From an uncultured Thermoproteaceae archaeon (lineage in GTDB: Archaea; Thermoproteota; Thermoprotei; Thermoproteales; Thermocladiaceae): a stretch of 64,000 nt of DNA. Shown here piece after piece: positions 1-64,000 of this stretch (positions are counted from its first letter, which is position 1; every line of letters starts with the position of its first letter). The DNA is taken from positions 256,001-320,000 of the forward strand of contig CAZNTG010000006.1 of NCBI GenBank assembly GCA_964575955.1, read 5' to 3'. The position numbers were made by a program, and so were the translations under genes. Under the pieces are notes generated by a model that had not been told where the DNA came from, did not search any database, and saw only the letters and a list, made by a program, of their open reading frames with translations.

Positions 1-480
1 TATAAATGCTAATGCTCCAGCACCAAGACCAAGCCAATACTTCATACTTTCAGGAACATGGAAGTACATACCTACAGCATATGCAATATTATTACCGTGG
101 AATAGTAGTGTAGACCATATACAATAGTGGAATAGTATTAGACCAAACCAAAAACCTACAGATCTATATCCATAATTCTCCTTCAGTAATGTGTAGAATG
201 TGAACATTCTAACAAGTATCCAACCAAGAGCTTTCCAATAACTATGAACATTTGGATATAGTGTTAATCTGTATAGACCCCAGTAAAGTCCATTAGGACC
301 TTTAGGTGTTGCAGCCCATCTAGCAAGTCTATATATTATACCAACTATAAGTACCGCAGTTGCAAAATATGCAAATGCTACATATAGTGCACATATGAAT
401 ACTGCAGCTCCAAGAGGAACTTTAACACTCTCAACTATTTTCCAAGCAAGCTTCCAGTATATGCTGTATGTACTATCCAT
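1..480 (-). CDS. dsrM: DsrM / NarI-family membrane b-type cytochrome (5' part; runs off the window's left edge)
   Basis: Manual minus-strand translation from ATG at 480: MDSTYSIYWKLAWKIVESVKVPLGAAVFICALYVAFAYFATAVLIVGIIYRLARW...FWFGLILFHYCIWSTLLFHG... Hydrophobic helices and a two-His LFH...LFHG helix; directly downstream of dsrC. Not in the ORF track because it is truncated. Confidence 0.75.
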   Translation of the reverse strand, partial: MDSTYSIYWKLAWKIVESVKVPLGAAVFICALYVAFAYFATAVLIVGIIYRLARWAATPKGPNGLYWGLYRLTLYPNVHSYWKALGWILVRMFTFYTLLKENYGYRSVGFWFGLILFHYCIWSTLLFHGNNIAYAVGMYFHVPESMKYWLGLGAGALAFI

Positions 481-650
481 ACTCTCAAACTGATAGAAAC
501 TACTAGAATAATAAGTGTTAACTCTAGAAAAACATGAATAGAGAGTTGTAAGATTGAATGTTTTAAAAGTAATTTAGTTTAGAAAAGTAGTGTTTAACCT
601 AGTTTATAGATTAGAATGTCAAGTTGAGAAGAATGTTTTAAACAGGTTGA

Positions 651-1055
651 TTAGACACATCCAGTTGGCTTTGGTGCTCCAGCTACCTTACATGCACCTT
701 TTGCTGGTCCGTTTGGAAATAGTTCGTGAATTCTCTTTAGGTCTGTCTTAGTTTCTCTAACTAACATTCTTATTGGTGGACAAACTCCATATGTTACATA
801 GTACTCATGTAGATACTTAACAATCTTCCAATGCTCATCGGTCATTCTCTCTCCATACTTCTCAAACATTGTGAATAGGAACTCTGCAACAAACTCATCC
901 CATGCCTCTGGGTTCTGCAGGAATCTGTCTTCGTCAAGTATTATCTCCTTACCTGTTTTCTTAAGTCTAAGCTTTACCCATCCTGGTGGCAAGCTTGGGT
1001 CTTGTATAACCTCATATTCAAATTCTGGTGATGGAGGTTTTGGCAATTCTGCCAT
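651..1055 (-). CDS. dsrC: DsrC sulfur-relay protein
   Basis: HWKIVKYL...CPPIRMLV...LFPNGPAKGACKVAGAPKPTGCV; has both C-terminal Cys (C-X10-C) of true DsrC. Confidence 0.95.
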   Translation of the reverse strand: MAELPKPPSPEFEYEVIQDPSLPPGWVKLRLKKTGKEIILDEDRFLQNPEAWDEFVAEFLFTMFEKYGERMTDEHWKIVKYLHEYYVTYGVCPPIRMLVRETKTDLKRIHELFPNGPAKGACKVAGAPKPTGCV

Positions 1056-1072
1056 ACCTAATCTCCGTAATC

Positions 1073-1094
1073 AATAGATACATGAGTATCTATT
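1073..1094. promoter_or_regulatory. Palindromic operator candidate in the dsrC promoter
   Basis: AATAGATAC-ATGA-GTATCTATT: 9-bp perfect inverted repeat abutting a minus-strand TATA-like element upstream of dsrC. Confidence 0.5.
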
Positions 1095-1243
1095 AAGCTT
1101 TACCCTCTGTAACTTTATGAATAATTAATGAAGACTGTATGAAATTTTCAAATCTTGATGATATTTAAGTTTTCAAAGATTTGAGAATTATTAAAGTCTG
1201 TGAGAGATTTTTAAAATATTTATCGGAAAGTGTTGTTAAGGAG

Positions 1244-2644
1244 TTATGCAAGTCCTAAAGCTTTCTTTAGAGCTTCAACATATTTCCACTTCTGATCTCT
1301 TGGTATCATTGCGAATGGTATAGCATCTTTGTAGTATGGCTCTGGTGGTGGTTCTTTTCTAATTACTAGGTCAGGTGCTGGATGTTCTACAACTTCTTTA
1401 AGGAACTTCTCCCATGTGTTTCTAATTGATAAGTCTCCAACTCTCTCTCTAACGAATGCTGTATCTGCCCACTTTGCAACAATCTTCTTCTCGACAAGGT
1501 CTAGGAACCAGTTAATTACCTTCTTCTCATTCTCTGGTGTTACTCTTATGAATGGTATTAATACTGAGCCCATCTTTGGACCAACTCTACTCTTAATTGT
1601 TCCACCTATGAGTATTGTTACACCTCTAATTCTTCCAGGTAGTATTGCTGGGTTTGCTCTAATTATACAGTTCATACACTTTACACACTTTCTACCATCA
1701 CACTTCAATTCTAGTGATTGTTCATCCCATGTTAATGCTCCTGTTGGACATGATTCAACAATCTCTTTTGGATCTACCTCTCCTGTCTTAACCATCTTTC
1801 TAAACTCTTCCTGATCTATCTCAGGTGCTCCAAGCCATGTACCAATAACTATGTAGTCTGCACCTACTAAAGCCTTTATACAGTCTAGTGGACATCCCGA
1901 TAGTTTGAACTTTATCTTATATGGGAATTGTGGATATGTTTCCCAGTCTGGGAATCTCCTACCAATCTCACCCCACCATAGTATTGTATCATAACATGCG
2001 AATGGACAGGTTGCTGGTCCTGGACAGCATGTCCACATTCTAAGTACGTCTCCTGAACCTCCAACATCTGTTGGTGTTAGTAGTCTAATAGCCATTACTA
2101 GTCTCTCAACCTTTGCTTGGTCACTCATTATGATTGGCATTGCACCTGTACCACCTCTAAGCTGGAATATGCCCCATCCAAACTTGTCAGTTATCTCACA
2201 TATAGTTCTCATTAAGCTTGTAGACATTATACCTGCTGGTGGTGAGAGTACTCTAGCATGTACCTCATAGACCTTACCTGCATATAGTATACCCCACTCC
2301 TCATACTTCTTATACTCCTCAGGTGCTCCCTCTCTAATTATATGCTCAACAGTTGCGTGGAATACTCTACCTAGAAGTCCACAGTATACTCCAGGTACTG
2401 GAGATGCACCAGTATCCCATGGAGATCTACCAATAGCTACACCAATAGCCCATGCAAGTACTGGATAGAGAGACTTCTCAGCCTCCTTAACAAATGATGG
2501 CCATGGGCCCTTCTTCATCTCCTCAATAATCTGTCTAGCCTTCTCAACAGCCTTCTTAGGATCTTTCATCTCAGGCCATACCTCTTCAGGTGATGGTGCT
2601 GATCCTGTTGGATATCCAAACCTTGATTGAACCTTCCAAGACAT
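1244..2644 (-). CDS. dsrA: Dissimilatory sulfite reductase alpha subunit (archaeal type)
   Basis: KGPWPSFV, DVGGSG, siroheme motif CPGPATC (CX5C) and KFKLSGCPLDC (CX3C), ferredoxin CPTGAL...CVKCMNCI, RERVGD. Start moved to ATG 2644 based on TATA spacing. Confidence 0.93.
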   Translation of the reverse strand: MSWKVQSRFGYPTGSAPSPEEVWPEMKDPKKAVEKARQIIEEMKKGPWPSFVKEAEKSLYPVLAWAIGVAIGRSPWDTGASPVPGVYCGLLGRVFHATVEHIIREGAPEEYKKYEEWGILYAGKVYEVHARVLSPPAGIMSTSLMRTICEITDKFGWGIFQLRGGTGAMPIIMSDQAKVERLVMAIRLLTPTDVGGSGDVLRMWTCCPGPATCPFACYDTILWWGEIGRRFPDWETYPQFPYKIKFKLSGCPLDCIKALVGADYIVIGTWLGAPEIDQEEFRKMVKTGEVDPKEIVESCPTGALTWDEQSLELKCDGRKCVKCMNCIIRANPAILPGRIRGVTILIGGTIKSRVGPKMGSVLIPFIRVTPENEKKVINWFLDLVEKKIVAKWADTAFVRERVGDLSIRNTWEKFLKEVVEHPAPDLVIRKEPPPEPYYKDAIPFAMIPRDQKWKYVEALKKALGLA

Positions 2645-2668
2645 CTTAGTTATCAACTATTACCAATG

Positions 2669-2719
2669 CATTTATAAATAGCTATTCTACATCAGTTGTG
2701 AAATAGCTATTTATAAATG
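2669..2719. promoter_or_regulatory. Mirror-symmetric bidirectional promoter of dsrA/dsrB
   Basis: CATTTATAAATAGCTATT (2669-2686), 15-nt spacer, AATAGCTATTTATAAATG (2702-2719): perfect 18-bp inverted repeat. Each arm holds TTTATAAA, 26 and 23 nt from the ATGs at 2644 and 2741. Confidence 0.85.
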
Positions 2720-2740
2720 GATAACTTTAGGGTAAATTCA

Positions 2741-3991
2741 ATGACAACAACAGTGCAGTCAATACTTGACTGGCTTGCAACAGCACCACTAGACGAGCTT
2801 AGAAAACATCCACTACACCCTCAGAATAGACCAGAAAAACTTTGGAGATATTATCCACCACACTCATGGTTACCACCAATATGTTTGAGAAACTATGGTA
2901 AGTGGATTAAGAGAAGGATTATAGATCCAGGAATTATAGAAGTAACATCTAAGACAGGTGAAAAGCTATACCTTGTCAAGATTATCCTACCTGTAAGAGT
3001 TAGTACAAAGACAATGTACGAACTTCTAGATCTAGCAGATAAGTATGGTATTGGATGGATAGAAGCATCAAAGATGGGTAACCTAATAATAATGTGTGAT
3101 AGTGAGGAAAATGCAAGAGCATTAGCAAAAGAGTTGAGAGAGAAGGGATATCTAGTAGGTGGCTGGGGTAACAGACTCTGGAACATTAAGATATGTTCAA
3201 CATATATCACATGTACAACAGCAGTAATTGATGCTGTAACAGTAGAGAAAGCACTTGGAGATGTATTGATGGAATATACACAGAAAGAATTACCAGCAAA
3301 ACTCACAATTAAAGTATCAGCATGTCCAAATGCTTGTGGTGGAGGATTCGACGCTGCTGACATAGGAATTGTAGGATATCCAGCAAGTGTACCAATGATG
3401 GAAGGTTGGAGAATTAGAGTACTATGCCCACCAAGATCACTACTAGAAGCATGTCCAGTAGGAGACATAAAGATGCTTAAAGATGAGAAAGGAAGACCAA
3501 TAGGAGCAGAGATAAGAGGACAGACATGTATGGCATGTGGAAGATGTCACGACTTCTGTGACGCAATAATATACGATCCAAATGAGATTGGAGTGATGGT
3601 AATGGTTGGTGGTAAATGCGCAAACACAGGAGTAGGACCAGGAATGTCTAGAGTACTAGTACCATTCGTACCAGCAGAACCACCAAGATGGCCAACACTA
3701 GTAGCAGTAATTAAGAGAGTAGTAGATGTATGGGTATCAAATGCAAAGAAGGGTGAAAGACTAAGAGACTTCATAACGAGGATAGGATGGGACAAGTTTG
3801 TAGAATTAACAGGACTACCAAAACCAGAAGACTACATAAAGCCACTAGATAAAGCACCAGGATGGACAAGATATGGATGGCAACCACTATACCTCAGAAG
3901 AACAGATGAAAACAAGAGATACATTGGAACTAGAATTGATAATGATATGATGGCTATAAGTGCAGCACTATTCGAAGACATAATTAAGTAA
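2741..3991 (+). CDS. dsrB: Dissimilatory sulfite reductase beta subunit (archaeal type)
   Basis: LPPICLRNYGKW, ICSTYITC (CX5C), SACPNAC (CX3C), CMACGRCHDFC, VMVGGK, PAEPPRWP, KGERLRDFITRIGW. Start ATG 2741 is 23 nt from TATA. Confidence 0.93.
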   Translation: MTTTVQSILDWLATAPLDELRKHPLHPQNRPEKLWRYYPPHSWLPPICLRNYGKWIKRRIIDPGIIEVTSKTGEKLYLVKIILPVRVSTKTMYELLDLADKYGIGWIEASKMGNLIIMCDSEENARALAKELREKGYLVGGWGNRLWNIKICSTYITCTTAVIDAVTVEKALGDVLMEYTQKELPAKLTIKVSACPNACGGGFDAADIGIVGYPASVPMMEGWRIRVLCPPRSLLEACPVGDIKMLKDEKGRPIGAEIRGQTCMACGRCHDFCDAIIYDPNEIGVMVMVGGKCANTGVGPGMSRVLVPFVPAEPPRWPTLVAVIKRVVDVWVSNAKKGERLRDFITRIGWDKFVELTGLPKPEDYIKPLDKAPGWTRYGWQPLYLRRTDENKRYIGTRIDNDMMAISAALFEDIIK

Positions 3992-4004
3992 GATCTAGAT
4001 ATAA

Positions 4005-4763
4005 CTATAATTCACAAATCTCAATATTTCTATCTCTAAACTTCTTAATTCTATACTTAATCTCTTCAATAGTATTTGTACAGAGATCCATAACATCAAT
4101 CTCATCCTTACCATTATACAGAAGTATCACAGCTTTAGACTTACTACCAGCAATAATTGAAAGCATTCTCAATGTAAATATTACAAAGAAATCATTAAAA
4201 GACTTTATGATAAGTCTCTCACAGTTTTTAACAATTTCAGGATCAACACCTAAAATTTTTGATATAAGTTCTACAAGTGATCTACTGTGTACAGTGTCTG
4301 CAAGTAGGTAGTACATCAGTGGTGTAAATATGTACTTTGCGGTATTTCTAAACTCATCAATATTATCAAGTTGTGATATCGTTATTCCAATTCTTTTTAA
4401 ACTCCTCGCAAACACTATCAGGTATGAGCATAATTCTTCGAATTTAGAATCTACTCTCCATATAAGCTTAATCTTATTTATAAGATATGGTGAATCTTCA
4501 ACATTTTGAGCAATACATTGAAGAAGTCCTTTAACGGTAATTCTGTGAGTATGTAGTGAATCTGACTTTAGAAAACCTAGATCGAGAAGTTTCTTAGCTT
4601 TCTTATAGGTAGTGCTAACTGCAAATCCTGCAAGCATAGAAGCTTTATATAGAGAAATACTACCATAGTAAGAATATACTCGCAAGATTGATAATTCTAT
4701 ATCATCAAGATGTCTATCAATAACTTCTGAAAGTCTTGTTACTAGCTCTTGTAGAATATCCAT
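4005..4763 (-). CDS. Hypothetical protein with N-terminal winged-HTH (putative regulator)
   Basis: ISLYKASMLAGFAVSTTYKKAKKLLDLGFL...ITVKG wHTH pattern. Confidence 0.6.
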   Translation of the reverse strand: MDILQELVTRLSEVIDRHLDDIELSILRVYSYYGSISLYKASMLAGFAVSTTYKKAKKLLDLGFLKSDSLHTHRITVKGLLQCIAQNVEDSPYLINKIKLIWRVDSKFEELCSYLIVFARSLKRIGITISQLDNIDEFRNTAKYIFTPLMYYLLADTVHSRSLVELISKILGVDPEIVKNCERLIIKSFNDFFVIFTLRMLSIIAGSKSKAVILLYNGKDEIDVMDLCTNTIEEIKYRIKKFRDRNIEICEL

Positions 4764-4788
4764 ACAATTATATACTTTATTAAGAGAC

Positions 4789-6198
4789 TTAATTTGATGA
4801 CCCTAGCAACTTGACATTAACAATATAATTAACTATGTGATAAATATGATTGTAAGAGCTAGGATGTATATGAGTATACTGTGCATATGTGTTATATTTT
4901 AGAAGTCCATCTCTACCATCACCAATACCCCTACCTCTATACAACTTTAAACAAATTTTAACATCTCTATCCTTTAGATATATCTTACTATGATGAAATT
5001 CGTGACCTCTAAATATCTTACCAGGAGAGCCTATTGGAATTCTATCAACAATTTCGGCAAGAACATAACCATGACCAACAGGTCTATTAAGCATGTATGT
5101 ACATGCTTCAAATATCTTACACATATCATAACAATCACCACCATACACAATGCAGTCTGTTAAAAACATTAGACCACCACATTCAGCATATATAAAACCA
5201 CCTTTCTCATAAAATTTATACACACTTTTCAAAAATGGTTTATTAGAACTTATATACTCAGCCCAAACTTCAGGAAAACCACCACCTATAACTAGAAGGT
5301 CTACGTCTGTAGGTATTGATGTATTTTCCATAGAGTCTAAAATATACATCTTATTTGAATAGTTTATACAAAGTTCGATAACTTCAGGATAGTAAAATGT
5401 GAATGATTTATCAATTATAATACCAATATTTATCTTCCTTAAAACATTTTCAAAAATCTCAAATTCTCCAATACATCTTAATGTCTCTGCTTCTCTAGCT
5501 ATCTTAACTATCTTATCAATATCTATGAAATCTATAACTTTTTTCAAACTATCATATATTAGATCTCTAGTACCACTTTCAAGTGTTGGTACTAGTCCTA
5601 GATGTCTATACTTGAATAATTCTTCTAACTTACTACTCTTAGGTATGTATCCCAGTATTTCAATATCTTTGAAACTTTTCTCAATTATCTTCTCAATTTT
5701 TCTATATTGAGATTCTTTTACGATATTTGTAATTACTACACCTCTAATATTCATCTTTCCATAATCTTTAAAACCTTTAACTATTGCTGCTATTGATTTA
5801 TTTATTCTTTCTGAGTCTATTACAAGTATTATTGGTGTTTTTAATATTCTTGCTATAATTTCTGTTTCTCCAATCTGTGTTTCTATGTCAGGACTATCAT
5901 ATATTCCAAATACACCTTCTATTAATGCTATATCACTATCTTTTGAATATGTTATAAATCTATTAATAATTTTTTGTGGATTTTGAAGATATGGATCTAA
6001 ATTTCTACACGGTCTTGATGTTATTGTTGAGTGGTATGTTGGATCTATGAAATCTGGACCAATTTTAAATGTCTGTACTTTCAATCCGTACTTCGATATT
6101 AATGCTAGTGCTATTGTTAATGTTGTAATTGTCTTACCTGTCTTACCTCTAGGTGCTGTGATTAGTAGTCTAGGAATGTCTACATCAAGTAGTTTCAT
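4789..6198 (-). CDS. dsrN: Cobyrinate a,c-diamide synthase family; probably DsrN siroheme amidase
   Basis: GKT P-loop, FKIGPDFIDP, EGVFG, RHLGL, GGGFPE, AECGGLM, GHEFH, YTHIH. Adjacent to dsrAB; could instead be cbiA. Confidence 0.75.
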   Translation of the reverse strand: MKLLDVDIPRLLITAPRGKTGKTITTLTIALALISKYGLKVQTFKIGPDFIDPTYHSTITSRPCRNLDPYLQNPQKIINRFITYSKDSDIALIEGVFGIYDSPDIETQIGETEIIARILKTPIILVIDSERINKSIAAIVKGFKDYGKMNIRGVVITNIVKESQYRKIEKIIEKSFKDIEILGYIPKSSKLEELFKYRHLGLVPTLESGTRDLIYDSLKKVIDFIDIDKIVKIAREAETLRCIGEFEIFENVLRKINIGIIIDKSFTFYYPEVIELCINYSNKMYILDSMENTSIPTDVDLLVIGGGFPEVWAEYISSNKPFLKSVYKFYEKGGFIYAECGGLMFLTDCIVYGGDCYDMCKIFEACTYMLNRPVGHGYVLAEIVDRIPIGSPGKIFRGHEFHHSKIYLKDRDVKICLKLYRGRGIGDGRDGLLKYNTYAQYTHIHPSSYNHIYHIVNYIVNVKLLGSSN

Positions 6199-6254
6199 AT
6201 ATTGTTAATGTTTGGAGAAGTTTAAATAGGAGTATTGTCTTGACGGTTAGAAAG

Positions 6255-6833
6255 ATGAGTGAGGTTATTCATTGGCCTGGTAGAAATCCACCACAGGTAG
6301 ATGAGGTAGTTGTTGATGCATCAGGATGTGTAGCTGGTAGATTAGCATCTGTCGTAGCTAAGCTAGCTTTAGAAGGTAGGAGAGTTGTCGTTGTTAATGC
6401 TGAGAAGGCTATAATTACAGGAGATTTCAACATGATATTAAACTGGTATAAGAAGAAGATTACTGAATGGAGAACTCACTACAATCCTGAGAAGGTTGGT
6501 CCTAAGATTCCTAGAAGACCTGATAGAATACTTAAGAGAATTATTCGTGGTATGCTTCCTAGGAAGTATTGGAGAGGTAGGAAAGCATTGAAGAGAATTA
6601 GAGTATATATGGGTATTCCACCAGACTACATCAATAAGCCTAGGATAGTGTTTGAAGAGACTGTCTATAGACCAAGACCTGGTGCTAAGTATGTAACACT
6701 TGAAGAAATTTGGAAACATTTAGAACCTCATAAGTGGGAGATGTGGAAGAAGGCTCAAGAAGTTTGGGAGAGATGGTTAAAGTATAAGTTAGAGAAGCAG
6801 AAAGCTAGTAAGGTAGAGTCACAATCTCGGTAA
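6255..6833 (+). CDS. rpl13: 50S ribosomal protein L13
   Basis: VVDASGCVAGRLAS, NAEKAIITG, PRRPDRILKRIIRGMLP. Confidence 0.97.
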   Translation: MSEVIHWPGRNPPQVDEVVVDASGCVAGRLASVVAKLALEGRRVVVVNAEKAIITGDFNMILNWYKKKITEWRTHYNPEKVGPKIPRRPDRILKRIIRGMLPRKYWRGRKALKRIRVYMGIPPDYINKPRIVFEETVYRPRPGAKYVTLEEIWKHLEPHKWEMWKKAQEVWERWLKYKLEKQKASKVESQSR

Positions 6834-6871
6834 AAGCTTTTAAAATTCTTCAAAAATAGTAACAGACCATA

Positions 6872-7348
6872 ATGTCTACTGAACAGGAAGTTGTTAAGAA
6901 ACTTCCAAGAGAGATTCCTGGAGTTGAAGTTAGAGTTGAGAAGGAGTATAAGGTAGTTATTTCTGTAGGTAAGAAGAAGACTGCAATAGCTAGAGCAATA
7001 ATAAGACCTGGAATTGGACGTGTAAAGATTAATGGTGTACCTGTAGAGATTTGGCCTATAGAGATGGCTAGATTGAAAATGATGGAACCACTAATACTTG
7101 CAGGTAGGAATTTAGTATCTAAAGTTGATATTGATGTAAATGTTAGAGGTGGAGGTGTGATGGGACAAGCATCTGCTGTTAGAATGGCCATAGCTAGAGG
7201 TCTTGTAGCATATTTTGAAAGCCCTGAACTTCTAGAACTATACATGAAGTATGACCCATCAATGATTAAGGGTGATCCAAGAAGAACAGAACCTAAGAAG
7301 CCAGGTATTAAACATGCAAGATCTAAAAGACAGAAGGCATATAGATAA
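6872..7348 (+). CDS. rps9: 30S ribosomal protein S9
   Basis: GKKKTAIARA, GGGVMGQA, DPRRTEPKKPG...ARSKRQKAYR. Confidence 0.98.
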   Translation: MSTEQEVVKKLPREIPGVEVRVEKEYKVVISVGKKKTAIARAIIRPGIGRVKINGVPVEIWPIEMARLKMMEPLILAGRNLVSKVDIDVNVRGGGVMGQASAVRMAIARGLVAYFESPELLELYMKYDPSMIKGDPRRTEPKKPGIKHARSKRQKAYR

Positions 7349-7395
7349 AAGAGACAACATTTATAACCACAATAACATAGTGGTAGTGACTCGAT

Positions 7396-7983
7396 ATGGG
7401 TGATCCTAAGAAGCCTAGAAAGAAGTGGATTGAAGGTAAACCAATGAAACTATGGAATAAGCAGCTACTAATGGAGGAACTTCAACTAGTAGGTGAGTAT
7501 GGTCTTAGAAATAAGAGAGAACTATGGTTAGCAATGACAATATTGAAGAAGATTAAGAGACGTGCAAGAAACATGCTAGCAATGCCACCTGAAGAGAGAG
7601 CTAAAGTTGAAGGTGAGTTTAAGATGAAACTATACAAGATGGGATATATACCAGATCCAGACGTACCACTAGACTACATACTAGGACTAGATGTACGTGC
7701 AATACTAGAGAGAAGACTACAAACGTTAGTATATAGGAAAGGACTTGCAAGAAGTATACATGAGGCAAGACAACTAATAGTACATAGACACATAGCAGTA
7801 GATGGCAGAGTAGTAAACGCACCAGGATTTTTAGTACCTAGAGATTTAGAAGATAAGATAAGCTATGCACCAACAAGCCCATACTATTGGAGATTTATAA
7901 AAGGAGAACCAGTATTCGGACCAGGACAACCAGCACCAATACAGGTACAATTAGGAATTTTAAAAACAGAACTAACAACCTAA
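7396..7983 (+). CDS. rps4: 30S ribosomal protein S4
   Basis: MGDPKKPRKKW, YGLRNKRELW, LERRLQT, ARQLIVHRHI. Confidence 0.98.
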   Translation: MGDPKKPRKKWIEGKPMKLWNKQLLMEELQLVGEYGLRNKRELWLAMTILKKIKRRARNMLAMPPEERAKVEGEFKMKLYKMGYIPDPDVPLDYILGLDVRAILERRLQTLVYRKGLARSIHEARQLIVHRHIAVDGRVVNAPGFLVPRDLEDKISYAPTSPYYWRFIKGEPVFGPGQPAPIQVQLGILKTELTT

Positions 7984-9705
7984 CTAACCACCAACAACCT
8001 TTCTAAACAACAGCACAGCATCACCAATATCAAGCCTACCATTATGATTTAAATCACATGGAACATTACTACGGTATAGACCAACAAGAATCTCTAACAA
8101 CAACTTAACATCGTTAAGATCAAGCTTACTATTATGATCAAAATCGCACTCCAGGACAGTAACCTTATGGAACTGTATATGTACAAGATATGTTGAATGT
8201 ATAGCATGGATATCTCTACCAATAACGACAAGCTTCAAACTTCCACTACCGACATATATATGAGACATGTTTTCTAACCTCACAAAACTACCATTGATAT
8301 AGGCGTAAAGTAGAACATCATTCTTAGAAGGAGTACATTCTTCATAACTGTAATCTGCATAGCCAACTTTTTCATATTTAAAACATCTCAAAACACTATA
8401 CTTAACAACGTACATACCCGCACCATCTAGATTAACAGTGTAGTAATTAGCAGCTCTAGAAGAAATATTTACATAGAAGTCTGAACCTTCAACATTAAAC
8501 GAAGGCTTGTATCTTCTTATAGGTTTAAATCCATTAGCCATATCTACATAGGCAGAATATAGTGCAGAAAGTACAGACCTCTCATAGAACGGTGTAGCAT
8601 TAGTATACAACATATACATGGTTTCAGAATTAAGTCCATAGATATCAAATATATACCACACCAACGGTGCATACAGATACGAATAGTCGTACACTTCTGA
8701 GGAACAATAATCATAACATTCTGAAGGATATCTCCCACTGTTTATACACGCCTTATAGCAATTAACAAACTTCGCATATATAAACCAGGCTGGATCTGTA
8801 ACATACATATGATAATACTCCAGATAATCCTGAGACCACCCTTGTAATCCTGGAAATATTGTATGATTCCATACGAAGTATGGTGCAGCAACAGCTCCAC
8901 CTTCAATTAGCCATAAATTATTTAATCCATAATACTGATAATCTAGATACTTATTACTCTTTACATAATAGTCCTGAGCCACATGAAATAGCTCGTGCGT
9001 TATAGTCTCCTTGAGTTGATCCAGTGGATTGTAGCTTATCTGTGTTGTGTTTATTCCTATGCGGTCTATACACACTTTAGTAATCCTTTCAGTAGTTGGG
9101 TAATAATAATATACGTAGTATGTTATCCCGAGTGTTGAACCTCCTAAGTAATGTATCACTATTACGTACTTGTTTCCTATGCATGGTGGTGCTAGTTTTA
9201 TTCCATGTGAGGTGTACCATCTATATGCGTAGTATGCATATTTTGCTAAGTCTTGTATTGTATATCCTTTTGGTTCTTCAATTGCTGCTACTATGAATGG
9301 TCCAATCTGGTATATGTCTGTTTCAACGTTTTTAACAGCAACAATCTCTAGTACAAGTTTGTTACTTGAGTAAGATTCTGCGGATACTACAAGTCTGTAT
9401 AGGCTAGGTCTAGGTATCGATAAGTTTATTAATATTGTCTTCTCCTCATAAGGGCTTAATGTAATCTGTAATGTTTCACTCTGTGCTATTATACTTCTTA
9501 AGACATCTTTCAATACTATGTCTAGTGTTGTTGTTATGTATGTGTCTTCTGTGTTTTGTATTGTTATTGGTATCTGTACATTTCCAATATTCTCGATATA
9601 TATTGTCTTTTCTGATTTTAATACTATGTATGCACTTGCTGTTAATGTTATGGTTAGTGTAAGTATTATGGATATTATCAATATGTAGTGTATAATGTTC
9701 TTCAT
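7984..9705 (-). CDS. Secreted putative zinc metallopeptidase with C-terminal dockerin-like domain
   Basis: Signal peptide MKNIIHYILIISIILTLTITLTASA; Ig-like N-region; TITHELFHVAQ (HEXXH) and WLIEGGA; duplicated Ca-loop CDFDHNSKLDLNDV / CDLNHNGRLDIGDA. Confidence 0.75.
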   Translation of the reverse strand: MKNIIHYILIISIILTLTITLTASAYIVLKSEKTIYIENIGNVQIPITIQNTEDTYITTTLDIVLKDVLRSIIAQSETLQITLSPYEEKTILINLSIPRPSLYRLVVSAESYSSNKLVLEIVAVKNVETDIYQIGPFIVAAIEEPKGYTIQDLAKYAYYAYRWYTSHGIKLAPPCIGNKYVIVIHYLGGSTLGITYYVYYYYPTTERITKVCIDRIGINTTQISYNPLDQLKETITHELFHVAQDYYVKSNKYLDYQYYGLNNLWLIEGGAVAAPYFVWNHTIFPGLQGWSQDYLEYYHMYVTDPAWFIYAKFVNCYKACINSGRYPSECYDYCSSEVYDYSYLYAPLVWYIFDIYGLNSETMYMLYTNATPFYERSVLSALYSAYVDMANGFKPIRRYKPSFNVEGSDFYVNISSRAANYYTVNLDGAGMYVVKYSVLRCFKYEKVGYADYSYEECTPSKNDVLLYAYINGSFVRLENMSHIYVGSGSLKLVVIGRDIHAIHSTYLVHIQFHKVTVLECDFDHNSKLDLNDVKLLLEILVGLYRSNVPCDLNHNGRLDIGDAVLLFRKVVGG

Positions 9706-9757
9706 GGGAGGTCTATTCTCAGAAATATTTTTAAGTGTTGTCAATGTGACTACATGT

Positions 9758-10210
9758 ATGAGGTTTTGGTCTCTAATTGGTGTGGTGATTGTTGTTTTGG
9801 GACTTGTAATTTTTGGAGGTTATTTAGCTCTTGTTAAGAGTGTTAAGAATGTGAATGTTAAGTCTAAGATTTCCATGATGGAGGAGTTTGAGAGGTGTGT
9901 TAGTATGGGTGTTAGGGTTAGTGTTGTGCCAAATACTACTATACTAACCGTTAGTCTAGATCCTAAGTATTGTACAGAAGATCTACTTGAGATATACCCT
10001 ATAAGGATTGTTGAGGTATATCTAACACCTCCACATGATGGTAAGATTGTTGTGTGTAGTAGGAAGGTTAATATATCTGTCCCATATGGTGGTGAGGTTT
10101 ATGTTACTCCATGTACACCAAACATTCCTGGTGTTTTTAGGATTTGTGTGAAGTTTAATGTTGGTAAGGTTGTGTGTTTAAATAATACTTTTGTTGGTGT
10201 TTGGAAGTAA
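9758..10210 (+). CDS. Hypothetical membrane-anchored Cys-containing protein
   Basis: N-terminal TM (MRFWSLIGVVIVVLGLVIFGGYLALV) followed by a beta-rich domain; divergent from the peptidase gene. Confidence 0.65.
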   Translation: MRFWSLIGVVIVVLGLVIFGGYLALVKSVKNVNVKSKISMMEEFERCVSMGVRVSVVPNTTILTVSLDPKYCTEDLLEIYPIRIVEVYLTPPHDGKIVVCSRKVNISVPYGGEVYVTPCTPNIPGVFRICVKFNVGKVVCLNNTFVGVWK

Positions 10211-10249
10211 CGACACGTTTAAATATTTCAAATTTTCGATAGGGTTGAC

Positions 10250-10765
10250 ATGTCTTCTGAAGAGAAGATTTCTGAAGCTAGTGTTGAGGAGAAGCCTGGT
10301 GAGGTTAAGGTTGAGGAGAAGCTTCCAATATCTATACAAGTTCCTGAGCTTAGACCTGTACAGACTAGTATTGGTGGTAGAAAGCTTAGATGGGGTATAG
10401 CACACATATATAGTAGCTATAACAACACGATAATCATAATAACAGACCTGACAGGAGCTGAAACAGCAGCTAGAGTAAGTGGTGGTCAAGTAGTTAAAGC
10501 AGACAGAGACAAGCCAAGCCCATACGCAGCAATGATGGCAGCATACAAAGCAGCACAAATAGCAATGGCTAGAGGAATAAACGCAGTACACATAAAAGTA
10601 AGAGCACCAGGAGGATACGGACCAAAAACACCAGGACCAGGAGCAGCAGCAGCAATAAGAGCACTAGCAAGGGCAGGACTAATAATAGGAAGAATAGAAG
10701 ACGTAACACCAATACCACACGACATAATACGGCCGCCTGGCGGAAGGAGGGGTAGAAGGGTGTAA
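10250..10765 (+). CDS. rps11: 30S ribosomal protein S11
   Basis: [41 protein letters not shown]...GGRRGRRV. Confidence 0.98.
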
Positions 10766-11100
10766 TACGTAATACATACATCAATAATACATTCATGTTC
10801 CTTAGAAGTACTTACTATTATACTTCTCTTACTGCTTTCTCTGTTAACATTCATTTTAATAGTTTAATTATAATGATTTTAAAACTGATAATGCATTTCA
10901 ATTTTGTAACGGTTTATGATACATTGTTAACTGTTAAACGTTTTATTGAGCTTAATATCCCTAGACAATGTGGTAAATTAGTTTGAGAATGAGTTTATTT
11001 TTTAACTATGTTCTTGACAATATAGTTCTTAGGATGGAGACATTAAGTATCTATTTTTAGCTTCCCTATTAATTAGAAGGAGTTGCTGAAGCTAAGACAT

Positions 11101-12954
11101 CTATTTAACATCGATGTCGCTTAACAGTCTCTCTATTTCATTATCTCTACTCTTCAGTTCTTCAAATCTTGCCATTAATATTCTTAGTAGTTGTCCTTGT
11201 AAGTCTTTCAATGTTGCTATTACGTCTTTATCAATCAATCCTAGCTTGAGTAAGATGTATAACAGTTCAATTTTACCTTTCGTGACCTCTACTAATGCTG
11301 ATTTTGTACGTCTTCTTGCACCTAGTCCATGATTTCTAAGTATTTTAACGACCTCATCAGCGATCTTTGCAAGCTTAATGTCTCTGTTACTATATTGGTT
11401 ATTCTTGGAAAATTTTAGGTACACTATAAGTCTCCTCTCGCCTCTACTTTTCCAAATTCCAATCTTTCCCCTAATTGAAACTCCAAGACTTTTTGTAAAT
11501 GCAATTACTTCCTTTATTGCATCGATTACCATCCTTGGATCTACAATCGATTTTTCAATCATATGTGTCGTAATCCTTTCATTAAGTATGCCGATTCTAC
11601 CACGTCTTACAGAATGCTGCATGAGAATGCTTAACGCATATCGAGTCTTGGGAGATAACCACATTGTGACGACAAGTTTCTCATTTTGGAAGCCATTTAT
11701 CTTTATCAGTTTCTTAGCTTCAAGATATTTCAAAAGAAGCAGTGATGCAAATCCCTTCACAGTATATGGTGCAAGTGCTATACCTACACCATAATCATCT
11801 TCTCCTCTCTTTATAACTACACCATCTCCATCGAACTCTCCTGCTAATGCCTTAATTTCATCATTTAAGTAAGTGCTTATCAAGTCCTTAGACTGTTCAG
11901 CCAAGGCATCTATTTCCTCAAAATTGATCTCCCCCTTTATGTACATTGCTCTGAGTGTAGCATTTATATCCTTAACTTTGCCTCCCTGTATTTCAACTCC
12001 GCGAGATTTCAGATAGCTAGCTAGTATACTCTTAGCCAAGCCTAATATCTGCCTAATTCTTCTAATTATGTAGTCTATTTCTGGTATTTCTTGTTTAAAT
12101 AATTCTTGTGCTATGTAGTTGCTGCATGTTGCTACTATGTGTAATTTTCCTGTTTTGTTGTCTTTTCCTGTTATTTTCAGTTTTATGAATCCTAATGCTT
12201 TTGTGATTGTTGTTGGTAGTTCGTGTCTTGTTGTTCCATATTCTAGAATGTCTACGTTGTTTTCTACTATTATGCTTGTTATTCCGTCACATATTGTTAA
12301 CCATGTTATATAGTCGATATTTTCCCGAATTCTTCTCCTAATCTCATCAATTGTTATGGGTAGCTTAATGTAGAGATTTCCAAATTCTTCTTTTAATTCT
12401 TCAATTACTTTCTTCTCATTTTCATATTTCTGTAATAGTTTTTTAAATTTTTCATTTACATACTCTATAAACTTTTTGTAGAATTTTTCTAATTCTTGTT
12501 CAGGTATTTCACAAATTATATAACCCTGCTCTATCTTCCTCAATTCTTTCTCAATACTTTCTCTCACCTTAACAGGTGCTTTATCTGGTATTAACTCTCT
12601 CAAAATACCGAGTTTATATAAAATTACTGCAAGCTCCTCCTTACCTCTTCTAACAGTTATGAAAGTATCTCTACTTCGTACATAAGCTCCATAACCCAAC
12701 CTTCTCAATTCTTCACACACTTCTCTAGCTATTTGAGTAGATGTAACCTTAGGAGATTTAAAATAGATCCTAAGTTCATAATTAACACTCCTACCACCTC
12801 TAACTTTCTGACAAGCCCATCTAGCAAATACAGTAGCACCATACCTACTCACAATATCAGAAAAGATTCTCAAAACATTAACTACACACTCATTATTAAA
12901 TACCTCTCTACAAAAAATCTCAACACTCTCTACCTCATGTAGAGAGTCTCTCAT
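11101..12954 (-). CDS. Free-standing LAGLIDADG-like homing endonuclease-related protein
   Basis: Two LAGLIDADG-like helices (YITWLTICDG; ALAGEFDGDG) plus similar N- and C-terminal modules. No intein N/C termini and not inside an intron. Confidence 0.65.
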   Translation of the reverse strand: MRDSLHEVESVEIFCREVFNNECVVNVLRIFSDIVSRYGATVFARWACQKVRGGRSVNYELRIYFKSPKVTSTQIAREVCEELRRLGYGAYVRSRDTFITVRRGKEELAVILYKLGILRELIPDKAPVKVRESIEKELRKIEQGYIICEIPEQELEKFYKKFIEYVNEKFKKLLQKYENEKKVIEELKEEFGNLYIKLPITIDEIRRRIRENIDYITWLTICDGITSIIVENNVDILEYGTTRHELPTTITKALGFIKLKITGKDNKTGKLHIVATCSNYIAQELFKQEIPEIDYIIRRIRQILGLAKSILASYLKSRGVEIQGGKVKDINATLRAMYIKGEINFEEIDALAEQSKDLISTYLNDEIKALAGEFDGDGVVIKRGEDDYGVGIALAPYTVKGFASLLLLKYLEAKKLIKINGFQNEKLVVTMWLSPKTRYALSILMQHSVRRGRIGILNERITTHMIEKSIVDPRMVIDAIKEVIAFTKSLGVSIRGKIGIWKSRGERRLIVYLKFSKNNQYSNRDIKLAKIADEVVKILRNHGLGARRRTKSALVEVTKGKIELLYILLKLGLIDKDVIATLKDLQGQLLRILMARFEELKSRDNEIERLLSDIDVK

Positions 12955-13218
12955 ATCAATCCAATACTTAAGAAATTAATAAGACCCTACACTTAACTAA
13001 GATACTTCATCATCATTTTATTACGCTGACATAAAGCTAAATTATAACTCAGTAAGAACATTATGTTATTAATTACTATTGAATTAAGTGTGATACTTAA
13101 CATGCTGAATTTTCCTTATTACTCTCTAGCTGCGAGTACAATATCTAAAACTTTCTAAAGTCACTATATTACGAATACCTCAATGCCAAACTTAATAAAC
13201 CTCTAAAGATTTAACGTA

Positions 13219-13269
13219 TCAGTCCCGGGAGAATATTCTTCATCAATCAGTCCCGAGGTATCTCTTCAT
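13219..13269 (-). ncRNA. C/D box guide sRNA
   Basis: Minus strand ATGAAGA-gatacctcggga-CTGA-ttg-ATGAAGA-atattctcccggga-CTGA. Confidence 0.85.
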
Positions 13270-13285
13270 TAGTACAACTTTAACG

Positions 13286-13335
13286 ATGATGAGACTTCAG
13301 GAGCTCTAAGGTATGATGAAGGTATGGGCGACTGA
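13286..13335 (+). ncRNA. C/D box guide sRNA
   Basis: ATGATGA-gacttcaggagct-CTAA(D')-ggt-ATGATGA-aggtatgggcga-CTGA. Confidence 0.8.
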
Positions 13336-13355
13336 AATTTAGAGTACTCTACTCT

Positions 13356-13433
13356 TGGTGCCCCGGCCGGGATTTGAACCCGGGTCACGGGCTCGAAAGG
13401 CCCGCATACTTGACCGGGCTATACTACCGGGGC
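13356..13433 (-). tRNA. tRNA-Glu(TTC), no intron, CCA encoded
   Basis: Reverse complement GCCCCGGTAGTATAGCCCGGTCAAGTATGCGGGC-CTTTCGA-GCCCGTGACCCGGGTTCAAATCCCGGCCGGGGCACCA. Confidence 0.97.
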
Positions 13434-13494
13434 TTTTTTGTCTATTGTGTATGGTATGTATAAGTTTTTAAGGGTTTCTCTTGTTTTTATTGTT

Positions 13495-14472
13495 ATGGTG
13501 TTTAAGTGTTCTGTTTCTGATTTGTGGATTGTTGAACCTGCTATTCTATGTGTTGGTAATAAGTTTCATCCTTGTGCTGTTCTTGTTCCTCTTGATGATG
13601 ATGTTGGTAGAGAGATTATTAGACATGTAGTTGATATGGGTGTTGCTATTGCAGGTTTTTGTAAGACTGCAAATATCGGTATTGAGAAAGTTATCTGTAA
13701 TGTTCTTGCAAATCCAAATATTAGGTGGATAGTTGTTGCTGGTAATGAAAATCCTGGACATAGATCAGGTAAGGCAATAATAATGCTTCATAGATATGGT
13801 GTTGATCCAAAAACTAGAAGAATAAAATGTGGTGAAGATACAATATGTAGAGATATACCGACAGGATATATACCAAACATACCACTTGAAGCAATAGAAA
13901 GATTTAGAAGACAGGTAAAAATTATAGACATATTGATAGACGGTAGAGAAGTTACAGAAGAAAATGTACTAGAATTAACATGTCTAGCAGTATATGGAAC
14001 AATACAAGAACCAAAAAATATGTATAAAATAAAGATAAAAAATGTAGAATACAAACTATTTGACCCAGGAGCATTCGATACAAAACCATACAAAATAACA
14101 ATAACAGAAAAATGTGAAAAACCGATAGAAATAGTAGGAATAGACCATGCACACATAAGAATATTCGACAAAGAAGAAATAGAGAAAGAACTTAAGAAAA
14201 TTATAAGATATGGAATATGTAGAAACATAGTAATAATATATGGAAAATATGTAGAGAGAGATGTGAAGATTAGAGAGAAAATAATACAAAATAACAACAT
14301 GATAGCATATGTGGAAGAATTTGAAAAACATGTAGATATTAGAGGAGTAGTAATAAGACCACTAAAAATAAACGATATTAAGGAAATTATAGATACATTA
14401 GAAGAGGAGTATAAGGGCAAGGACATACACATTATATTGACAATATCTAAGATATCTAACAATGCCAAATAA
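13495..14472 (+). CDS. MtrA-like corrinoid protein (tetrahydromethanopterin S-methyltransferase subunit A domain) with unknown C-terminal domain
   Basis: AIAGFCKTANIGIEKVICNVLANPNIRWIVVAGNENPGHRSG...GYIPNIPLEAIERFRRQV...DPGAF matches the MtrA signature, including the GH corrinoid ligand. Confidence 0.8.
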   Translation: MVFKCSVSDLWIVEPAILCVGNKFHPCAVLVPLDDDVGREIIRHVVDMGVAIAGFCKTANIGIEKVICNVLANPNIRWIVVAGNENPGHRSGKAIIMLHRYGVDPKTRRIKCGEDTICRDIPTGYIPNIPLEAIERFRRQVKIIDILIDGREVTEENVLELTCLAVYGTIQEPKNMYKIKIKNVEYKLFDPGAFDTKPYKITITEKCEKPIEIVGIDHAHIRIFDKEEIEKELKKIIRYGICRNIVIIYGKYVERDVKIREKIIQNNNMIAYVEEFEKHVDIRGVVIRPLKINDIKEIIDTLEEEYKGKDIHIILTISKISNNAK

Positions 14473-15301
14473 TTAAAAAGTTATTAACTTTAATAAGCTT
14501 ATCTAGAGATTCTACAATAATACCATCACGAGAGTTTAATTTAGATAACTTACCAAAAATCTTACTTCTACAAATATCTACAATAGATACATAATCAACT
14601 ATAGACAACCTCTCTAATATACTGTAGATGTTGTCAATATTTTCTAAAAATCTTAAAAGAGTCTTCTTAAGATTCCTATATACATATCTAGAAGCTTTAT
14701 CAACATTTTTAACATAACTCTTAACATTACTATACTCATAGTCAAATATTAATAAATCTACAATCTCAGACACTACAATATTTAAATCAAGTATTCTCTT
14801 AAAAAACTCTTCTAAAAATGTATATTCTATCGTATCAACATCTAATGCTATTGATATTGGTTCACTATTAACGATTTGTATATCTACAAACTTACTCAAC
14901 TTGTAGTATAGGTCGATTGAAGCTATTGGATATTTCACAAATTTAACAACTATCTTATTATTCTCAAGAGATAATTCTTCAAATGTTGATATGTATGTTA
15001 GATATTGTGCACATTCTTCATATGTTTCAGGTTGTATATATTCTACAACTATCTTCAATATATGCAATGATATTGGTATCTTTTTAATACTTCTATATAT
15101 ATTAAAAATCTTCTTTATAATTTTAAAAGCTATATTCCATATTGATATTTCAGAATTTTCCTTAAACATTTTTAAGATTTCTAAATCTTCTACATTTGAA
15201 ACTTCTTTAAGAATATCTCTAATCTTTATGGTATTGCTACCCTTCTCCAACTTCTCTATCAATATTTTAGCTATGTTTTGTGTAATTTTATAACTCTCCA
15301 T
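14456..15301 (-). CDS. Hypothetical protein
   Basis: 281-aa ORF in a minus-strand gene run; no motif recognised. Confidence 0.6.
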   Translation of the reverse strand: MESYKITQNIAKILIEKLEKGSNTIKIRDILKEVSNVEDLEILKMFKENSEISIWNIAFKIIKKIFNIYRSIKKIPISLHILKIVVEYIQPETYEECAQYLTYISTFEELSLENNKIVVKFVKYPIASIDLYYKLSKFVDIQIVNSEPISIALDVDTIEYTFLEEFFKRILDLNIVVSEIVDLLIFDYEYSNVKSYVKNVDKASRYVYRNLKKTLLRFLENIDNIYSILERLSIVDYVSIVDICRSKIFGKLSKLNSRDGIIVESLDKLIKVNNFLIIWHC

Positions 15302-15362
15302 TTTCTAGAATAGCTCTTTTTAAATGATATTATAGGTAGTTGTCTAGTATTCTTTATCTACA

Positions 15363-15818
15363 CTATTTCGAAAGTTTTGATTTTACTATTCTATCTTTGA
15401 TAACATATTCAACTTCTCTACCATCTCTAGATCTATCTACAATATTTAGAGAATATCCTGATGATAGTTTATCTGTATCTAACTTCAATACTTCTAAATT
15501 TTCTACAACAATCTCCTGATATCTAACATATCTTAATGCTCCTGTTGGACATAAATCAACACATAATTCACAGAATATACATTTTGAATAGTCTATACAG
15601 GGCATGTATATACCTTTAATATATTTTAGATCTATTGCTTTTGCAGGACATATCTTACAACATTGTCTACATCCTACACATTTAACCTTCTCAAAAATTA
15701 TTACACCTCTATAATTTTCTGGTATTCTTCTATACTCATCAGGATAGTTTACACTAATTCTTCTAGGTCTTATTAGGTGTTTTAGTGCTTCTATAAATGG
15801 TCCTACAATATCTTTCAT
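15363..15818 (-). CDS. nuoI: NuoI-like 2x[4Fe-4S] protein
   Basis: VNYPDE...YRG, CVGCRQCCKICP, CIFCELCVDLCPTGAL. Confidence 0.75.
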   Translation of the reverse strand: MKDIVGPFIEALKHLIRPRRISVNYPDEYRRIPENYRGVIIFEKVKCVGCRQCCKICPAKAIDLKYIKGIYMPCIDYSKCIFCELCVDLCPTGALRYVRYQEIVVENLEVLKLDTDKLSSGYSLNIVDRSRDGREVEYVIKDRIVKSKLSK

Positions 15819-15820
15819 AT

Positions 15821-16231
15821 CTAGCTTATAATCTTCCTATATACTTCCTCTAAGTTAATATCTTTCTTAACTACACTACGCCACCAATCTGCAAGTTTTA
15901 TATCTTCAGGTGAGTATCTAGGTATTACATGTACATGTAGATGCATTATCTCTTGATTAGCAGCTTTACCAACATTATGTAAAATATTTACACCAGAAGC
16001 ACCAAGTTTCTCCATTAGTAGTTTAGATACTTTCTGTATAGCAATTATGAGATTTTTTAAAGTTTCTTCATCTGCATTTAAAATATTTTCAACATGTTTT
16101 TTAGTTACTACAAGTGTATGTCCTGGATTTATTGGATTAATATCTAGAAATGCTACACAATAATCGTCTTCATATATTTTATAAGCTTTCAATTCACCAC
16201 GAACAATCTTACAAAATACACACTCAACCAT
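15821..16231 (-). CDS. HIT family nucleotide hydrolase
   Basis: CVFCKI, FLDINPINPGHTLV, HLHVHVIPR. Confidence 0.93.
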   Translation of the reverse strand: MVECVFCKIVRGELKAYKIYEDDYCVAFLDINPINPGHTLVVTKKHVENILNADEETLKNLIIAIQKVSKLLMEKLGASGVNILHNVGKAANQEIMHLHVHVIPRYSPEDIKLADWWRSVVKKDINLEEVYRKIIS

Positions 16232-16354
16232 ATAGCACAATCTCACATTGACACCTATTCAAACTTACCTAGGAAGTACATAGAAACTATAGGTATATGA
16301 TACTAATACTCCCATAAGGATAGGTTTATAAATAGGAGAGTAGTAGTACTACCA

Positions 16355-16699
16355 ATGTTCCTAGATGTTGGAAAGGCTTACATGTTTAGAAGACGTTCAT
16401 GTATGATAGTTAGATTATTAAACACTATAAGTGAGATGATTATCAAATTTGGAAGAGATCCTTATACTCGTGAGGTTTTGAGATGGTTAAGATCGTGGGG
16501 TTATGGACATCAAACATTAAAATTAGCAGAAAAACTAGGACTAATAAACAGATATGAAGGATATCTAATTAGAGGTAAGGCGAAGATTAAAGTAGTATTC
16601 AATACAATTACGGAACTTGGATATGCAATATTAGACATATTTAGAAAAATGAATAAATATGAAGATGATGAAGACAGTGAAAATGATGAAGATAATTGA
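16355..16699 (+). CDS. Small hypothetical wHTH-like protein with acidic tail
   Basis: AEKLGLI...ITELG pattern; TATA (TTTATAAA) 23 nt upstream. Confidence 0.6.
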   Translation: MFLDVGKAYMFRRRSCMIVRLLNTISEMIIKFGRDPYTREVLRWLRSWGYGHQTLKLAEKLGLINRYEGYLIRGKAKIKVVFNTITELGYAILDIFRKMNKYEDDEDSENDEDN

Positions 16700-16927
16700 A
16701 AGAAAGTATTAGACGAATTCAACTAAAACATGCATAGCTTTCCCTAGCTTATATTCTCAAAAGGTTCTAGAGAACCTTTCAATTATTCGAAATTTTCTTC
16801 TTTTCCTGTTTTTCTTTTGTTTGAGGAGGCGTTTCTAAAGATTGGAAACGCTCTTCACGTTTCGCCTAAAATTCCTGTTAAGCATTTCGATGGGATTATT
16901 TTTATTTTCTCTATGTATTGTTTTTCT

Positions 16928-17683
16928 ATGCCTTATGCTAAGAGGATTATTCCTTGTCTTGATGTTGATAAGGATGTTGTTGTTAAGGGTGTTAAGTTTG
17001 AGAATTTGAGAGTTGTTGGTGATCCTGTTGAGCTTGCTGCTAGGTATGAGGAGGAGGGTGCTGATGAGCTTGTGATTCTTGATGTTACTGCTAGTGTTGA
17101 GGGTAGGAAGACTTTTATTGAGACTGTTCGTAATGTTTGTTCTGTTGTTACTATTCCTGTAACTGTTGGTGGTGGTATTAAGAGTCTTGAAGATGCTTCT
17201 AGATTATTTAATGCAGGTGCTGATAAGGTTAGTATTAATACTGGTGCTGTACAGAGACCTGAACTTATAACTGAGATATCTAGAGAATATGGTAGACAGG
17301 CAACAGTTGTAGCTATAGATGCTAAGAAATGTGGAGATAGTTGGGAAGTATATATAAAGGCAGGTAAAGTACCTACAGGACTAGACGCAATAGAGTGGGC
17401 TATAGAAGCAGTTAAGAGAGGTGCAGGAGAACTACTAGTAACAAGTATAGATGCAGATGGAACAAAACAAGGATACGACATAGAACTATATAAGAGATTG
17501 AAAAATGTCATAACAGTACCAATAATAGCATCAGGAGGTGCAGGAAAAATAGAACACTTCTACGAAGTATTAAAAATAGCAGATGCAGCACTAGCAGCAA
17601 GCCTATTCCACTTCAGGATGATAGAAATACCAAAACTCAAAAAATACCTACAAGAAAAAGGAATACCAATAAGACCAATATAG
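16928..17683 (+). CDS. hisF: Imidazole glycerol phosphate synthase cyclase subunit
   Basis: AKRIIPCLDV, GADELVILD, VGGGI, TSIDADGTKQGYD, IASGGAG. Confidence 0.97.
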   Translation: MPYAKRIIPCLDVDKDVVVKGVKFENLRVVGDPVELAARYEEEGADELVILDVTASVEGRKTFIETVRNVCSVVTIPVTVGGGIKSLEDASRLFNAGADKVSINTGAVQRPELITEISREYGRQATVVAIDAKKCGDSWEVYIKAGKVPTGLDAIEWAIEAVKRGAGELLVTSIDADGTKQGYDIELYKRLKNVITVPIIASGGAGKIEHFYEVLKIADAALAASLFHFRMIEIPKLKKYLQEKGIPIRPI

Positions 17684-17700
17684 AGCTATCATTTCAAAAC

Positions 17701-18572
17701 ATGGTATCTCGAAAACATACGTATATAACTTTATCTAAGCTATTAAGCACTGCAACCAAACGTCTATCTCTATATTTGACATTACCCTCCAGAATTAGAG
17801 ATAAAATATTAATATTTTTCTCAGGATTTCTTAATATATCGTTAACGATTCCAAGCTTAGTTAACAAAGATATTTATCGTGTATATGATTTTCTTTGTAG
17901 AGTAGCATCATCTAGAGTATATATTGAATTTGAAAATTTCATGGTAAGGTCCTGCGATTGTGAGGGAATGCTTGTGTTTCATCCTAACTATGAGTATACA
18001 CTCACGATCACACTTCTACGTCTTTTGAAGAGAGGTTCTATCTTCGTGGATATTGGAGCACATTTAGGAAGATATACTATACTAGCATCAAAAATTGTAG
18101 GTCCTCAAGGACTTGTCATAGCGTTAGAGCCGATACCTGAAACTTACAAAGTGTTAAAGGATAATGTTAAGAAAAATAATCTAAATAACATCATAGTCTT
18201 ACCCCTTGCCGCATGGAACGTTAATACCACTCTTGAATTTACCGTACCTCCGGGTAGAAGTGGTTCTACAGCTAAAAGTTTGAAGCATGTATCAGGTATA
18301 CAACTTAGAGGAAGAAAGGTTCGTGTAAAAGCTACAACGTTAGATATGCTAATTTTAGAGAAATTAAATCTTAAGAGAGTAGATGTTATTAAAATTGATG
18401 TTGAAGGTGCGAGATTGAAGTTTTGGAAGGATCTAAAATGATATTGAGTAGATTTAAACCTAAATTGTTGATTGAGACTAGAGAACAGACATATAGTAAG
18501 GTTATCAACTTTCTTAAAGAATTTGGCTATAAAATTGTTAAGATTGATAAATCGAATATAGCAGCTATCTAG
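17701..18572 (+). pseudogene. FkbM-family methyltransferase, frameshifted
   Basis: FVDIGAHLG, ALEP, KIDVEGA. Restoring one base at about 18410 gives EIEVLEGSKMILSRFKPKLLIE...FLKEFGY up to TAG at 18570-18572. Confidence 0.75.
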
Positions 18573-18589
18573 ACTATGTGTATAAAATA

Positions 18590-18639
18590 TCAGTCCTTCC
18601 CATCTTCTTCATCTGTTCTGTGTGGGTCTGCTTCATCAT
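18590..18639 (-). ncRNA. C/D box guide sRNA
   Basis: Minus strand ATGATGA-agcagacccaca-CAGA-acag-ATGAAGA-agatgggaagga-CTGA. Confidence 0.82.
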
Positions 18640-18678
18640 TAGAAATGTATTTAGTTTTGTCTTCTTGTTATAGTTTCT

Positions 18679-19272
18679 ATGTCTCATTATTTCTCTGAGA
18701 GATCTAGTTATGGTAAGTTGAGAGTTAAGTATTTTGATGTTGTTGTTAGAGGTATATATTTGAGAATTGTTTCAACTCCAGGTGTCTTCTCTTCTTCTCA
18801 TATTGATTCTGGTACTCTTCTTCTTGCTGAGAATATGGTTGTTAGAGATGGTGTACTTGCTCTAGATCTTGGTTGTGGTTATGGTATTCTAGGTATTCTA
18901 TATGCTAAGCTATGTCCTAACTCTACTGTCTATATGGTTGATATTAATGAGAATGCTATATATCTAGCGAAGATGAATGCTAGATTGAATGATGTTAAGA
19001 ATGTTAAAATTAAGAAGAGTAATCTATACTCAAGTATCGATGATTTAAAATTTGATGTTGTTATATGTAATCCACCAATATCTGCAGGCATGAATCTCAA
19101 TATTAGACTTATAGAAGAAACTTATAAGCATTTAAATGATGGTGGTATTTTTCAAGTTGTATATCCATTGAAGATGTCTGATAGATTTTACAATATTTTA
19201 AAGCAATATTTTAAAGATGTTGAAGTACTTGCTAGATCAGGTACTCATAAAGCATTTATAGCATATAGATGA
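18679..19272 (+). CDS. Class I SAM methyltransferase (RsmC/MTS-like)
   Basis: PGVFS...ID.GT.LL, LDLGCGYG, NPP. Confidence 0.88.
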   Translation: MSHYFSERSSYGKLRVKYFDVVVRGIYLRIVSTPGVFSSSHIDSGTLLLAENMVVRDGVLALDLGCGYGILGILYAKLCPNSTVYMVDINENAIYLAKMNARLNDVKNVKIKKSNLYSSIDDLKFDVVICNPPISAGMNLNIRLIEETYKHLNDGGIFQVVYPLKMSDRFYNILKQYFKDVEVLARSGTHKAFIAYR

Positions 19273-19328
19273 TTTTGAGTGATGTAGTAATGCATTTATC
19301 TCTACCAGTCTAGTCTCTGCGTGTTTAG

Positions 19329-20516
19329 ATGTTGAAGAAGGAGGATATAGTAAATATCGAACTTTCAATACTTTCTCAATATTATAGGAAGAAGAATGTT
19401 GTAATTGTTAGAGGTTGGAGACAGTATGTTTGGGATATTGATGGTAATATGTATCTAGACTGTAATACTGGTTATGGTGTTGCTTTTCTAGGTCATTGTA
19501 ATGAGAAGATTGTTAAAGCAGTTATAGATCAGGTAAGTAGATTAACTATATGCTCATTAACATTTTTTAATGATGCACGTGCAAGATTTTTAAAATCCTT
19601 CTCAAGACTACTGCCTTCAAAATTTGGAAAAGTAGTTATTCAAAATAGTGGTGCTGAAGCTGTTGAAGTTGCTTTAAAAGCTGCTAGAAAGATAACTAAG
19701 AGAAGAGGAATCTTAGCATTCATAGGCTCATTCCATGGTAGAACTATGGGTGCTCTCTCAGTTACAGGTAATGAGAAGTATAGAAGACCATTTGAACCTC
19801 TAATACCTGATGTTAGATTTGCAAGATTTAACGTGGTGCACGAACTTGATAAAGTTGTTACTGAAGATCTTGCAGCTGTTATAGTGGAGCCAATACAGGG
19901 TGAGGGTGGTGTTAATCCTGCAACTAGAGACTTCTTAAGAGAGTTGAGAAGAATTACTCAAGAACGTGGTGTATTGCTAATATTTGATGAAATACAGACA
20001 GGATTTGGAAGAACAGGAAGTATATGGGCTTTCGAAAACTATGGTGTTGAACCGGACATATTTACAGCAGGTAAAGCACTTGGAGGTGGATTTCCAATTG
20101 GAGTTACAGTATTTAGTAAAGAGCTTGGAGATGTATTTGAACCTGGAGAACATGGATCAACATTTGGCGGTAATCCAGTAGTGATGGCTGCTGCAGCTGC
20201 AGCATGTGAACTACTTATTGAAGATGATGTTCCAGGAAAAGCTAAAGAGCTTGGAGAATACATAATGAAGAAGATTAGTGAAGAAATATCAACATCAAAA
20301 TACTACCTACGTGTTAAAGGTATGGGATTGATGATAGGTATAGAACTTAGAAGAGATGCAGAACCATTTGTTGATAAATTAATAAATGAGAAAGTACTAG
20401 CATTATCAGCTGGAAAGACAACATTAAGACTTCTACCACCATACTTAATAACTAGAAGAGATGTAGATGAAGAACTTATACCAGCATTAGTAAATGTTCT
20501 TGAAGTAAAGAAATGA
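19329..20516 (+). CDS. lysJ: Class III aminotransferase, [LysW]-aminoadipate semialdehyde / acetylornithine transaminase
   Basis: NSGAEAVE, SFHGRT, EPIQGEGG, DEIQTGFGRTG, GKALGGG, HGSTFGGNP. Confidence 0.85.
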   Translation: MLKKEDIVNIELSILSQYYRKKNVVIVRGWRQYVWDIDGNMYLDCNTGYGVAFLGHCNEKIVKAVIDQVSRLTICSLTFFNDARARFLKSFSRLLPSKFGKVVIQNSGAEAVEVALKAARKITKRRGILAFIGSFHGRTMGALSVTGNEKYRRPFEPLIPDVRFARFNVVHELDKVVTEDLAAVIVEPIQGEGGVNPATRDFLRELRRITQERGVLLIFDEIQTGFGRTGSIWAFENYGVEPDIFTAGKALGGGFPIGVTVFSKELGDVFEPGEHGSTFGGNPVVMAAAAAACELLIEDDVPGKAKELGEYIMKKISEEISTSKYYLRVKGMGLMIGIELRRDAEPFVDKLINEKVLALSAGKTTLRLLPPYLITRRDVDEELIPALVNVLEVKK

Positions 20517-21235
20517 GTATGAACTACATAATAACAGACGAGCCAAAGAGATTAGAATATTTAATATCTAGAAAACTTGGATTTGAAATTATAAAGTTAG
20601 AAAATGCTGTACTAGATATTGAAGAATTGAAGAATCGTATAGAAAACTCCACAATACTATTAAGAATATATTCACCATACAAACTAATACCAATATCAAT
20701 AATATGTGAAAAATATGCTAAAAAAGTTATAAATAGTAGTAAACTCATAATAACATCACTAATAAGAGAATTACTATATAGAGAATTAGAGAAAAATAAT
20801 ATTCAAACACCTAGAAGATTGTACATATTTGATCTATGTAATGTATCTGACATAGCTAATAAGATTGGTAAAACTAATATGTTATTAACATTTACTAAAA
20901 CAGATATTGAAGGTGTTGTAGAAACAGCACAAGCACTTGTATCACTTATAGAACATAGATACTATATGAGTGCTGAAGATGTGAAAGTAAATTTAGTAAT
21001 TCCAAATATTGAAGATATTAAAAATATACTAGTAGTAGGAAAGGAACCTTCAATAGATATAGACATGGTTAGAAAAGTTGTAGATATACTTGGAGAAGGA
21101 ATATATACTATAACGGTAGGTAAACAGGATGGTAGAGAAGTAGTACTATATATAGATCCAGTACCAAGTATAGAAAATGATGAAGATATTGAAAAAGTTT
21201 TAGAATATTTGAAAAATATTCTAAAACTTAACTAA
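20513..21235 (+). CDS. Divergent RimK/LysX-like ATP-grasp protein
   Basis: VINS...I...L...NNIQTP and LIEHRYYM resemble LysX segments; the usual KP..GSWG motif is absent; overlaps the lysJ stop. Confidence 0.45.
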   Translation: MSMNYIITDEPKRLEYLISRKLGFEIIKLENAVLDIEELKNRIENSTILLRIYSPYKLIPISIICEKYAKKVINSSKLIITSLIRELLYRELEKNNIQTPRRLYIFDLCNVSDIANKIGKTNMLLTFTKTDIEGVVETAQALVSLIEHRYYMSAEDVKVNLVIPNIEDIKNILVVGKEPSIDIDMVRKVVDILGEGIYTITVGKQDGREVVLYIDPVPSIENDEDIEKVLEYLKNILKLN

Positions 21236-22838
21236 CTACTCCAAGATAAATTCTAGAAACTTTACCAGTCTTGTAGTTTACAGCTATACTTACAGGATAG
21301 CCCTTCTCTAACATACAGTACTTATGTGGTGGTATTGGCAATATCTTAACACTATACTTCTCTACACCAAACACTTTACAATTTGTAACTTTTCCACTAA
21401 CTACACTACAGTCAACAGTTACCTTATCTCCTGTAGGTATTTCAAATCCAAATAATACCATTATACATACTGGTTTCCTGTCGTGGGTTACTGCTATTGA
21501 TATTGCTCTTATAGGTGATGTACAGTTATTTATTAATGTAAACTTAATCTCACTCTCGCTAAGTTTAACATTAGCTACATGTACTACACATGTCTTAGCT
21601 GCCTCAACTTTAGGAGGTGATGTCTTAAATGTGTATGTTGTTGCAATATACATCATCTCACTTAGTAGTACTGAGGATAGGAGTGGTTCAGTGCTTGAGT
21701 ATAGTGGTATTGACAGTTCTACTGCCTCTAGTGGAGTTATCTCAGTCTTTTTCAGATGTTCTAATCCTTCCAACTCACTTAAAAGCTCTGTATTTACATA
21801 GTTTGAATATTCTTTATAACCTTCAACTTCCTCTTTCATAGTAACATTAACTTTGAAGAATCCTGTATTTAGATTTCTAACATTTAGATACATGTATAGT
21901 ACTCTTCCACCTTCTGTAATACAGAATTTAGAACTTACATACCACTTATCAAGACCCATCATTGTTAAGAAGATTGAAATACTTGCTAAAGTTCTCATAA
22001 TAGATTCAATCCTACTTTCAGAAATATTCATCTCCAATGTCTTAGTAATATCATTAATTATATCTCTAATTAATGTCTTATTTGACAATATCTTAGATAT
22101 ATCTACAATCTCATTAAGATTATATAGATAGCATTTAGCACCTCCAATCTCTCTAACACCAATATATGTTACATTCTTTAGAAATAGCTCAGTTATATAT
22201 TTGATAATTAATTTACTAAGCTTCTCCATGCTTCTCACCTTGAATGCGAGTGGAACATACTGCATACCATATATCTTTGGTGTATATACTACACATTTAG
22301 ACATCTTTGTAGTATTCCTAAACTTTCCACTCACTATAGTGAATATTCCTGAAATACAAATCTCAGAGCTTCCATTAATTCTTTCAACCATAAGCACTTT
22401 AAAATCTTCACACTTCATAATTCCAGATACATTTTGAACTTTTGAATTTTGAATAATCTTTCCATTAATTACAGCTGTCAAATTTCCAATATATGTATAT
22501 ACTATCATTCCTGTCTTATTTTTTAATAATCCCCATTTGACATCTTTCATATATACATTCTCTACAAAATAAATCTCAGAAGGACCAGATAGACTCTCCT
22601 TCATCTTCTTTACATACAATATGAATGATGTCTTAATACCAGAGTATTCTCTATAGATATTTGTAACATTCTTACTAACACTCTTCATCAATAAATTAAC
22701 TAAGCTTAGAGCTTTCCTACCTACAACAGTAGTAGTCTTCTTATACGGTTTATACATGTAGAAGTAATAATATAATGATCCAGCAATAATTACAGCTATA
22801 ACTATGGCGATTACTGCTGCTAAAATAGACTTCTTCAT
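21228..22838 (-). CDS. Membrane-anchored/secreted hypothetical protein
   Basis: N-terminal MKKSILAAVIAIVIAVIIAGSLYYYF anchor; many N-x-S/T sites. Confidence 0.7.
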   Translation of the reverse strand: MKKSILAAVIAIVIAVIIAGSLYYYFYMYKPYKKTTTVVGRKALSLVNLLMKSVSKNVTNIYREYSGIKTSFILYVKKMKESLSGPSEIYFVENVYMKDVKWGLLKNKTGMIVYTYIGNLTAVINGKIIQNSKVQNVSGIMKCEDFKVLMVERINGSSEICISGIFTIVSGKFRNTTKMSKCVVYTPKIYGMQYVPLAFKVRSMEKLSKLIIKYITELFLKNVTYIGVREIGGAKCYLYNLNEIVDISKILSNKTLIRDIINDITKTLEMNISESRIESIMRTLASISIFLTMMGLDKWYVSSKFCITEGGRVLYMYLNVRNLNTGFFKVNVTMKEEVEGYKEYSNYVNTELLSELEGLEHLKKTEITPLEAVELSIPLYSSTEPLLSSVLLSEMMYIATTYTFKTSPPKVEAAKTCVVHVANVKLSESEIKFTLINNCTSPIRAISIAVTHDRKPVCIMVLFGFEIPTGDKVTVDCSVVSGKVTNCKVFGVEKYSVKILPIPPHKYCMLEKGYPVSIAVNYKTGKVSRIYLGVVS

Positions 22839-22957
22839 AGAAATATTGTCACTATTTACCACTAATAAATCTTGCTAATTGTAAAACTTCTAGCTATGAA
22901 TTCTATAATTGCGATACGTTTAAAAGGGGTTTCTCAAAACATAGTTATAGACTAATA

Positions 22958-23045
<88 letters not shown>

Positions 23046-23092
23046 AGGAAGGTAGATATACTTCCTATAGACTTATATACTTTGGTGTTTCT

Positions 23093-24007
23093 GTGACTAT
23101 AACAGTAGTATTTCTTGAGCATAGGATTGAGTATTTGAAAGATTTTTATGATCTTGCTGAGCGTGGTGATGTTATAGTTCTTGAAGAACCTGATTTTGGA
23201 ATTTTAGAGCTATTGTGTAGAGGTGTTCTCGATATTGATTTTTATATAGATTTTCTATATTCAGAATTTTCGGAATATTTGAGAGAGCAGTATACGTATG
23301 TTAAGAATCTTCTTGAAAGTGGTAAGCTTGTATTTCAGGTAGAGCCATATTTGACAAAGCTTGTTGAACTTTATCACTTTATTGAACTTAAACTTTTTGA
23401 TAAGGTATTACAATTTGATGATATTTTGAAGTTTGTACATTCTGTAGAAAATTATGTTAGTAAAGCACTTGTAGAATATTATGATACTATCCTTACAGGA
23501 AGTTTTGAAGATGCTGTTAATAGTGTTATTAAGTTTGCTAAAGCTGACGCATTTAGACTATATATTAGAGATTTATTGAGAGCGTTTAAAATATGTGAAA
23601 TTCATTCGAAATATGGTAAAAATCTTAACTATATTGTAGAGGCTGGTCTTATACATAAGACTATCAGTACAATACTTGAAAAGTTTTGTAAAGATTTTGT
23701 ATATAGTGTAGATGTTAAAGATATACGTGCTAGAAAGCTAGGTATCATACTTCCATCACATCCAGGTTATGAATTGACATACATTTTTCTTGAAGGTCAA
23801 CCATATAGTGAAGAGAGGTGTAGACAATTAGCAGCTAGATGTATAGTATATACGTTAATGATTAAGAAGCAGGAATTGAGACCAGGAATTTTACAATATC
23901 CACACCTATTTGATGAATATAGAGTTCTAGATTTTGTAAATAGATTATCATATGATAGTTGTAGAAGAATATTTGAGAAGTATAGAAAGAATATTCTAAA
24001 TTTGTGA
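23093..24007 (+). CDS. Conserved hypothetical protein
   Basis: About 300 aa; start moved to GTG 23093, downstream of the tRNA; VLEEP and VEAGLIH motifs. Confidence 0.7.
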   Translation: MTITVVFLEHRIEYLKDFYDLAERGDVIVLEEPDFGILELLCRGVLDIDFYIDFLYSEFSEYLREQYTYVKNLLESGKLVFQVEPYLTKLVELYHFIELKLFDKVLQFDDILKFVHSVENYVSKALVEYYDTILTGSFEDAVNSVIKFAKADAFRLYIRDLLRAFKICEIHSKYGKNLNYIVEAGLIHKTISTILEKFCKDFVYSVDVKDIRARKLGIILPSHPGYELTYIFLEGQPYSEERCRQLAARCIVYTLMIKKQELRPGILQYPHLFDEYRVLDFVNRLSYDSCRRIFEKYRKNILNL

Positions 24008-24021
24008 GAGAATTTTTACTT

Positions 24022-26241
24022 CTAGTATGGTGGACAGAAGTCTTCTGGTTTTGGTATTTCTTTTGGTAATCCTTTTCTCTCTCTAATCTTCAATATTAAG
24101 TCTGTTAACATTGTTTCAGGTACTGGAGCCCATCTATGGAATTGTAAGCTCCAAAATACTTTACCACTAGCAGCACTTCTCAATTCATCACTTAGTGTGA
24201 ATGATTCTATTACTGGTATTTCACCTCTTATAGTTACCATATACTCTCCCTGTATCATGTCAAGTATCTTACCTCTATGCTTAGTTATTACACCGATAAT
24301 TGCTCCAATATTTTCTGGAGTTGTCTTTGCATCTATTAGTAGTATTGGTTCTAGTAGTGTTGGCTTTGCTGCTAGAAGTCCTGCAAATATTGCATTCTTA
24401 ATTGCAGGCATTATCTGTGCAGGTCCTCTATGTGCTGGATCTTCATGAACTATTGCATCTATTATAACAACCTTAACACCTCTAATAGGTTCTTGACATA
24501 GAGGTCCACCACTACATGCCCATTTGAATCCCTGTATTAGGTAATCTCTAACTTCTTTTAGGTGTTGTACACCTACAGTCTTATTTACAAGAACATTACA
24601 GTTCTGATCATCTACACTCCATATACCACGTGCCTCATCTGTATCCCAACCTGCCTGTTCTCTAAGTATTTTAGCTCTCTCACGTGGATCTTGATCTTCA
24701 TAGATCTCACCTCTCTGTATTAGATTTATTGTCTCCTCATCTAGTGGTTCTACATATACTTTAAACTTGTTATGCTTATTTGGTGATTTACCTTCAAATA
24801 CTGGTGATCTATCTCTACATGTTTCTCTAAATCTTACAAGTGGTTGAGATATTGTGAATTCTAGCTTTGTTCTCTCTTTCAATAGCCATGCAGCAATTTC
24901 TAGATGTAGAAATCCAACACCACTTAGAAGTATCTGTCCTGTCTCTTGATCAATCTTTACTTGTAGTGTTGGATCTTCTACTGATAATTCTTTCAATGCT
25001 TCTACAAGTTTTGCAAGGTCGTTAGGATTCTTAGGCTCTACAGCTACTGTAACTACAGGTTCTGATACATATCTCAACTTTTCAAATGGTACCATTACAT
25101 CCTTATACTTCACATCTACAATTGTCTCACCTGCCTGTGCTTCATCAACTCCTAATAATGCTGCTATGTTACCTGCTGGTATCTCACCAGTCTTTACACG
25201 TGTTGGACCCATGTATAGTGATACTTGTAGTACTCTCTTACTTCTCTTAGCACCTACAAGATATACTTCTTGACCTTCACTGACAATTCCTGATAATACT
25301 CTAACAGTTGCTACCAATCCTGCATGTGGATCTTTAGTCATCTTACTTACAAGCATCACTGTTGGTCCATTTGGATCGCATTCTAACATTGCTTTTCCAA
25401 TCTCACTATTTAGATCACCTTTCCATAGTCTTGGTATTCTATACTTCTGTGCATCTCTTGGACATGGAATATGTTCAATAACTGCTGAGAGTATTGCTTT
25501 ATATAGTGGAAATTCTTGTGCAAGTTCTTCAACATATCCTTTCTCATATGCATCAATTATATTACTAAACTTTAGACCAGCTTTCTGTGCTTGTGGTATT
25601 GTTATACCCCATTTATGTAATGCTGATCCAATAATTACCTGTCCCTTACCTGGATCTATCTTCCACTTATGTTTAAACTCTGGATATGCATATACCTCTA
25701 TGAGATTATTGATCTCCTTAATTATGTCAAGAATTCTCTTCTGAATTTCTTGTGGTTCTAATCTAAGCTCTTTTATCAATCTATCAACCTTGTTTATGAA
25801 GAGTATTGGTCTAACACACTCTTCAAGTGCATGTCTTAGATATGTCTCTGTCTGTGTCATAACTCCTTCAACAGCATCAACAACGAGTATAGCACCATCC
25901 ATAACTCTCAAACTTCTAGCTACATGACCACAGAAGTCTATATGTCCAGGTGTGTCTATTAGATTAATTATGTATGGCTTACCCTCATACTCGAAGTATA
26001 GGCTTATGTTTGCAGCCTTTACAGTGATATTTCTAAGTTGCTCAACCTCATAGTAGTCTAGTACTAGAGCTTTACCTGCAACTTTTGGACTTAGAAGACC
26101 AGCACCCATTAGTAGACTGTCTGTTGTTGTTGTCTTACCATGATCAACATGTGCTAAAGTACCAATATTTCTAACTCTTTCAGGTCTTTTCATTATATCC
26201 AAGACTTCATCTATACGTTTCTCAATAACTCGAAGGGACAT
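24022..26241 (-). CDS. fusA: Translation elongation factor 2
   Basis: [30 protein letters not shown] (diphthamide His). Confidence 0.98.
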
Positions 26242-26300
26242 TACTCTTCTCTCTCAAACATCTAGAGGTATTTATATCTTGCTAATCTTGAACTATAGAT

Positions 26301-27761
26301 CTAAAGACTTATATACTTGTCAATATTTTCACCATAATCAACACACTTACATACATAATCGTCAAATTTTTCATGTATATCATCTACAATTTTCAAGATC
26401 TTATTGTAAAAATCTTCACATATAGCATTCATATTTTTCAATCTCTCAAATTCTTCAAAATCTATAATCCTGACATCTTCGTTAGGTCTCTTCACAATAT
26501 CGATATATAGATCTATGTAGTATATACCACCTCTCACAGGTTCTATTGGAGTATTTATATTGACATATACACCCTTCAATTTCTTATCCTTGTTAAAATA
26601 TGCATGAACTAGATAGTAATTTCCAATACGTGCATGAGTAATAGCATAATCACCACTCTCCTTCTCAACACCAAGACCATCAAGTACACCTCCAGGTTTT
26701 AATCTTCTAAATAGTATAAATTCACCATCATTATACTCTAACACTGTTGCTGGACCTATCTTAATAATCTCACCATTAGGCTTACAATGTCTAATAACTA
26801 TCGAGTACTTCCTACTATATACATAGTCTATGAACGCTCTAGTAATATCATCTCTCCTATCTTGTACATATGATAATATGTGTTCAGTATAGTCTATAAT
26901 TGATGTCTTCTTTAAAAACATCTTAAGTGAGTGGTGATATTTTAATGTAGGTATTACACTATTTCTAACATCATCCATAAATCTTCTAAATTCTAATGAT
27001 GGTAAAATTTCAACAATACATTCACCTTCCTGAATTACTGTATATGGTTCAGATGTGTATGCTATATTTCTAATTTCATTAAATTTTTCAATAGCTTTCT
27101 CAAGTTCTTCAATGAGTTTTACCCTATCTGCATATTGTGCAGAACTTCTCCATTTAATACCATAACCACTCAATTTATCTAAAAACATCATACCTAAACT
27201 TAGAAGTTCTGCTTTTCTTTCATGATCTCTAATATGTCTACTAACATATACTCTACCACCTGGAACTATCGATACATACTCTGTATCAAGTCTTAAATCT
27301 GTACTAAGTATAATCTCTTCATCATCTCTCAATGCAGTTTTAACAACAGTTACAGGTATTACATCACCTTCACGATATAGTGGTGCTGATAGTGTTGGTA
27401 TTATACCTTCAACACCATCTCCAAGATCAACAACAACTCTACTACTTTCAACCTTCTTAACAACACCTCTAACAACTCTATGAAGTGGAATTTTACATTT
27501 CCAAACAATTATCTCACTAGATATTTTGTAGAATATTTTTAAAACCTCTTCAACAGCTTCACATTTTCCTATAAGTGTTAATGCTCCTCTAACATTTTCA
27601 GAATCTTTGATAGTTAAGTCAGGTGGTGAGTAATCTGGATTTTCAATATTAAATCTATCAACAATAACTTGAGATGGTTGTACAATTCTAAATCCACTAT
27701 CTAGTAATAATTTTGTTAATGCTGTTGCATATATTCCTCTAATCCTAACTTTAAATGTCAT
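26301..27761 (-). CDS. FAU-1 family RNase E/G-like RNA-binding protein (DUF402)
   Basis: VRIRGIYATALT, WRSSA, YVNINTPIE, YIDLYIDIV. Confidence 0.88.
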   Translation of the reverse strand: MTFKVRIRGIYATALTKLLLDSGFRIVQPSQVIVDRFNIENPDYSPPDLTIKDSENVRGALTLIGKCEAVEEVLKIFYKISSEIIVWKCKIPLHRVVRGVVKKVESSRVVVDLGDGVEGIIPTLSAPLYREGDVIPVTVVKTALRDDEEIILSTDLRLDTEYVSIVPGGRVYVSRHIRDHERKAELLSLGMMFLDKLSGYGIKWRSSAQYADRVKLIEELEKAIEKFNEIRNIAYTSEPYTVIQEGECIVEILPSLEFRRFMDDVRNSVIPTLKYHHSLKMFLKKTSIIDYTEHILSYVQDRRDDITRAFIDYVYSRKYSIVIRHCKPNGEIIKIGPATVLEYNDGEFILFRRLKPGGVLDGLGVEKESGDYAITHARIGNYYLVHAYFNKDKKLKGVYVNINTPIEPVRGGIYYIDLYIDIVKRPNEDVRIIDFEEFERLKNMNAICEDFYNKILKIVDDIHEKFDDYVCKCVDYGENIDKYISL

Positions 27762-27782
27762 AACCTTATTATATTGACACTA

Positions 27783-28853
27783 TTAGACTGGTTTAATAAG
27801 AGTACCTACATCACTAGTCACCTTATAACCTTCAAATCTATCTACTATATCTAGAAGTTCTCTAGATTTTAAAACATCTATAAACTTTTTAATAGAGTCT
27901 TTATTTATAGATTCTAGCCTTATTACAAAATCAAAATTTTCCCATGTAATATGTATGTAGTGTAGTTTATATTGTTCTGCTGCCCATCTAATCGCAATAC
28001 CAACATCTGCTTCTCCTCTAACAATTGCACGTACAACATCTATATGTGTTCTATACTCAGTATCTAGACCTCTAATTCTACTCTTAACTTCATTAAAATC
28101 TAGACCTCTTCTCCTACATTCTCTAGCTAGTACATATTTCAATAATGTTCTACTACCTGTACCTCTCTGTCTACATGCAAGTTTTAACTCACCTCTCAAT
28201 ATACCTTCAATAACTTCATCATATGTTAACGATCTTCTACATACAAATCCAATATCTCTAAGATAGCCTCTCACAAGTATAGCCTTATCCTCAAGCCAAT
28301 ACTTCTCTATGTATGATATATTATACCTACCTGTCTCTGGATCTAGTAGATGTATACCACATATATCAGCTTCTCCTAGAGATAGTGATGCAAGTCCAAG
28401 ACCTGAACCAAGCCATTCTATATGTGTAGTTATTGAATATCTATCTCTCAAAATTCCGAACACATATTCAACAATTGGATCATTACTACCCATATATACA
28501 ATGTCAGGTATTGTTATTTCTAAATCTTCAAAATCTATATCCCTCTTAGTAACATCTCTATAAACTTTAATATATCTATTTAGAAGTTCTTTACCAAAAT
28601 CTGTTAAACATGCACCTCCACCACCTCTACCACCTCTCTTTCTATCAATAATCCTAACTTTCAAAAATCTTTCAATTCTACTAATATACTCCCACGCTCT
28701 TGAATATGGAATACCTAGACGTCTACTAGCAGAGAGTATAGAACCATACTTATCAATGTAGTATAGAAGTCTTGCAATTTTAAGATCAATAATTTCAACA
28801 CCATCAATTTCACAAACAACTTCAACTCTAAATTTCAACCTGTTCTCAATCAT
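27783..28853 (-). CDS. ModE-like HTH regulator fused to PBP/molybdate-binding domain
   Basis: GSILSASRRLGIPYSRAW, RGGRGGGGACLT, GSGLGL, GIHLLD, RQRGTGSR. Confidence 0.85.
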   Translation of the reverse strand: MIENRLKFRVEVVCEIDGVEIIDLKIARLLYYIDKYGSILSASRRLGIPYSRAWEYISRIERFLKVRIIDRKRGGRGGGGACLTDFGKELLNRYIKVYRDVTKRDIDFEDLEITIPDIVYMGSNDPIVEYVFGILRDRYSITTHIEWLGSGLGLASLSLGEADICGIHLLDPETGRYNISYIEKYWLEDKAILVRGYLRDIGFVCRRSLTYDEVIEGILRGELKLACRQRGTGSRTLLKYVLARECRRRGLDFNEVKSRIRGLDTEYRTHIDVVRAIVRGEADVGIAIRWAAEQYKLHYIHITWENFDFVIRLESINKDSIKKFIDVLKSRELLDIVDRFEGYKVTSDVGTLIKPV

Positions 28854-28906
28854 GAATCAACATTACATATTTCAAATTTAGGAAAATATAAGTATGGAGT
28901 GATATC

Positions 28907-29593
28907 TTGAGATGGAAAACTCACATAAAAATACTTAAACTAGTACTTCAATACTTGAACATTAATATTGATAAAGAATTTTTAAGAGGACTTTTTAGAG
29001 GTATAGTAGATCCAGATATAAGACATGATATAGATATTAAAAATAGAAAAATAGTAAAACAACATAGTGAAAATGTTAAAAAATTAATAAAATACTATAC
29101 ACAACTATCAATACACCTGTATCTTAGAGGCAGGAGAGAGGATGCAGGAATATCTCTTGGAAGAGCTATACACTACGCACATGATATGTTACTAAAGACT
29201 AGAAAATATCTAATACTAGACATACATGATAAAATTGAATATGAGATAGATAGAGAGTGTAATAATGTAGATATGAGATTTGTGAAAGAATGTATAGAAA
29301 AGTCAAGTATAAAGAAGTCAAATGATCCATATAAAGTCCTCTGTTCATCTATAAAGATGACATATGTAATACTAAAATACTTCATAGATAATGTATTTTA
29401 TAGAAAGTGGTTAAGGTATGTAATCTATACAACATGTATATACTCTATGTACATAGTTATATGCTTAACATTTTTAAAATCTATAATATTTACAATACCT
29501 GTAGTATCAGCTATATTTTTAATATTAGTAATGTTGAAAATTAGATTTATATTATTTAAGCCTAGATTAAAAAATATTAAGACTGTGATTTAG
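28907..29593 (+). CDS. Zn-dependent phospholipase C / P1-nuclease-like protein with C-terminal TM helices
   Basis: N-terminal W-x-x-H (MRWKTH), DPD, LGRAIHYAHD, HDKIE; hydrophobic C-terminus. Confidence 0.6.
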   Translation: MRWKTHIKILKLVLQYLNINIDKEFLRGLFRGIVDPDIRHDIDIKNRKIVKQHSENVKKLIKYYTQLSIHLYLRGRREDAGISLGRAIHYAHDMLLKTRKYLILDIHDKIEYEIDRECNNVDMRFVKECIEKSSIKKSNDPYKVLCSSIKMTYVILKYFIDNVFYRKWLRYVIYTTCIYSMYIVICLTFLKSIIFTIPVVSAIFLILVMLKIRFILFKPRLKNIKTVI

Positions 29594-31527
29594 ACTTTCA
29601 AAATCTTTATATTTGGAGTTTCTAAATTTCTAACCTTATCTATTATACTTGGTGCTGGATCTATTATATTTCTAGGTCTTGTATCGTATATTACTATGCT
29701 TGTGCCATGTTTCAATAATTTTTCTATTAGAATAATACAATCCTCCTGTGGATTATTCCATAGTGGTACATTACATTTACCATCAGTTATTATATGAATA
29801 TTTACTCTAGTGTTCTTATCTTTTCTATACCACTTAACTACAATTTCTAATGCTTTAAGTAGTGCTAATGCGAGTGGTGTAGTTCCACCTGAAGGTAGAT
29901 TATCTACAAGATTATATGCATACTCTACATGTCTTGTAGGTTCTAGAAGTATTTTAGCATCTTTCTTTTGAAACACTATTAGGGATATATAACATTTATC
30001 TATATAACTCTTTTCAGCAATTTTCTTAACAACTCCCTTAGCTACTGCAATTCTCTTCATAAAATTCATACTACCACTCAAGTCTAGTAGTATTATGTTT
30101 AGTGATTTAACTTTACTAGATCTAATGCATGTCTTAACATATGTTAAAGGTATTGGAAAACTTATCTGACCACTGTTTAATATTTTACTCTTAATAGTTT
30201 CATATATATCGACATGTTGTGTATATATGTCTTTTATAGGTATTGAATCAATTTTTAAACCATTATCAGATGTTCCAACTACTCTACTTCTAAATCTTCT
30301 ACTTCTATGTCTAGCTTCTAATATTCTAGTCTTAAAATCTTTAAAATATTCGAAATTTAGATCGATATCTTGTATAGGTTTAATATTCATATCTCTACTA
30401 TCTATACCTGTACCTGTAGGTTGTATATTTCTAGATTTTTCTTCAATATTCTTATCTACGTCATCTATATTCTTGATATTTTTTCTTATATTTTCTACAT
30501 CTTTTCCTGAATTATCTTTTCGAAAGGGGGTTTCAGGTTGTGTGAATGGTCTACTCTTAATTCTGTGTGGTAGTGTTAGTTCCATTGCTTTTTTCAAATC
30601 TTCAAATGTTACTTTTCTACGTTCATCTAATGCTGCTATTGCTTTTGCAGCTCTTACTGTCGTTATTTCAGCTCTTGATGTTTTTATTCCGAGTTCTACT
30701 ATTGTCTTTGTTAATATTTTGAGGAGATCTTCATCGATTTCAACTTCTGGTAGTATTTCTCTAGCTTTCTTAATTCTATTTCTCAAATTTTCTATTTCAG
30801 GTTCGTATTTTCTGTAGAAACTCTCTGGATCAGCTTGCCATTCTTCAACTCTTCTAACAATTTCAGCTCTAATATCTGGATCTAGTGGTGCTTCAACATT
30901 TACTACAAGTCCAAACCTGTCTAGTAGTTGTGGTCTTAATTCACCTTCTTCAGGATTCATACTTCCTATAAGTATGAAGCGTGCTGGATGTCTCACTGAT
31001 ACACCTTCACGTTCGACAATGTTCCAACCTGTAGCAGCAACATCGAGTAGTGTATCTACAATATAGTCATCTAGTAGATTTACCTCATCTATATATAGTA
31101 TGTTTCTATTTGCTTCAGCTAGAAGTCCAGGTTTGAAATCTACAACACCTTCTTTCAAAAACTTCTCAATATTTATAGTACCTACAAGTCTTTCAATACT
31201 GATACTTAATGGTAAATCTATAACTCTCATCTTCCTATACGTTATAGGTAGCTCTTCACCACGTACATATCTCTCATAACATCTATCACACATGTATCTA
31301 GGATCGTCAGGATCACATGAAAATATACAGTCAGAAACAGCCTTAATCTCAGGAAGAACATCTGCAAGAGCTCTAACCATTGTAGTCTTACCTGTACCTT
31401 TATCACCTCTAAGAAGAACACCACCAACAGACGGATTTACAGAAGCTATTAGAAGTGCAAGTTTAGCTTTCTCATGACCAACTATAGCTGGAAATGGAAA
31501 TATTGGTCTTCGTCTAAACTCTACCAC
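29590..31527 (-). CDS. Mg/Co chelatase AAA+ subunit with VWA domain (ChlI/ChlD-like)
   Basis: GDKGTGKT, LYIDEVNLL, MNPEEGELRPQLLDRFG, VWA DLSGSM, GGTTPL, ITDG. Confidence 0.92.
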   Translation of the reverse strand: MVEFRRRPIFPFPAIVGHEKAKLALLIASVNPSVGGVLLRGDKGTGKTTMVRALADVLPEIKAVSDCIFSCDPDDPRYMCDRCYERYVRGEELPITYRKMRVIDLPLSISIERLVGTINIEKFLKEGVVDFKPGLLAEANRNILYIDEVNLLDDYIVDTLLDVAATGWNIVEREGVSVRHPARFILIGSMNPEEGELRPQLLDRFGLVVNVEAPLDPDIRAEIVRRVEEWQADPESFYRKYEPEIENLRNRIKKAREILPEVEIDEDLLKILTKTIVELGIKTSRAEITTVRAAKAIAALDERRKVTFEDLKKAMELTLPHRIKSRPFTQPETPFRKDNSGKDVENIRKNIKNIDDVDKNIEEKSRNIQPTGTGIDSRDMNIKPIQDIDLNFEYFKDFKTRILEARHRSRRFRSRVVGTSDNGLKIDSIPIKDIYTQHVDIYETIKSKILNSGQISFPIPLTYVKTCIRSSKVKSLNIILLDLSGSMNFMKRIAVAKGVVKKIAEKSYIDKCYISLIVFQKKDAKILLEPTRHVEYAYNLVDNLPSGGTTPLALALLKALEIVVKWYRKDKNTRVNIHIITDGKCNVPLWNNPQEDCIILIEKLLKHGTSIVIYDTRPRNIIDPAPSIIDKVRNLETPNIKILKV

Positions 31528-31545
31528 AAAACAATATAATAAGGA

Positions 31546-32334
31546 CTAACTTAAAAAGTATTGCCTTATCTCAAAAAATCCATCTGACATAGATGAACTA
31601 AGAATAACTATGTCAAACCTGTCAGGAATCGTAAAAATACATTGAGCAACACTACATAAAGCATAATTTAGCAAACTAACTCTATCACTAATATATAGCT
31701 CAATTATTGGATATCTAAGTATAATCTTACCAACGTTACTATCATAGCTATATTTCGTAATTATTAAATCAGCATCTCTAACATTATTAACAAGTTTAAA
31801 ATTAGAGAAATATCTACTAACTATACTACAAATCTTATCACAACCATCTACATATATCTTAAACATTCTCTTCTTAAAAACATCTTTAACATATCTAATA
31901 TCTGAAGAATATTCAATACATAGCTTTAACTTAGCTATGAAGTATTCAATACATTCATAATACTTATCTCTACATGTAGATATCACCTTACCTGAATTTA
32001 AAATATCTTGAACTAGCAGTGCAATATCTATACCAAGTTTTGAATGTTCTCCACATATTGGAATTATATATCTCAAATCTGGAGTTATCAATGTTATTGA
32101 AGGATCAATAAGCTTATCTATAAGTTTATGACAAATCTTTCTAACTAGTACTGGTAGTGGCATTATAGCAATAACATGGTCATAATCTATCAAGTTTATA
32201 CTATCAATATGTTTAATACTTCTAACATCTATAGATACATTTCTACATTCACTACATATACTATCTCTCAATTTATATGCAACATACTTCTCAAGACTTG
32301 TGCAATATATTACTAGTATATTTATGTTATACAT
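31546..32334 (-). CDS. cbiG: CbiG-like cobalamin biosynthesis protein (divergent)
   Basis: AIMPLPVLVRKI...DKLIDPSI...YIIPICGEH resembles the CbiG N-domain; lies in a cbi cluster. Confidence 0.65.
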   Translation of the reverse strand: MYNINILVIYCTSLEKYVAYKLRDSICSECRNVSIDVRSIKHIDSINLIDYDHVIAIMPLPVLVRKICHKLIDKLIDPSITLITPDLRYIIPICGEHSKLGIDIALLVQDILNSGKVISTCRDKYYECIEYFIAKLKLCIEYSSDIRYVKDVFKKRMFKIYVDGCDKICSIVSRYFSNFKLVNNVRDADLIITKYSYDSNVGKIILRYPIIELYISDRVSLLNYALCSVAQCIFTIPDRFDIVILSSSMSDGFFEIRQYFLS

Positions 32335-32693
32335 CTCAATATCTTATCAACAATTATATCTATAACTCTACTATCAGGCCATAGTGTTCCTGCATATTTA
32401 ATATTTTCAAACTTCTCTACTATCTTCATAGTATCTTCTCTTCCATGAATACCTTCAACTACGAATAGTGAGAAAACTATAATATTTTCAAACTTTTTAT
32501 CAATAAGTATTCTAATAGCTTCTTCAGGTTTTGGATTTTGATGATGTAAGTATGATGTTACTACCTCTATATAGATATCTTTTAGGTATTCTCTAAGCTT
32601 CCTCTCAACCTCTCTAGCAATATCATTTACCTGTTTTACATAGTTTTGTGAGAGACTTCCATGAGTTATCAATACTATACCTATCTTCTTCAC
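32322..32693 (-). CDS. cbiX: Sirohydrochlorin chelatase, short CbiX
   Basis: LITHGS...LFVVEGIHGRED. Confidence 0.8.
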   Translation of the reverse strand: MKKIGIVLITHGSLSQNYVKQVNDIAREVERKLREYLKDIYIEVVTSYLHHQNPKPEEAIRILIDKKFENIIVFSLFVVEGIHGREDTMKIVEKFENIKYAGTLWPDSRVIDIIVDKILRCIT

Positions 32694-32745
32694 TAATCTA
32701 TACGAGTAGTTATAGTATATAAAAGTTTCAAGCTGTTACTATGTT

Positions 32746-33807
32746 ATGAAACTTGGAATTACAACAGGTACCTGCATGGTTGCTGCTGCAAAAGCAGGAC
32801 TTGTATCACTACTTTCAGGAAAGTGTATTGATACTGTAAGTGTAAAGCTTCCAATAAACTTAGACATTAATGTAAAGGTGAGTAAATGTGTGTTAAATTG
32901 TGATAGATGTTTAGTATGTGTAACGAAAGATGCTGGAGATAATTATATTAATGATGTTACACATGGATTAGATATATGTGTTGAAGTTGAGTATGAATAT
33001 TCTAATAAATTTATAATATTCATAATAGGTTGTGAAGGTGTTGGAATTAAAGATGATATACCTTCAATATCTGAGGCAGTACTTCTAAATTTAGATCAAA
33101 ATATTGAAGATGTTGTTGATAGAGGTATAGTTAAGATTAGAGTAACTGTCCCTAAAGGTAGAGAAGTTTGGAATAGAACTTTGAATAAGTATGTAGGTGT
33201 TGTTGATGGAATATCTATACTTGGTGAGAAAGGTATTGAAATACCAACAGGAAATCCATACTACTCACCATATTTAAAACATATTGAGAAAATTATTGAA
33301 GAATATTCAAAAATGTATAAAAGTATATGCCTAACACTTGGAGGAAAATCTTCGAAAGTAGCTTCTGAATTATTTAGAGAAGTACCAATTATCGAAGTTG
33401 GAGATCATTTAGGATATGCTATCGATAAGTGTGTTGAATATGGAATACATAACATAATTATTGTTGGAGGTATTGCTAAGATGATTAAAGTATGTATTGG
33501 ACTACTAATGATGCATAGTCTATACGTTGATGCTAGAATTGAAGGTTTTATAGGACTTCTCATAAAGTATCTAATTAATAAGAATATCGATATAAACTAC
33601 GATATTTTAAAACAGTTAGTTGATGTTAAGTCTGTTAGAGATGCTTTTAAAATTATTAGAGATCTTGTAGATCTTTATGATTTTTCGAAATTTATATGTA
33701 GACTTTGTATTGAGAGATTATCTGAAAGATGTAGTAGATTGTTTAATAGAGATATCAATTTCAAAGTCTGTACTCTGCTTCCTGATGATTCTGTTGTATG
33801 TTTATGA
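32746..33807 (+). CDS. cbiD: Cobalt-precorrin-5B C1-methyltransferase
   Basis: GITTGTCMVAAAKA, KDAGD...DVTHG, GEGVG-like motif, RTLN..VGVVDGISILG. Confidence 0.88.
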   Translation: MKLGITTGTCMVAAAKAGLVSLLSGKCIDTVSVKLPINLDINVKVSKCVLNCDRCLVCVTKDAGDNYINDVTHGLDICVEVEYEYSNKFIIFIIGCEGVGIKDDIPSISEAVLLNLDQNIEDVVDRGIVKIRVTVPKGREVWNRTLNKYVGVVDGISILGEKGIEIPTGNPYYSPYLKHIEKIIEEYSKMYKSICLTLGGKSSKVASELFREVPIIEVGDHLGYAIDKCVEYGIHNIIIVGGIAKMIKVCIGLLMMHSLYVDARIEGFIGLLIKYLINKNIDINYDILKQLVDVKSVRDAFKIIRDLVDLYDFSKFICRLCIERLSERCSRLFNRDINFKVCTLLPDDSVVCL

Positions 33808-34008
33808 TGTTTCACCTCTAACTTTTATTGGTATTGTTACTGTTTCTGATCCTTCTATTACTCTTCTACCACATTTTGGACATTTTACTGATATTGTTAT
33901 TGTTATATCTATTGATTCCTTACTGATTTTCTCTATATCGTAGTCTATATCTATATCATCTTCAGATATTTCAAATTCTTCATTACAGTTTTTACATTTT
34001 AGCTTCAT
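33802..34008 (-). CDS. Small zinc-ribbon protein
   Basis: CKNC...CPKCG; overlaps the upstream gene on the same strand. Confidence 0.6.
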   Translation of the reverse strand: MKLKCKNCNEEFEISEDDIDIDYDIEKISKESIDITITISVKCPKCGRRVIEGSETVTIPIKVRGETS

Positions 34009-34597
34009 GTTCTTGAGTTTTCTTTAACTTTTCTAAATATTTCTCTAATGGTGGTCTGTCGAAATATGGATTCTTACCTGCAGCTGCTAGTGGTATTCCT
34101 ATCACTATATCTGCATCTATTATTCCTAATTTTCTTGCTGCTACACCAATGCTAAACATCATTCTATTATCTACATTCATCTCTGCTGCTATCTTTACAG
34201 CACTTCCTAATGCTATTCCAAGGTTTAGTAGTTGCATTGCACATATTGGTGCTTTATAGCATTTTCCTTCTTTCTTCATATCTTCCATCTGTTTACAGTC
34301 AAATCCACATGCACCGCAGTTTAGTCCTATTGGTTTTGCATCTTTCAACCCTATTAGAACTACTGCATGTGATTTTCTTACATTATCTGCATCTCTAATA
34401 AAGAATTTATATCCAAGTTCTTCTGCAAGTCTCTCCATCTCTTTAGCAATTTTTTCAAGCTCTTCACCATATACTACAAGTGTTACAATATTATCAATAC
34501 CTCTAGCTTTTGGAGCTGTTCTAGCAGCAACACACATCAATTTTGCAACCTGTATAACAGCTTCAAATTCTGCATCTTTACCATCTATGATAGTCAT
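33992..34597 (-). CDS. Ferredoxin-like DUF2148 family protein
   Basis: AARTAPKARG, NCGACGF, LGIALGSAVK, VDNRMMFSIG, KNPYFDR. Confidence 0.85.
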   Translation of the reverse strand: MTIIDGKDAEFEAVIQVAKLMCVAARTAPKARGIDNIVTLVVYGEELEKIAKEMERLAEELGYKFFIRDADNVRKSHAVVLIGLKDAKPIGLNCGACGFDCKQMEDMKKEGKCYKAPICAMQLLNLGIALGSAVKIAAEMNVDNRMMFSIGVAARKLGIIDADIVIGIPLAAAGKNPYFDRPPLEKYLEKLKKTQEHEAKM

Positions 34598-34631
34598 CTA
34601 GGGTAGCTTAGTCTCTGTTCTAAAATATAAG

Positions 34632-35060
34632 TTATATTGCCTTTCTAGGTGTTGTAGCACCACAGGCAGTACACTTCAACACGTATATCCTACCCTGTCT
34701 TTCAAGAATTGTATCAATAGAATTACATACAGGACAGACAACGTAGAACTTTATATATCTCTCATATACTGCCTCAAGAATTTTCTGACTACGCTCAGCA
34801 TAAATTACAAATTGATCACCTTCAATATGTCCAGGAACAGCAAGTTCTTTAAGAAAGAACTTAGCAATATGTGAAGGATCTCTATTTAATCTCTCAGCAA
34901 TCTCCTTAAAATTGAGAATTATAGTCCTCTTAGGCAATGTCTGAACCTTCAACTTAGGAATTTCCTGCCTTCTCTGAACTCTAGGAGTAATTACACTATA
35001 CGCACGATCTAGTAATTTAAAATAGAGCTTATCTACATCACCAACATCACTCGTAGACAC
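34632..35060 (-). CDS. Translation initiation factor 2 beta subunit
   Basis: [29 protein letters not shown]. Confidence 0.93.
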
Positions 35061-35102
35061 AACAAGGATAATAAACCACCCCTAAATAAACATTCTCAAT
35101 AA

Positions 35103-35150
35103 ATGATGAAACGACGGTAGACAGAAGATGAAGAAAGGTAGAGACACTGA
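35103..35150 (+). ncRNA. C/D box guide sRNA
   Basis: ATGATGA-aacgacggtaga-CAGA-ag-ATGAAGA-aaggtagagaca-CTGA. Confidence 0.85.
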
Positions 35151-35190
35151 TAATCTTAGATTAGAGATATGGAGAAGATATGTGAATTGT

Positions 35191-36033
35191 ATGTCTAAAC
35201 TTACTAACCATGTGAAAGATAGGATAATTAGTAAGAAGTCTATTCTCTGTATTGGCCTCGATCCTGTTCTTCCAAACATTCGTGATAAGTATGTTATTCC
35301 TGAGAAATATTTGAAGTATAGTTCTGAAAGTGATATTATGCTAAATTTCTGCCTTGATATCATAGATTTTACCAGTGATTATGCTGTTGCTTATAAAGTT
35401 AATCTAAACTATGTTTTTGATTTTACGAAGAATTATCATAAGAAGCTTGTAGATTATATACATAAGCATGACTGTATTGCAATTCTAGATTTAAAATTTA
35501 ATGATATTGAAGATACAGCATACGTAGCTATTCACCATATTGCTGAATGTAACTATGATATAATAACATTTAATCCACTCTTAGGTAATTTGTGTAACAT
35601 TGTTAAAATTTGTAAAGATGTTGGAATTAAAATTAGAAATGTTGAAGTTGGTGTTTTAAGTCTAGTACTTACATCAAATCCTGATGCTGTTAAATATCAG
35701 AAGTATGTTAAAATGAGTGAGAAACCACTATACGTACTATTTACTGAAGAAGTTAAGCGATGTGATGCTCTTGGATGTGTTGTTGGAGCTACAGGACATG
35801 TAACTAGTGAAGATATTAAAACTATTAGAAACATAATTGGTGATGATAAAATTATACTATTTCCAGGAATTGGTGTTCAAGGCGGAGATATTGAGAAAGT
35901 TGTTAAGAATGGTGGTAAGCTAATTTTAATAAATGTTGGTAGAGATATAATATATTCCGAAAATCCTAGAGAGAAAGCAAGACAGTATTTAGAAATGTTG
36001 AGAAAATATTACAATTTCAATGAACTATTCTAA
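35191..36033 (+). CDS. pyrF: Orotidine 5'-phosphate decarboxylase
   Basis: LCIGLDP, LDLKFNDI, TSNP, VVGAT, PGIGVQGG, NVGRDI. Start moved to 35191 because the ORF-track ATG lies in the sRNA C' box. Confidence 0.92.
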   Translation: MSKLTNHVKDRIISKKSILCIGLDPVLPNIRDKYVIPEKYLKYSSESDIMLNFCLDIIDFTSDYAVAYKVNLNYVFDFTKNYHKKLVDYIHKHDCIAILDLKFNDIEDTAYVAIHHIAECNYDIITFNPLLGNLCNIVKICKDVGIKIRNVEVGVLSLVLTSNPDAVKYQKYVKMSEKPLYVLFTEEVKRCDALGCVVGATGHVTSEDIKTIRNIIGDDKIILFPGIGVQGGDIEKVVKNGGKLILINVGRDIIYSENPREKARQYLEMLRKYYNFNELF

Positions 36034-36283
36034 ATATGACAACTTTTCTACAATAGTCAAAATCTATAACTTTCTCAATCTTGAGTTTTATACCAAAATC
36101 CTCAGCTTCATATACAATATCTTCAATCCAATCATACACACCACATGTATCACAGAAAGAACCTTCAAAATTGATAATTACAACATCATCTCTCATCTCT
36201 AACACCTCTGCTCTAGCTTCAGGACTTCTATACATATTATATTGCTTTACCACTTCAGTAATCTTGGAATATAAGTCAAACAT
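36017..36283 (-). CDS. Small conserved CxxC protein (NifU-C-like)
   Basis: YNMYRSPEARAE...FEGSFCDTCGVYDWIED. Confidence 0.7.
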   Translation of the reverse strand: MFDLYSKITEVVKQYNMYRSPEARAEVLEMRDDVVIINFEGSFCDTCGVYDWIEDIVYEAEDFGIKLKIEKVIDFDYCRKVVIFRIVH

Positions 36284-36388
36284 TATCGGTAGTCTAGATT
36301 GCTAAGTTTAAAAATCTAACTATGTATATATGGCTAATATACCTGATGTAGAGTCCCACTTTTAAACTATGACTAAAATCTAGATTTA

Positions 36389-37048
36389 GTGAAAGATAGA
36401 TCTACAAAAGCTGACACAATAAATGTTAAGGATTTTTACCTATCTAAAGGTATATGTCACTATGTTAAAGTTGTATTTAAAGATTCTGGAAAGTCCTCTC
36501 AGATGTTCAATATATTGAGGAAAATTTTCAAAAATTATTACAATGAGGCAGACATAGTAGCTGTTGGTAAGGGTAAGATAATTGTCAAGAAGGATGGTGC
36601 AGATTTTCTAAAGATATTTCTAGATGGTGATAATATAGAGTTCTACTATACTGAAGATTTTAAGAATGTTGTTGATAGTATATTAGATATATTGAATATA
36701 GTTAAGGATGGTCTTATAATGTTTATAAAGTGTAGATGTAAGAGAAGTGGTGTTAGAGTATGTTTTGAGAATATTCCAAAATTCATGTTTGATAAGTTTA
36801 AGATTTTGAAATATGATAAAGGTTGTAGAGATTATGATAATGTTAATATTGCTATTCAAGATGTTGTTAATATAGTATTTTCAGCATATCTCCATGGAAT
36901 ATATACTTTAGATGGTTTTAAGATATTGAGAAATATTAATGATGTTAATAGTTTTATTAAGAGATGTTGTGATAATTCTAAATGTGGAAATTCTAATTAT
37001 AGAAGTTCAAGCTTGTGTAGAGGTAGCTCTATACTAGACTATTTCTAG
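36389..37048 (+). CDS. Hypothetical protein
   Basis: 219-aa ORF; no motif recognised. Confidence 0.55.
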   Translation: MKDRSTKADTINVKDFYLSKGICHYVKVVFKDSGKSSQMFNILRKIFKNYYNEADIVAVGKGKIIVKKDGADFLKIFLDGDNIEFYYTEDFKNVVDSILDILNIVKDGLIMFIKCRCKRSGVRVCFENIPKFMFDKFKILKYDKGCRDYDNVNIAIQDVVNIVFSAYLHGIYTLDGFKILRNINDVNSFIKRCCDNSKCGNSNYRSSSLCRGSSILDYF

Positions 37049-37099
37049 GTCTTAGGAGAAAATTTATATGTTAGTATGTGTGTCTGTGTTGAGTAATAT

Positions 37100-37555
37100 A
37101 TGGTTAGAAGATTTGAGAAGAAGTCTAGATATTTACGTGGTTGGAGAACTCACTCATGGGGTAGAGTTGGTCAGCATAGAAAGTCTGGTAGTTCAGGTGG
37201 TAGAGGTAAATCAGGTAGACATAAGCATAAGTGGACTTGGGTATTAGTATACGATCCAGACTACTTCGGTAAGCATGGATTTGTACAACCACCACCACTT
37301 GTAAAGCAGTGGCGTGAAATTAATGTTGGTGAGTTAGATAAGATTATTGAAGATCTTGTTAAGAAAGGTTTAGCAGAATTTAAAGATGGTAAATATTATG
37401 TAGATTTACTAAAACTTGGATATAATAAACTGCTTGGTGAAGGTAAAGTTACACATCCAATAGTTGTTAAGGTACCTGCAGCTACTAGAAATGCAGAAGA
37501 GAAGATACGTGCAGCAGGTGGAGAAATAATCTTAGTTAAGGAAGTACTACACTAA
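37100..37555 (+). CDS. rpl15: 50S ribosomal protein L15 (uL15)
   Basis: RGWRTHSWGRVGQHRKSG, FGKHGF, KLLGEG, KIRAAGG. Confidence 0.97.
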   Translation: MVRRFEKKSRYLRGWRTHSWGRVGQHRKSGSSGGRGKSGRHKHKWTWVLVYDPDYFGKHGFVQPPPLVKQWREINVGELDKIIEDLVKKGLAEFKDGKYYVDLLKLGYNKLLGEGKVTHPIVVKVPAATRNAEEKIRAAGGEIILVKEVLH

Positions 37556-37559
37556 ACTT

Positions 37560-37853
37560 CTACTGTTCTTCACTATTTTTAGATTCTTCAACAACTGTGA
37601 TATTACTTTCCTGTTCTTCTTCATGTTCAACTTCTTCAATTCTAGATTTAATAATCTTAACAAATTCTGAAACCTCTTCTCTCAACTTTCTAACTTCTTT
37701 AATAAGTTCTTCAATTTGTGGAATTTCAACAACAATCTTCATCTCTCTAATCTGTATTTGAGATGTTGTTATATTCTTACTATCACCTGTCTTAGACTTT
37801 TTCAACTCCATCAATATCTCTGCAAGATCTTTCTTTCTTTTCTGCATAAACAT
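37560..37853 (-). CDS. Hypothetical coiled-coil protein
   Basis: 97-aa charged ORF. Confidence 0.55.
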   Translation of the reverse strand: MFMQKRKKDLAEILMELKKSKTGDSKNITTSQIQIREMKIVVEIPQIEELIKEVRKLREEVSEFVKIIKSRIEEVEHEEEQESNITVVEESKNSEEQ

Positions 37854-37920
37854 CAGGATAGTTTTTAGATTACGTGTATATATATTAAACGATTAAAATA
37901 GTCATTACAAGATCTAGTCT

Positions 37921-38991
37921 ATGAAGAAGATTGTAATTATTTACGATGATGCATTTCTAAGACATACACCACCAAAATTTCACTGTGAAAATCCTGCTAG
38001 AGTTAAAGCAATAATGGAATGTTTAAGAAGTTTTGTACCTAGCAATCTCATAATTAAGCCTAGATATGCAGATATTGAAGATCTATGCATGGTTCATAGT
38101 AGAGAGTATGTAGATTTGATGATGAGATTTTTCGAACATGGTGGACTATCATACATAGATGGTGACACATACATATCTGATGGTACTAGAGATGCAGCAT
38201 TAGCAGCTGCTGGTTCAGCAATTACTGGAGTTGAAATGATAATTTCAGAAGGTGTAAAATGCTTTTACGCACCTGTAAGACCTCCAGGACATCATGCTGG
38301 TATCTCAGGAAGAGCATTAACTGCACCAACACAAGGATTTTGCATATTTAACAACATTGCAATTGGTGCAGAGTATGCTATACGTAGAGGTATTAGAAAA
38401 GTTGCAATTATTGACATAGATGCACATCATGGAAATGGTACTCAAGAAATATTCTATCACACTAGTAAAGTATTATACATAAGTATTCATCAAGATCCAT
38501 TAACACTATATCCAGGAACTGGATTTATAACTGATGTAGGTATTGGAGATGGTGAAGGATATAATGTAAACATACCACTACCACCAGGATCTGGAGATGA
38601 CGTATATCTAGAAGCTTTAGAGAACATAGTATTACCAATACTAAGACAGTATAGACCAGAGATAGTGCTAGTGTCGTTAGGATTTGATGCACATATAAAT
38701 GATCCACTAACACAACTTGAAGCTTCATTAAACACATATGAAGAACTATACCTAATACTGAAGAAGATGGTTGATAGTGGAGAGATTCGTGGTGTAGGAT
38801 TTCTACTAGAAGGTGGGTACGATACTAAAGTACTATCTATAGGTAGTGAAATACTTGTAAAGATATTTCTAGAACAGGAGTATAAAAATCCTGAAGATAG
38901 AACAGAGAGTGGATTAAATACAAAATCCAGAGCAAGAAAAGTATTGAAAAAAGTTGTAGAAGTACATTCAAAATATTGGAATCTAAAGTGA
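37921..38991 (+). CDS. Histone deacetylase / acetoin-utilisation family protein
   Basis: RPPGHHA, GFCIFNN, DIDAHHGNGTQ, GFDAH, LEGGY. Confidence 0.95.
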   Translation: MKKIVIIYDDAFLRHTPPKFHCENPARVKAIMECLRSFVPSNLIIKPRYADIEDLCMVHSREYVDLMMRFFEHGGLSYIDGDTYISDGTRDAALAAAGSAITGVEMIISEGVKCFYAPVRPPGHHAGISGRALTAPTQGFCIFNNIAIGAEYAIRRGIRKVAIIDIDAHHGNGTQEIFYHTSKVLYISIHQDPLTLYPGTGFITDVGIGDGEGYNVNIPLPPGSGDDVYLEALENIVLPILRQYRPEIVLVSLGFDAHINDPLTQLEASLNTYEELYLILKKMVDSGEIRGVGFLLEGGYDTKVLSIGSEILVKIFLEQEYKNPEDRTESGLNTKSRARKVLKKVVEVHSKYWNLK

Positions 38992-39027
38992 AAAATCTAA
39001 AAAGTCTTAGAAAGTAGGGCAGTTTGT

Positions 39028-39210
39028 ATGAAGATAGATAAGAGATGTAGAATATGTCCAATAGGTCCTAGAGAATGTATAAAGAGGATAATAGAGAAAT
39101 ATTGGCTTAGACCTAGAAAGTTAAGACCAGCACATCCATGGACAATTGAGTGGTGTCCATATTTGAGAGGATTTAGACCACAATTACAGAAACAGGAAGC
39201 TACTCAATAG
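39028..39210 (+). CDS. Small basic Cys-containing hypothetical protein
   Basis: 60 aa, CRIC...C...WCPY; host-like codon usage; fills the gap between genes. Confidence 0.55.
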   Translation: MKIDKRCRICPIGPRECIKRIIEKYWLRPRKLRPAHPWTIEWCPYLRGFRPQLQKQEATQ

Positions 39211-39217
39211 GTAGAAG

Positions 39218-40249
39218 CTATATCATGAGAAGTATTATTGGTGTTGTTATCAGTGTTGATATTACTATTGAGAGTGTCAACTTTACAGCAACCTTAACAG
39301 GATATATAGATACGTAGAACGGGAATGAATGTTTTATAAAATCGAAAAATAGTATAAATAGCATATTACCAATAAATATTGAAAGTAATACCTGTTTAAC
39401 ACTTATCAAACCAAGATAGAGCATACTACCAGCTATATAGATACCAACTACAGGACTAAATGCACATAAACTTATAATAGTTAGAGATTGAGAATTTAAA
39501 ACATATGAAAAATATGATAACATATTCTTAATTACAACATTTAAATATTCAAAAATATTTAAGATATACAAGATGTAGACTATACTTAAAATAATGAAAA
39601 ATTTAAGAGATAAACTTTTTAACATATTTAAACCATTCATAACACTAATCTTCAACACACTCTTAACATCTCTACTATGTTGGTACTTAATATCTATGAT
39701 ATTACCTGTATAATTATCATATTCTAACTCTACAAATCTAATCCTATTCCTAAAAATCTTATAATATGAAAATGCAAGTATTGAAGTTAACATACTCTTA
39801 ATGTATGAAAATACTATGTACAACATTCCAACATAAAATCCAAGTGCAGTTATAGCTTGAGGAATTATATATACTATTGATATGCTAAGAAATCTAAGAG
39901 GACTTAACACAAGATTGTAATATATTAAATACCAATCATTTAGAAATCCTCTCCTATAATAATCATAAACGATAGTATGTTCAAGTCTAGCATTAATAAA
40001 TGATGAAAATAATGCAGGAATTAGACACCTAGGAATCTTAAAAATATTACAAAACTTAAGCAATTTCCCACCTAGAAACTTATCAAATACATGAAACTCT
40101 CTAAAAAATGTTGATAAAAAACCTCCAAGAAAAGTTCCAATAATAAACATAATACTTGAATACAATATACCACGAATTAAGAAATTAGTAAACACAAATA
40201 CAACACTGAAAAAGCTATATAAAAATATTAATAAGCGCATTAATTTCAA
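39218..40249 (-). CDS. Polytopic membrane protein (nucleoside-recognition/gate-like)
   Basis: Multiple TM segments, FSP..G, HSFPFYVSIY. Confidence 0.6.
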   Translation of the reverse strand: MKLMRLLIFLYSFFSVVFVFTNFLIRGILYSSIMFIIGTFLGGFLSTFFREFHVFDKFLGGKLLKFCNIFKIPRCLIPALFSSFINARLEHTIVYDYYRRGFLNDWYLIYYNLVLSPLRFLSISIVYIIPQAITALGFYVGMLYIVFSYIKSMLTSILAFSYYKIFRNRIRFVELEYDNYTGNIIDIKYQHSRDVKSVLKISVMNGLNMLKSLSLKFFIILSIVYILYILNIFEYLNVVIKNMLSYFSYVLNSQSLTIISLCAFSPVVGIYIAGSMLYLGLISVKQVLLSIFIGNMLFILFFDFIKHSFPFYVSIYPVKVAVKLTLSIVISTLITTPIILLMI

Positions 40250-40447
40250 AATGAAACTAACAAAACCTCAAGAAATGTACAAAATCATATCCATGACCCA
40301 CATACCTTAACGCTTCAATACAATAAGATTTTATCGGTGAAATACTCATGTCACATGCTTTAAATTGTAGGTTAAGTATAAGAAATGTACTATCGTGAAT
40401 AAAACGTAATTGGAAAATATTTAAATACGTATGATACGTCATTAACA

Positions 40448-40702
40448 GTGAACTCTGTGAAAGTTAAGTTAACGGCCATACATGATACAGATCTTGAGAA
40501 AGCTCTTATTAAATTGGAAGTATATGAGAATGTCTTGCAAGGCAAGTATAGGTGTTACGTTTGTGGTAAAGTCATAACAATTGATACTCTAGGTGCCTTC
40601 TTCAAAACGAGAGATGGTACATTACATTTTGTGTGTAATGATGTTAAATGCCTAACAACGATTATTGAAGTTATGAAGAAACTTTCACATGAACAAACGT
40701 AA
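40448..40702 (+). CDS. Small Zn-finger hypothetical protein
   Basis: AIHDTDL, CYVCGKVIT...FVCNDVKC. Confidence 0.65.
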   Translation: MNSVKVKLTAIHDTDLEKALIKLEVYENVLQGKYRCYVCGKVITIDTLGAFFKTRDGTLHFVCNDVKCLTTIIEVMKKLSHEQT

Positions 40703-41040
40703 CAGCTCTATTCTAACACCTCAAATATCGCTATGTATCTTGGTACTCGAGACTTCCCTTTGTAGTATCGTGCAAGATAAGAAATCTCTTCTACTAATTT
40801 CAAATTTTGCAACTCAGTTGTTAGTACTCTGATAAACTTTCTAACAATTCTTGTAATAACTTTACCTGCTGAGATTATGTAGATATGGTAAAGATTAGGA
40901 CACTTCTTTAGAGAGCTTTTTATAAAGTCTGTATACCATAAGCTCTCTTCAACTACATCATACCACTATATTTAAATCCTTGAACATCTATACATACTGT
41001 TACTAGGATAGATTTTACTTAAAATGTACTGCCTTCCGTT

Positions 41041-41089
41041 TCAGCTTCGGCAACGTTCATCAGTTGTCAGTTTCACGTGCCATCATCAT
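41041..41089 (-). ncRNA. C/D box guide sRNA
   Basis: Minus strand ATGATGA-tggcacgtgaaa-CTGA-caa-CTGATGA-acgttgccgaag-CTGA. Confidence 0.88.
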
Positions 41090-41135
41090 GTTGTGATATG
41101 TCATTTTCATAATTTTCTAATTGTTAAGTATTTTC

Positions 41136-41188
41136 TCTATACTTGTTATATATTCTCTTCATGGATCTGCTCGTGAGACATTCATCAT
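41136..41188 (-). ncRNA. Possible degenerate C/D box sRNA
   Basis: Minus strand ATGATGA-atgtctcacgag-CAGA-tcc-ATGAAGA, then AT-rich sequence without a canonical CTGA. Confidence 0.45.
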
Positions 41189-41227
41189 ATGTTCAGTTTC
41201 TATTTTTAAGGGTTATAAGTTGTTTAT

Positions 41228-41812
41228 ATGTTTTCTGTATGTATGTTAAATATTGAAGATATGGTTAGAGAGGTTTGTAAGATTCTTGAGAAGATTATTC
41301 CTAATCTTAAGACTAGTTATGAACGTTCTGTCATTAGTCTTATATGTAGATTTTTAGATTCTTCATATAGATGTTATACATGTAGTAGGTCTATACCTGT
41401 GTGTGCATATTCACTATTGAAGTTATGTATTGAGTTGATAATTCAGTTAAGATATTTCATGGAGAGATATGGTGTTGATAAGTTAGAACATTTTCTTAAA
41501 GATCTATCTAAGAGAGGTAGAAGAGGTTCTAGTTTTAGTATCAGGATGATTACTGATGCTAGAGGTATTGCTGGTAGAGTTAAGAGAGAGATATTGACGA
41601 CATATTTGAGAATTTGTGAAAATGTTCATCCTACTCTAACTCTCTTAATGTCATCTCAAAGATTTGAAGATTATATTGAAAATTTTAGAAAGACTGTTGA
41701 TATAATTCTGTACATGTTATTACTATGCTATGGATATCTACCTGATATATGTACTATATGTGAGAAGTATAGTCTTGAGAGATGTTATAAATATTGTTCT
41801 AGAAAGGGTTAA
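41228..41812 (+). CDS. Hypothetical protein
   Basis: 194-aa helical ORF ending in a Y..IC..VHP motif. Confidence 0.6.
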   Translation: MFSVCMLNIEDMVREVCKILEKIIPNLKTSYERSVISLICRFLDSSYRCYTCSRSIPVCAYSLLKLCIELIIQLRYFMERYGVDKLEHFLKDLSKRGRRGSSFSIRMITDARGIAGRVKREILTTYLRICENVHPTLTLLMSSQRFEDYIENFRKTVDIILYMLLLCYGYLPDICTICEKYSLERCYKYCSRKG

Positions 41813-42321
41813 CTTTTTCTAACTAATTCTGTACATATTTTTGTAATTTTATCACCTAGATAGTGTATATTTTTCAAAACCTTACCTTTCTGCATATTTT
41901 CAATCTCTCTCTTTGAGTATAGTGCTACTGTGACTGCGATAGTTCTATTTCTAAAATCTTTAACAGCTACTAGATCTCCTTTCTCGAATTCTCCAATAAT
42001 CTCCTTAATTCCTGGTCTCATAACATCTGCACCATTTAATATTCTTGGTACAGCTCCATCATCAACTTTAACATATGGGTATGATTCTTCAGTTATGTAG
42101 AATAATGTCACTAGTGGTATATATTTATCAACTTCATATTCATCAATCTTAATTTTCATTTTTGCAAATAGTGGTTTACCATCTACAACATATATAGTTA
42201 GCTTATCATCGATTTCACAAAGTTCTACAGATTCTGCATTTTCAAGAATCTTCCTAATGTTCTGATCAACTTCCCTCATAAGTGATTTAATATCCTTCTT
42301 ACTTAATAGATGTCTCTTCAT
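41809..42321 (-). CDS. PUA-domain RNA-binding protein (DUF1947 + PUA)
   Basis: RHLLSKKD, VDDGAVPRILNGADVMRPGI, HYLGD. Confidence 0.9.
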   Translation of the reverse strand: MKRHLLSKKDIKSLMREVDQNIRKILENAESVELCEIDDKLTIYVVDGKPLFAKMKIKIDEYEVDKYIPLVTLFYITEESYPYVKVDDGAVPRILNGADVMRPGIKEIIGEFEKGDLVAVKDFRNRTIAVTVALYSKREIENMQKGKVLKNIHYLGDKITKICTELVRKS

Positions 42322-42396
42322 TGCTAACTATAGTGTTAATTTGAGTACTTATTAAATTGTAGCAGAAAGTATTGAATATCCCCTCTAACACATATC

Positions 42397-42924
42397 TTGA
42401 TTGTGAATGATCGAGAGAGAATTATGGAGGTTATTTCTGAAATTGTTAAAGATAAGATATTGAAATTCTTAAAAAGATATTGTAAATGTGTTAAAGCTAG
42501 AGAAGATTATGGAGATATTCTTAATGAATCTTTCATAGAGAAGATTAATGAATCTTTAAGTAGTAGAAAAGATTTAGATTTAGGATTTTTAAAAATATTT
42601 TTTAAGAAGAAATTTCTTGGACATAAGATATGTGTTGAGTATAGAGGTAATTCTTACTGTAATGATGATGCTATGCTTATAATATCTAGACTTAGATCAA
42701 TATATGAATGGTATAAATCTGACTGTGATTTAAATAACATAATTGCAGATACCATAGAGAATAATGATTTTAACCTCATAACTTTTATTGAGAGAAATTT
42801 ACAAAATATTGAAAATATTTGTAAAGGTAGTGATACTACTCTAGATATGTCTATTCTAGATGATGCTGCTAAGATTGGAGTAGATAGAGCTATTAAAGAG
42901 TTTTGGAGAGGTAGTGAAATGTGA
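42397..42924 (+). CDS. Hypothetical protein
   Basis: 175-aa ORF whose stop overlaps the pyrH start. Confidence 0.55.
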   Translation: MIVNDRERIMEVISEIVKDKILKFLKRYCKCVKAREDYGDILNESFIEKINESLSSRKDLDLGFLKIFFKKKFLGHKICVEYRGNSYCNDDAMLIISRLRSIYEWYKSDCDLNNIIADTIENNDFNLITFIERNLQNIENICKGSDTTLDMSILDDAAKIGVDRAIKEFWRGSEM

Positions 42925-43601
42925 AGATTGTAATTAAGATTAGTGGTCATGTATTTGATAATGAAGATCTAGTATATAGATATGTGAAGACTCTAAACTT
43001 TGTAATAAAAGCATTGCCAAATTTAAGTATAGTTGCTGTATGTGGTGGTGGTTCAATTGCTAGAAGATATGTAAATATTGTTAGGAGATGTACAGGTAAT
43101 GAATCTAAATGTGATCTTGTAGGTATTAGTGTCAGTAGATTAAATGCTCTTACCATGGCCTTATCAGTATTAGATTCCTGTCCTACAATTCCAAGAAATA
43201 TTGATGAACTTCTAGAACTATCATCTAGGTATAGAGTAGTATTTTGTGGAGGTTTTCAACCAGGTCAATCAACAGCTACTGTTACTATGATTATTGCTGA
43301 GAGTCTAGGTGTTAGAGATGTTATACTATTCTCAAATATAGATGCTGTATATGATAAAGATCCTAGAAAATATCCAGATGCTAAGAAGCTGGAGAGGGTA
43401 ACTTTAGAAGAGTTGAAGAGCATACTATCTAGAGACGTTGAAGCTAGTGCAGGAACATATCCACTACTAGATGTATGGGCTATAGAGATCGCTAAAAGAG
43501 CTAGATTAAACATATACTTAGTAGATTGTAAACAACCTGAAAAGCTGATAGACATACTTACTAGAAAATCAGGATACGGAACACTTATAGTTCCAGAATA
43601 G
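42921..43601 (+). CDS. pyrH: UMP kinase
   Basis: VIKISG, VCGGGSIARRY, GGFQPGQST, YDKDPRK. Confidence 0.93.
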   Translation: MKIVIKISGHVFDNEDLVYRYVKTLNFVIKALPNLSIVAVCGGGSIARRYVNIVRRCTGNESKCDLVGISVSRLNALTMALSVLDSCPTIPRNIDELLELSSRYRVVFCGGFQPGQSTATVTMIIAESLGVRDVILFSNIDAVYDKDPRKYPDAKKLERVTLEELKSILSRDVEASAGTYPLLDVWAIEIAKRARLNIYLVDCKQPEKLIDILTRKSGYGTLIVPE

Positions 43602-43610
43602 GTAAAATAC

Positions 43611-44525
43611 TTGTTGAAGATTGATATTTCAAACATAGTCAATAGAATTAGAATTAAGATAACAGATAGATGTAACTATAGATGCTTTTTCTGCCATGGT
43701 GAAGGATCTATAGATTTTAGAAAAGAACTTAATAAGGAAGATATAGAGTTTGTATTAAAAATATTTAGAAATCTAGGTGTTAGAAGATTGAAAATTACAG
43801 GAGGTGAGCCATTACTTAGAGAAGATATTGTATACATAGTCAGGAAGGCTAAAGAGATAGGGTATGAAGATATTTCATTAACAACAAATGGATTACTATT
43901 AGATAAGTACATGTATGATCTCTATAAAGCTGGACTTGATAGAATTGACATATCTCTACATACATTAAACTGTGATAAATATATAAAAATTACAGGTACC
44001 TGTAGAGAATATTTCTATAAAGTTGTTAGTAATATAGAAGAGATATCTAATATAAACTTTAAGCAGGTAAAGATAAATATGTTAGTTACAAGTATAAATG
44101 TTGAAGATATTTTAGATATGTTAAAATTTGCTAAGAAGATTGGAGCTACATTACAACTTATTGAATATATGCCAATTGGTAGAGGAATAGCATATTTTAA
44201 AAAATATTACATACCTCTAAAATCTATCTATTACACACTATCTAGAAGAGCTAAATTTATAACATTTAGAAGAGATATTCATAATAGACCAATACTTAAC
44301 ATTGATGATGTATATGTAGAGTTTGTGATGGGTTTTAGAAATCCTGATTTCTGTAGTGGTTGTAGACAGTTAAGATTAACTTCTGATGGTAGACTTAGAT
44401 ATTGCATTTATAGGAATGATGAAGAAGATCTATATAATTTGATAAAGTCTAGAGATGTTCATGGTGTTGTTGATAGAATTTTGAAATTGTTAAGTAGGAA
44501 GAGTCCAATGTTTTCTAAGTTATAA
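43611..44525 (+). CDS. moaA: GTP 3',8-cyclase
   Basis: CNYRCFFCH radical-SAM motif, TGGEPL, FCSGCRQLRLTSDG...C. Confidence 0.92.
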   Translation: MLKIDISNIVNRIRIKITDRCNYRCFFCHGEGSIDFRKELNKEDIEFVLKIFRNLGVRRLKITGGEPLLREDIVYIVRKAKEIGYEDISLTTNGLLLDKYMYDLYKAGLDRIDISLHTLNCDKYIKITGTCREYFYKVVSNIEEISNINFKQVKINMLVTSINVEDILDMLKFAKKIGATLQLIEYMPIGRGIAYFKKYYIPLKSIYYTLSRRAKFITFRRDIHNRPILNIDDVYVEFVMGFRNPDFCSGCRQLRLTSDGRLRYCIYRNDEEDLYNLIKSRDVHGVVDRILKLLSRKSPMFSKL

Positions 44526-45588
44526 TTTCAGGCATTAGTTTAACTAAGGTTTCTGCTATTAATACTGTATTACCTGCAGCTCCACGTATAGTGTTGTGTC
44601 CTAGTACTATGTATGCTATTGTTTTCTCATCAATCTTTCTAATTCTACCAACAACAACGCTCATACCTCTACCTTCCTTTCTATCAAGTCTAGGTTGAGG
44701 TCTATCAATTTCTCTTCTAATAACTATGGTCTTTTCAGGACTTGTTGGAAGATTTAGACTACTAATCTTATTATACTTATTGAACGTCTCAAATGCTTCT
44801 AAGATATCTTTCTCATCTACATCTCTTTCAAGCTCTACATATACTGACTCTAGATGACCATCAATTACGGGTACTCTAGTAGTTGTTGCATATATCTTAA
44901 AGTCAGCCCATCTAACTTCATCTCCAACAAATTCTCCAAGTATCTTTCTACTCTCTGTCTGTACCTTCTCCTCCTCCTTCTTTATGTATGGTATTATGTT
45001 GTCTATTATTGTAACTCCAGGTACTGCATCAGCTCCAAGTCCTGCACCTGATACTGCCTGCATTGTTGTTACATATATCTTCTTTATTTTTGCTAAATCA
45101 TGTATTGGTTTTAAGCTTAATGTTAATATTATTGTTGTACAATTTGCATTTTTTATAAGAAGACCTTGCCAATTTCTTCTCTTCTTCTGTACTTTTAATA
45201 GTTCTAGATGATCTGCATTAATTTCAGGAACTACAAGTGGAACGTCAGGATCTAGCCTATTATTACTTGCATTTGACACAACTATATGACCTCTCTTAAC
45301 AAGTTCAATCTCTAATTTCTCAGCTACATCTGATGGAAGTGCTGAAAATACTAGATCAACTTTGGGTATCTTATCAGGATCTGGAGGTAGAAGTTCCATA
45401 TCAGCAATATCTTCAGGTAGTGGATCTTCTATTACCCATTTAACAACATCTCTATACTTCCTACCTGCACTTTTCTCTGAAGCTACTAGACATGTAAGTT
45501 CAAACATTGGATGATTATGTAGTAATGTTATGAATCTCTGACCTACAAGTCCTGTTGCTCCTAGTAGTGCAACTTTAAGTTTATCCAT
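44515..45588 (-). CDS. asd: Aspartate-semialdehyde dehydrogenase
   Basis: GATGLVGQ, NANCTT, QAVSGAG, GHNTIRGAAG. Confidence 0.96.
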   Translation of the reverse strand: MDKLKVALLGATGLVGQRFITLLHNHPMFELTCLVASEKSAGRKYRDVVKWVIEDPLPEDIADMELLPPDPDKIPKVDLVFSALPSDVAEKLEIELVKRGHIVVSNASNNRLDPDVPLVVPEINADHLELLKVQKKRRNWQGLLIKNANCTTIILTLSLKPIHDLAKIKKIYVTTMQAVSGAGLGADAVPGVTIIDNIIPYIKKEEEKVQTESRKILGEFVGDEVRWADFKIYATTTRVPVIDGHLESVYVELERDVDEKDILEAFETFNKYNKISSLNLPTSPEKTIVIRREIDRPQPRLDRKEGRGMSVVVGRIRKIDEKTIAYIVLGHNTIRGAAGNTVLIAETLVKLMPEIIT

Positions 45589-45755
45589 TATTCAGGTTTG
45601 ACTATATCTACCTTATACACATTATCTCTAGAATCTCACTGTTCAGAAAAGTTGTATAAACATCAAAAATATTCGTCAATGGCAGTAGTAGATTATTTGT
45701 AAATATTAGAGAAGTATCGCTATAGCTTAATATTTTAACTATCGGAAGTATTAAT

Positions 45756-47723
45756 GTGACTATAAGAGTAGAGACTAGACATTTAGAGTATTATGGAAAA
45801 ATTGTGAAGATTGAAGTACCTAAGTATGGATATAGATGGCAGGGACAGGTTGAGGTTGATGTTGAGGGTTATGGTAGAGTTAATCTTGTAATGATGGGAA
45901 ATATAGCACAATGGCTCATACCTGGTGAGAAAGTTAGACTTGTAATGCTTAGTGAACCTAAATCTATAGGTAATTTAAATATTCTAGACTACACAGACTA
46001 TGAACTATACAGATTCTATGGTAAATCTATGGTGAAGGTATGGCCTGTATTTCGGAAAATTGTTGAACATCCTAGATATGATCCATTAACAGGAAAGTTA
46101 TTATATAAGTATAGGATTCTTGCACGTGAAGCATTGACAGAAGATGATTACATATCTATAGTAGAGTTAGAACAGTATCACTATGCCTCTGAAGAGGAGA
46201 TTGTAGCTATCTGGAGATGTCCTAACTGTGGTAAATATTATGAAGCTAATGTACAGCCAAAATGTACAAACTGTTCAACAGCTTGCAAACTTGTAGAGAT
46301 TAGAGGTTCATTACCATCATCGAGATTTCTAGTTTTAGAACTTCTAGATAGAGAACCTTATGAACCTAGAATTGTAGGTTATGTTAGAGTTGATACACCA
46401 ATACCACTGATGTCTAGAAGAGTAGTTAAGGAAGATGGTACTGTAATTATTGAGAGATTTATACGTGAGAAAGTTTTTCCAAAAACTTGGTTTCACCCAA
46501 CATTTTGGCCACAGGCATATGTTAAGAGAAGAGAACTATTTATGAAGTATAGAGAGTTAGCATCGATCTATGGTAGGAGAGTTGCTAAAGCAATGGTTGG
46601 AGATATATTAAGACAAATGTTACATAGATGTAACACTGCTGCTGCTAGAATTGCGAGAGTTGTAATACATCCTGACTATAGAGGTGATGGTCTTGGAGTT
46701 TTAGCTGTGAAACTTGCAGTTGAGTGGATACGTGAACGTAGAATTCCTGAGATGAAGAAGCAGAAACATCTTGTTGAGGTTATAGCACAGATGGCTAGGT
46801 ATAACCCGTTTTTTGAAAAAGCGGGATTCGTATACCTCTGGGATACGGCAAGTGGTAGACCAGTACTATACTACCCACTTACAGAGAAAGCTAGGAAGAT
46901 AATTGAAGAATTTTTGAAAAATGATGAATATGCTAGAAAGCATGGCGGTAGATTATACAAGCCTAGATATACAAGTTCTGAACCGTTAAGAGGATCTATA
47001 ATATTTAAATCTGTAACAAAAACTTATAGAAGTACTCTAGACTTATCAAATCTTAAGAAAGAACTTCAAGATGTTTTAAAAGCTTTTGGAGTTGATAGAA
47101 GAATTGTTGAGAGAACAGTACTTAGAGATGTGAATGTTGAAATAAAGCCAGGAGAGATTGTAGTTCTTGTTGGAGCTTCAGGTGCTGGTAAGACAACATT
47201 TCTAAGGTTAATACTTGGAAAAGCTCTAGGTGAGACTGATGAGAAGTATAGAGTAACTGAAGGTGAGATACAGATACCTGAAAATGTTAAAGTTGCAGCA
47301 TTAATACCTGGAGAGTATGAACCAACGTTTAGAGATGAGAGTCTTCTAGAACATGTATTTCAAAAACTTGGTGATATATATGCAGCTATAGAAGTATTAA
47401 ATATCTGTGGACTATCTGATGCTGTACTTTATAGAGCAAGATTTTCAGAATTATCAACAGGACAGAAAGAGAGAGCTAAGATAGCTAGTCTACTTGCAGA
47501 AAAACCAAATCTACTACTCATAGATGAATTTACAGCACATCTAGACACGTTGACGGCTATTAGAGTTGCTAGAAAACTTGCAGAAGTTGTTAGAAAATTC
47601 AAAATAACGTTGATAGTTGCTACAAATCGTAAAGAAGTTATTGATGCATTAAATCCTGATAAGATAATATATATTGGTTATGGAACTGCAAAAGTTGTTG
47701 AACAGAGACATTCATCTTCTTAA
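45756..47723 (+). CDS. GNAT acetyltransferase / Zn-ribbon / ABC-ATPase fusion (COG2401-like)
   Basis: LEQYHY, CPNC...CTNC, IARVVIHPDYRGDGLG, YNPFFEKAGF, GASGAGKT, LSTGQ, LLIDEF. Confidence 0.88.
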   Translation: MTIRVETRHLEYYGKIVKIEVPKYGYRWQGQVEVDVEGYGRVNLVMMGNIAQWLIPGEKVRLVMLSEPKSIGNLNILDYTDYELYRFYGKSMVKVWPVFRKIVEHPRYDPLTGKLLYKYRILAREALTEDDYISIVELEQYHYASEEEIVAIWRCPNCGKYYEANVQPKCTNCSTACKLVEIRGSLPSSRFLVLELLDREPYEPRIVGYVRVDTPIPLMSRRVVKEDGTVIIERFIREKVFPKTWFHPTFWPQAYVKRRELFMKYRELASIYGRRVAKAMVGDILRQMLHRCNTAAARIARVVIHPDYRGDGLGVLAVKLAVEWIRERRIPEMKKQKHLVEVIAQMARYNPFFEKAGFVYLWDTASGRPVLYYPLTEKARKIIEEFLKNDEYARKHGGRLYKPRYTSSEPLRGSIIFKSVTKTYRSTLDLSNLKKELQDVLKAFGVDRRIVERTVLRDVNVEIKPGEIVVLVGASGAGKTTFLRLILGKALGETDEKYRVTEGEIQIPENVKVAALIPGEYEPTFRDESLLEHVFQKLGDIYAAIEVLNICGLSDAVLYRARFSELSTGQKERAKIASLLAEKPNLLLIDEFTAHLDTLTAIRVARKLAEVVRKFKITLIVATNRKEVIDALNPDKIIYIGYGTAKVVEQRHSSS

Positions 47724-49082
47724 GAATTCTCTCTCCTTCTCAACTATATCTACATTTATTGGATAGTGACCGGTAAAACATGCCATACATAACTCATCTT
47801 CTCTCTTACCAATTGCTCTTTCTAACATCTTTGTACATATGTATTTTAGAGAATCTGCACATATTAATCTACACACTTCCTGTATTGTTCTTCCATGAGC
47901 TATCAATTCCTCCCTACTTGGGAAGTCTATACCCATAAAACATGGATATCTAATTGGTGGACTTGCAATTCTAACATGAACATGTTTAGCACCACTCCTC
48001 TTCAATGTATTTACAAGATTTCTCATTGTTGTACCTCTAACAAGTGAGTCATCTACAAGTGCTATACTTCTATTCTCTATGACAGACTTCACAATTCCAA
48101 ATTTAGCAATTAGAGATCTAAACTCTTTAGGCATTATAAAGCTTCTACCAACATATCTAACCTTTACTAGAGCATCTTCAATAGGTTTACCAAGTTTTTG
48201 TGAATATCCATAAGATGCTATTCTACCTGTTTCAGGTATTGGAACTACAACATCTATATCCCTGTCTTCAAGACTTGCTAAGAATTCTCCCATTCTCTTC
48301 CTTGCCTCATATATAGATACACCATTAAACACTGTGTCAGGTCTTGCAAAGTAGACATATTCAAAAGCACAGTAAGCTCTCCTATCAACATCTATACCAA
48401 TATTATGAATTTCAAAATCATTATCATGCACTAGAATTATTTGTCCAGGTTCAACTTCTCTAAACTTATTACTAATTAATGTAGATATTGCACAACTTTC
48501 TGAACATGCTATAAATTTATCTTCAATAAATGTATATGATAGTGGTTTAAAACCATATGGATCTCTAGCAATTATAAGCTTATCATTTATCATTAATGCA
48601 ATTGAGTAAGATCCAGAGACTTTCATTAATGCTCTTCTAACACCTTCAACAACATCTCCATTACAATTCTTTAATTCTCTATGAATTTGCTTTATAAGTA
48701 CTTCAGTATCAGTTTCTGTATTAAAGTTGTATATATTTTTTAACTCCTTTCTCAACTCTCTATAGTTTACTATAGTTCCGTTAAATGCAAGTGCTATCTC
48801 TAAATCTCCATCCTTTATATAGAATGGGTGTAGTTCTTCTATATTTTTCATATATGTTCCTGTTGTTGAATATCTCACATGTCCTATAGCTAGTCTAGCC
48901 TTAGCATCTATATCAGGTATTGCGCTTGTAACTAGTCCAAAGTTTTTCACTATCTTAATACCATCATCAGATAACCATGCAATTCCTGCACCTTCCTGAC
49001 CTCTATGCTGTATCTGTATAAGCATTAGCTTAACTATAGATAGCGAATCGAAAAATCCTGAACATGCAACTATACCACACAT
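47712..49082 (-). CDS. purF: Amidophosphoribosyltransferase
   Basis: N-terminal MCGI, QHRGQ, GHVRYST, FEYVYFARPD, VDDSLVRGTT. Confidence 0.95.
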   Translation of the reverse strand: MCGIVACSGFFDSLSIVKLMLIQIQHRGQEGAGIAWLSDDGIKIVKNFGLVTSAIPDIDAKARLAIGHVRYSTTGTYMKNIEELHPFYIKDGDLEIALAFNGTIVNYRELRKELKNIYNFNTETDTEVLIKQIHRELKNCNGDVVEGVRRALMKVSGSYSIALMINDKLIIARDPYGFKPLSYTFIEDKFIACSESCAISTLISNKFREVEPGQIILVHDNDFEIHNIGIDVDRRAYCAFEYVYFARPDTVFNGVSIYEARKRMGEFLASLEDRDIDVVVPIPETGRIASYGYSQKLGKPIEDALVKVRYVGRSFIMPKEFRSLIAKFGIVKSVIENRSIALVDDSLVRGTTMRNLVNTLKRSGAKHVHVRIASPPIRYPCFMGIDFPSREELIAHGRTIQEVCRLICADSLKYICTKMLERAIGKREDELCMACFTGHYPINVDIVEKEREFLRR

Positions 49083-49185
49083 TTTTGATATGTACTATTT
49101 ACAGGAAGTTTTAAATATGCCGAATATCTAGAAATGTCTATTCAAGGTATAGTGTTTAAATACTTCATTTAATGTTGTGTGAGAC

Positions 49186-50469
49186 ATGAGTGGCATATTT
49201 GCCATATATGCATTTGATGAAGTTTGGAAAATAGCTAAAATACTATACTACGGCATTCTATCACTAAACCATAGAGGACAATCTGAGAGTGGTATGGTTA
49301 TTGGTCCACAGTTGAGATTTATGATTAGTGGTGGAGATGTTGAAAAGTCTTACAATGTTGAAGAACTTGTAGATCTTGAAGGTTGGTATGGTATTGGATG
49401 GGTTAACTCTCCAGTAGTTAGTAAGAAAAACTATACAACAATAAATGTAGATGGAAAGAAGTTTAGTATTATCTCTTACACACCTATTAGAGATATTGAA
49501 GATAGACTATATAACTGTCTTAAATATTGTATGGAAGATATATCTAAAGGTTTAGAATATCTAAATAAGCTATGTATAGAAATTAGAAGACCAATAACAT
49601 TTGTAGCAATTAATGATAATGAAGAGATGTATGTATATAGAGATGTTAGTGGTTTAAAACCTCTACAAATTGGATCTTACGGTTTTGATCTTGCATTAAT
49701 ATCTAGTGAATCATGTGCATTAGAGTGTGTTGGTGGTGATTATAGATGTGACATATCTCCAGGATGTTTAATAAAAATTGATAAGTATGGTATTGATAGA
49801 GTTGAGAGTGGTAACATATCTAGAGTATGTGCATTAGAATTCATATACTACTCAAGACTTGACAGTATTGTGGAAGGTGTCTCAATTTACAGATTTAGGA
49901 GAGAACTTGCTAAGATATTAGCTGAGAAGTATAGATTTGATAATATTGATATTGTTGTTGGTATTCCAGAGACAGGTATTGTATATGCTTCAGAATTTTC
50001 AAAATTTGCAAATATTGAATTTTCTATAGGATTTGTACAGACAGGACGTAGAGTTAGATCAGCACTTATTGAAGATATTCTTGAAAGACTTATAGGTGTT
50101 CAACTTAAGATGAGTCCTATAAGGTACGTACTTTCTGGTAAAAATATACTATTGATAGATGATAGTCTTCTTAAAGGTGTAACATTGAGAAGTATTGTAC
50201 AATATCTACGTAATAGAGTAGGTGTTGGCCATATACATGCATTAATTATGTCTCCAATGATAGTTAGATCATGTCCATACTATATGGAGATACCTCCTGA
50301 AAATGAGCTTATATGTGCAAATATTTCGAAGAGCGAGCTTGCAGATGTTCTAGGTCTAGATTCTATACATTTTGCAGATCTTGAAGATCTATATAGAGCT
50401 TTTGAAAATGTTGGTATTGATAGAGAAAGAATATGTACCTACTGTATGGGTGGTAGATTAGCATGGTAG
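49186..50469 (+). CDS. PurF paralogue lacking catalytic Cys1
   Basis: MSGIF start, NHRGQ, LEFIYYSRLDS, IDDSLLKGVT, C-terminal CTYC. Confidence 0.85.
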   Translation: MSGIFAIYAFDEVWKIAKILYYGILSLNHRGQSESGMVIGPQLRFMISGGDVEKSYNVEELVDLEGWYGIGWVNSPVVSKKNYTTINVDGKKFSIISYTPIRDIEDRLYNCLKYCMEDISKGLEYLNKLCIEIRRPITFVAINDNEEMYVYRDVSGLKPLQIGSYGFDLALISSESCALECVGGDYRCDISPGCLIKIDKYGIDRVESGNISRVCALEFIYYSRLDSIVEGVSIYRFRRELAKILAEKYRFDNIDIVVGIPETGIVYASEFSKFANIEFSIGFVQTGRRVRSALIEDILERLIGVQLKMSPIRYVLSGKNILLIDDSLLKGVTLRSIVQYLRNRVGVGHIHALIMSPMIVRSCPYYMEIPPENELICANISKSELADVLGLDSIHFADLEDLYRAFENVGIDRERICTYCMGGRLAW

Positions 50470-51947
50470 AGAAGATACTACTACTAGGTGAGTGTTCTAG
50501 AGAACATGCAATTGCTGAAGCAATTTCAAGAACAGTACATAAGGTAAAACTCTACGCATTAATGAAACATGTAAATCCAGGAATTAGGAGATGTTGTAAA
50601 GCTACTGGAGGTGATATTGTTATTGGAGATTTTCTAAATCCTGAAACTGTATTGAAAGTTGTTAATGACCTATCTATAGATCTCGTAGTTATTGGACCTG
50701 AAGAACCACTATTTAGAGGTGTTGTAGATTTTGTAGAAGATAAAGCAGGAATACCATGTATAGGTCCTAGGAGAGTTGTTGCACAGGTTGAGCAATCTAA
50801 AGCATTTATGAGAAGACTTATGTGGAAATATGACATACCTGGAAGATTGAGATTTTGGACATTTAGAAGTGTTGGAGAAGCTATAGAATATGTTAGAGAT
50901 ACAGGTGAGAGTGTTGCTATAAAGCCCGCAAGACAGGTTGGTGGTAAAGGTGTTAAAGTTATTGCAGATTTTCAAGCATATCTTAGAGATGTTAGAAGTA
51001 GAGTGAAAGAATATCATGTATCTAAAGTATTTGAAGAAGTTTCAAAATATTCAGATATTGAAGATAGAGTATTAATTGAAGAGAAGGTTGAAGGTATTGA
51101 ATATACACTACAGTGTTTTACAGATGGAATAAACATACTACCACTACCACTAGTTCAAGATTATAAACACGCATTTGAATTTGGTATAGGACCTGAAACA
51201 GGTGGTATGGGTTCGATAATGGATAGAGATTACACATTGCCATTCATAACGAGAGAAGAATATGAGAGAAGTGTTGAAATTGTTAAGAAGATTGTAGATG
51301 CATTAAGAAGAGAGACAGGTATTGAGTATAGAGGTATAATTTCAGGTCAAATGATGTTAACACCAATATGGGGACCAACAATAATAGAGTGTTATGCTAG
51401 ATTTGGAGATCCTGAAGGTGTTAATGTACTTTCAGTATTGAAGACAGATATCGTAGACATATTTGAAGCAATATTATCAAAATCGCTACCTAAGATAAAG
51501 CTAGAATTTGAGAATTATGCAGTAGTTGTTAAAGCTATAGCACCTGCAGGTTATCCATTAAATAAGAAGATTGCACAAGGACATGTAGTAGAGATTGATG
51601 AAAGTAAGATAGTTGAGAAAGGATGTAAAGTATATTACGGCTCCATAGATGAGAGAGATGGAAAATTGATAACTGTAGGTTCTAGAACAGTAGAAATTGC
51701 AGGATTTGGAGAAAACATTCCTGAAGCATCTAGAAAAGTTAATAATGTAATACTAAGTAATCATGTTAGAATATTAAATTGGAGAATGATATATAGATTA
51801 GATATTGGAAGTGAAGATTCTATTAAAAAGATGATAGAACAGGCAGAAAATATTAGAAAAGCTTATAAAAGTAGAAGAATTGAAAGATACGAAATTAAGG
51901 AGTGGATTCCAGGTAAAGGATTAGTAATCTACAGATATGTAGAGTAG
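50463..51947 (+). CDS. purD: Phosphoribosylamine-glycine ligase
   Basis: REHAIA, GPEEPL, GGKGV, QDYK, GPETGGMG, RFGDPE. Confidence 0.95.
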   Translation: MVEKILLLGECSREHAIAEAISRTVHKVKLYALMKHVNPGIRRCCKATGGDIVIGDFLNPETVLKVVNDLSIDLVVIGPEEPLFRGVVDFVEDKAGIPCIGPRRVVAQVEQSKAFMRRLMWKYDIPGRLRFWTFRSVGEAIEYVRDTGESVAIKPARQVGGKGVKVIADFQAYLRDVRSRVKEYHVSKVFEEVSKYSDIEDRVLIEEKVEGIEYTLQCFTDGINILPLPLVQDYKHAFEFGIGPETGGMGSIMDRDYTLPFITREEYERSVEIVKKIVDALRRETGIEYRGIISGQMMLTPIWGPTIIECYARFGDPEGVNVLSVLKTDIVDIFEAILSKSLPKIKLEFENYAVVVKAIAPAGYPLNKKIAQGHVVEIDESKIVEKGCKVYYGSIDERDGKLITVGSRTVEIAGFGENIPEASRKVNNVILSNHVRILNWRMIYRLDIGSEDSIKKMIEQAENIRKAYKSRRIERYEIKEWIPGKGLVIYRYVE

Positions 51948-51952
51948 AAGAT

Positions 51953-52207
51953 ATGAAATACGTAATTAGAGTTGAAATAACTTTAAAAGAAGGTCTTCAC
52001 GATCCTGAAGGTAGTGTAGCATTATCATGTTTAAGAGATTTAGGATTTAAAAATATACTTGATGTAAAATCAGGAAAAGTATACTATATAGTTCTTGAAG
52101 CTAATAATGACGAAGAAGCTATAAGTATAGTTGATAATGCATGTAGAAAATTATTATCAAATCCTGTTAAAGATAACTATAGGATTGAGATAGTTCATAA
52201 ATATTAA
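51953..52207 (+). CDS. purS: FGAM synthase subunit PurS
   Basis: LKEGLHDPEG...KLLSNPV. Confidence 0.92.
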   Translation: MKYVIRVEITLKEGLHDPEGSVALSCLRDLGFKNILDVKSGKVYYIVLEANNDEEAISIVDNACRKLLSNPVKDNYRIEIVHKY

Positions 52208-52644
52208 CAATCTTCAGGAGGTTCAACCTCATATATCCTCTGACCTTTAACAGTCCTCGGTGCAAGCCAATCAATTAATTGTCTAATATTTCTAGTCTCT
52301 ATAATTATGGTTATTGGACCTAGAGGACTTTCCTTTTCCTCAGTAACAAATGAGAGATGTCCTACATATGCTGCCTGTTTATGTACATGTATGACTATCT
52401 TATTGTCAGATACTATACCTCTCATAAGTACTAGTCTAGCACTATCTTCAATCTCCTGTTTTCTAATTAACTCTCTAAATTTTAGTAATGCTCTAAAGCT
52501 TCCAGCAGATGCTACAATGAAGGTTTTTTCACCAACCTTTTCAACATTTATCACTGTTGGAGATACTATATTTAATAGTGCTCTCTTAACTTTCTCAATA
52601 TCTTCACTAGGATTTACCTCAACCCATACAGTTACCTTAACCAT
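52204..52644 (-). CDS. UPF0201 RNA-binding domain protein
   Basis: VNPSEDIEKV, HKQAAYVG, ESPLGPI, DWLAPRT. Confidence 0.85.
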   Translation of the reverse strand: MVKVTVWVEVNPSEDIEKVKRALLNIVSPTVINVEKVGEKTFIVASAGSFRALLKFRELIRKQEIEDSARLVLMRGIVSDNKIVIHVHKQAAYVGHLSFVTEEKESPLGPITIIIETRNIRQLIDWLAPRTVKGQRIYEVEPPEDC

Positions 52645-53197
52645 GTATCTCCTTTTCTATATCTTTAATAATTTTTAAACAATCTTCTTCAAGCTTTTTA
52701 AGATCTTCATAATCATTATTAATGATGTAGTCTGCATATAGGATAAGTTCTATAAGACCATAGATACTCTCTCTAAGATCTCTATGATGTATTGATGGTA
52801 CATGTTTAACATCTTCAGCTCTACCTCTAGATAATGCTCTACTTTCTCTAACACGTCTCGACGCTACAACGTATATTAGTACTGTATTGTATCCTATTTC
52901 TCTAAATGCTTCTAATTCTTCAAAACTTCTCAATCCTTCTACAATAACTACATTACTATTCTCTAACTCCTTCAAAACTTTATCAATCACTCTATTAACT
53001 ACTGCTCTTCTACCTTCTCTACATCTTAGATAAATAGCAATTTTATGAGGTTCTAAACCTGTTTTAGAAGATTCTTCTCTAATAACATCACCCATAGAGA
53101 CTATGTTGCAGTTAAAGTATTTTCTAAATATCTCAGCAACTGTGGTCTTTCCTGAACATGGTAGTCCTGAAATTAGTATAATACATTTCTTACTCAT
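52637..53197 (-). CDS. UPF0200 P-loop nucleotide kinase-like protein
   Basis: GLPCSGKT, SMGDVIRE, EGLRS, RGRAED. Confidence 0.8.
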   Translation of the reverse strand: MSKKCIILISGLPCSGKTTVAEIFRKYFNCNIVSMGDVIREESSKTGLEPHKIAIYLRCREGRRAVVNRVIDKVLKELENSNVVIVEGLRSFEELEAFREIGYNTVLIYVVASRRVRESRALSRGRAEDVKHVPSIHHRDLRESIYGLIELILYADYIINNDYEDLKKLEEDCLKIIKDIEKEIHG

Positions 53198-54387
53198 CTT
53201 CCAACTACATATTTAGCAAATTCTCTTAAAGTATCAAGATCTTCATAACTTCTTAACGCTCTACTATCCATATGTGTTTTAGAAGCATCAATACCACACT
53301 TCTTTAAAAATTCTATAAATTTCTTAACACTAATTTCTCTATTCAAACCTTTACATATCTCAATCATTGAGTAGTAAATTCTATCACTAAATACTGCTTC
53401 ATCGATGAAAGTCTCTATTAACTTTACAAGTTTTTCATTATTTGTTAAATACCTCTTATCACTATTCAATATATGGTACATCTCTCTAACAAAATCAAGA
53501 TCTATTATATGTCCTATCCATATAGGTCCAGCTATTTCATAATTCTTATACTCTCTACATGATTTACATATTGGATAATCATATATAACTACCCTATCTC
53601 CACTATCTCTATCGTATAGAATATATCCTAAGTTTCTCATAGTTTTTATAGCATCTGAAGTATCTTTACTAATAATCATGAATACTCTATAATAATGACC
53701 TTCATAATATGCTAATAGTGGTTTAATACCATAATCATGCTGTAATGCAATTCTAGCTATTGATGCAATTAATATTCTAAGTCCAATCTCTCTACTTATC
53801 GGTGCTGCATGTAGTGGTCTAGATCCATATCTTCTAATACATTTAAGTGCATATCTACCCATCAATACTCCAACATCTGTAGCTGTTACACATAGAAGTC
53901 CGTTGTGTCTTAAGCATCTTAATGCAGGATCAATAAACTTTATTGGTGATCCAAATGGATCTATGTCTACAACATCTACACGTCTATCTTCAAGATTTAG
54001 TAGTAGTTTTGATGCTTCCATATTGTATATTTCAACTTTATCAAAAACATTCAATTTTTCACAATTTAATTTTATTAGCTTATATGCTTTAATATCTATG
54101 TCATTCATTATTACTTTAGATGTTGATGATGTTTCTATAATATATCTTAAACCTCTAACACCTGTACCTGATAGAGGTTCACATATAGTTAAGTCTTTGT
54201 AGTTGAATAATTTTGAGTATGCATCTATTGCAAGTACTGATATTGATCTATTAATCTCCATTGCAGGATTGTAAAATACTGGTGCATGTGCTGGTTCAAT
54301 CTTCTTACCAACCTTATACTTCTCTAAATTTGGTACAAGTACTCTAGTCTTACCTTCAACTATCTCAATAAGTTCTCCAATTTCCAT
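53194..54387 (-). CDS. trm1: tRNA (guanine26-N2)-dimethyltransferase
   Basis: PVFYNPAM..NR, GTGVRGLR, DIDPFGSP, TATD, EIGLRIL, GPIW. Confidence 0.95.
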   Translation of the reverse strand: MEIGELIEIVEGKTRVLVPNLEKYKVGKKIEPAHAPVFYNPAMEINRSISVLAIDAYSKLFNYKDLTICEPLSGTGVRGLRYIIETSSTSKVIMNDIDIKAYKLIKLNCEKLNVFDKVEIYNMEASKLLLNLEDRRVDVVDIDPFGSPIKFIDPALRCLRHNGLLCVTATDVGVLMGRYALKCIRRYGSRPLHAAPISREIGLRILIASIARIALQHDYGIKPLLAYYEGHYYRVFMIISKDTSDAIKTMRNLGYILYDRDSGDRVVIYDYPICKSCREYKNYEIAGPIWIGHIIDLDFVREMYHILNSDKRYLTNNEKLVKLIETFIDEAVFSDRIYYSMIEICKGLNREISVKKFIEFLKKCGIDASKTHMDSRALRSYEDLDTLREFAKYVVGR

Positions 54388-54395
54388 AAAATGTT

Positions 54396-55226
54396 TTATT
54401 CACCATTTATGATTGGTTTTACTTCTAGAATTTCTGTAACTTCTTTAACTTCATTTGAAAAAGTTTTTTTAGAAACTACCATATACTTCTCAGATTCTGA
54501 ACATGACATTACTAGCTTTCCATGAGTTTTCTCAAGTTTATATGCTTCTTCAGGTACTATTGAGTATTTTCTAGATATATCATCAATATCTATCTTTCTA
54601 TTCTCCATATATTTTCTACATACTTCAAATTTTGGTTCAATATCAACTTTCTCAATAATATCCTCACCAAATATCTGCATTAATATCCTTGCTGTTCTCT
54701 CTGATGCTTCAAAAGTTCCTCTCTCATATTCATACACAGTCTTCCTACTTACATGAAGTATCTCTGCAACATCTCCAAGACTCATACCAAACTGTTCTCT
54801 ACGCTTTCTCAACTCTTCACCTCTAATCTTTGCTTTAACGATACCTCTATCTTTTACAAGTCTTATAGGTTCACCCTTGACAACTTTTCTAAATGCTGCA
54901 ATACTTACAGCAGATATTCCAAGCTTTCTATATACTGTGTCAGATTTCAATTTCTCTCCAGATTCTTTAACACCAACTATTATCGGTATTGCACATGTTA
55001 TTTTTGATAGAATTGCCATATCTATCAATTCTTCTCTAGATACTGTAGATACGTCATATACAGCCTTTATTAGAATTTTCTTCTCATCATCACCCAACTT
55101 TGCACATGCAACAACGTTGTACGATAATGATGTGTCAGGTATCTTGACTAGTCTAGACTTTCCAGACTCCTCTAATATTTTCTCAATTTTTGAAAGTAAA
55201 ACTGAGATTATCGTTGATTTATCCAT
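54396..55226 (-). CDS. Archaeal Cro/XRE HTH transcriptional regulator (COG1395-like)
   Basis: RREQFGMSLGDVAEILHVSRKTVYEYERG. Confidence 0.85.
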   Translation of the reverse strand: MDKSTIISVLLSKIEKILEESGKSRLVKIPDTSLSYNVVACAKLGDDEKKILIKAVYDVSTVSREELIDMAILSKITCAIPIIVGVKESGEKLKSDTVYRKLGISAVSIAAFRKVVKGEPIRLVKDRGIVKAKIRGEELRKRREQFGMSLGDVAEILHVSRKTVYEYERGTFEASERTARILMQIFGEDIIEKVDIEPKFEVCRKYMENRKIDIDDISRKYSIVPEEAYKLEKTHGKLVMSCSESEKYMVVSKKTFSNEVKEVTEILEVKPIINGE

Positions 55227-55284
55227 CTCTCACCTAAAATATTATTTTTAGGATTAATTAACCATTTTCTTAAATGTTTATCTA

Positions 55285-56001
55285 TTATCCAGTCTTTCTA
55301 GCTATAACCATTGCATGTGCAACATCGTAAGGTTCTAGATGTACCATATCTACAATTTCAAATCCTCTCTCCTTTAGATGATCTATCTCTCTCTTAAATG
55401 TCTCATCAGGAGCTTTTGTGACATCTATAGACATTGCCTTAATTACTAGCATTACATGTCCATGTTTTCTTAAGAATACGTCAGCATTATCTGCAACTAT
55501 CTTAGCTTGGAATGGCTGTGCAACATCTATATATACAACATCTACTTTCTTGACAATTGATACATACTGCTCAGGATATCTAGCATCTGCAAGTATTGGT
55601 ATACAGTTTGTTCTTCCTTGATCAATTATTTTCTCCATGAATTCTCTAAATACTCTAGCTGAGAACTCTACTGCATATACAATACCTTCATTACCAATAA
55701 TATCACTTACATGACTTACAGTTGTTCCTGATGCTGCACCTAGGTAGAGAACTTTAGTACCTCTCTTAATAGGCATCTCCTTAAGACCATTCAATATTGC
55801 TGCTGCAAGCTTGCTCCTATATGGATTCCATACTCTATACTCTTCACCCTCCCATTGAACTAGAGGTTCACCATAGACTCTCCTACCGGGAGTTAGGTTC
55901 TTTGTAGCTATTCTCTCACTACCATCTTCAAAAGATATGAAGTAGACACCTTCAAACCTATCGTGAGGTCTAACATTTACAGGCTTTATTAGTGATGACA
56001 T
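55285..56001 (-). CDS. flpA: Fibrillarin rRNA/tRNA 2'-O-methyltransferase
   Basis: [32 protein letters not shown]. Confidence 0.97.
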
Positions 56002-56065
56002 ACTAAAAATCTAGGATTGTTGTAGATTTATAAATCTAAGTTTATTATTGAGAATTTTCCTATGT

Positions 56066-56689
56066 TTAGATTCTGAACTTATATGTCTGTTTTAATGCTT
56101 CAAAACATGCTTTTACAAAGTTTATTGTTGTTCTAGTCTCTCCTTTAGTCCATGTCCACACATCTTTAATTCCTGCTAATCTTAATACAGCTTTTAGTGG
56201 ATCTGCAGCTACGAGTCCTTTACCTTTTGGTGCTGGTATTAGTCTAACTCTAACACTTCCACACTTACCCTCAACTTTGAATGGAACACTGTGAGGTTCA
56301 TTACACAGACAGTACCATGATCCACAACCTCTCCTTACAGGTATTATGTTTAGTTTAGCTTCTCTAATAGCTTTTTCAATTGCTACACTTATCTGTCTTG
56401 CCTTTCCTATACCTACACCAACATAGCCATCCTCATTACCTACAACTACAAGTACCTGAAATTGACTAACTTCACCATGCTCTGTCTGTCTTTGGACAAT
56501 GTTTATGTTTAGTACTTCATGCTTAAGATCAGGTAGTAGATAGTCAACTATTTCAGGTTCTCTTATGGGTAAGTTAAGTCTAAATATGTCATCTATAGAC
56601 TTTATCTTACCCTCCTTAACAAGCTTACCAACATATGTTCTAGGTTCCCAAGACTCTAATGATGGCGCTGATATTAATGACATCGACAT
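56066..56689 (-). CDS. rps5: 30S ribosomal protein S5
   Basis: [31 protein letters not shown]. Confidence 0.97.
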
Positions 56690-56770
56690 GACATGTCTAA
56701 AACCCCTACTTAAATCTTCCTAAATGTATTAGAGGAAAAGTATATAAGCTAAAGACTATACAACTACAAT

Positions 56771-56836
56771 AGCCCACCCCCAACGCCCAGGTAATCCTGG
56801 GTGGATGAGAGGGGTTGGGTTACCCCCGGCGAACCA
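56771..56836 (+). ncRNA. Unassigned GC-rich structured small RNA with K-turn-like motif
   Basis: GC island in AT-rich intergenic DNA; long hairpin; BRE/TATA-like GAAAAGTATATAA about 25 nt upstream; T-run immediately after. Confidence 0.6.
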
Positions 56837-56868
56837 TTTTTAAAACTTCGATAATCTAGTCTTGATGT

Positions 56869-57171
56869 ATGTCATCATCAAAGTCTAGTAAATCTCAATC
56901 TTCAAGATCTAAGAGTAGTAAGAAGGAGAAGCTTCTACTATCTAGAGTAATGGAGCATGAACTTGTACCTCATGCAGAGATTGTTCCTAAAGATGAAGCT
57001 AAGAAAATTCTTAAACAGATGAATGCAGCACCATGGCAAATACCTTGGATTCGTGCTAGTGATCCTCTAGTTAGGATGATTGGTGCTAAACCTGGAGATA
57101 TTATTAAAATTGTTAGAAAATCACCAACAGCTGGTGAAGTTGTTGTTTATAGAATTGTTGTTCCAGGTTAG
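56869..57171 (+). CDS. rpoH: RNA polymerase subunit H (Rpo5)
   Basis: [36 protein letters not shown]. Confidence 0.96.
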
Positions 57172-57800
57172 ACCTCTACGATAACTCTAACAGGAGATGC
57201 AGTTGCATTAACTATCTTTAGAGGAATTGCATAATACCTGACTCTCCTATTTAACACATGTTTTAGATTGCATAGATTTTCGATTATGGGTATATTATTT
57301 GATAGTAGTATTTTATGTGCTTCAAATGTTGTAGATTCTGCAGGATCTATACTTGGAGAATCAATACCTACAAGACTAGGTTTAAGTGATACTAGAAATT
57401 CTGCAGCATCTTTACTAATACCAGGACATCTATACACATACTCATCTCTACCATACATGTCTTCCCAACCTGTGTATAGAAATATTGCGTCTCCCTCTCT
57501 ATATTCTACATTTTTTATACAACTTTCAATATCTCTACCAGTTACTACATGTCTATTTGATACATCTATAACTACTGCATATCCAATAAATTTTTCAATA
57601 CTAATCTTATCAATACTTAAACCATTTTCAATAAAGTGTAATGGTGCATCCATATGTGTAGCTACGTGAGTTATTGTATATATAACTTCAGATCTAAAGC
57701 CATGAATATCATGTTTAGCCCATGTCAATATCTTAACTTTTGGATATAGTGGAAATACTTGTGTATCTTCACATATCTCTCTACTCAAATCTAAGTACAT
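57168..57800 (-). CDS. Cyclase / kynurenine formamidase family
   Basis: [31 protein letters not shown]. Confidence 0.9.
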
Positions 57801-57906
57801 GAGTACATTCTAGAACTTGTAAGATTTTATTAAATACCTCAAGTACTTAAACATGCATATTCTCAACATGAGTTAGCTATATAAGTAGAAGTGTTCTATC
57901 CGTACA

Positions 57907-59328
57907 ATGGTCTTTCGTGAAAAACTTCCAAGTACTACAATACTCACATTTAACGATGTCATTCTCCTTCCAGGATTTACAGATGTAGACCCGGTAGAGG
58001 TTGATGTTAGTACTCAAGTATCAACATCTGTGAAGATAAATATTCCAATAGTATCATCACCGATGGATACAGTAACTGAGCATGAACTTGCAATATCATT
58101 AGCTAGACTTGGAGGTATTGGTATAGTTCATAGAAATGTAAGTATTGATGAACAGGTTGAGATGGTTAAGAAGGTTAAAGATGCACCACAATATCCTGTA
58201 TATCTCTGCTATGTTGAATCAACTTCAAAATGTAGAGACGCACTCAACATGATGAGAGAGTTATCTATAGACTACATCCCTATTGTTAAGGATGGTATTG
58301 TTATAGGATTTCTAAATAAGATTGATGCATTAAAATATCCTGATGATAATGTAGTAGAACATGCTAGAAGACCTGTAATAGCTAATCTCTATGAAGATCC
58401 TCAAAGTATTAAAAGGAAGATGTTAGAAAATGATGTCGATACTGTAGCTATAGTAGACTCATCAGGAAAGTTTGTTGGAATTGTAACAATATGGAATTTA
58501 GATTCAAATAAACCATTTACACCATGTGTAGATTCAGAAGGTAGATTGAGAGTTGGTGCTGCTATATCTCCATTTGATATTAATAGAATAAAGAAGCTTG
58601 ATAAGTATGTTGATGTTCTCGTTCTAGATGTTGCAAATGCTGCACATATGAAGATAATATCATCTATAAAGAATATATGTAAAGAAATTTCATCAGACCT
58701 AGTCGTAGGTAATGTAGGTACTTATGAGAGTGCTGTAGAGATTATTACTAGAGTTGAGAAGATTGATGGTTTTAGAGTTGGAATTGCTAGTGGATCAATA
58801 TGTAGTACTGGAGTTGTTACAGGTGTTGCAGCACCAACACTTTGGGCTACTGCACAGGTTGCTGATGCAGCTAGAGATTATGGATTGAAAGTTCCAATAA
58901 TTGCTGATGGTGGTATTAAGAGTCCTGGAGATGCTGTTAAAGCATTTGCTGTAGGTGCATGGTGTGTAATGCTTGGTAGAGTTCTAGCTCAAGCATATGA
59001 ATCTCCAAGTCCAATAATAACTATAGGAGATAGAAAGTATAAGTATTATAGAGGTATGGCTAGTGAAGGTGCTAGAGTTAGGAGATTTGCAGTTGATAGA
59101 TATAGTAGAAAGGTTAAAGATATATCTGAAGGTGTTGAAGGTCTAGTACCGTATAGAGGAACCTTAGAGCAGATTATTAAAGAATTTGTGAGTGGTATAC
59201 AAGCATCTATGGGATATATAGGTGCTAGATCAATACCTGAATGTTGGGAAAAAGCTAAACTAGGACTTGTAACATCTCTAGGGAGGAGAGAAGTAGAGCC
59301 ACATAGCATATATCTAAGAATTGAATGA
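57907..59328 (+). CDS. guaB: IMP dehydrogenase
   Basis: LTFNDV, SSPMDTVT, GSICST, IADGGI, YRGMAS, EGVEG. Confidence 0.95.
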   Translation: MVFREKLPSTTILTFNDVILLPGFTDVDPVEVDVSTQVSTSVKINIPIVSSPMDTVTEHELAISLARLGGIGIVHRNVSIDEQVEMVKKVKDAPQYPVYLCYVESTSKCRDALNMMRELSIDYIPIVKDGIVIGFLNKIDALKYPDDNVVEHARRPVIANLYEDPQSIKRKMLENDVDTVAIVDSSGKFVGIVTIWNLDSNKPFTPCVDSEGRLRVGAAISPFDINRIKKLDKYVDVLVLDVANAAHMKIISSIKNICKEISSDLVVGNVGTYESAVEIITRVEKIDGFRVGIASGSICSTGVVTGVAAPTLWATAQVADAARDYGLKVPIIADGGIKSPGDAVKAFAVGAWCVMLGRVLAQAYESPSPIITIGDRKYKYYRGMASEGARVRRFAVDRYSRKVKDISEGVEGLVPYRGTLEQIIKEFVSGIQASMGYIGARSIPECWEKAKLGLVTSLGRREVEPHSIYLRIE

Positions 59329-59373
59329 AGAGCCTTACGGGCTCTGAAATGTGATGAAGATTAGGATTGCAGA
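59325..59373 (+). ncRNA. C/D box guide sRNA overlapping the guaB stop codon
   Basis: ATGAAGA-gccttacgggct-CTGA-aat-GTGATGA-agattaggattg-CAGA. Confidence 0.75.
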
Positions 59374-59452
59374 TCATAAACATCTTGTTTACATTAAATG
59401 CACAGATCAATAATACATTTATATCCTGACACTCCTAATCGTGTAGGTATAG

Positions 59453-60136
59453 ATGAACAACTTGAAGATATGTATTGAGAAATTGAGAAATGGTGAACCA
59501 ATACTAATATACGATTTTGATAGTAGAGAAGGTGAAGCTGATATAGTATTCAGAGCTTCAACTATAGATCCTGATAAGATAAAGTTGATGAGAAAAATTG
59601 CAGGTGGTTTAATATGTTTTGTAACTAGCTACGATATAGGTGTTAAGCTCGGACTTGACTTACAGACAAGAATTTTTCAAAAATTAGACGGTATGAATAG
59701 ACTGTTAAAAAAGCCTAAGTATGGTGATGAACCAGCATTTTCAATATGGGTTAACCATGTAGATGTGAGTACAGGTATTAGAGATGTTGACAGAGCATTA
59801 ACAATAAGGAGATTGGCAGAGGTTGTGAAGATTGTTGAAAATGGAGATGTTGAAAATGGTAGAGAAGTGTTCTATAGAGAATTCTACACGCCAGGTCATG
59901 TACCAATACTCTTAGGTAGAATTGGCAAACGTTGGGGTCATACAGAACTTTCATTAATAATTTCAAAAATTGCAAATATTGAACCAGCACTTGTAATATG
60001 TGAGGTTTTGTATGAATCTAATACAGTTCCAACATTTGAAGAATATTTAAAAATTGCAAAAGATTTAAATACTATAATTATTAGAGGAAGTGATATAGTT
60101 AGACTTTATAGAGAACTAGAGAGTGTTAAGATATGA
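59453..60136 (+). CDS. ribB: 3,4-dihydroxy-2-butanone-4-phosphate synthase
   Basis: YDFDSREGEAD, GLIC, TGIRDVDRALT, PGHV, GHTEL. Confidence 0.93.
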   Translation: MNNLKICIEKLRNGEPILIYDFDSREGEADIVFRASTIDPDKIKLMRKIAGGLICFVTSYDIGVKLGLDLQTRIFQKLDGMNRLLKKPKYGDEPAFSIWVNHVDVSTGIRDVDRALTIRRLAEVVKIVENGDVENGREVFYREFYTPGHVPILLGRIGKRWGHTELSLIISKIANIEPALVICEVLYESNTVPTFEEYLKIAKDLNTIIIRGSDIVRLYRELESVKI

Positions 60137-60618
60137 TTATAGGTATTGTAGATACAACATTTGCACGTGTTGACATGGCTAGATATGCTATAGAGGAAAT
60201 ACAGTCAATAAATCCAAAAGCGATAATTCGAAGAATAACTGTTCCAGGCTTTAAAAATACTCCATGGGCTGCTAAGAAACTTATTGATGATGGATGTGAT
60301 GGAGTACTTGTACTTGGATGGATTGGAAAATCTCTAACAGACAAGATAACTTATGCTGTAGCTTCTATAGGTCTTATACTACTTCAAATAGAGACAGGAA
60401 AGTTAATCATAGACGTTACTGTTCATGAAGATGAGAGTGAGAATGAGAGAGAACTATACAACATAGCTATTGATAGAACAAGAAAACATGCTAGAAATCT
60501 AGTAATGCTACTACAGGATAGAGATCTAACAAAATATGCTGGTAAAGGATTAAGACAGGGAAGACCTGATGTTGGTCCAATACTTGAAGATCTTGGTGAT
60601 AAATTTATTGAGTGGTAA
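60133..60618 (+). CDS. ribC: Archaeal riboflavin synthase
   Basis: GIVDTTFARVDM, TVPG, VHEDE, GLRQG. Confidence 0.93.
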   Translation: MIIGIVDTTFARVDMARYAIEEIQSINPKAIIRRITVPGFKNTPWAAKKLIDDGCDGVLVLGWIGKSLTDKITYAVASIGLILLQIETGKLIIDVTVHEDESENERELYNIAIDRTRKHARNLVMLLQDRDLTKYAGKGLRQGRPDVGPILEDLGDKFIEW

Positions 60619-60619
60619 T

Positions 60620-61318
60620 TTAGCTAGTACAGGTATATACTGTATATGACTCTTCTCTAGTATCAACATCACCTATCAACATTTGTGAAAGTTTTTCAGA
60701 CATCTTAACAGCATCGTATGTTACAGATCCTGTAGTTATTACATATCTAACATTTAGTATTGAGAGGTTTGTTATAAATGTTGAATCTATATTCATAGTT
60801 GTTGCAATAATTAATCTATCTAACATACTCTTCATCCTATATACAAGACCGATAATCTTATAGAGCATTGAGTCTAGACATCTCTCAATTATGAGACCAA
60901 TAACTCTACGCTTATCTATACTATATATTACTGATGTGTCAGCCATATTATTAATTTTGTAATATTCAGCTTCTTTAGCAAGATTCACAATAATCTCACT
61001 ATCAATATCTTCACATGAGAATTTTCTATATACATGTTCATACTTACCTGAGGTTAATGTATTTACTATTATTTCATCTTCCTCAGCTTTAAATATGAAT
61101 ACTTGCTCAGGTTTATATCCTAGAAGTATTGAATATCCCTGTCCTAGAAGTTCTAAATCTCTAGGTATTACTCTAATTGTGCAGTGTTGTCTACCATCTA
61201 TAAGTAGTGTACATTCACAAGTTCTTATGAGCTCTTTTTCAATCTCTACCTGAGAACCTTTGATAATCTTTTTAACTTTAATCTTCTCTAAATGTGTAAT
61301 CACTCTAAGACACCTCAT
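60620..61318 (-). CDS. FdhD-like protein (divergent)
   Basis: L.IDG...P.DLELL..G, KIIG, SVTYDAVK resemble the FdhD layout. Confidence 0.55.
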   Translation of the reverse strand: MRCLRVITHLEKIKVKKIIKGSQVEIEKELIRTCECTLLIDGRQHCTIRVIPRDLELLGQGYSILLGYKPEQVFIFKAEEDEIIVNTLTSGKYEHVYRKFSCEDIDSEIIVNLAKEAEYYKINNMADTSVIYSIDKRRVIGLIIERCLDSMLYKIIGLVYRMKSMLDRLIIATTMNIDSTFITNLSILNVRYVITTGSVTYDAVKMSEKLSQMLIGDVDTREESYTVYTCTS

Positions 61319-61367
61319 GTATAGGATAGGAGAAGTTTAATAAACATGTACTAGCGACTCTCTCAAC

Positions 61368-62093
61368 ATGTTCTCACCCGTAGCCTATGGCTATGATAGA
61401 GCTATAACAATATTTAGTCCAGAGGGAGAACTCTACCAAGTACGTTATGCAGGTGAGGCTGTTAAGAAGGGTTGGTCTACCATTGGCATTAAGTGTAGGG
61501 AAGGTGTTGTACTAGCTGCTGAGAAGAGGAGAATTAGCCCATTGATAGATCTTGAAAGTATTGAGAAGATATACATGATTGATGAACATGTTGCTGTAGC
61601 ACCTTCAGGTCTTCTAGCAGATGCTAGAGTATTGATAGAATATGCTAGATATGAAGCACAGATACATAGATTACTATATGATGAGCCTATAGATGTAGAA
61701 TTACTAACTAGAAGGATAAGTGATCTAAAACAAGCATATACTCAACATGGTGGTGTAAGACCATTTGGAGCAGCACTAATTGTTGGAGGTGTAGATAGAC
61801 ATGGACCAAGACTATTTCAAACAGATCCTGGAGGAATATATTTTGGATATTATGCAACAGCTGTAGGGTCTGGAGCATCTACAATACTTGACTTTCTAGA
61901 GAAGAACTATAAGTATGATATGACTATTGAAGAATGTATTAAACTTGCAGTATTAGCATTGAGTAAGGTTATTGAGAGTGTAGAACCTGATAAGATGGAG
62001 ATTGGTGTAATAACTGTTAAAGATAAGAAGTTTAGAAAGTTGACACGTGAAGAGATTAGTAAAGTTCTTGAAGAAGTTAAGTCACAATCCTAG
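61368..62093 (+). CDS. psmA: Proteasome alpha subunit
   Basis: YDRAITIFSPEGELYQVRYA, GGVRPFG. Confidence 0.97.
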   Translation: MFSPVAYGYDRAITIFSPEGELYQVRYAGEAVKKGWSTIGIKCREGVVLAAEKRRISPLIDLESIEKIYMIDEHVAVAPSGLLADARVLIEYARYEAQIHRLLYDEPIDVELLTRRISDLKQAYTQHGGVRPFGAALIVGGVDRHGPRLFQTDPGGIYFGYYATAVGSGASTILDFLEKNYKYDMTIEECIKLAVLALSKVIESVEPDKMEIGVITVKDKKFRKLTREEISKVLEEVKSQS

Positions 62094-62143
62094 ACTAGGA
62101 AAAGGATAAAATCTATCATTAAACTTAACTAACAGATCTTGAA

Positions 62144-62842
62144 ATGACTAAGAAGGTAGCTATAGCTAAGTATGATGCAAAAGGTGAACATTTTGAAATA
62201 CTTGTAGATCCAGATCTAGCACTTGAATTTAGACTTGGAAAATCTATAAGTATAGACAAGATATTGATATCAGACACAGTTTATAGAGACGCTAAGAAGG
62301 GTTTGAGAGCTAGTGAAAGTTCATTAATGAAAGTATTTGGAACAACAGATATCAAGAAAATTGCTGAGAAAATACTTAGAGAAGGTGAACTACCACTAAC
62401 GGCCGATCAGAGAAGAAGACTTATTGAGCAGAAGAAACGTCAAATAATTGAGTGGATATGTAGAAACTGTATTGATGTTAGAACTAGAACACCTGTACCA
62501 CCACAGAGAGTTGAAAATGCTCTAGAACAGGTTGGTGTTGGTATAGACCCATTTAAACCCGTTGAAGAACAGATAAATAACATATTGAAACAACTACAGA
62601 AAGTTATTCCAATAAAGATAGCTATCGCAGAGGTCGAAGTTAGAATACCACCACAATTCTCACATAAAGCTAGAAATGTCCTAGCTAAGATGGGTAAAGT
62701 AACATCAGAAAAATATGAGAGTGATGGAACATTAATACTAAGACTTGAAATACCTGCAGGACTACAAGATGGATTAATATCAAAAGTAAACGAATTAACA
62801 CATGGTGAAGGTGAAGTTAAGATACTTGGAGTAACAACATAG
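62144..62842 (+). CDS. Ribosome maturation factor SBDS
   Basis: FEILVDP, DAKKG, FGTTD, PVPPQR, IPAG. Confidence 0.95.
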   Translation: MTKKVAIAKYDAKGEHFEILVDPDLALEFRLGKSISIDKILISDTVYRDAKKGLRASESSLMKVFGTTDIKKIAEKILREGELPLTADQRRRLIEQKKRQIIEWICRNCIDVRTRTPVPPQRVENALEQVGVGIDPFKPVEEQINNILKQLQKVIPIKIAIAEVEVRIPPQFSHKARNVLAKMGKVTSEKYESDGTLILRLEIPAGLQDGLISKVNELTHGEGEVKILGVTT

Positions 62843-62847
62843 TCAAC

Positions 62848-63552
62848 ATGACTCTATACGTAACAAATAGACAAATAGTACTTCCAGGAGATCCAATAGC
62901 AACAAGAGAATACTCAGTTACAGGAGCTGTATATTGGGAAGGTAATTGTGCATATGCATCAACTATAGCATTAGTAGACATAAAAAATGAGAGAGAGATA
63001 AATGTCATACCTCTAAGTGGAACATACAAACCTAGAATTGGAGATATAGTTATTGGATATGTTACAGATATAATGATAACAGGATGGGAAGTTGACATTA
63101 AGTCTCCATATAGAGCATACTTACCAGTACAGGAAGCAACATTGAAATATGTAGATATAACATCTACAGACTTGAGAACATTACTAGATATTAATGATGT
63201 AATACTTGCAAGAATAATAGACTTCAACCTCTCATATGAGATCCCTGTAACATTAACAATAAAAGAAGCAAAACTTGGAAAAATAACCACAGGAACGATA
63301 GTAGAAATACAACCTGTAAAAGTTCCAAGAGTAATAGGTAAGAAAGGATCCATGGTATCACTATTTAAGGAAGAATTAAACTGTGATGTTATAGTCGGTC
63401 AAAATGGTAGAATATGGATTAAATGTCAAGATCCTAGAGATGAAACATTTCTAACACAGATAATAAAATTAATTGAAAGTGAGAGTCACCTACCTGGATT
63501 AACTGAGAAAGTTAGAAGCTTAATTAAGAGGTATAAACTTTCAAAAACATGA
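62848..63552 (+). CDS. rrp4: Exosome complex RNA-binding protein Rrp4
   Basis: VLPGD, YKPRIGDIVIG, KVPRVIGKKGSM, GQNGRIW. Confidence 0.95.
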   Translation: MTLYVTNRQIVLPGDPIATREYSVTGAVYWEGNCAYASTIALVDIKNEREINVIPLSGTYKPRIGDIVIGYVTDIMITGWEVDIKSPYRAYLPVQEATLKYVDITSTDLRTLLDINDVILARIIDFNLSYEIPVTLTIKEAKLGKITTGTIVEIQPVKVPRVIGKKGSMVSLFKEELNCDVIVGQNGRIWIKCQDPRDETFLTQIIKLIESESHLPGLTEKVRSLIKRYKLSKT

Positions 63553-64000
63553 TATTCAATATAAAATCAATAATATTAGATATTGATGGAACATTAACAG
63601 AAGATAGAAATACAGAGAGATTAAGTCTTGAAGCTATAAAAACTATAAGAGAAGTTTTAGATAGTAGAAGAGATATAGAAATTGGATTAGCAACAGGTAA
63701 CAGCCATATTGTAGCTTTCTCACTAGCTAGATATATAGGTCTAGATTTCAATAGATGTCCAATAATATCCGAGAATGGTTGTCTACTTTGGTATAGAGGA
63801 AATCTATACGACCTATGTGTAGAATATGAAGAAGAGATTAATAGAAGTAGAGAAGCAATTAAAGAAATATTAGGAAAAATTGTCAGAGAAAGTTATCAAA
63901 ATGAATATAGAAGAAGAGATTTTGCATACTATCCAATGCCTGGAGTAGATCCTGAGTATGCAGTTTCAATGATTAGAAAATGTTTAGAAAAGTATAATAT
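63549..64000 (+). CDS. HAD phosphoglycolate phosphatase-like protein (truncated by window end)
   Basis: Manual translation from ATG 63549: MIFNIKSIILDIDGTLTE...LATGN...ISENG. Confidence 0.85.
   Translation, partial: MIFNIKSIILDIDGTLTEDRNTERLSLEAIKTIREVLDSRRDIEIGLATGNSHIVAFSLARYIGLDFNRCPIISENGCLLWYRGNLYDLCVEYEEEINRSREAIKEILGKIVRESYQNEYRRRDFAYYPMPGVDPEYAVSMIRKCLEKYN

Follow-up and report, generated by a model that had tools for sequence, protein, structure and literature searches.

Head-to-head dsrA and dsrB genes flank a conserved dyad in one family of the Thermoproteales

The gene pair dsrA and dsrB serves as the marker of dissimilatory sulfur metabolism, and the rule in the field, as given in the available text of PMC4351914, is that dsrA precedes dsrB in one operon. 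In tandem relatives of the archaeon considered here, the dsrA stop codon overlaps the dsrB start codon by 4 nt, a coupling that is lost in the divergent locus. Bidirectional promoters have been described in Pyrococcus furiosus, where, according to the part of the report by Gruenberger et al. (2019, PMC6640164) available to us, they are arranged as BRE-TATA-BRE, i.e., with one common TATA box, and the transcription start sites (TSSs) are about 49-50 bp apart. The locus described below resembles these promoters in that divergent transcription, here predicted, would start from a short AT-rich region and use TATA/TBP symmetry, but it differs in having a pair of TATA boxes, whose centres are 39 bp apart and which enclose a conserved dyad, expected TSSs about 92 nt apart, and two products that are functional partner genes rather than antisense noise.

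Dyad operators are known for archaeal winged-helix (wHTH) regulators, e.g., the TrmB-family site TATCAC-N5-GTGATA and the Lrp-type sites. The dyad found here has in common with these operators a CAC...GTG core flanked by TAT/ATA and a position at or upstream of the BRE/TATA elements, while its spacing (N7) and half-site differ and the binding of a protein is in this case a prediction. A small winged-helix protein of bacterial dsr clusters, DsrD, is reported in the available text of PMC8794893 to be an allosteric activator of DsrAB.

The DNA analyzed here is a stretch of 64,000 nucleotides (the window) of the 1.52-Mb genome of a hot-spring archaeon. Within it, a dsrA-like gene (1244..2644, minus strand; 466 aa from ATG 2644, with an alternative TTG at 2656, i.e., ORF 1244..2656) and a dsrB-like gene (2741..3991, plus strand; 416 aa, in an ORF at 2717..3991 whose alternative ATG 2717 lies inside a TATA box) are found head-to-head on opposite strands with an ATG-to-ATG gap of 96 nt, an arrangement that had been noted originally and is evident from the sequence and its ORFs. 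The starts at 2644 and 2741 are backed by the N-termini of relatives (MSWK... in DsrA and M[TP]S.LDW in DsrB). The dsrA gene is the probable first gene of a dsrA-dsrC-dsrM-dsrK(-cobA) unit, which continues with dsrC (651..1055, minus strand; 134 aa, ending in ...CKVAGAPKPTGCV, where two Cys are separated by 10 residues in position) and a dsrM-like gene, of which the 3' part is located at 1..480 (minus strand) and the rest upstream of the window, followed by DsrK-like and then uroporphyrinogen methyltransferase-like genes. On the dsrA/dsrM/dsrK side, the genes are closely packed in genera g2 and g4 (gaps of 19-26 nt). The dsrB gene is probably monocistronic, because the next gene is convergent and lies 13 nt downstream. 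Farther on, a dsrN-like gene (4789..6198, minus strand) encodes a CobB-type a,c-diamide synthase, i.e., the siroheme amidase type.

The canonical dsrAB operon and this locus share the enzyme family, the alpha/beta paralogues, the siroheme/[4Fe-4S] Cys motifs, the ferredoxin insert and the presence of dsrC, dsrMK and dsrN. In contrast to the canonical operon, the two genes are here head-to-head on opposite strands with separate promoters, and dsrA is joined to dsrC, dsrM and dsrK. At the above lengths the two proteins are also longer than canonical DsrAB, and both are below the NCBIfam equivalog cut-offs; the dsrA and dsrB models are nevertheless the best matches of DsrA (E 1.9e-85, 287.1 bits, cut-off 392.85) and DsrB (E 9.4e-100, 333.9 bits, cut-off 341.5), respectively, and the entire divergent clade is below the dsrA cut-off. 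The siroheme-[4Fe-4S] Cys motifs and the ferredoxin-like insert are present in both proteins. In DsrA, C-PGPAT-C (CX5C), C-PLD-C (CX3C) and CPTGA with CVKCMNC, including the ferredoxin-insert Cys, line up with Archaeoglobus DsrA, the closest solved chain (3mm5_A, 2.9e-56), and in DsrB, C-PNA-C, CPVG and CMACGRC line up with Archaeoglobus DsrB, also the closest solved chain (3mm5_B, 1.4e-65). A paralogue-rooted tree places DsrA and DsrB each inside its own subtree. Judged by their scores against the NCBIfam cut-offs, the two proteins are divergent rather than typical members of the family. Among the partner proteins encoded at the locus, DsrC, with its two C-terminal Cys, scores 105.8 bits against a cut-off of 53.5, the DsrK-like protein scores 350.5 bits, which is below its cut-off of 400, and the DsrM-like protein is a NarI-type membrane protein with a weak DsrM match.

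The intergenic region (2645..2740, 96 nt), which we read as a bidirectional promoter, contains an 18-nt perfect inverted repeat with arms at 2669..2686 and 2702..2719, exact reverse complements as originally described, that are 15 nt apart. The arms can be extended to 26 nt each (2666-2691 and 2697-2722), 88% complementary and 5 nt apart, and AATAGCTATT is found in both (2677-2686 and 2702-2711). The 18-nt repeat exceeds chance expectation: it is the longest perfect inverted repeat in the genome, which contains four with arms of at least 14 nt and loops of at most 40 nt, and five simulated second-order Markov genomes contained no perfect inverted repeat of 18 nt or longer. A long hairpin (-18 kcal/mol, z -6.55) results when the gap is folded as single-stranded DNA; window positions 1-8000 have no Rfam match with E up to 1. 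The two outward-facing TATA boxes, both TTTATAAA, are located at 2671..2678 (minus strand, for dsrA) and 2710..2717 (plus strand, for dsrB), each about 23-26 nt from its own start codon. Their hexamers start at -34 and -31 from the ATG, respectively, and TATA-like hexamers upstream of 1,022 long ORFs of the genome peak at starts -33..-28, in agreement with the leaderless distance proposed earlier for the two boxes. The TSSs would then be near 2647-2648 for dsrA and 2740-2741 for dsrB, and given the distance from TATA box to start codon both mRNAs would have no leader or a very short one. A search for sequencing runs that contain the locus listed no RNA run. In the BRE zone, the generic signal of the genome is weak (A at -3 and -4), while the dsr arms carry G and C there; the inner flank of each dsr TATA box carries the dyad in place of this signal.

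The head-to-head layout is not peculiar to this organism but is the rule across a four-genus DsrAB clade, a finding of the kind that had been named in advance as counting against the original interpretation. In genera g1-g4 of one family, every locus that has both genes (13 in total) is divergent. Four of 80 metagenome loci have the same layout, and all other sampled dsrAB loci are tandem; two more contigs of the same genus stop 11 nt inside the start of a head-to-head dsrA. Twelve of the 13 divergent genomes have a gap of 87-96 nt; in G015, the gap is 73 nt by the ATG first used and about 91 nt by the orthologous ATG. The 12 divergent rows group as a single clade in both subtrees (SH-aLRT 86 for DsrA and 99 for DsrB), and in a tree of concatenated DsrAB the divergent clade has a support of 100/99, with 19 tandem Thermoproteales rows as its sister and tandem outgroups. 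Because the divergent DsrAB constitute one deep clade, these trees establish that the layout arose once, and they indicate an inversion from a tandem dsrAB ancestor that became fixed in this clade of one Thermoproteales family. Main texts covered by a full-text literature search yielded no published account of divergent dsrA/dsrB, and the available text of PMC10504309, PMC7174415, PMC12948486 and PMC4351914 contains no statement on it; gene orientation may be found in the synteny plots of PMC10504309 and in Table S1 of PMC12948486.

Some relatives harbor two dsr operons placed head-to-head. A mixed origin of the divergent pair, with dsrA from one paralogous operon and dsrB from another, was rejected, as the A and B proteins of this clade branch at equivalent points of their respective subtrees.

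Among the divergent relatives, the conserved part of the gap is a central dyad and not the TATA arms. This dyad (the "dsr box", 2683..2705), a putative operator common to both promoters, has the general form TATTNCAC-N6-7-GTGNAATA and reads TATTCTAC-N7-GTGAAATA in the window, one mismatch from TATTNCAC-N7-GTGNAATA. Written as TATT-N-CAC-N7-GTG-N-AATA, it is situated between the TATA boxes, with one helical turn from CAC to GTG. The left half-site of the window is degenerate (TGTAGAATA), and in genus g2 the dsrA-side half-site is TGAGGAATA. Exact TGTG[AGT]AATA half-sites occur 17 times at fixed positions in 13 intergenic regions, as compared to 0.05 per kb per strand genome-wide, and the dyad core persists, with changed flanks, in relatives whose DsrA and DsrB have diverged to 40-53% protein identity. 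In all cases, one-directional promoters included, the half-site ends 4-5 nt upstream of the TATA box. The dyad does not belong to the generic promoter consensus of this genome.

Occurrences of the dyad elsewhere link it to dsr genes. With at most one mismatch, it is found at 21 sites in 305.6 kb of dsr loci of relatives, i.e., in 11 dsrA-dsrB gaps and otherwise upstream of dsrM, dsrC or tandem dsrA, and both halves are present at one-directional promoters such as those of tandem dsrA (L046, L047) and dsrC (L034). Over 41 whole genomes, the exact dyad has 14 sites, compared to none for a reversed-pattern control. Seven of these are dsrA-dsrB gaps and four adjoin, respectively, cobA-like and dsrN-like genes, DsrE-like, FlpD and HdrA/QmoA-like genes, a TauE-family gene and DsrK-like genes; the remaining three lie away from sulfur genes, one at the gene of a YaaH-family transporter (G007) and the others in a TatD-type neighborhood (G036 and G037). 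In the present genome, four of the five sites with at most one mismatch are within ORFs and only 2683..2705 is outside, and a crude regular-expression scan for a half-site plus TATA pattern gave no convincing target beyond dsrA and dsrB. By this motif survey, the association of the dyad with dsr genes of relatives (dsrM, dsrC, dsrE-like, cobA/dsrN and tandem dsrA) is established, and because the dyad is also found at one-directional dsr promoters and in tandem lineages, it would be older than the inversion. Its conservation in the gap and its presence at one-directional promoters point to a common operator rather than to two self-sufficient twin promoters.

Next to dsrB and 25 nt downstream of the dsrN-like gene is the gene of a lineage-specific wHTH protein, ORF252 (4005..4763, minus strand). 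ORF252 alone has no Pfam match at E up to 10. The profile of its family matches PH1519, an Lrp/AsnC regulator, over the wHTH of the latter (E 5.4e-6), and 12 members of the family were compared with Pfam, five of which match HTH_24 (best E 2.7e-6) and four TrmB, from which a wHTH DNA-binding domain is assigned to the family. The C-terminal two-thirds of the protein match nothing known, either with the family profile or with Foldseek. An AlphaFold model has a pLDDT of 38 without an alignment and 82.7 with 12 sequences; a Foldseek search of this model against the PDB gave no match at E ≤0.001, the top matches being wHTH regulators, all at E ≥0.013, and the ESM Atlas provided leads only, all scoring below 0.9. 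Of the 28 genomes with both dsrAB and a family member, 21 encode the two no more than 5 kb apart; in genus g4, the homologue is found on a contig other than that of dsrAB. Three dsr-positive genomes (G027, G030 and G031) are without a family match and five genomes have a match without dsrAB; weak matches may be other wHTH proteins. By guilt of association, ORF252 is a candidate regulator of the dsr box. It resembles DsrD in being a winged-helix protein genetically tied to dsrAB, but it is three times longer and has no detectable sequence similarity to DsrD, which none of the 12 family members matches in Pfam at E up to 1. By analogy with DsrD, ORF252 might bind the enzyme rather than DNA.

The explanation that we consider the probable one is that the gap of 96 nt acts as a short bidirectional promoter centred on one common operator, which couples dsrB with dsrA-dsrC-dsrM-dsrK. 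The dyad would be the operator of a dimeric regulator, for which the wHTH protein encoded next to dsrB is the candidate. Because the dyad is just upstream of both TATA boxes, one bound dimer could act on both pre-initiation complexes; this position is more typical of activation, and dsrB (alone) and dsrA-dsrC-dsrM-dsrK(-cobA) would be switched together. A more far-reaching version, which we put forward tentatively as a possibility, is that the palindrome is the key site of an undescribed Thermoproteales "dsr box" regulon, in which one symmetric dimer of the ORF252 family, whose genes are found inside dsr clusters across the order, activates two mirror leaderless promoters, concerted evolution keeps the arms alike, and separate transcripts provide matched alpha/beta amounts of an obligate alpha2beta2 enzyme.

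The original prediction was that of two identical, self-sufficient mirror promoters, acting without a dedicated regulator and giving equal dsrA and dsrB mRNA in place of an operon. The identity of the arms indeed extends to 18 nt in the window, and in G005 it reaches 29 nt, giving a 59-bp perfect palindrome. They are also more alike within one genome (23/27 in the window, 27/27 in G005) than orthologous arms are across species of the same genus (16-20/27, a range that excludes the close pair G003/G006 with 27/27 and 23/27), and therefore the TATA boxes change together. However, the identity of arms is only 11-16/27 in genera g2 and g3, i.e., it spans 11/27 to 27/27 within genomes, and it is the central dyad, present also at one-directional dsr promoters, that is conserved instead. 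The mirrored design as such is kept in relatives, with the gap lengths given above and TATA-like hexamers at -25..-34, which all 13 divergent gaps have on the dsrA side and 10 of the 13 on the dsrB side, but identity of its arms is not maintained throughout. Furthermore, the close trailing of dsrA by dsrM and dsrK in g2 and g4 implies that the transcripts are not equivalent: dsrA heads a probable dsrA-C-M-K operon and dsrB is alone, therefore equal promoters would not by themselves give equimolar subunits, the balance of which also depends on translation and mRNA decay. Twin promoters are thus rather unlikely to be the explanation. The dyad borders the BRE zone, and its conservation could reflect an extended, promoter-class-specific BRE for a particular TFB paralogue, without a separate regulator, where the palindrome results from back-to-back placement of two such promoters. 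The constant 4-5 nt between half-site end and TATA box, which makes the half-site overlap the expected BRE at one-directional promoters as well, is what such an element predicts; we regard it as improbable because the one-directional dsr promoters of relatives keep both halves of the dyad and generic promoters of this genome lack such an element.

Two further alternatives concern the origin of the palindrome rather than its use. It could be a by-product of the inversion that split dsrAB, e.g., an inverted duplication of the old promoter, kept alike by gene conversion or hairpin-templated repair and having no regulatory meaning beyond the two TATA boxes. A tandem outgroup state with a single change of layout, homogenized arms in some species and the long single-stranded hairpin are all consistent with such an event, but the occurrence of the dyad at other dsr promoters and in tandem lineages, by which it predates the inversion, and the persistence of its core through the divergence of DsrA and DsrB while the flanks changed, make this origin very improbable. 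Finally, palindromes can mislead assemblers, and the two same-genus contigs mentioned above stop just past the gap, so the layout might be an artefact of an inversion made at the repeat, a doubt raised earlier for positions 2600-2800. A Logan contig of 16,543 nt, from a second assembly of a run that contains this DNA and may be its source (not independent data), covers window positions 2000-3400 and spans the gap with 0 differences. The head-to-head layout is also found in 12 other genomes, one of them a single-contig complete genome, and in four metagenome contigs, and with arms only 15 nt apart an inversion between them would leave the gene order unchanged; an artefact is hardly conceivable.

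With these genera, a whole deep-branching archaeal clade breaks the operon rule, with consequences for annotation based on synteny and for tools in which dsrA and dsrB are expected to be adjacent and co-oriented. The layout also bears on evolutionary scenarios, because the lineages branch near the base of reductive DsrAB. A literature search found nothing on the regulation of sulfite respiration in Crenarchaeota, for which the dyad and its candidate regulator offer a testable handle, and the locus is a natural case of subunit balance of an obligate heteromer without an operon. Two classical dsrAB primers have no match in the window at up to three mismatches. The earlier suggestion that such organisms escape amplicon surveys based on tandem dsrAB is sound in its logic but moot, since archaeal-type dsrAB is not among the targets to which the common dsrAB primers bind (Mueller et al. 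2015, PMC4351914).

In the window, a dsrA-like gene (1244..2644, minus strand; ATG at 2644, with a TTG further upstream at 2656) and a dsrB-like gene (2741..3991, plus strand; an earlier ATG at 2717 falls within a TATA box) are found head-to-head, separated by 96 nt from ATG to ATG, as the original prediction had it. The genome (1.52 Mb, 15 contigs, 94.7% complete), searched as a whole, holds a single gene of each kind. By best match the products are clearly assigned to DsrA and DsrB (NCBIfam, E 1.9e-85 and 9.4e-100, respectively), and the closest solved structures are those from Archaeoglobus (3mm5_A for DsrA and 3mm5_B for DsrB), with the cluster-binding cysteines aligned; because both scores fall below the NCBIfam equivalog cut-offs, the proteins are divergent members. 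Behind dsrA, on the minus strand, lie dsrC (651..1055) and the 3' portion of a dsrM-like gene of the NarI type (1..480), followed beyond the window's upstream edge by the rest of dsrM and by DsrK-like and uroporphyrinogen methyltransferase-like genes, all on the same strand. The gaps are 188 nt (dsrA-dsrC), 170 nt (dsrC-dsrM) and 10 nt (dsrM-dsrK); in g2 and g4, two of the five genera of the family (g1-g5), the dsrA-dsrM gap is 19-26 nt. The stretch from the dsrA stop to the dsrC start contains a perfect inverted repeat (9-nt arms, 4-nt loop; AATAGATAC ATGA GTATCTATT, 1073-1094) that could be a processing or attenuation signal within the dsrA-dsrC unit, and GGAG stands ~9 nt ahead of the dsrC ATG. 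Downstream of dsrB, and convergent to it, are ORF252 (4005..4763, minus strand), an unannotated frame of 252 aa, and a CobB-type amidase gene of the dsrN kind (4789..6198, minus strand).

The segments 2669-2686 and 2702-2719 are indeed perfect reverse complements, each arm containing the predicted motifs TTTATAAA and AATAGCTATT, and the symmetry extends to 26-nt arms that are 88% complementary and 5 nt apart. The whole genome has just four perfect inverted repeats with arms of at least 14 nt and a loop of at most 40 nt, of which this is the longest, and no repeat of 18 nt or more turned up in five Markov-2 simulations of the genome; its length is far beyond chance expectation. The second-longest (21195-21229, 16-nt arms (AAGTTTTAGAATATTT) and a 3-nt loop) could be a terminator or a further protein site. 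The proposed leaderless distance of the TATA boxes also agrees with the genome: the hexamers start at -31 (dsrB) and -34 (dsrA) from the ATG, near the peak at -33..-28 where TATA-like hexamers accumulate among 1,022 long ORFs. The generic promoter of this genome is without the central palindromic motif (2683-2705, here called the dyad or "dsr box"), its sole signal there being a weakly preferred A at positions -3 and -4.

The head-to-head layout is neither an artefact nor unique to the window organism. The more telling evidence is a survey of 31 genomes from the five genera, where all 13 loci with both genes on one contig (g1-g4) are head-to-head, one of them in a complete single-contig genome; a 16,543-nt Logan contig also covers 2000-3400 with 0 differences, as a second assembly rather than independent data, from a run that is a possible source of the window DNA. 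Two further same-genus contigs (L030 of genome G001, 1-120, and L031 of G002, last 120 nt) stop 11 nt into a head-to-head dsrA, just beyond the palindrome, and the left half-site of their dyad is of the same CTAC variant as in the window. Genus g5 has tandem dsrAB. An even sample of the phylum (401 genomes) gave dsrA matches in 34 genomes and no head-to-head dsrA/dsrB pair outside g1-g4. Among 80 metagenome contigs retrieved with a DsrA profile, 66 were tandem, 10 carried dsrA only and 4 were divergent; since the DsrA of these four is 89% (two) or 45% (two) identical to that of the window, they are members of the same clade. In the sister family, some genomes have two paralogous tandem operons head-to-head (B<-A, A'->B'; G038:C1:382785-387561 and G222:C6:50638-55392).

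A paralogue-rooted tree of 95 sequences places 12 divergent DsrA (SH-aLRT 86) and 12 divergent DsrB (SH-aLRT 99) each in one clade, sister to all tandem Thermoproteales sequences. In a more careful concatenated DsrAB tree, using 35 of 47 pairs, the divergent clade is supported at 100/99 and its tandem sister at 100/100, and the outgroups are tandem. By this topology the divergent layout had a single origin, from a tandem ancestor, and it is old, as identities of DsrA and DsrB drop to 40-53% within the clade. A and B take the same position in their respective subtrees, which does not support a pair mixed from the A and B of two paralogous operons. The divergent-clade proteins (DsrA 426-473 aa, DsrB 395-425 aa, conserved starts) are longer than the tandem ones (~410 and ~380 aa). 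In most tandem relatives the dsrA stop and dsrB start overlap by 4 nt, a sign of possible translational coupling (in locus L006, for instance, A is at 1474-2712 and B at 341-1477). In other families of the phylum, tandem dsrA and dsrB are in-frame with one TGA (plus 0-4 codons) between them (locus L051 of G391, 2060-2075; L052 of G113, about 2150-2175), and open frames of 752-791 aa are present there; they could be read-through or fusion forms.

The locus has a pair of outward-facing TATA boxes at the distance customary for this genome, together with a conserved central dyad and a fixed gap length. The gap is 87-96 nt in 12 of 13 genomes (in G015 it is 73 nt with one choice of ATG and ~91 nt with the orthologous ATG), and the centre of symmetry lies mid-gap. 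TATA-like hexamers are found at -25..-34 on the dsrA side in 13/13 regions and on the dsrB side in 10/13, none being scored for G015, G017 and G022. The inner dyad is the part kept in all gaps, with 17 exact TGTG[AGT]AATA half-sites at fixed positions in the 13 gaps (genome-wide, 0.05 per kb per strand) and a CAC-to-GTG distance of one helical turn. The arms are not uniformly alike: over 27 nt, their identity within a genome goes from 27/27 for G005 (29-nt perfect arms, 1 nt apart, forming a 59-bp palindrome) to 23/27 for the window, 19-22/27 for two sister species, 16-21/27 for g4, 16/27 for g3 and 11-15/27 for g2. In the window's genus, the two arms found in one genome resemble each other more closely than orthologous arms do across species (16-20/27), except in the close pair G003/G006 (orthologous arms 27/27 and 23/27). 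That pair aside, the TATA boxes of both arms change together, which hints at concerted evolution or selection for symmetry.

Using the pattern TATTNCAC-N6-7-GTGNAATA with one mismatch allowed, a scan of 305.6 kb of dsr loci from relatives gave 21 occurrences of the dyad. Of these, 11 are dsrA-dsrB gaps; among the rest, the dyad precedes dsrM (G013, G016) and dsrC (G016) and, at a distance of ~30 nt, the tandem dsrA genes of the sister family (G025, G029, G033, G040, G267). Five such matches are present in the window genome, where the dsr gap is the sole intergenic one and four lie within long ORFs. An exact scan of 41 whole genomes, independent of locus choice, gave 14 sites and 0 for the reversed-pattern control. 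Seven are dsrA-dsrB gaps; single sites stand ahead of cobA-like methylase and dsrN-like amidase genes, of a DsrE-like gene with FlpD and HdrA/QmoA-like genes behind it, of an unknown gene that a TauE-family gene follows, and of a YaaH-family transporter gene; one adjoins a DsrK-like gene at a contig end, and two orthologous sites are in genomes without dsrAB. In G016, a DsrE-like gene between dsrM and dsrA also has a half-site and a TATA box, and the gap between dsrM and ORF177, again 92 nt long, is centred on the dyad. The dyad is thus a dsr-gene motif, common to several dsr promoters, rather than a by-product of mirroring; it is distributed as expected of an operator that serves a pathway-specific regulator, and it predates the inversion. 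In G018 (47% complete), an exact dsr box (11982-12003) has downstream of it a dsrB-like stretch interrupted by in-frame stops (TGA, TAA; G018:C35:12433-13279), which represents a pseudogene or else a fault of the assembly.

The divergent clade is thus predicted to have a compact palindromic bidirectional promoter built on the conserved dsr box. Both mRNAs would begin ~23 nt downstream of the TATA boxes and be leaderless or nearly so, and a dimeric factor bound to the dyad, which lies upstream of each TATA box, would control the two promoters jointly. With a convergent next gene 13 nt away, dsrB would be monocistronic; dsrA would head a unit with dsrC, dsrM and dsrK. The observation behind the original prediction therefore stands, and its interpretation is right in part: a balancing of the DsrA and DsrB subunits at the promoter level is possible and is favored by the co-varying arms, but the conservation can be explained without it.

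A candidate for the regulator of the dsr genes is the ORF252 family, by association rather than proof. ORF252 has only seven relatives in a collection of 5.8 billion proteins, and its sequence alone gave no Pfam match. A profile built from 12 family sequences hits the Lrp/AsnC-type winged helix (E 5.4e-6), individual members match HTH_24 (5/12) or TrmB (4/12), and an alignment-based model (pLDDT 82.7) resembles mostly winged-helix regulators, weakly. In 21 of the 28 genomes with both dsrAB and a family match, a member lies at most 5 kb from dsrAB: directly after dsrB or dsrN in g1 and g3, adjoining dsrC in g2, directly after dsrK in G016 and 4-5 kb from dsrA in other g5 genomes, and 0.3-2.4 kb from dsrAB in the sister family; in g4 the two are on different contigs. 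The tandem genus g5 (G010, G013, G019 and others) has 2-5 paralogues of this type per genome, several grouped within ~12 kb of dsrAB. Bacterial DsrD is likewise a winged-helix protein, but it is reported to act on the enzyme (PMC8794893).

The text of Mueller et al. 2015 (PMC4351914) states the dsrAB operon rule and reports that common primers fail to bind archaeal-type dsrAB. The predicted escape from tandem-dsrAB amplicon surveys is correct in that divergent genes block a dsrA-forward/dsrB-reverse product, but it adds nothing in practice, because those primers already miss archaeal-type dsrAB; two classical dsrAB primers had no match with up to 3 mismatches in the window. Neither a divergent dsrA/dsrB pair nor a Thermoproteales dsr regulator was found in the running text of articles (figures and supplements may show gene arrows), and the divergent pair is apparently an undescribed, clade-wide variant of dsr gene organization. 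The closest promoter type on record is the archaeal BRE-TATA-BRE bidirectional promoter, which has one shared TATA box (PMC6640164), whereas the dsr gap has two TATA boxes with a putative operator between them.
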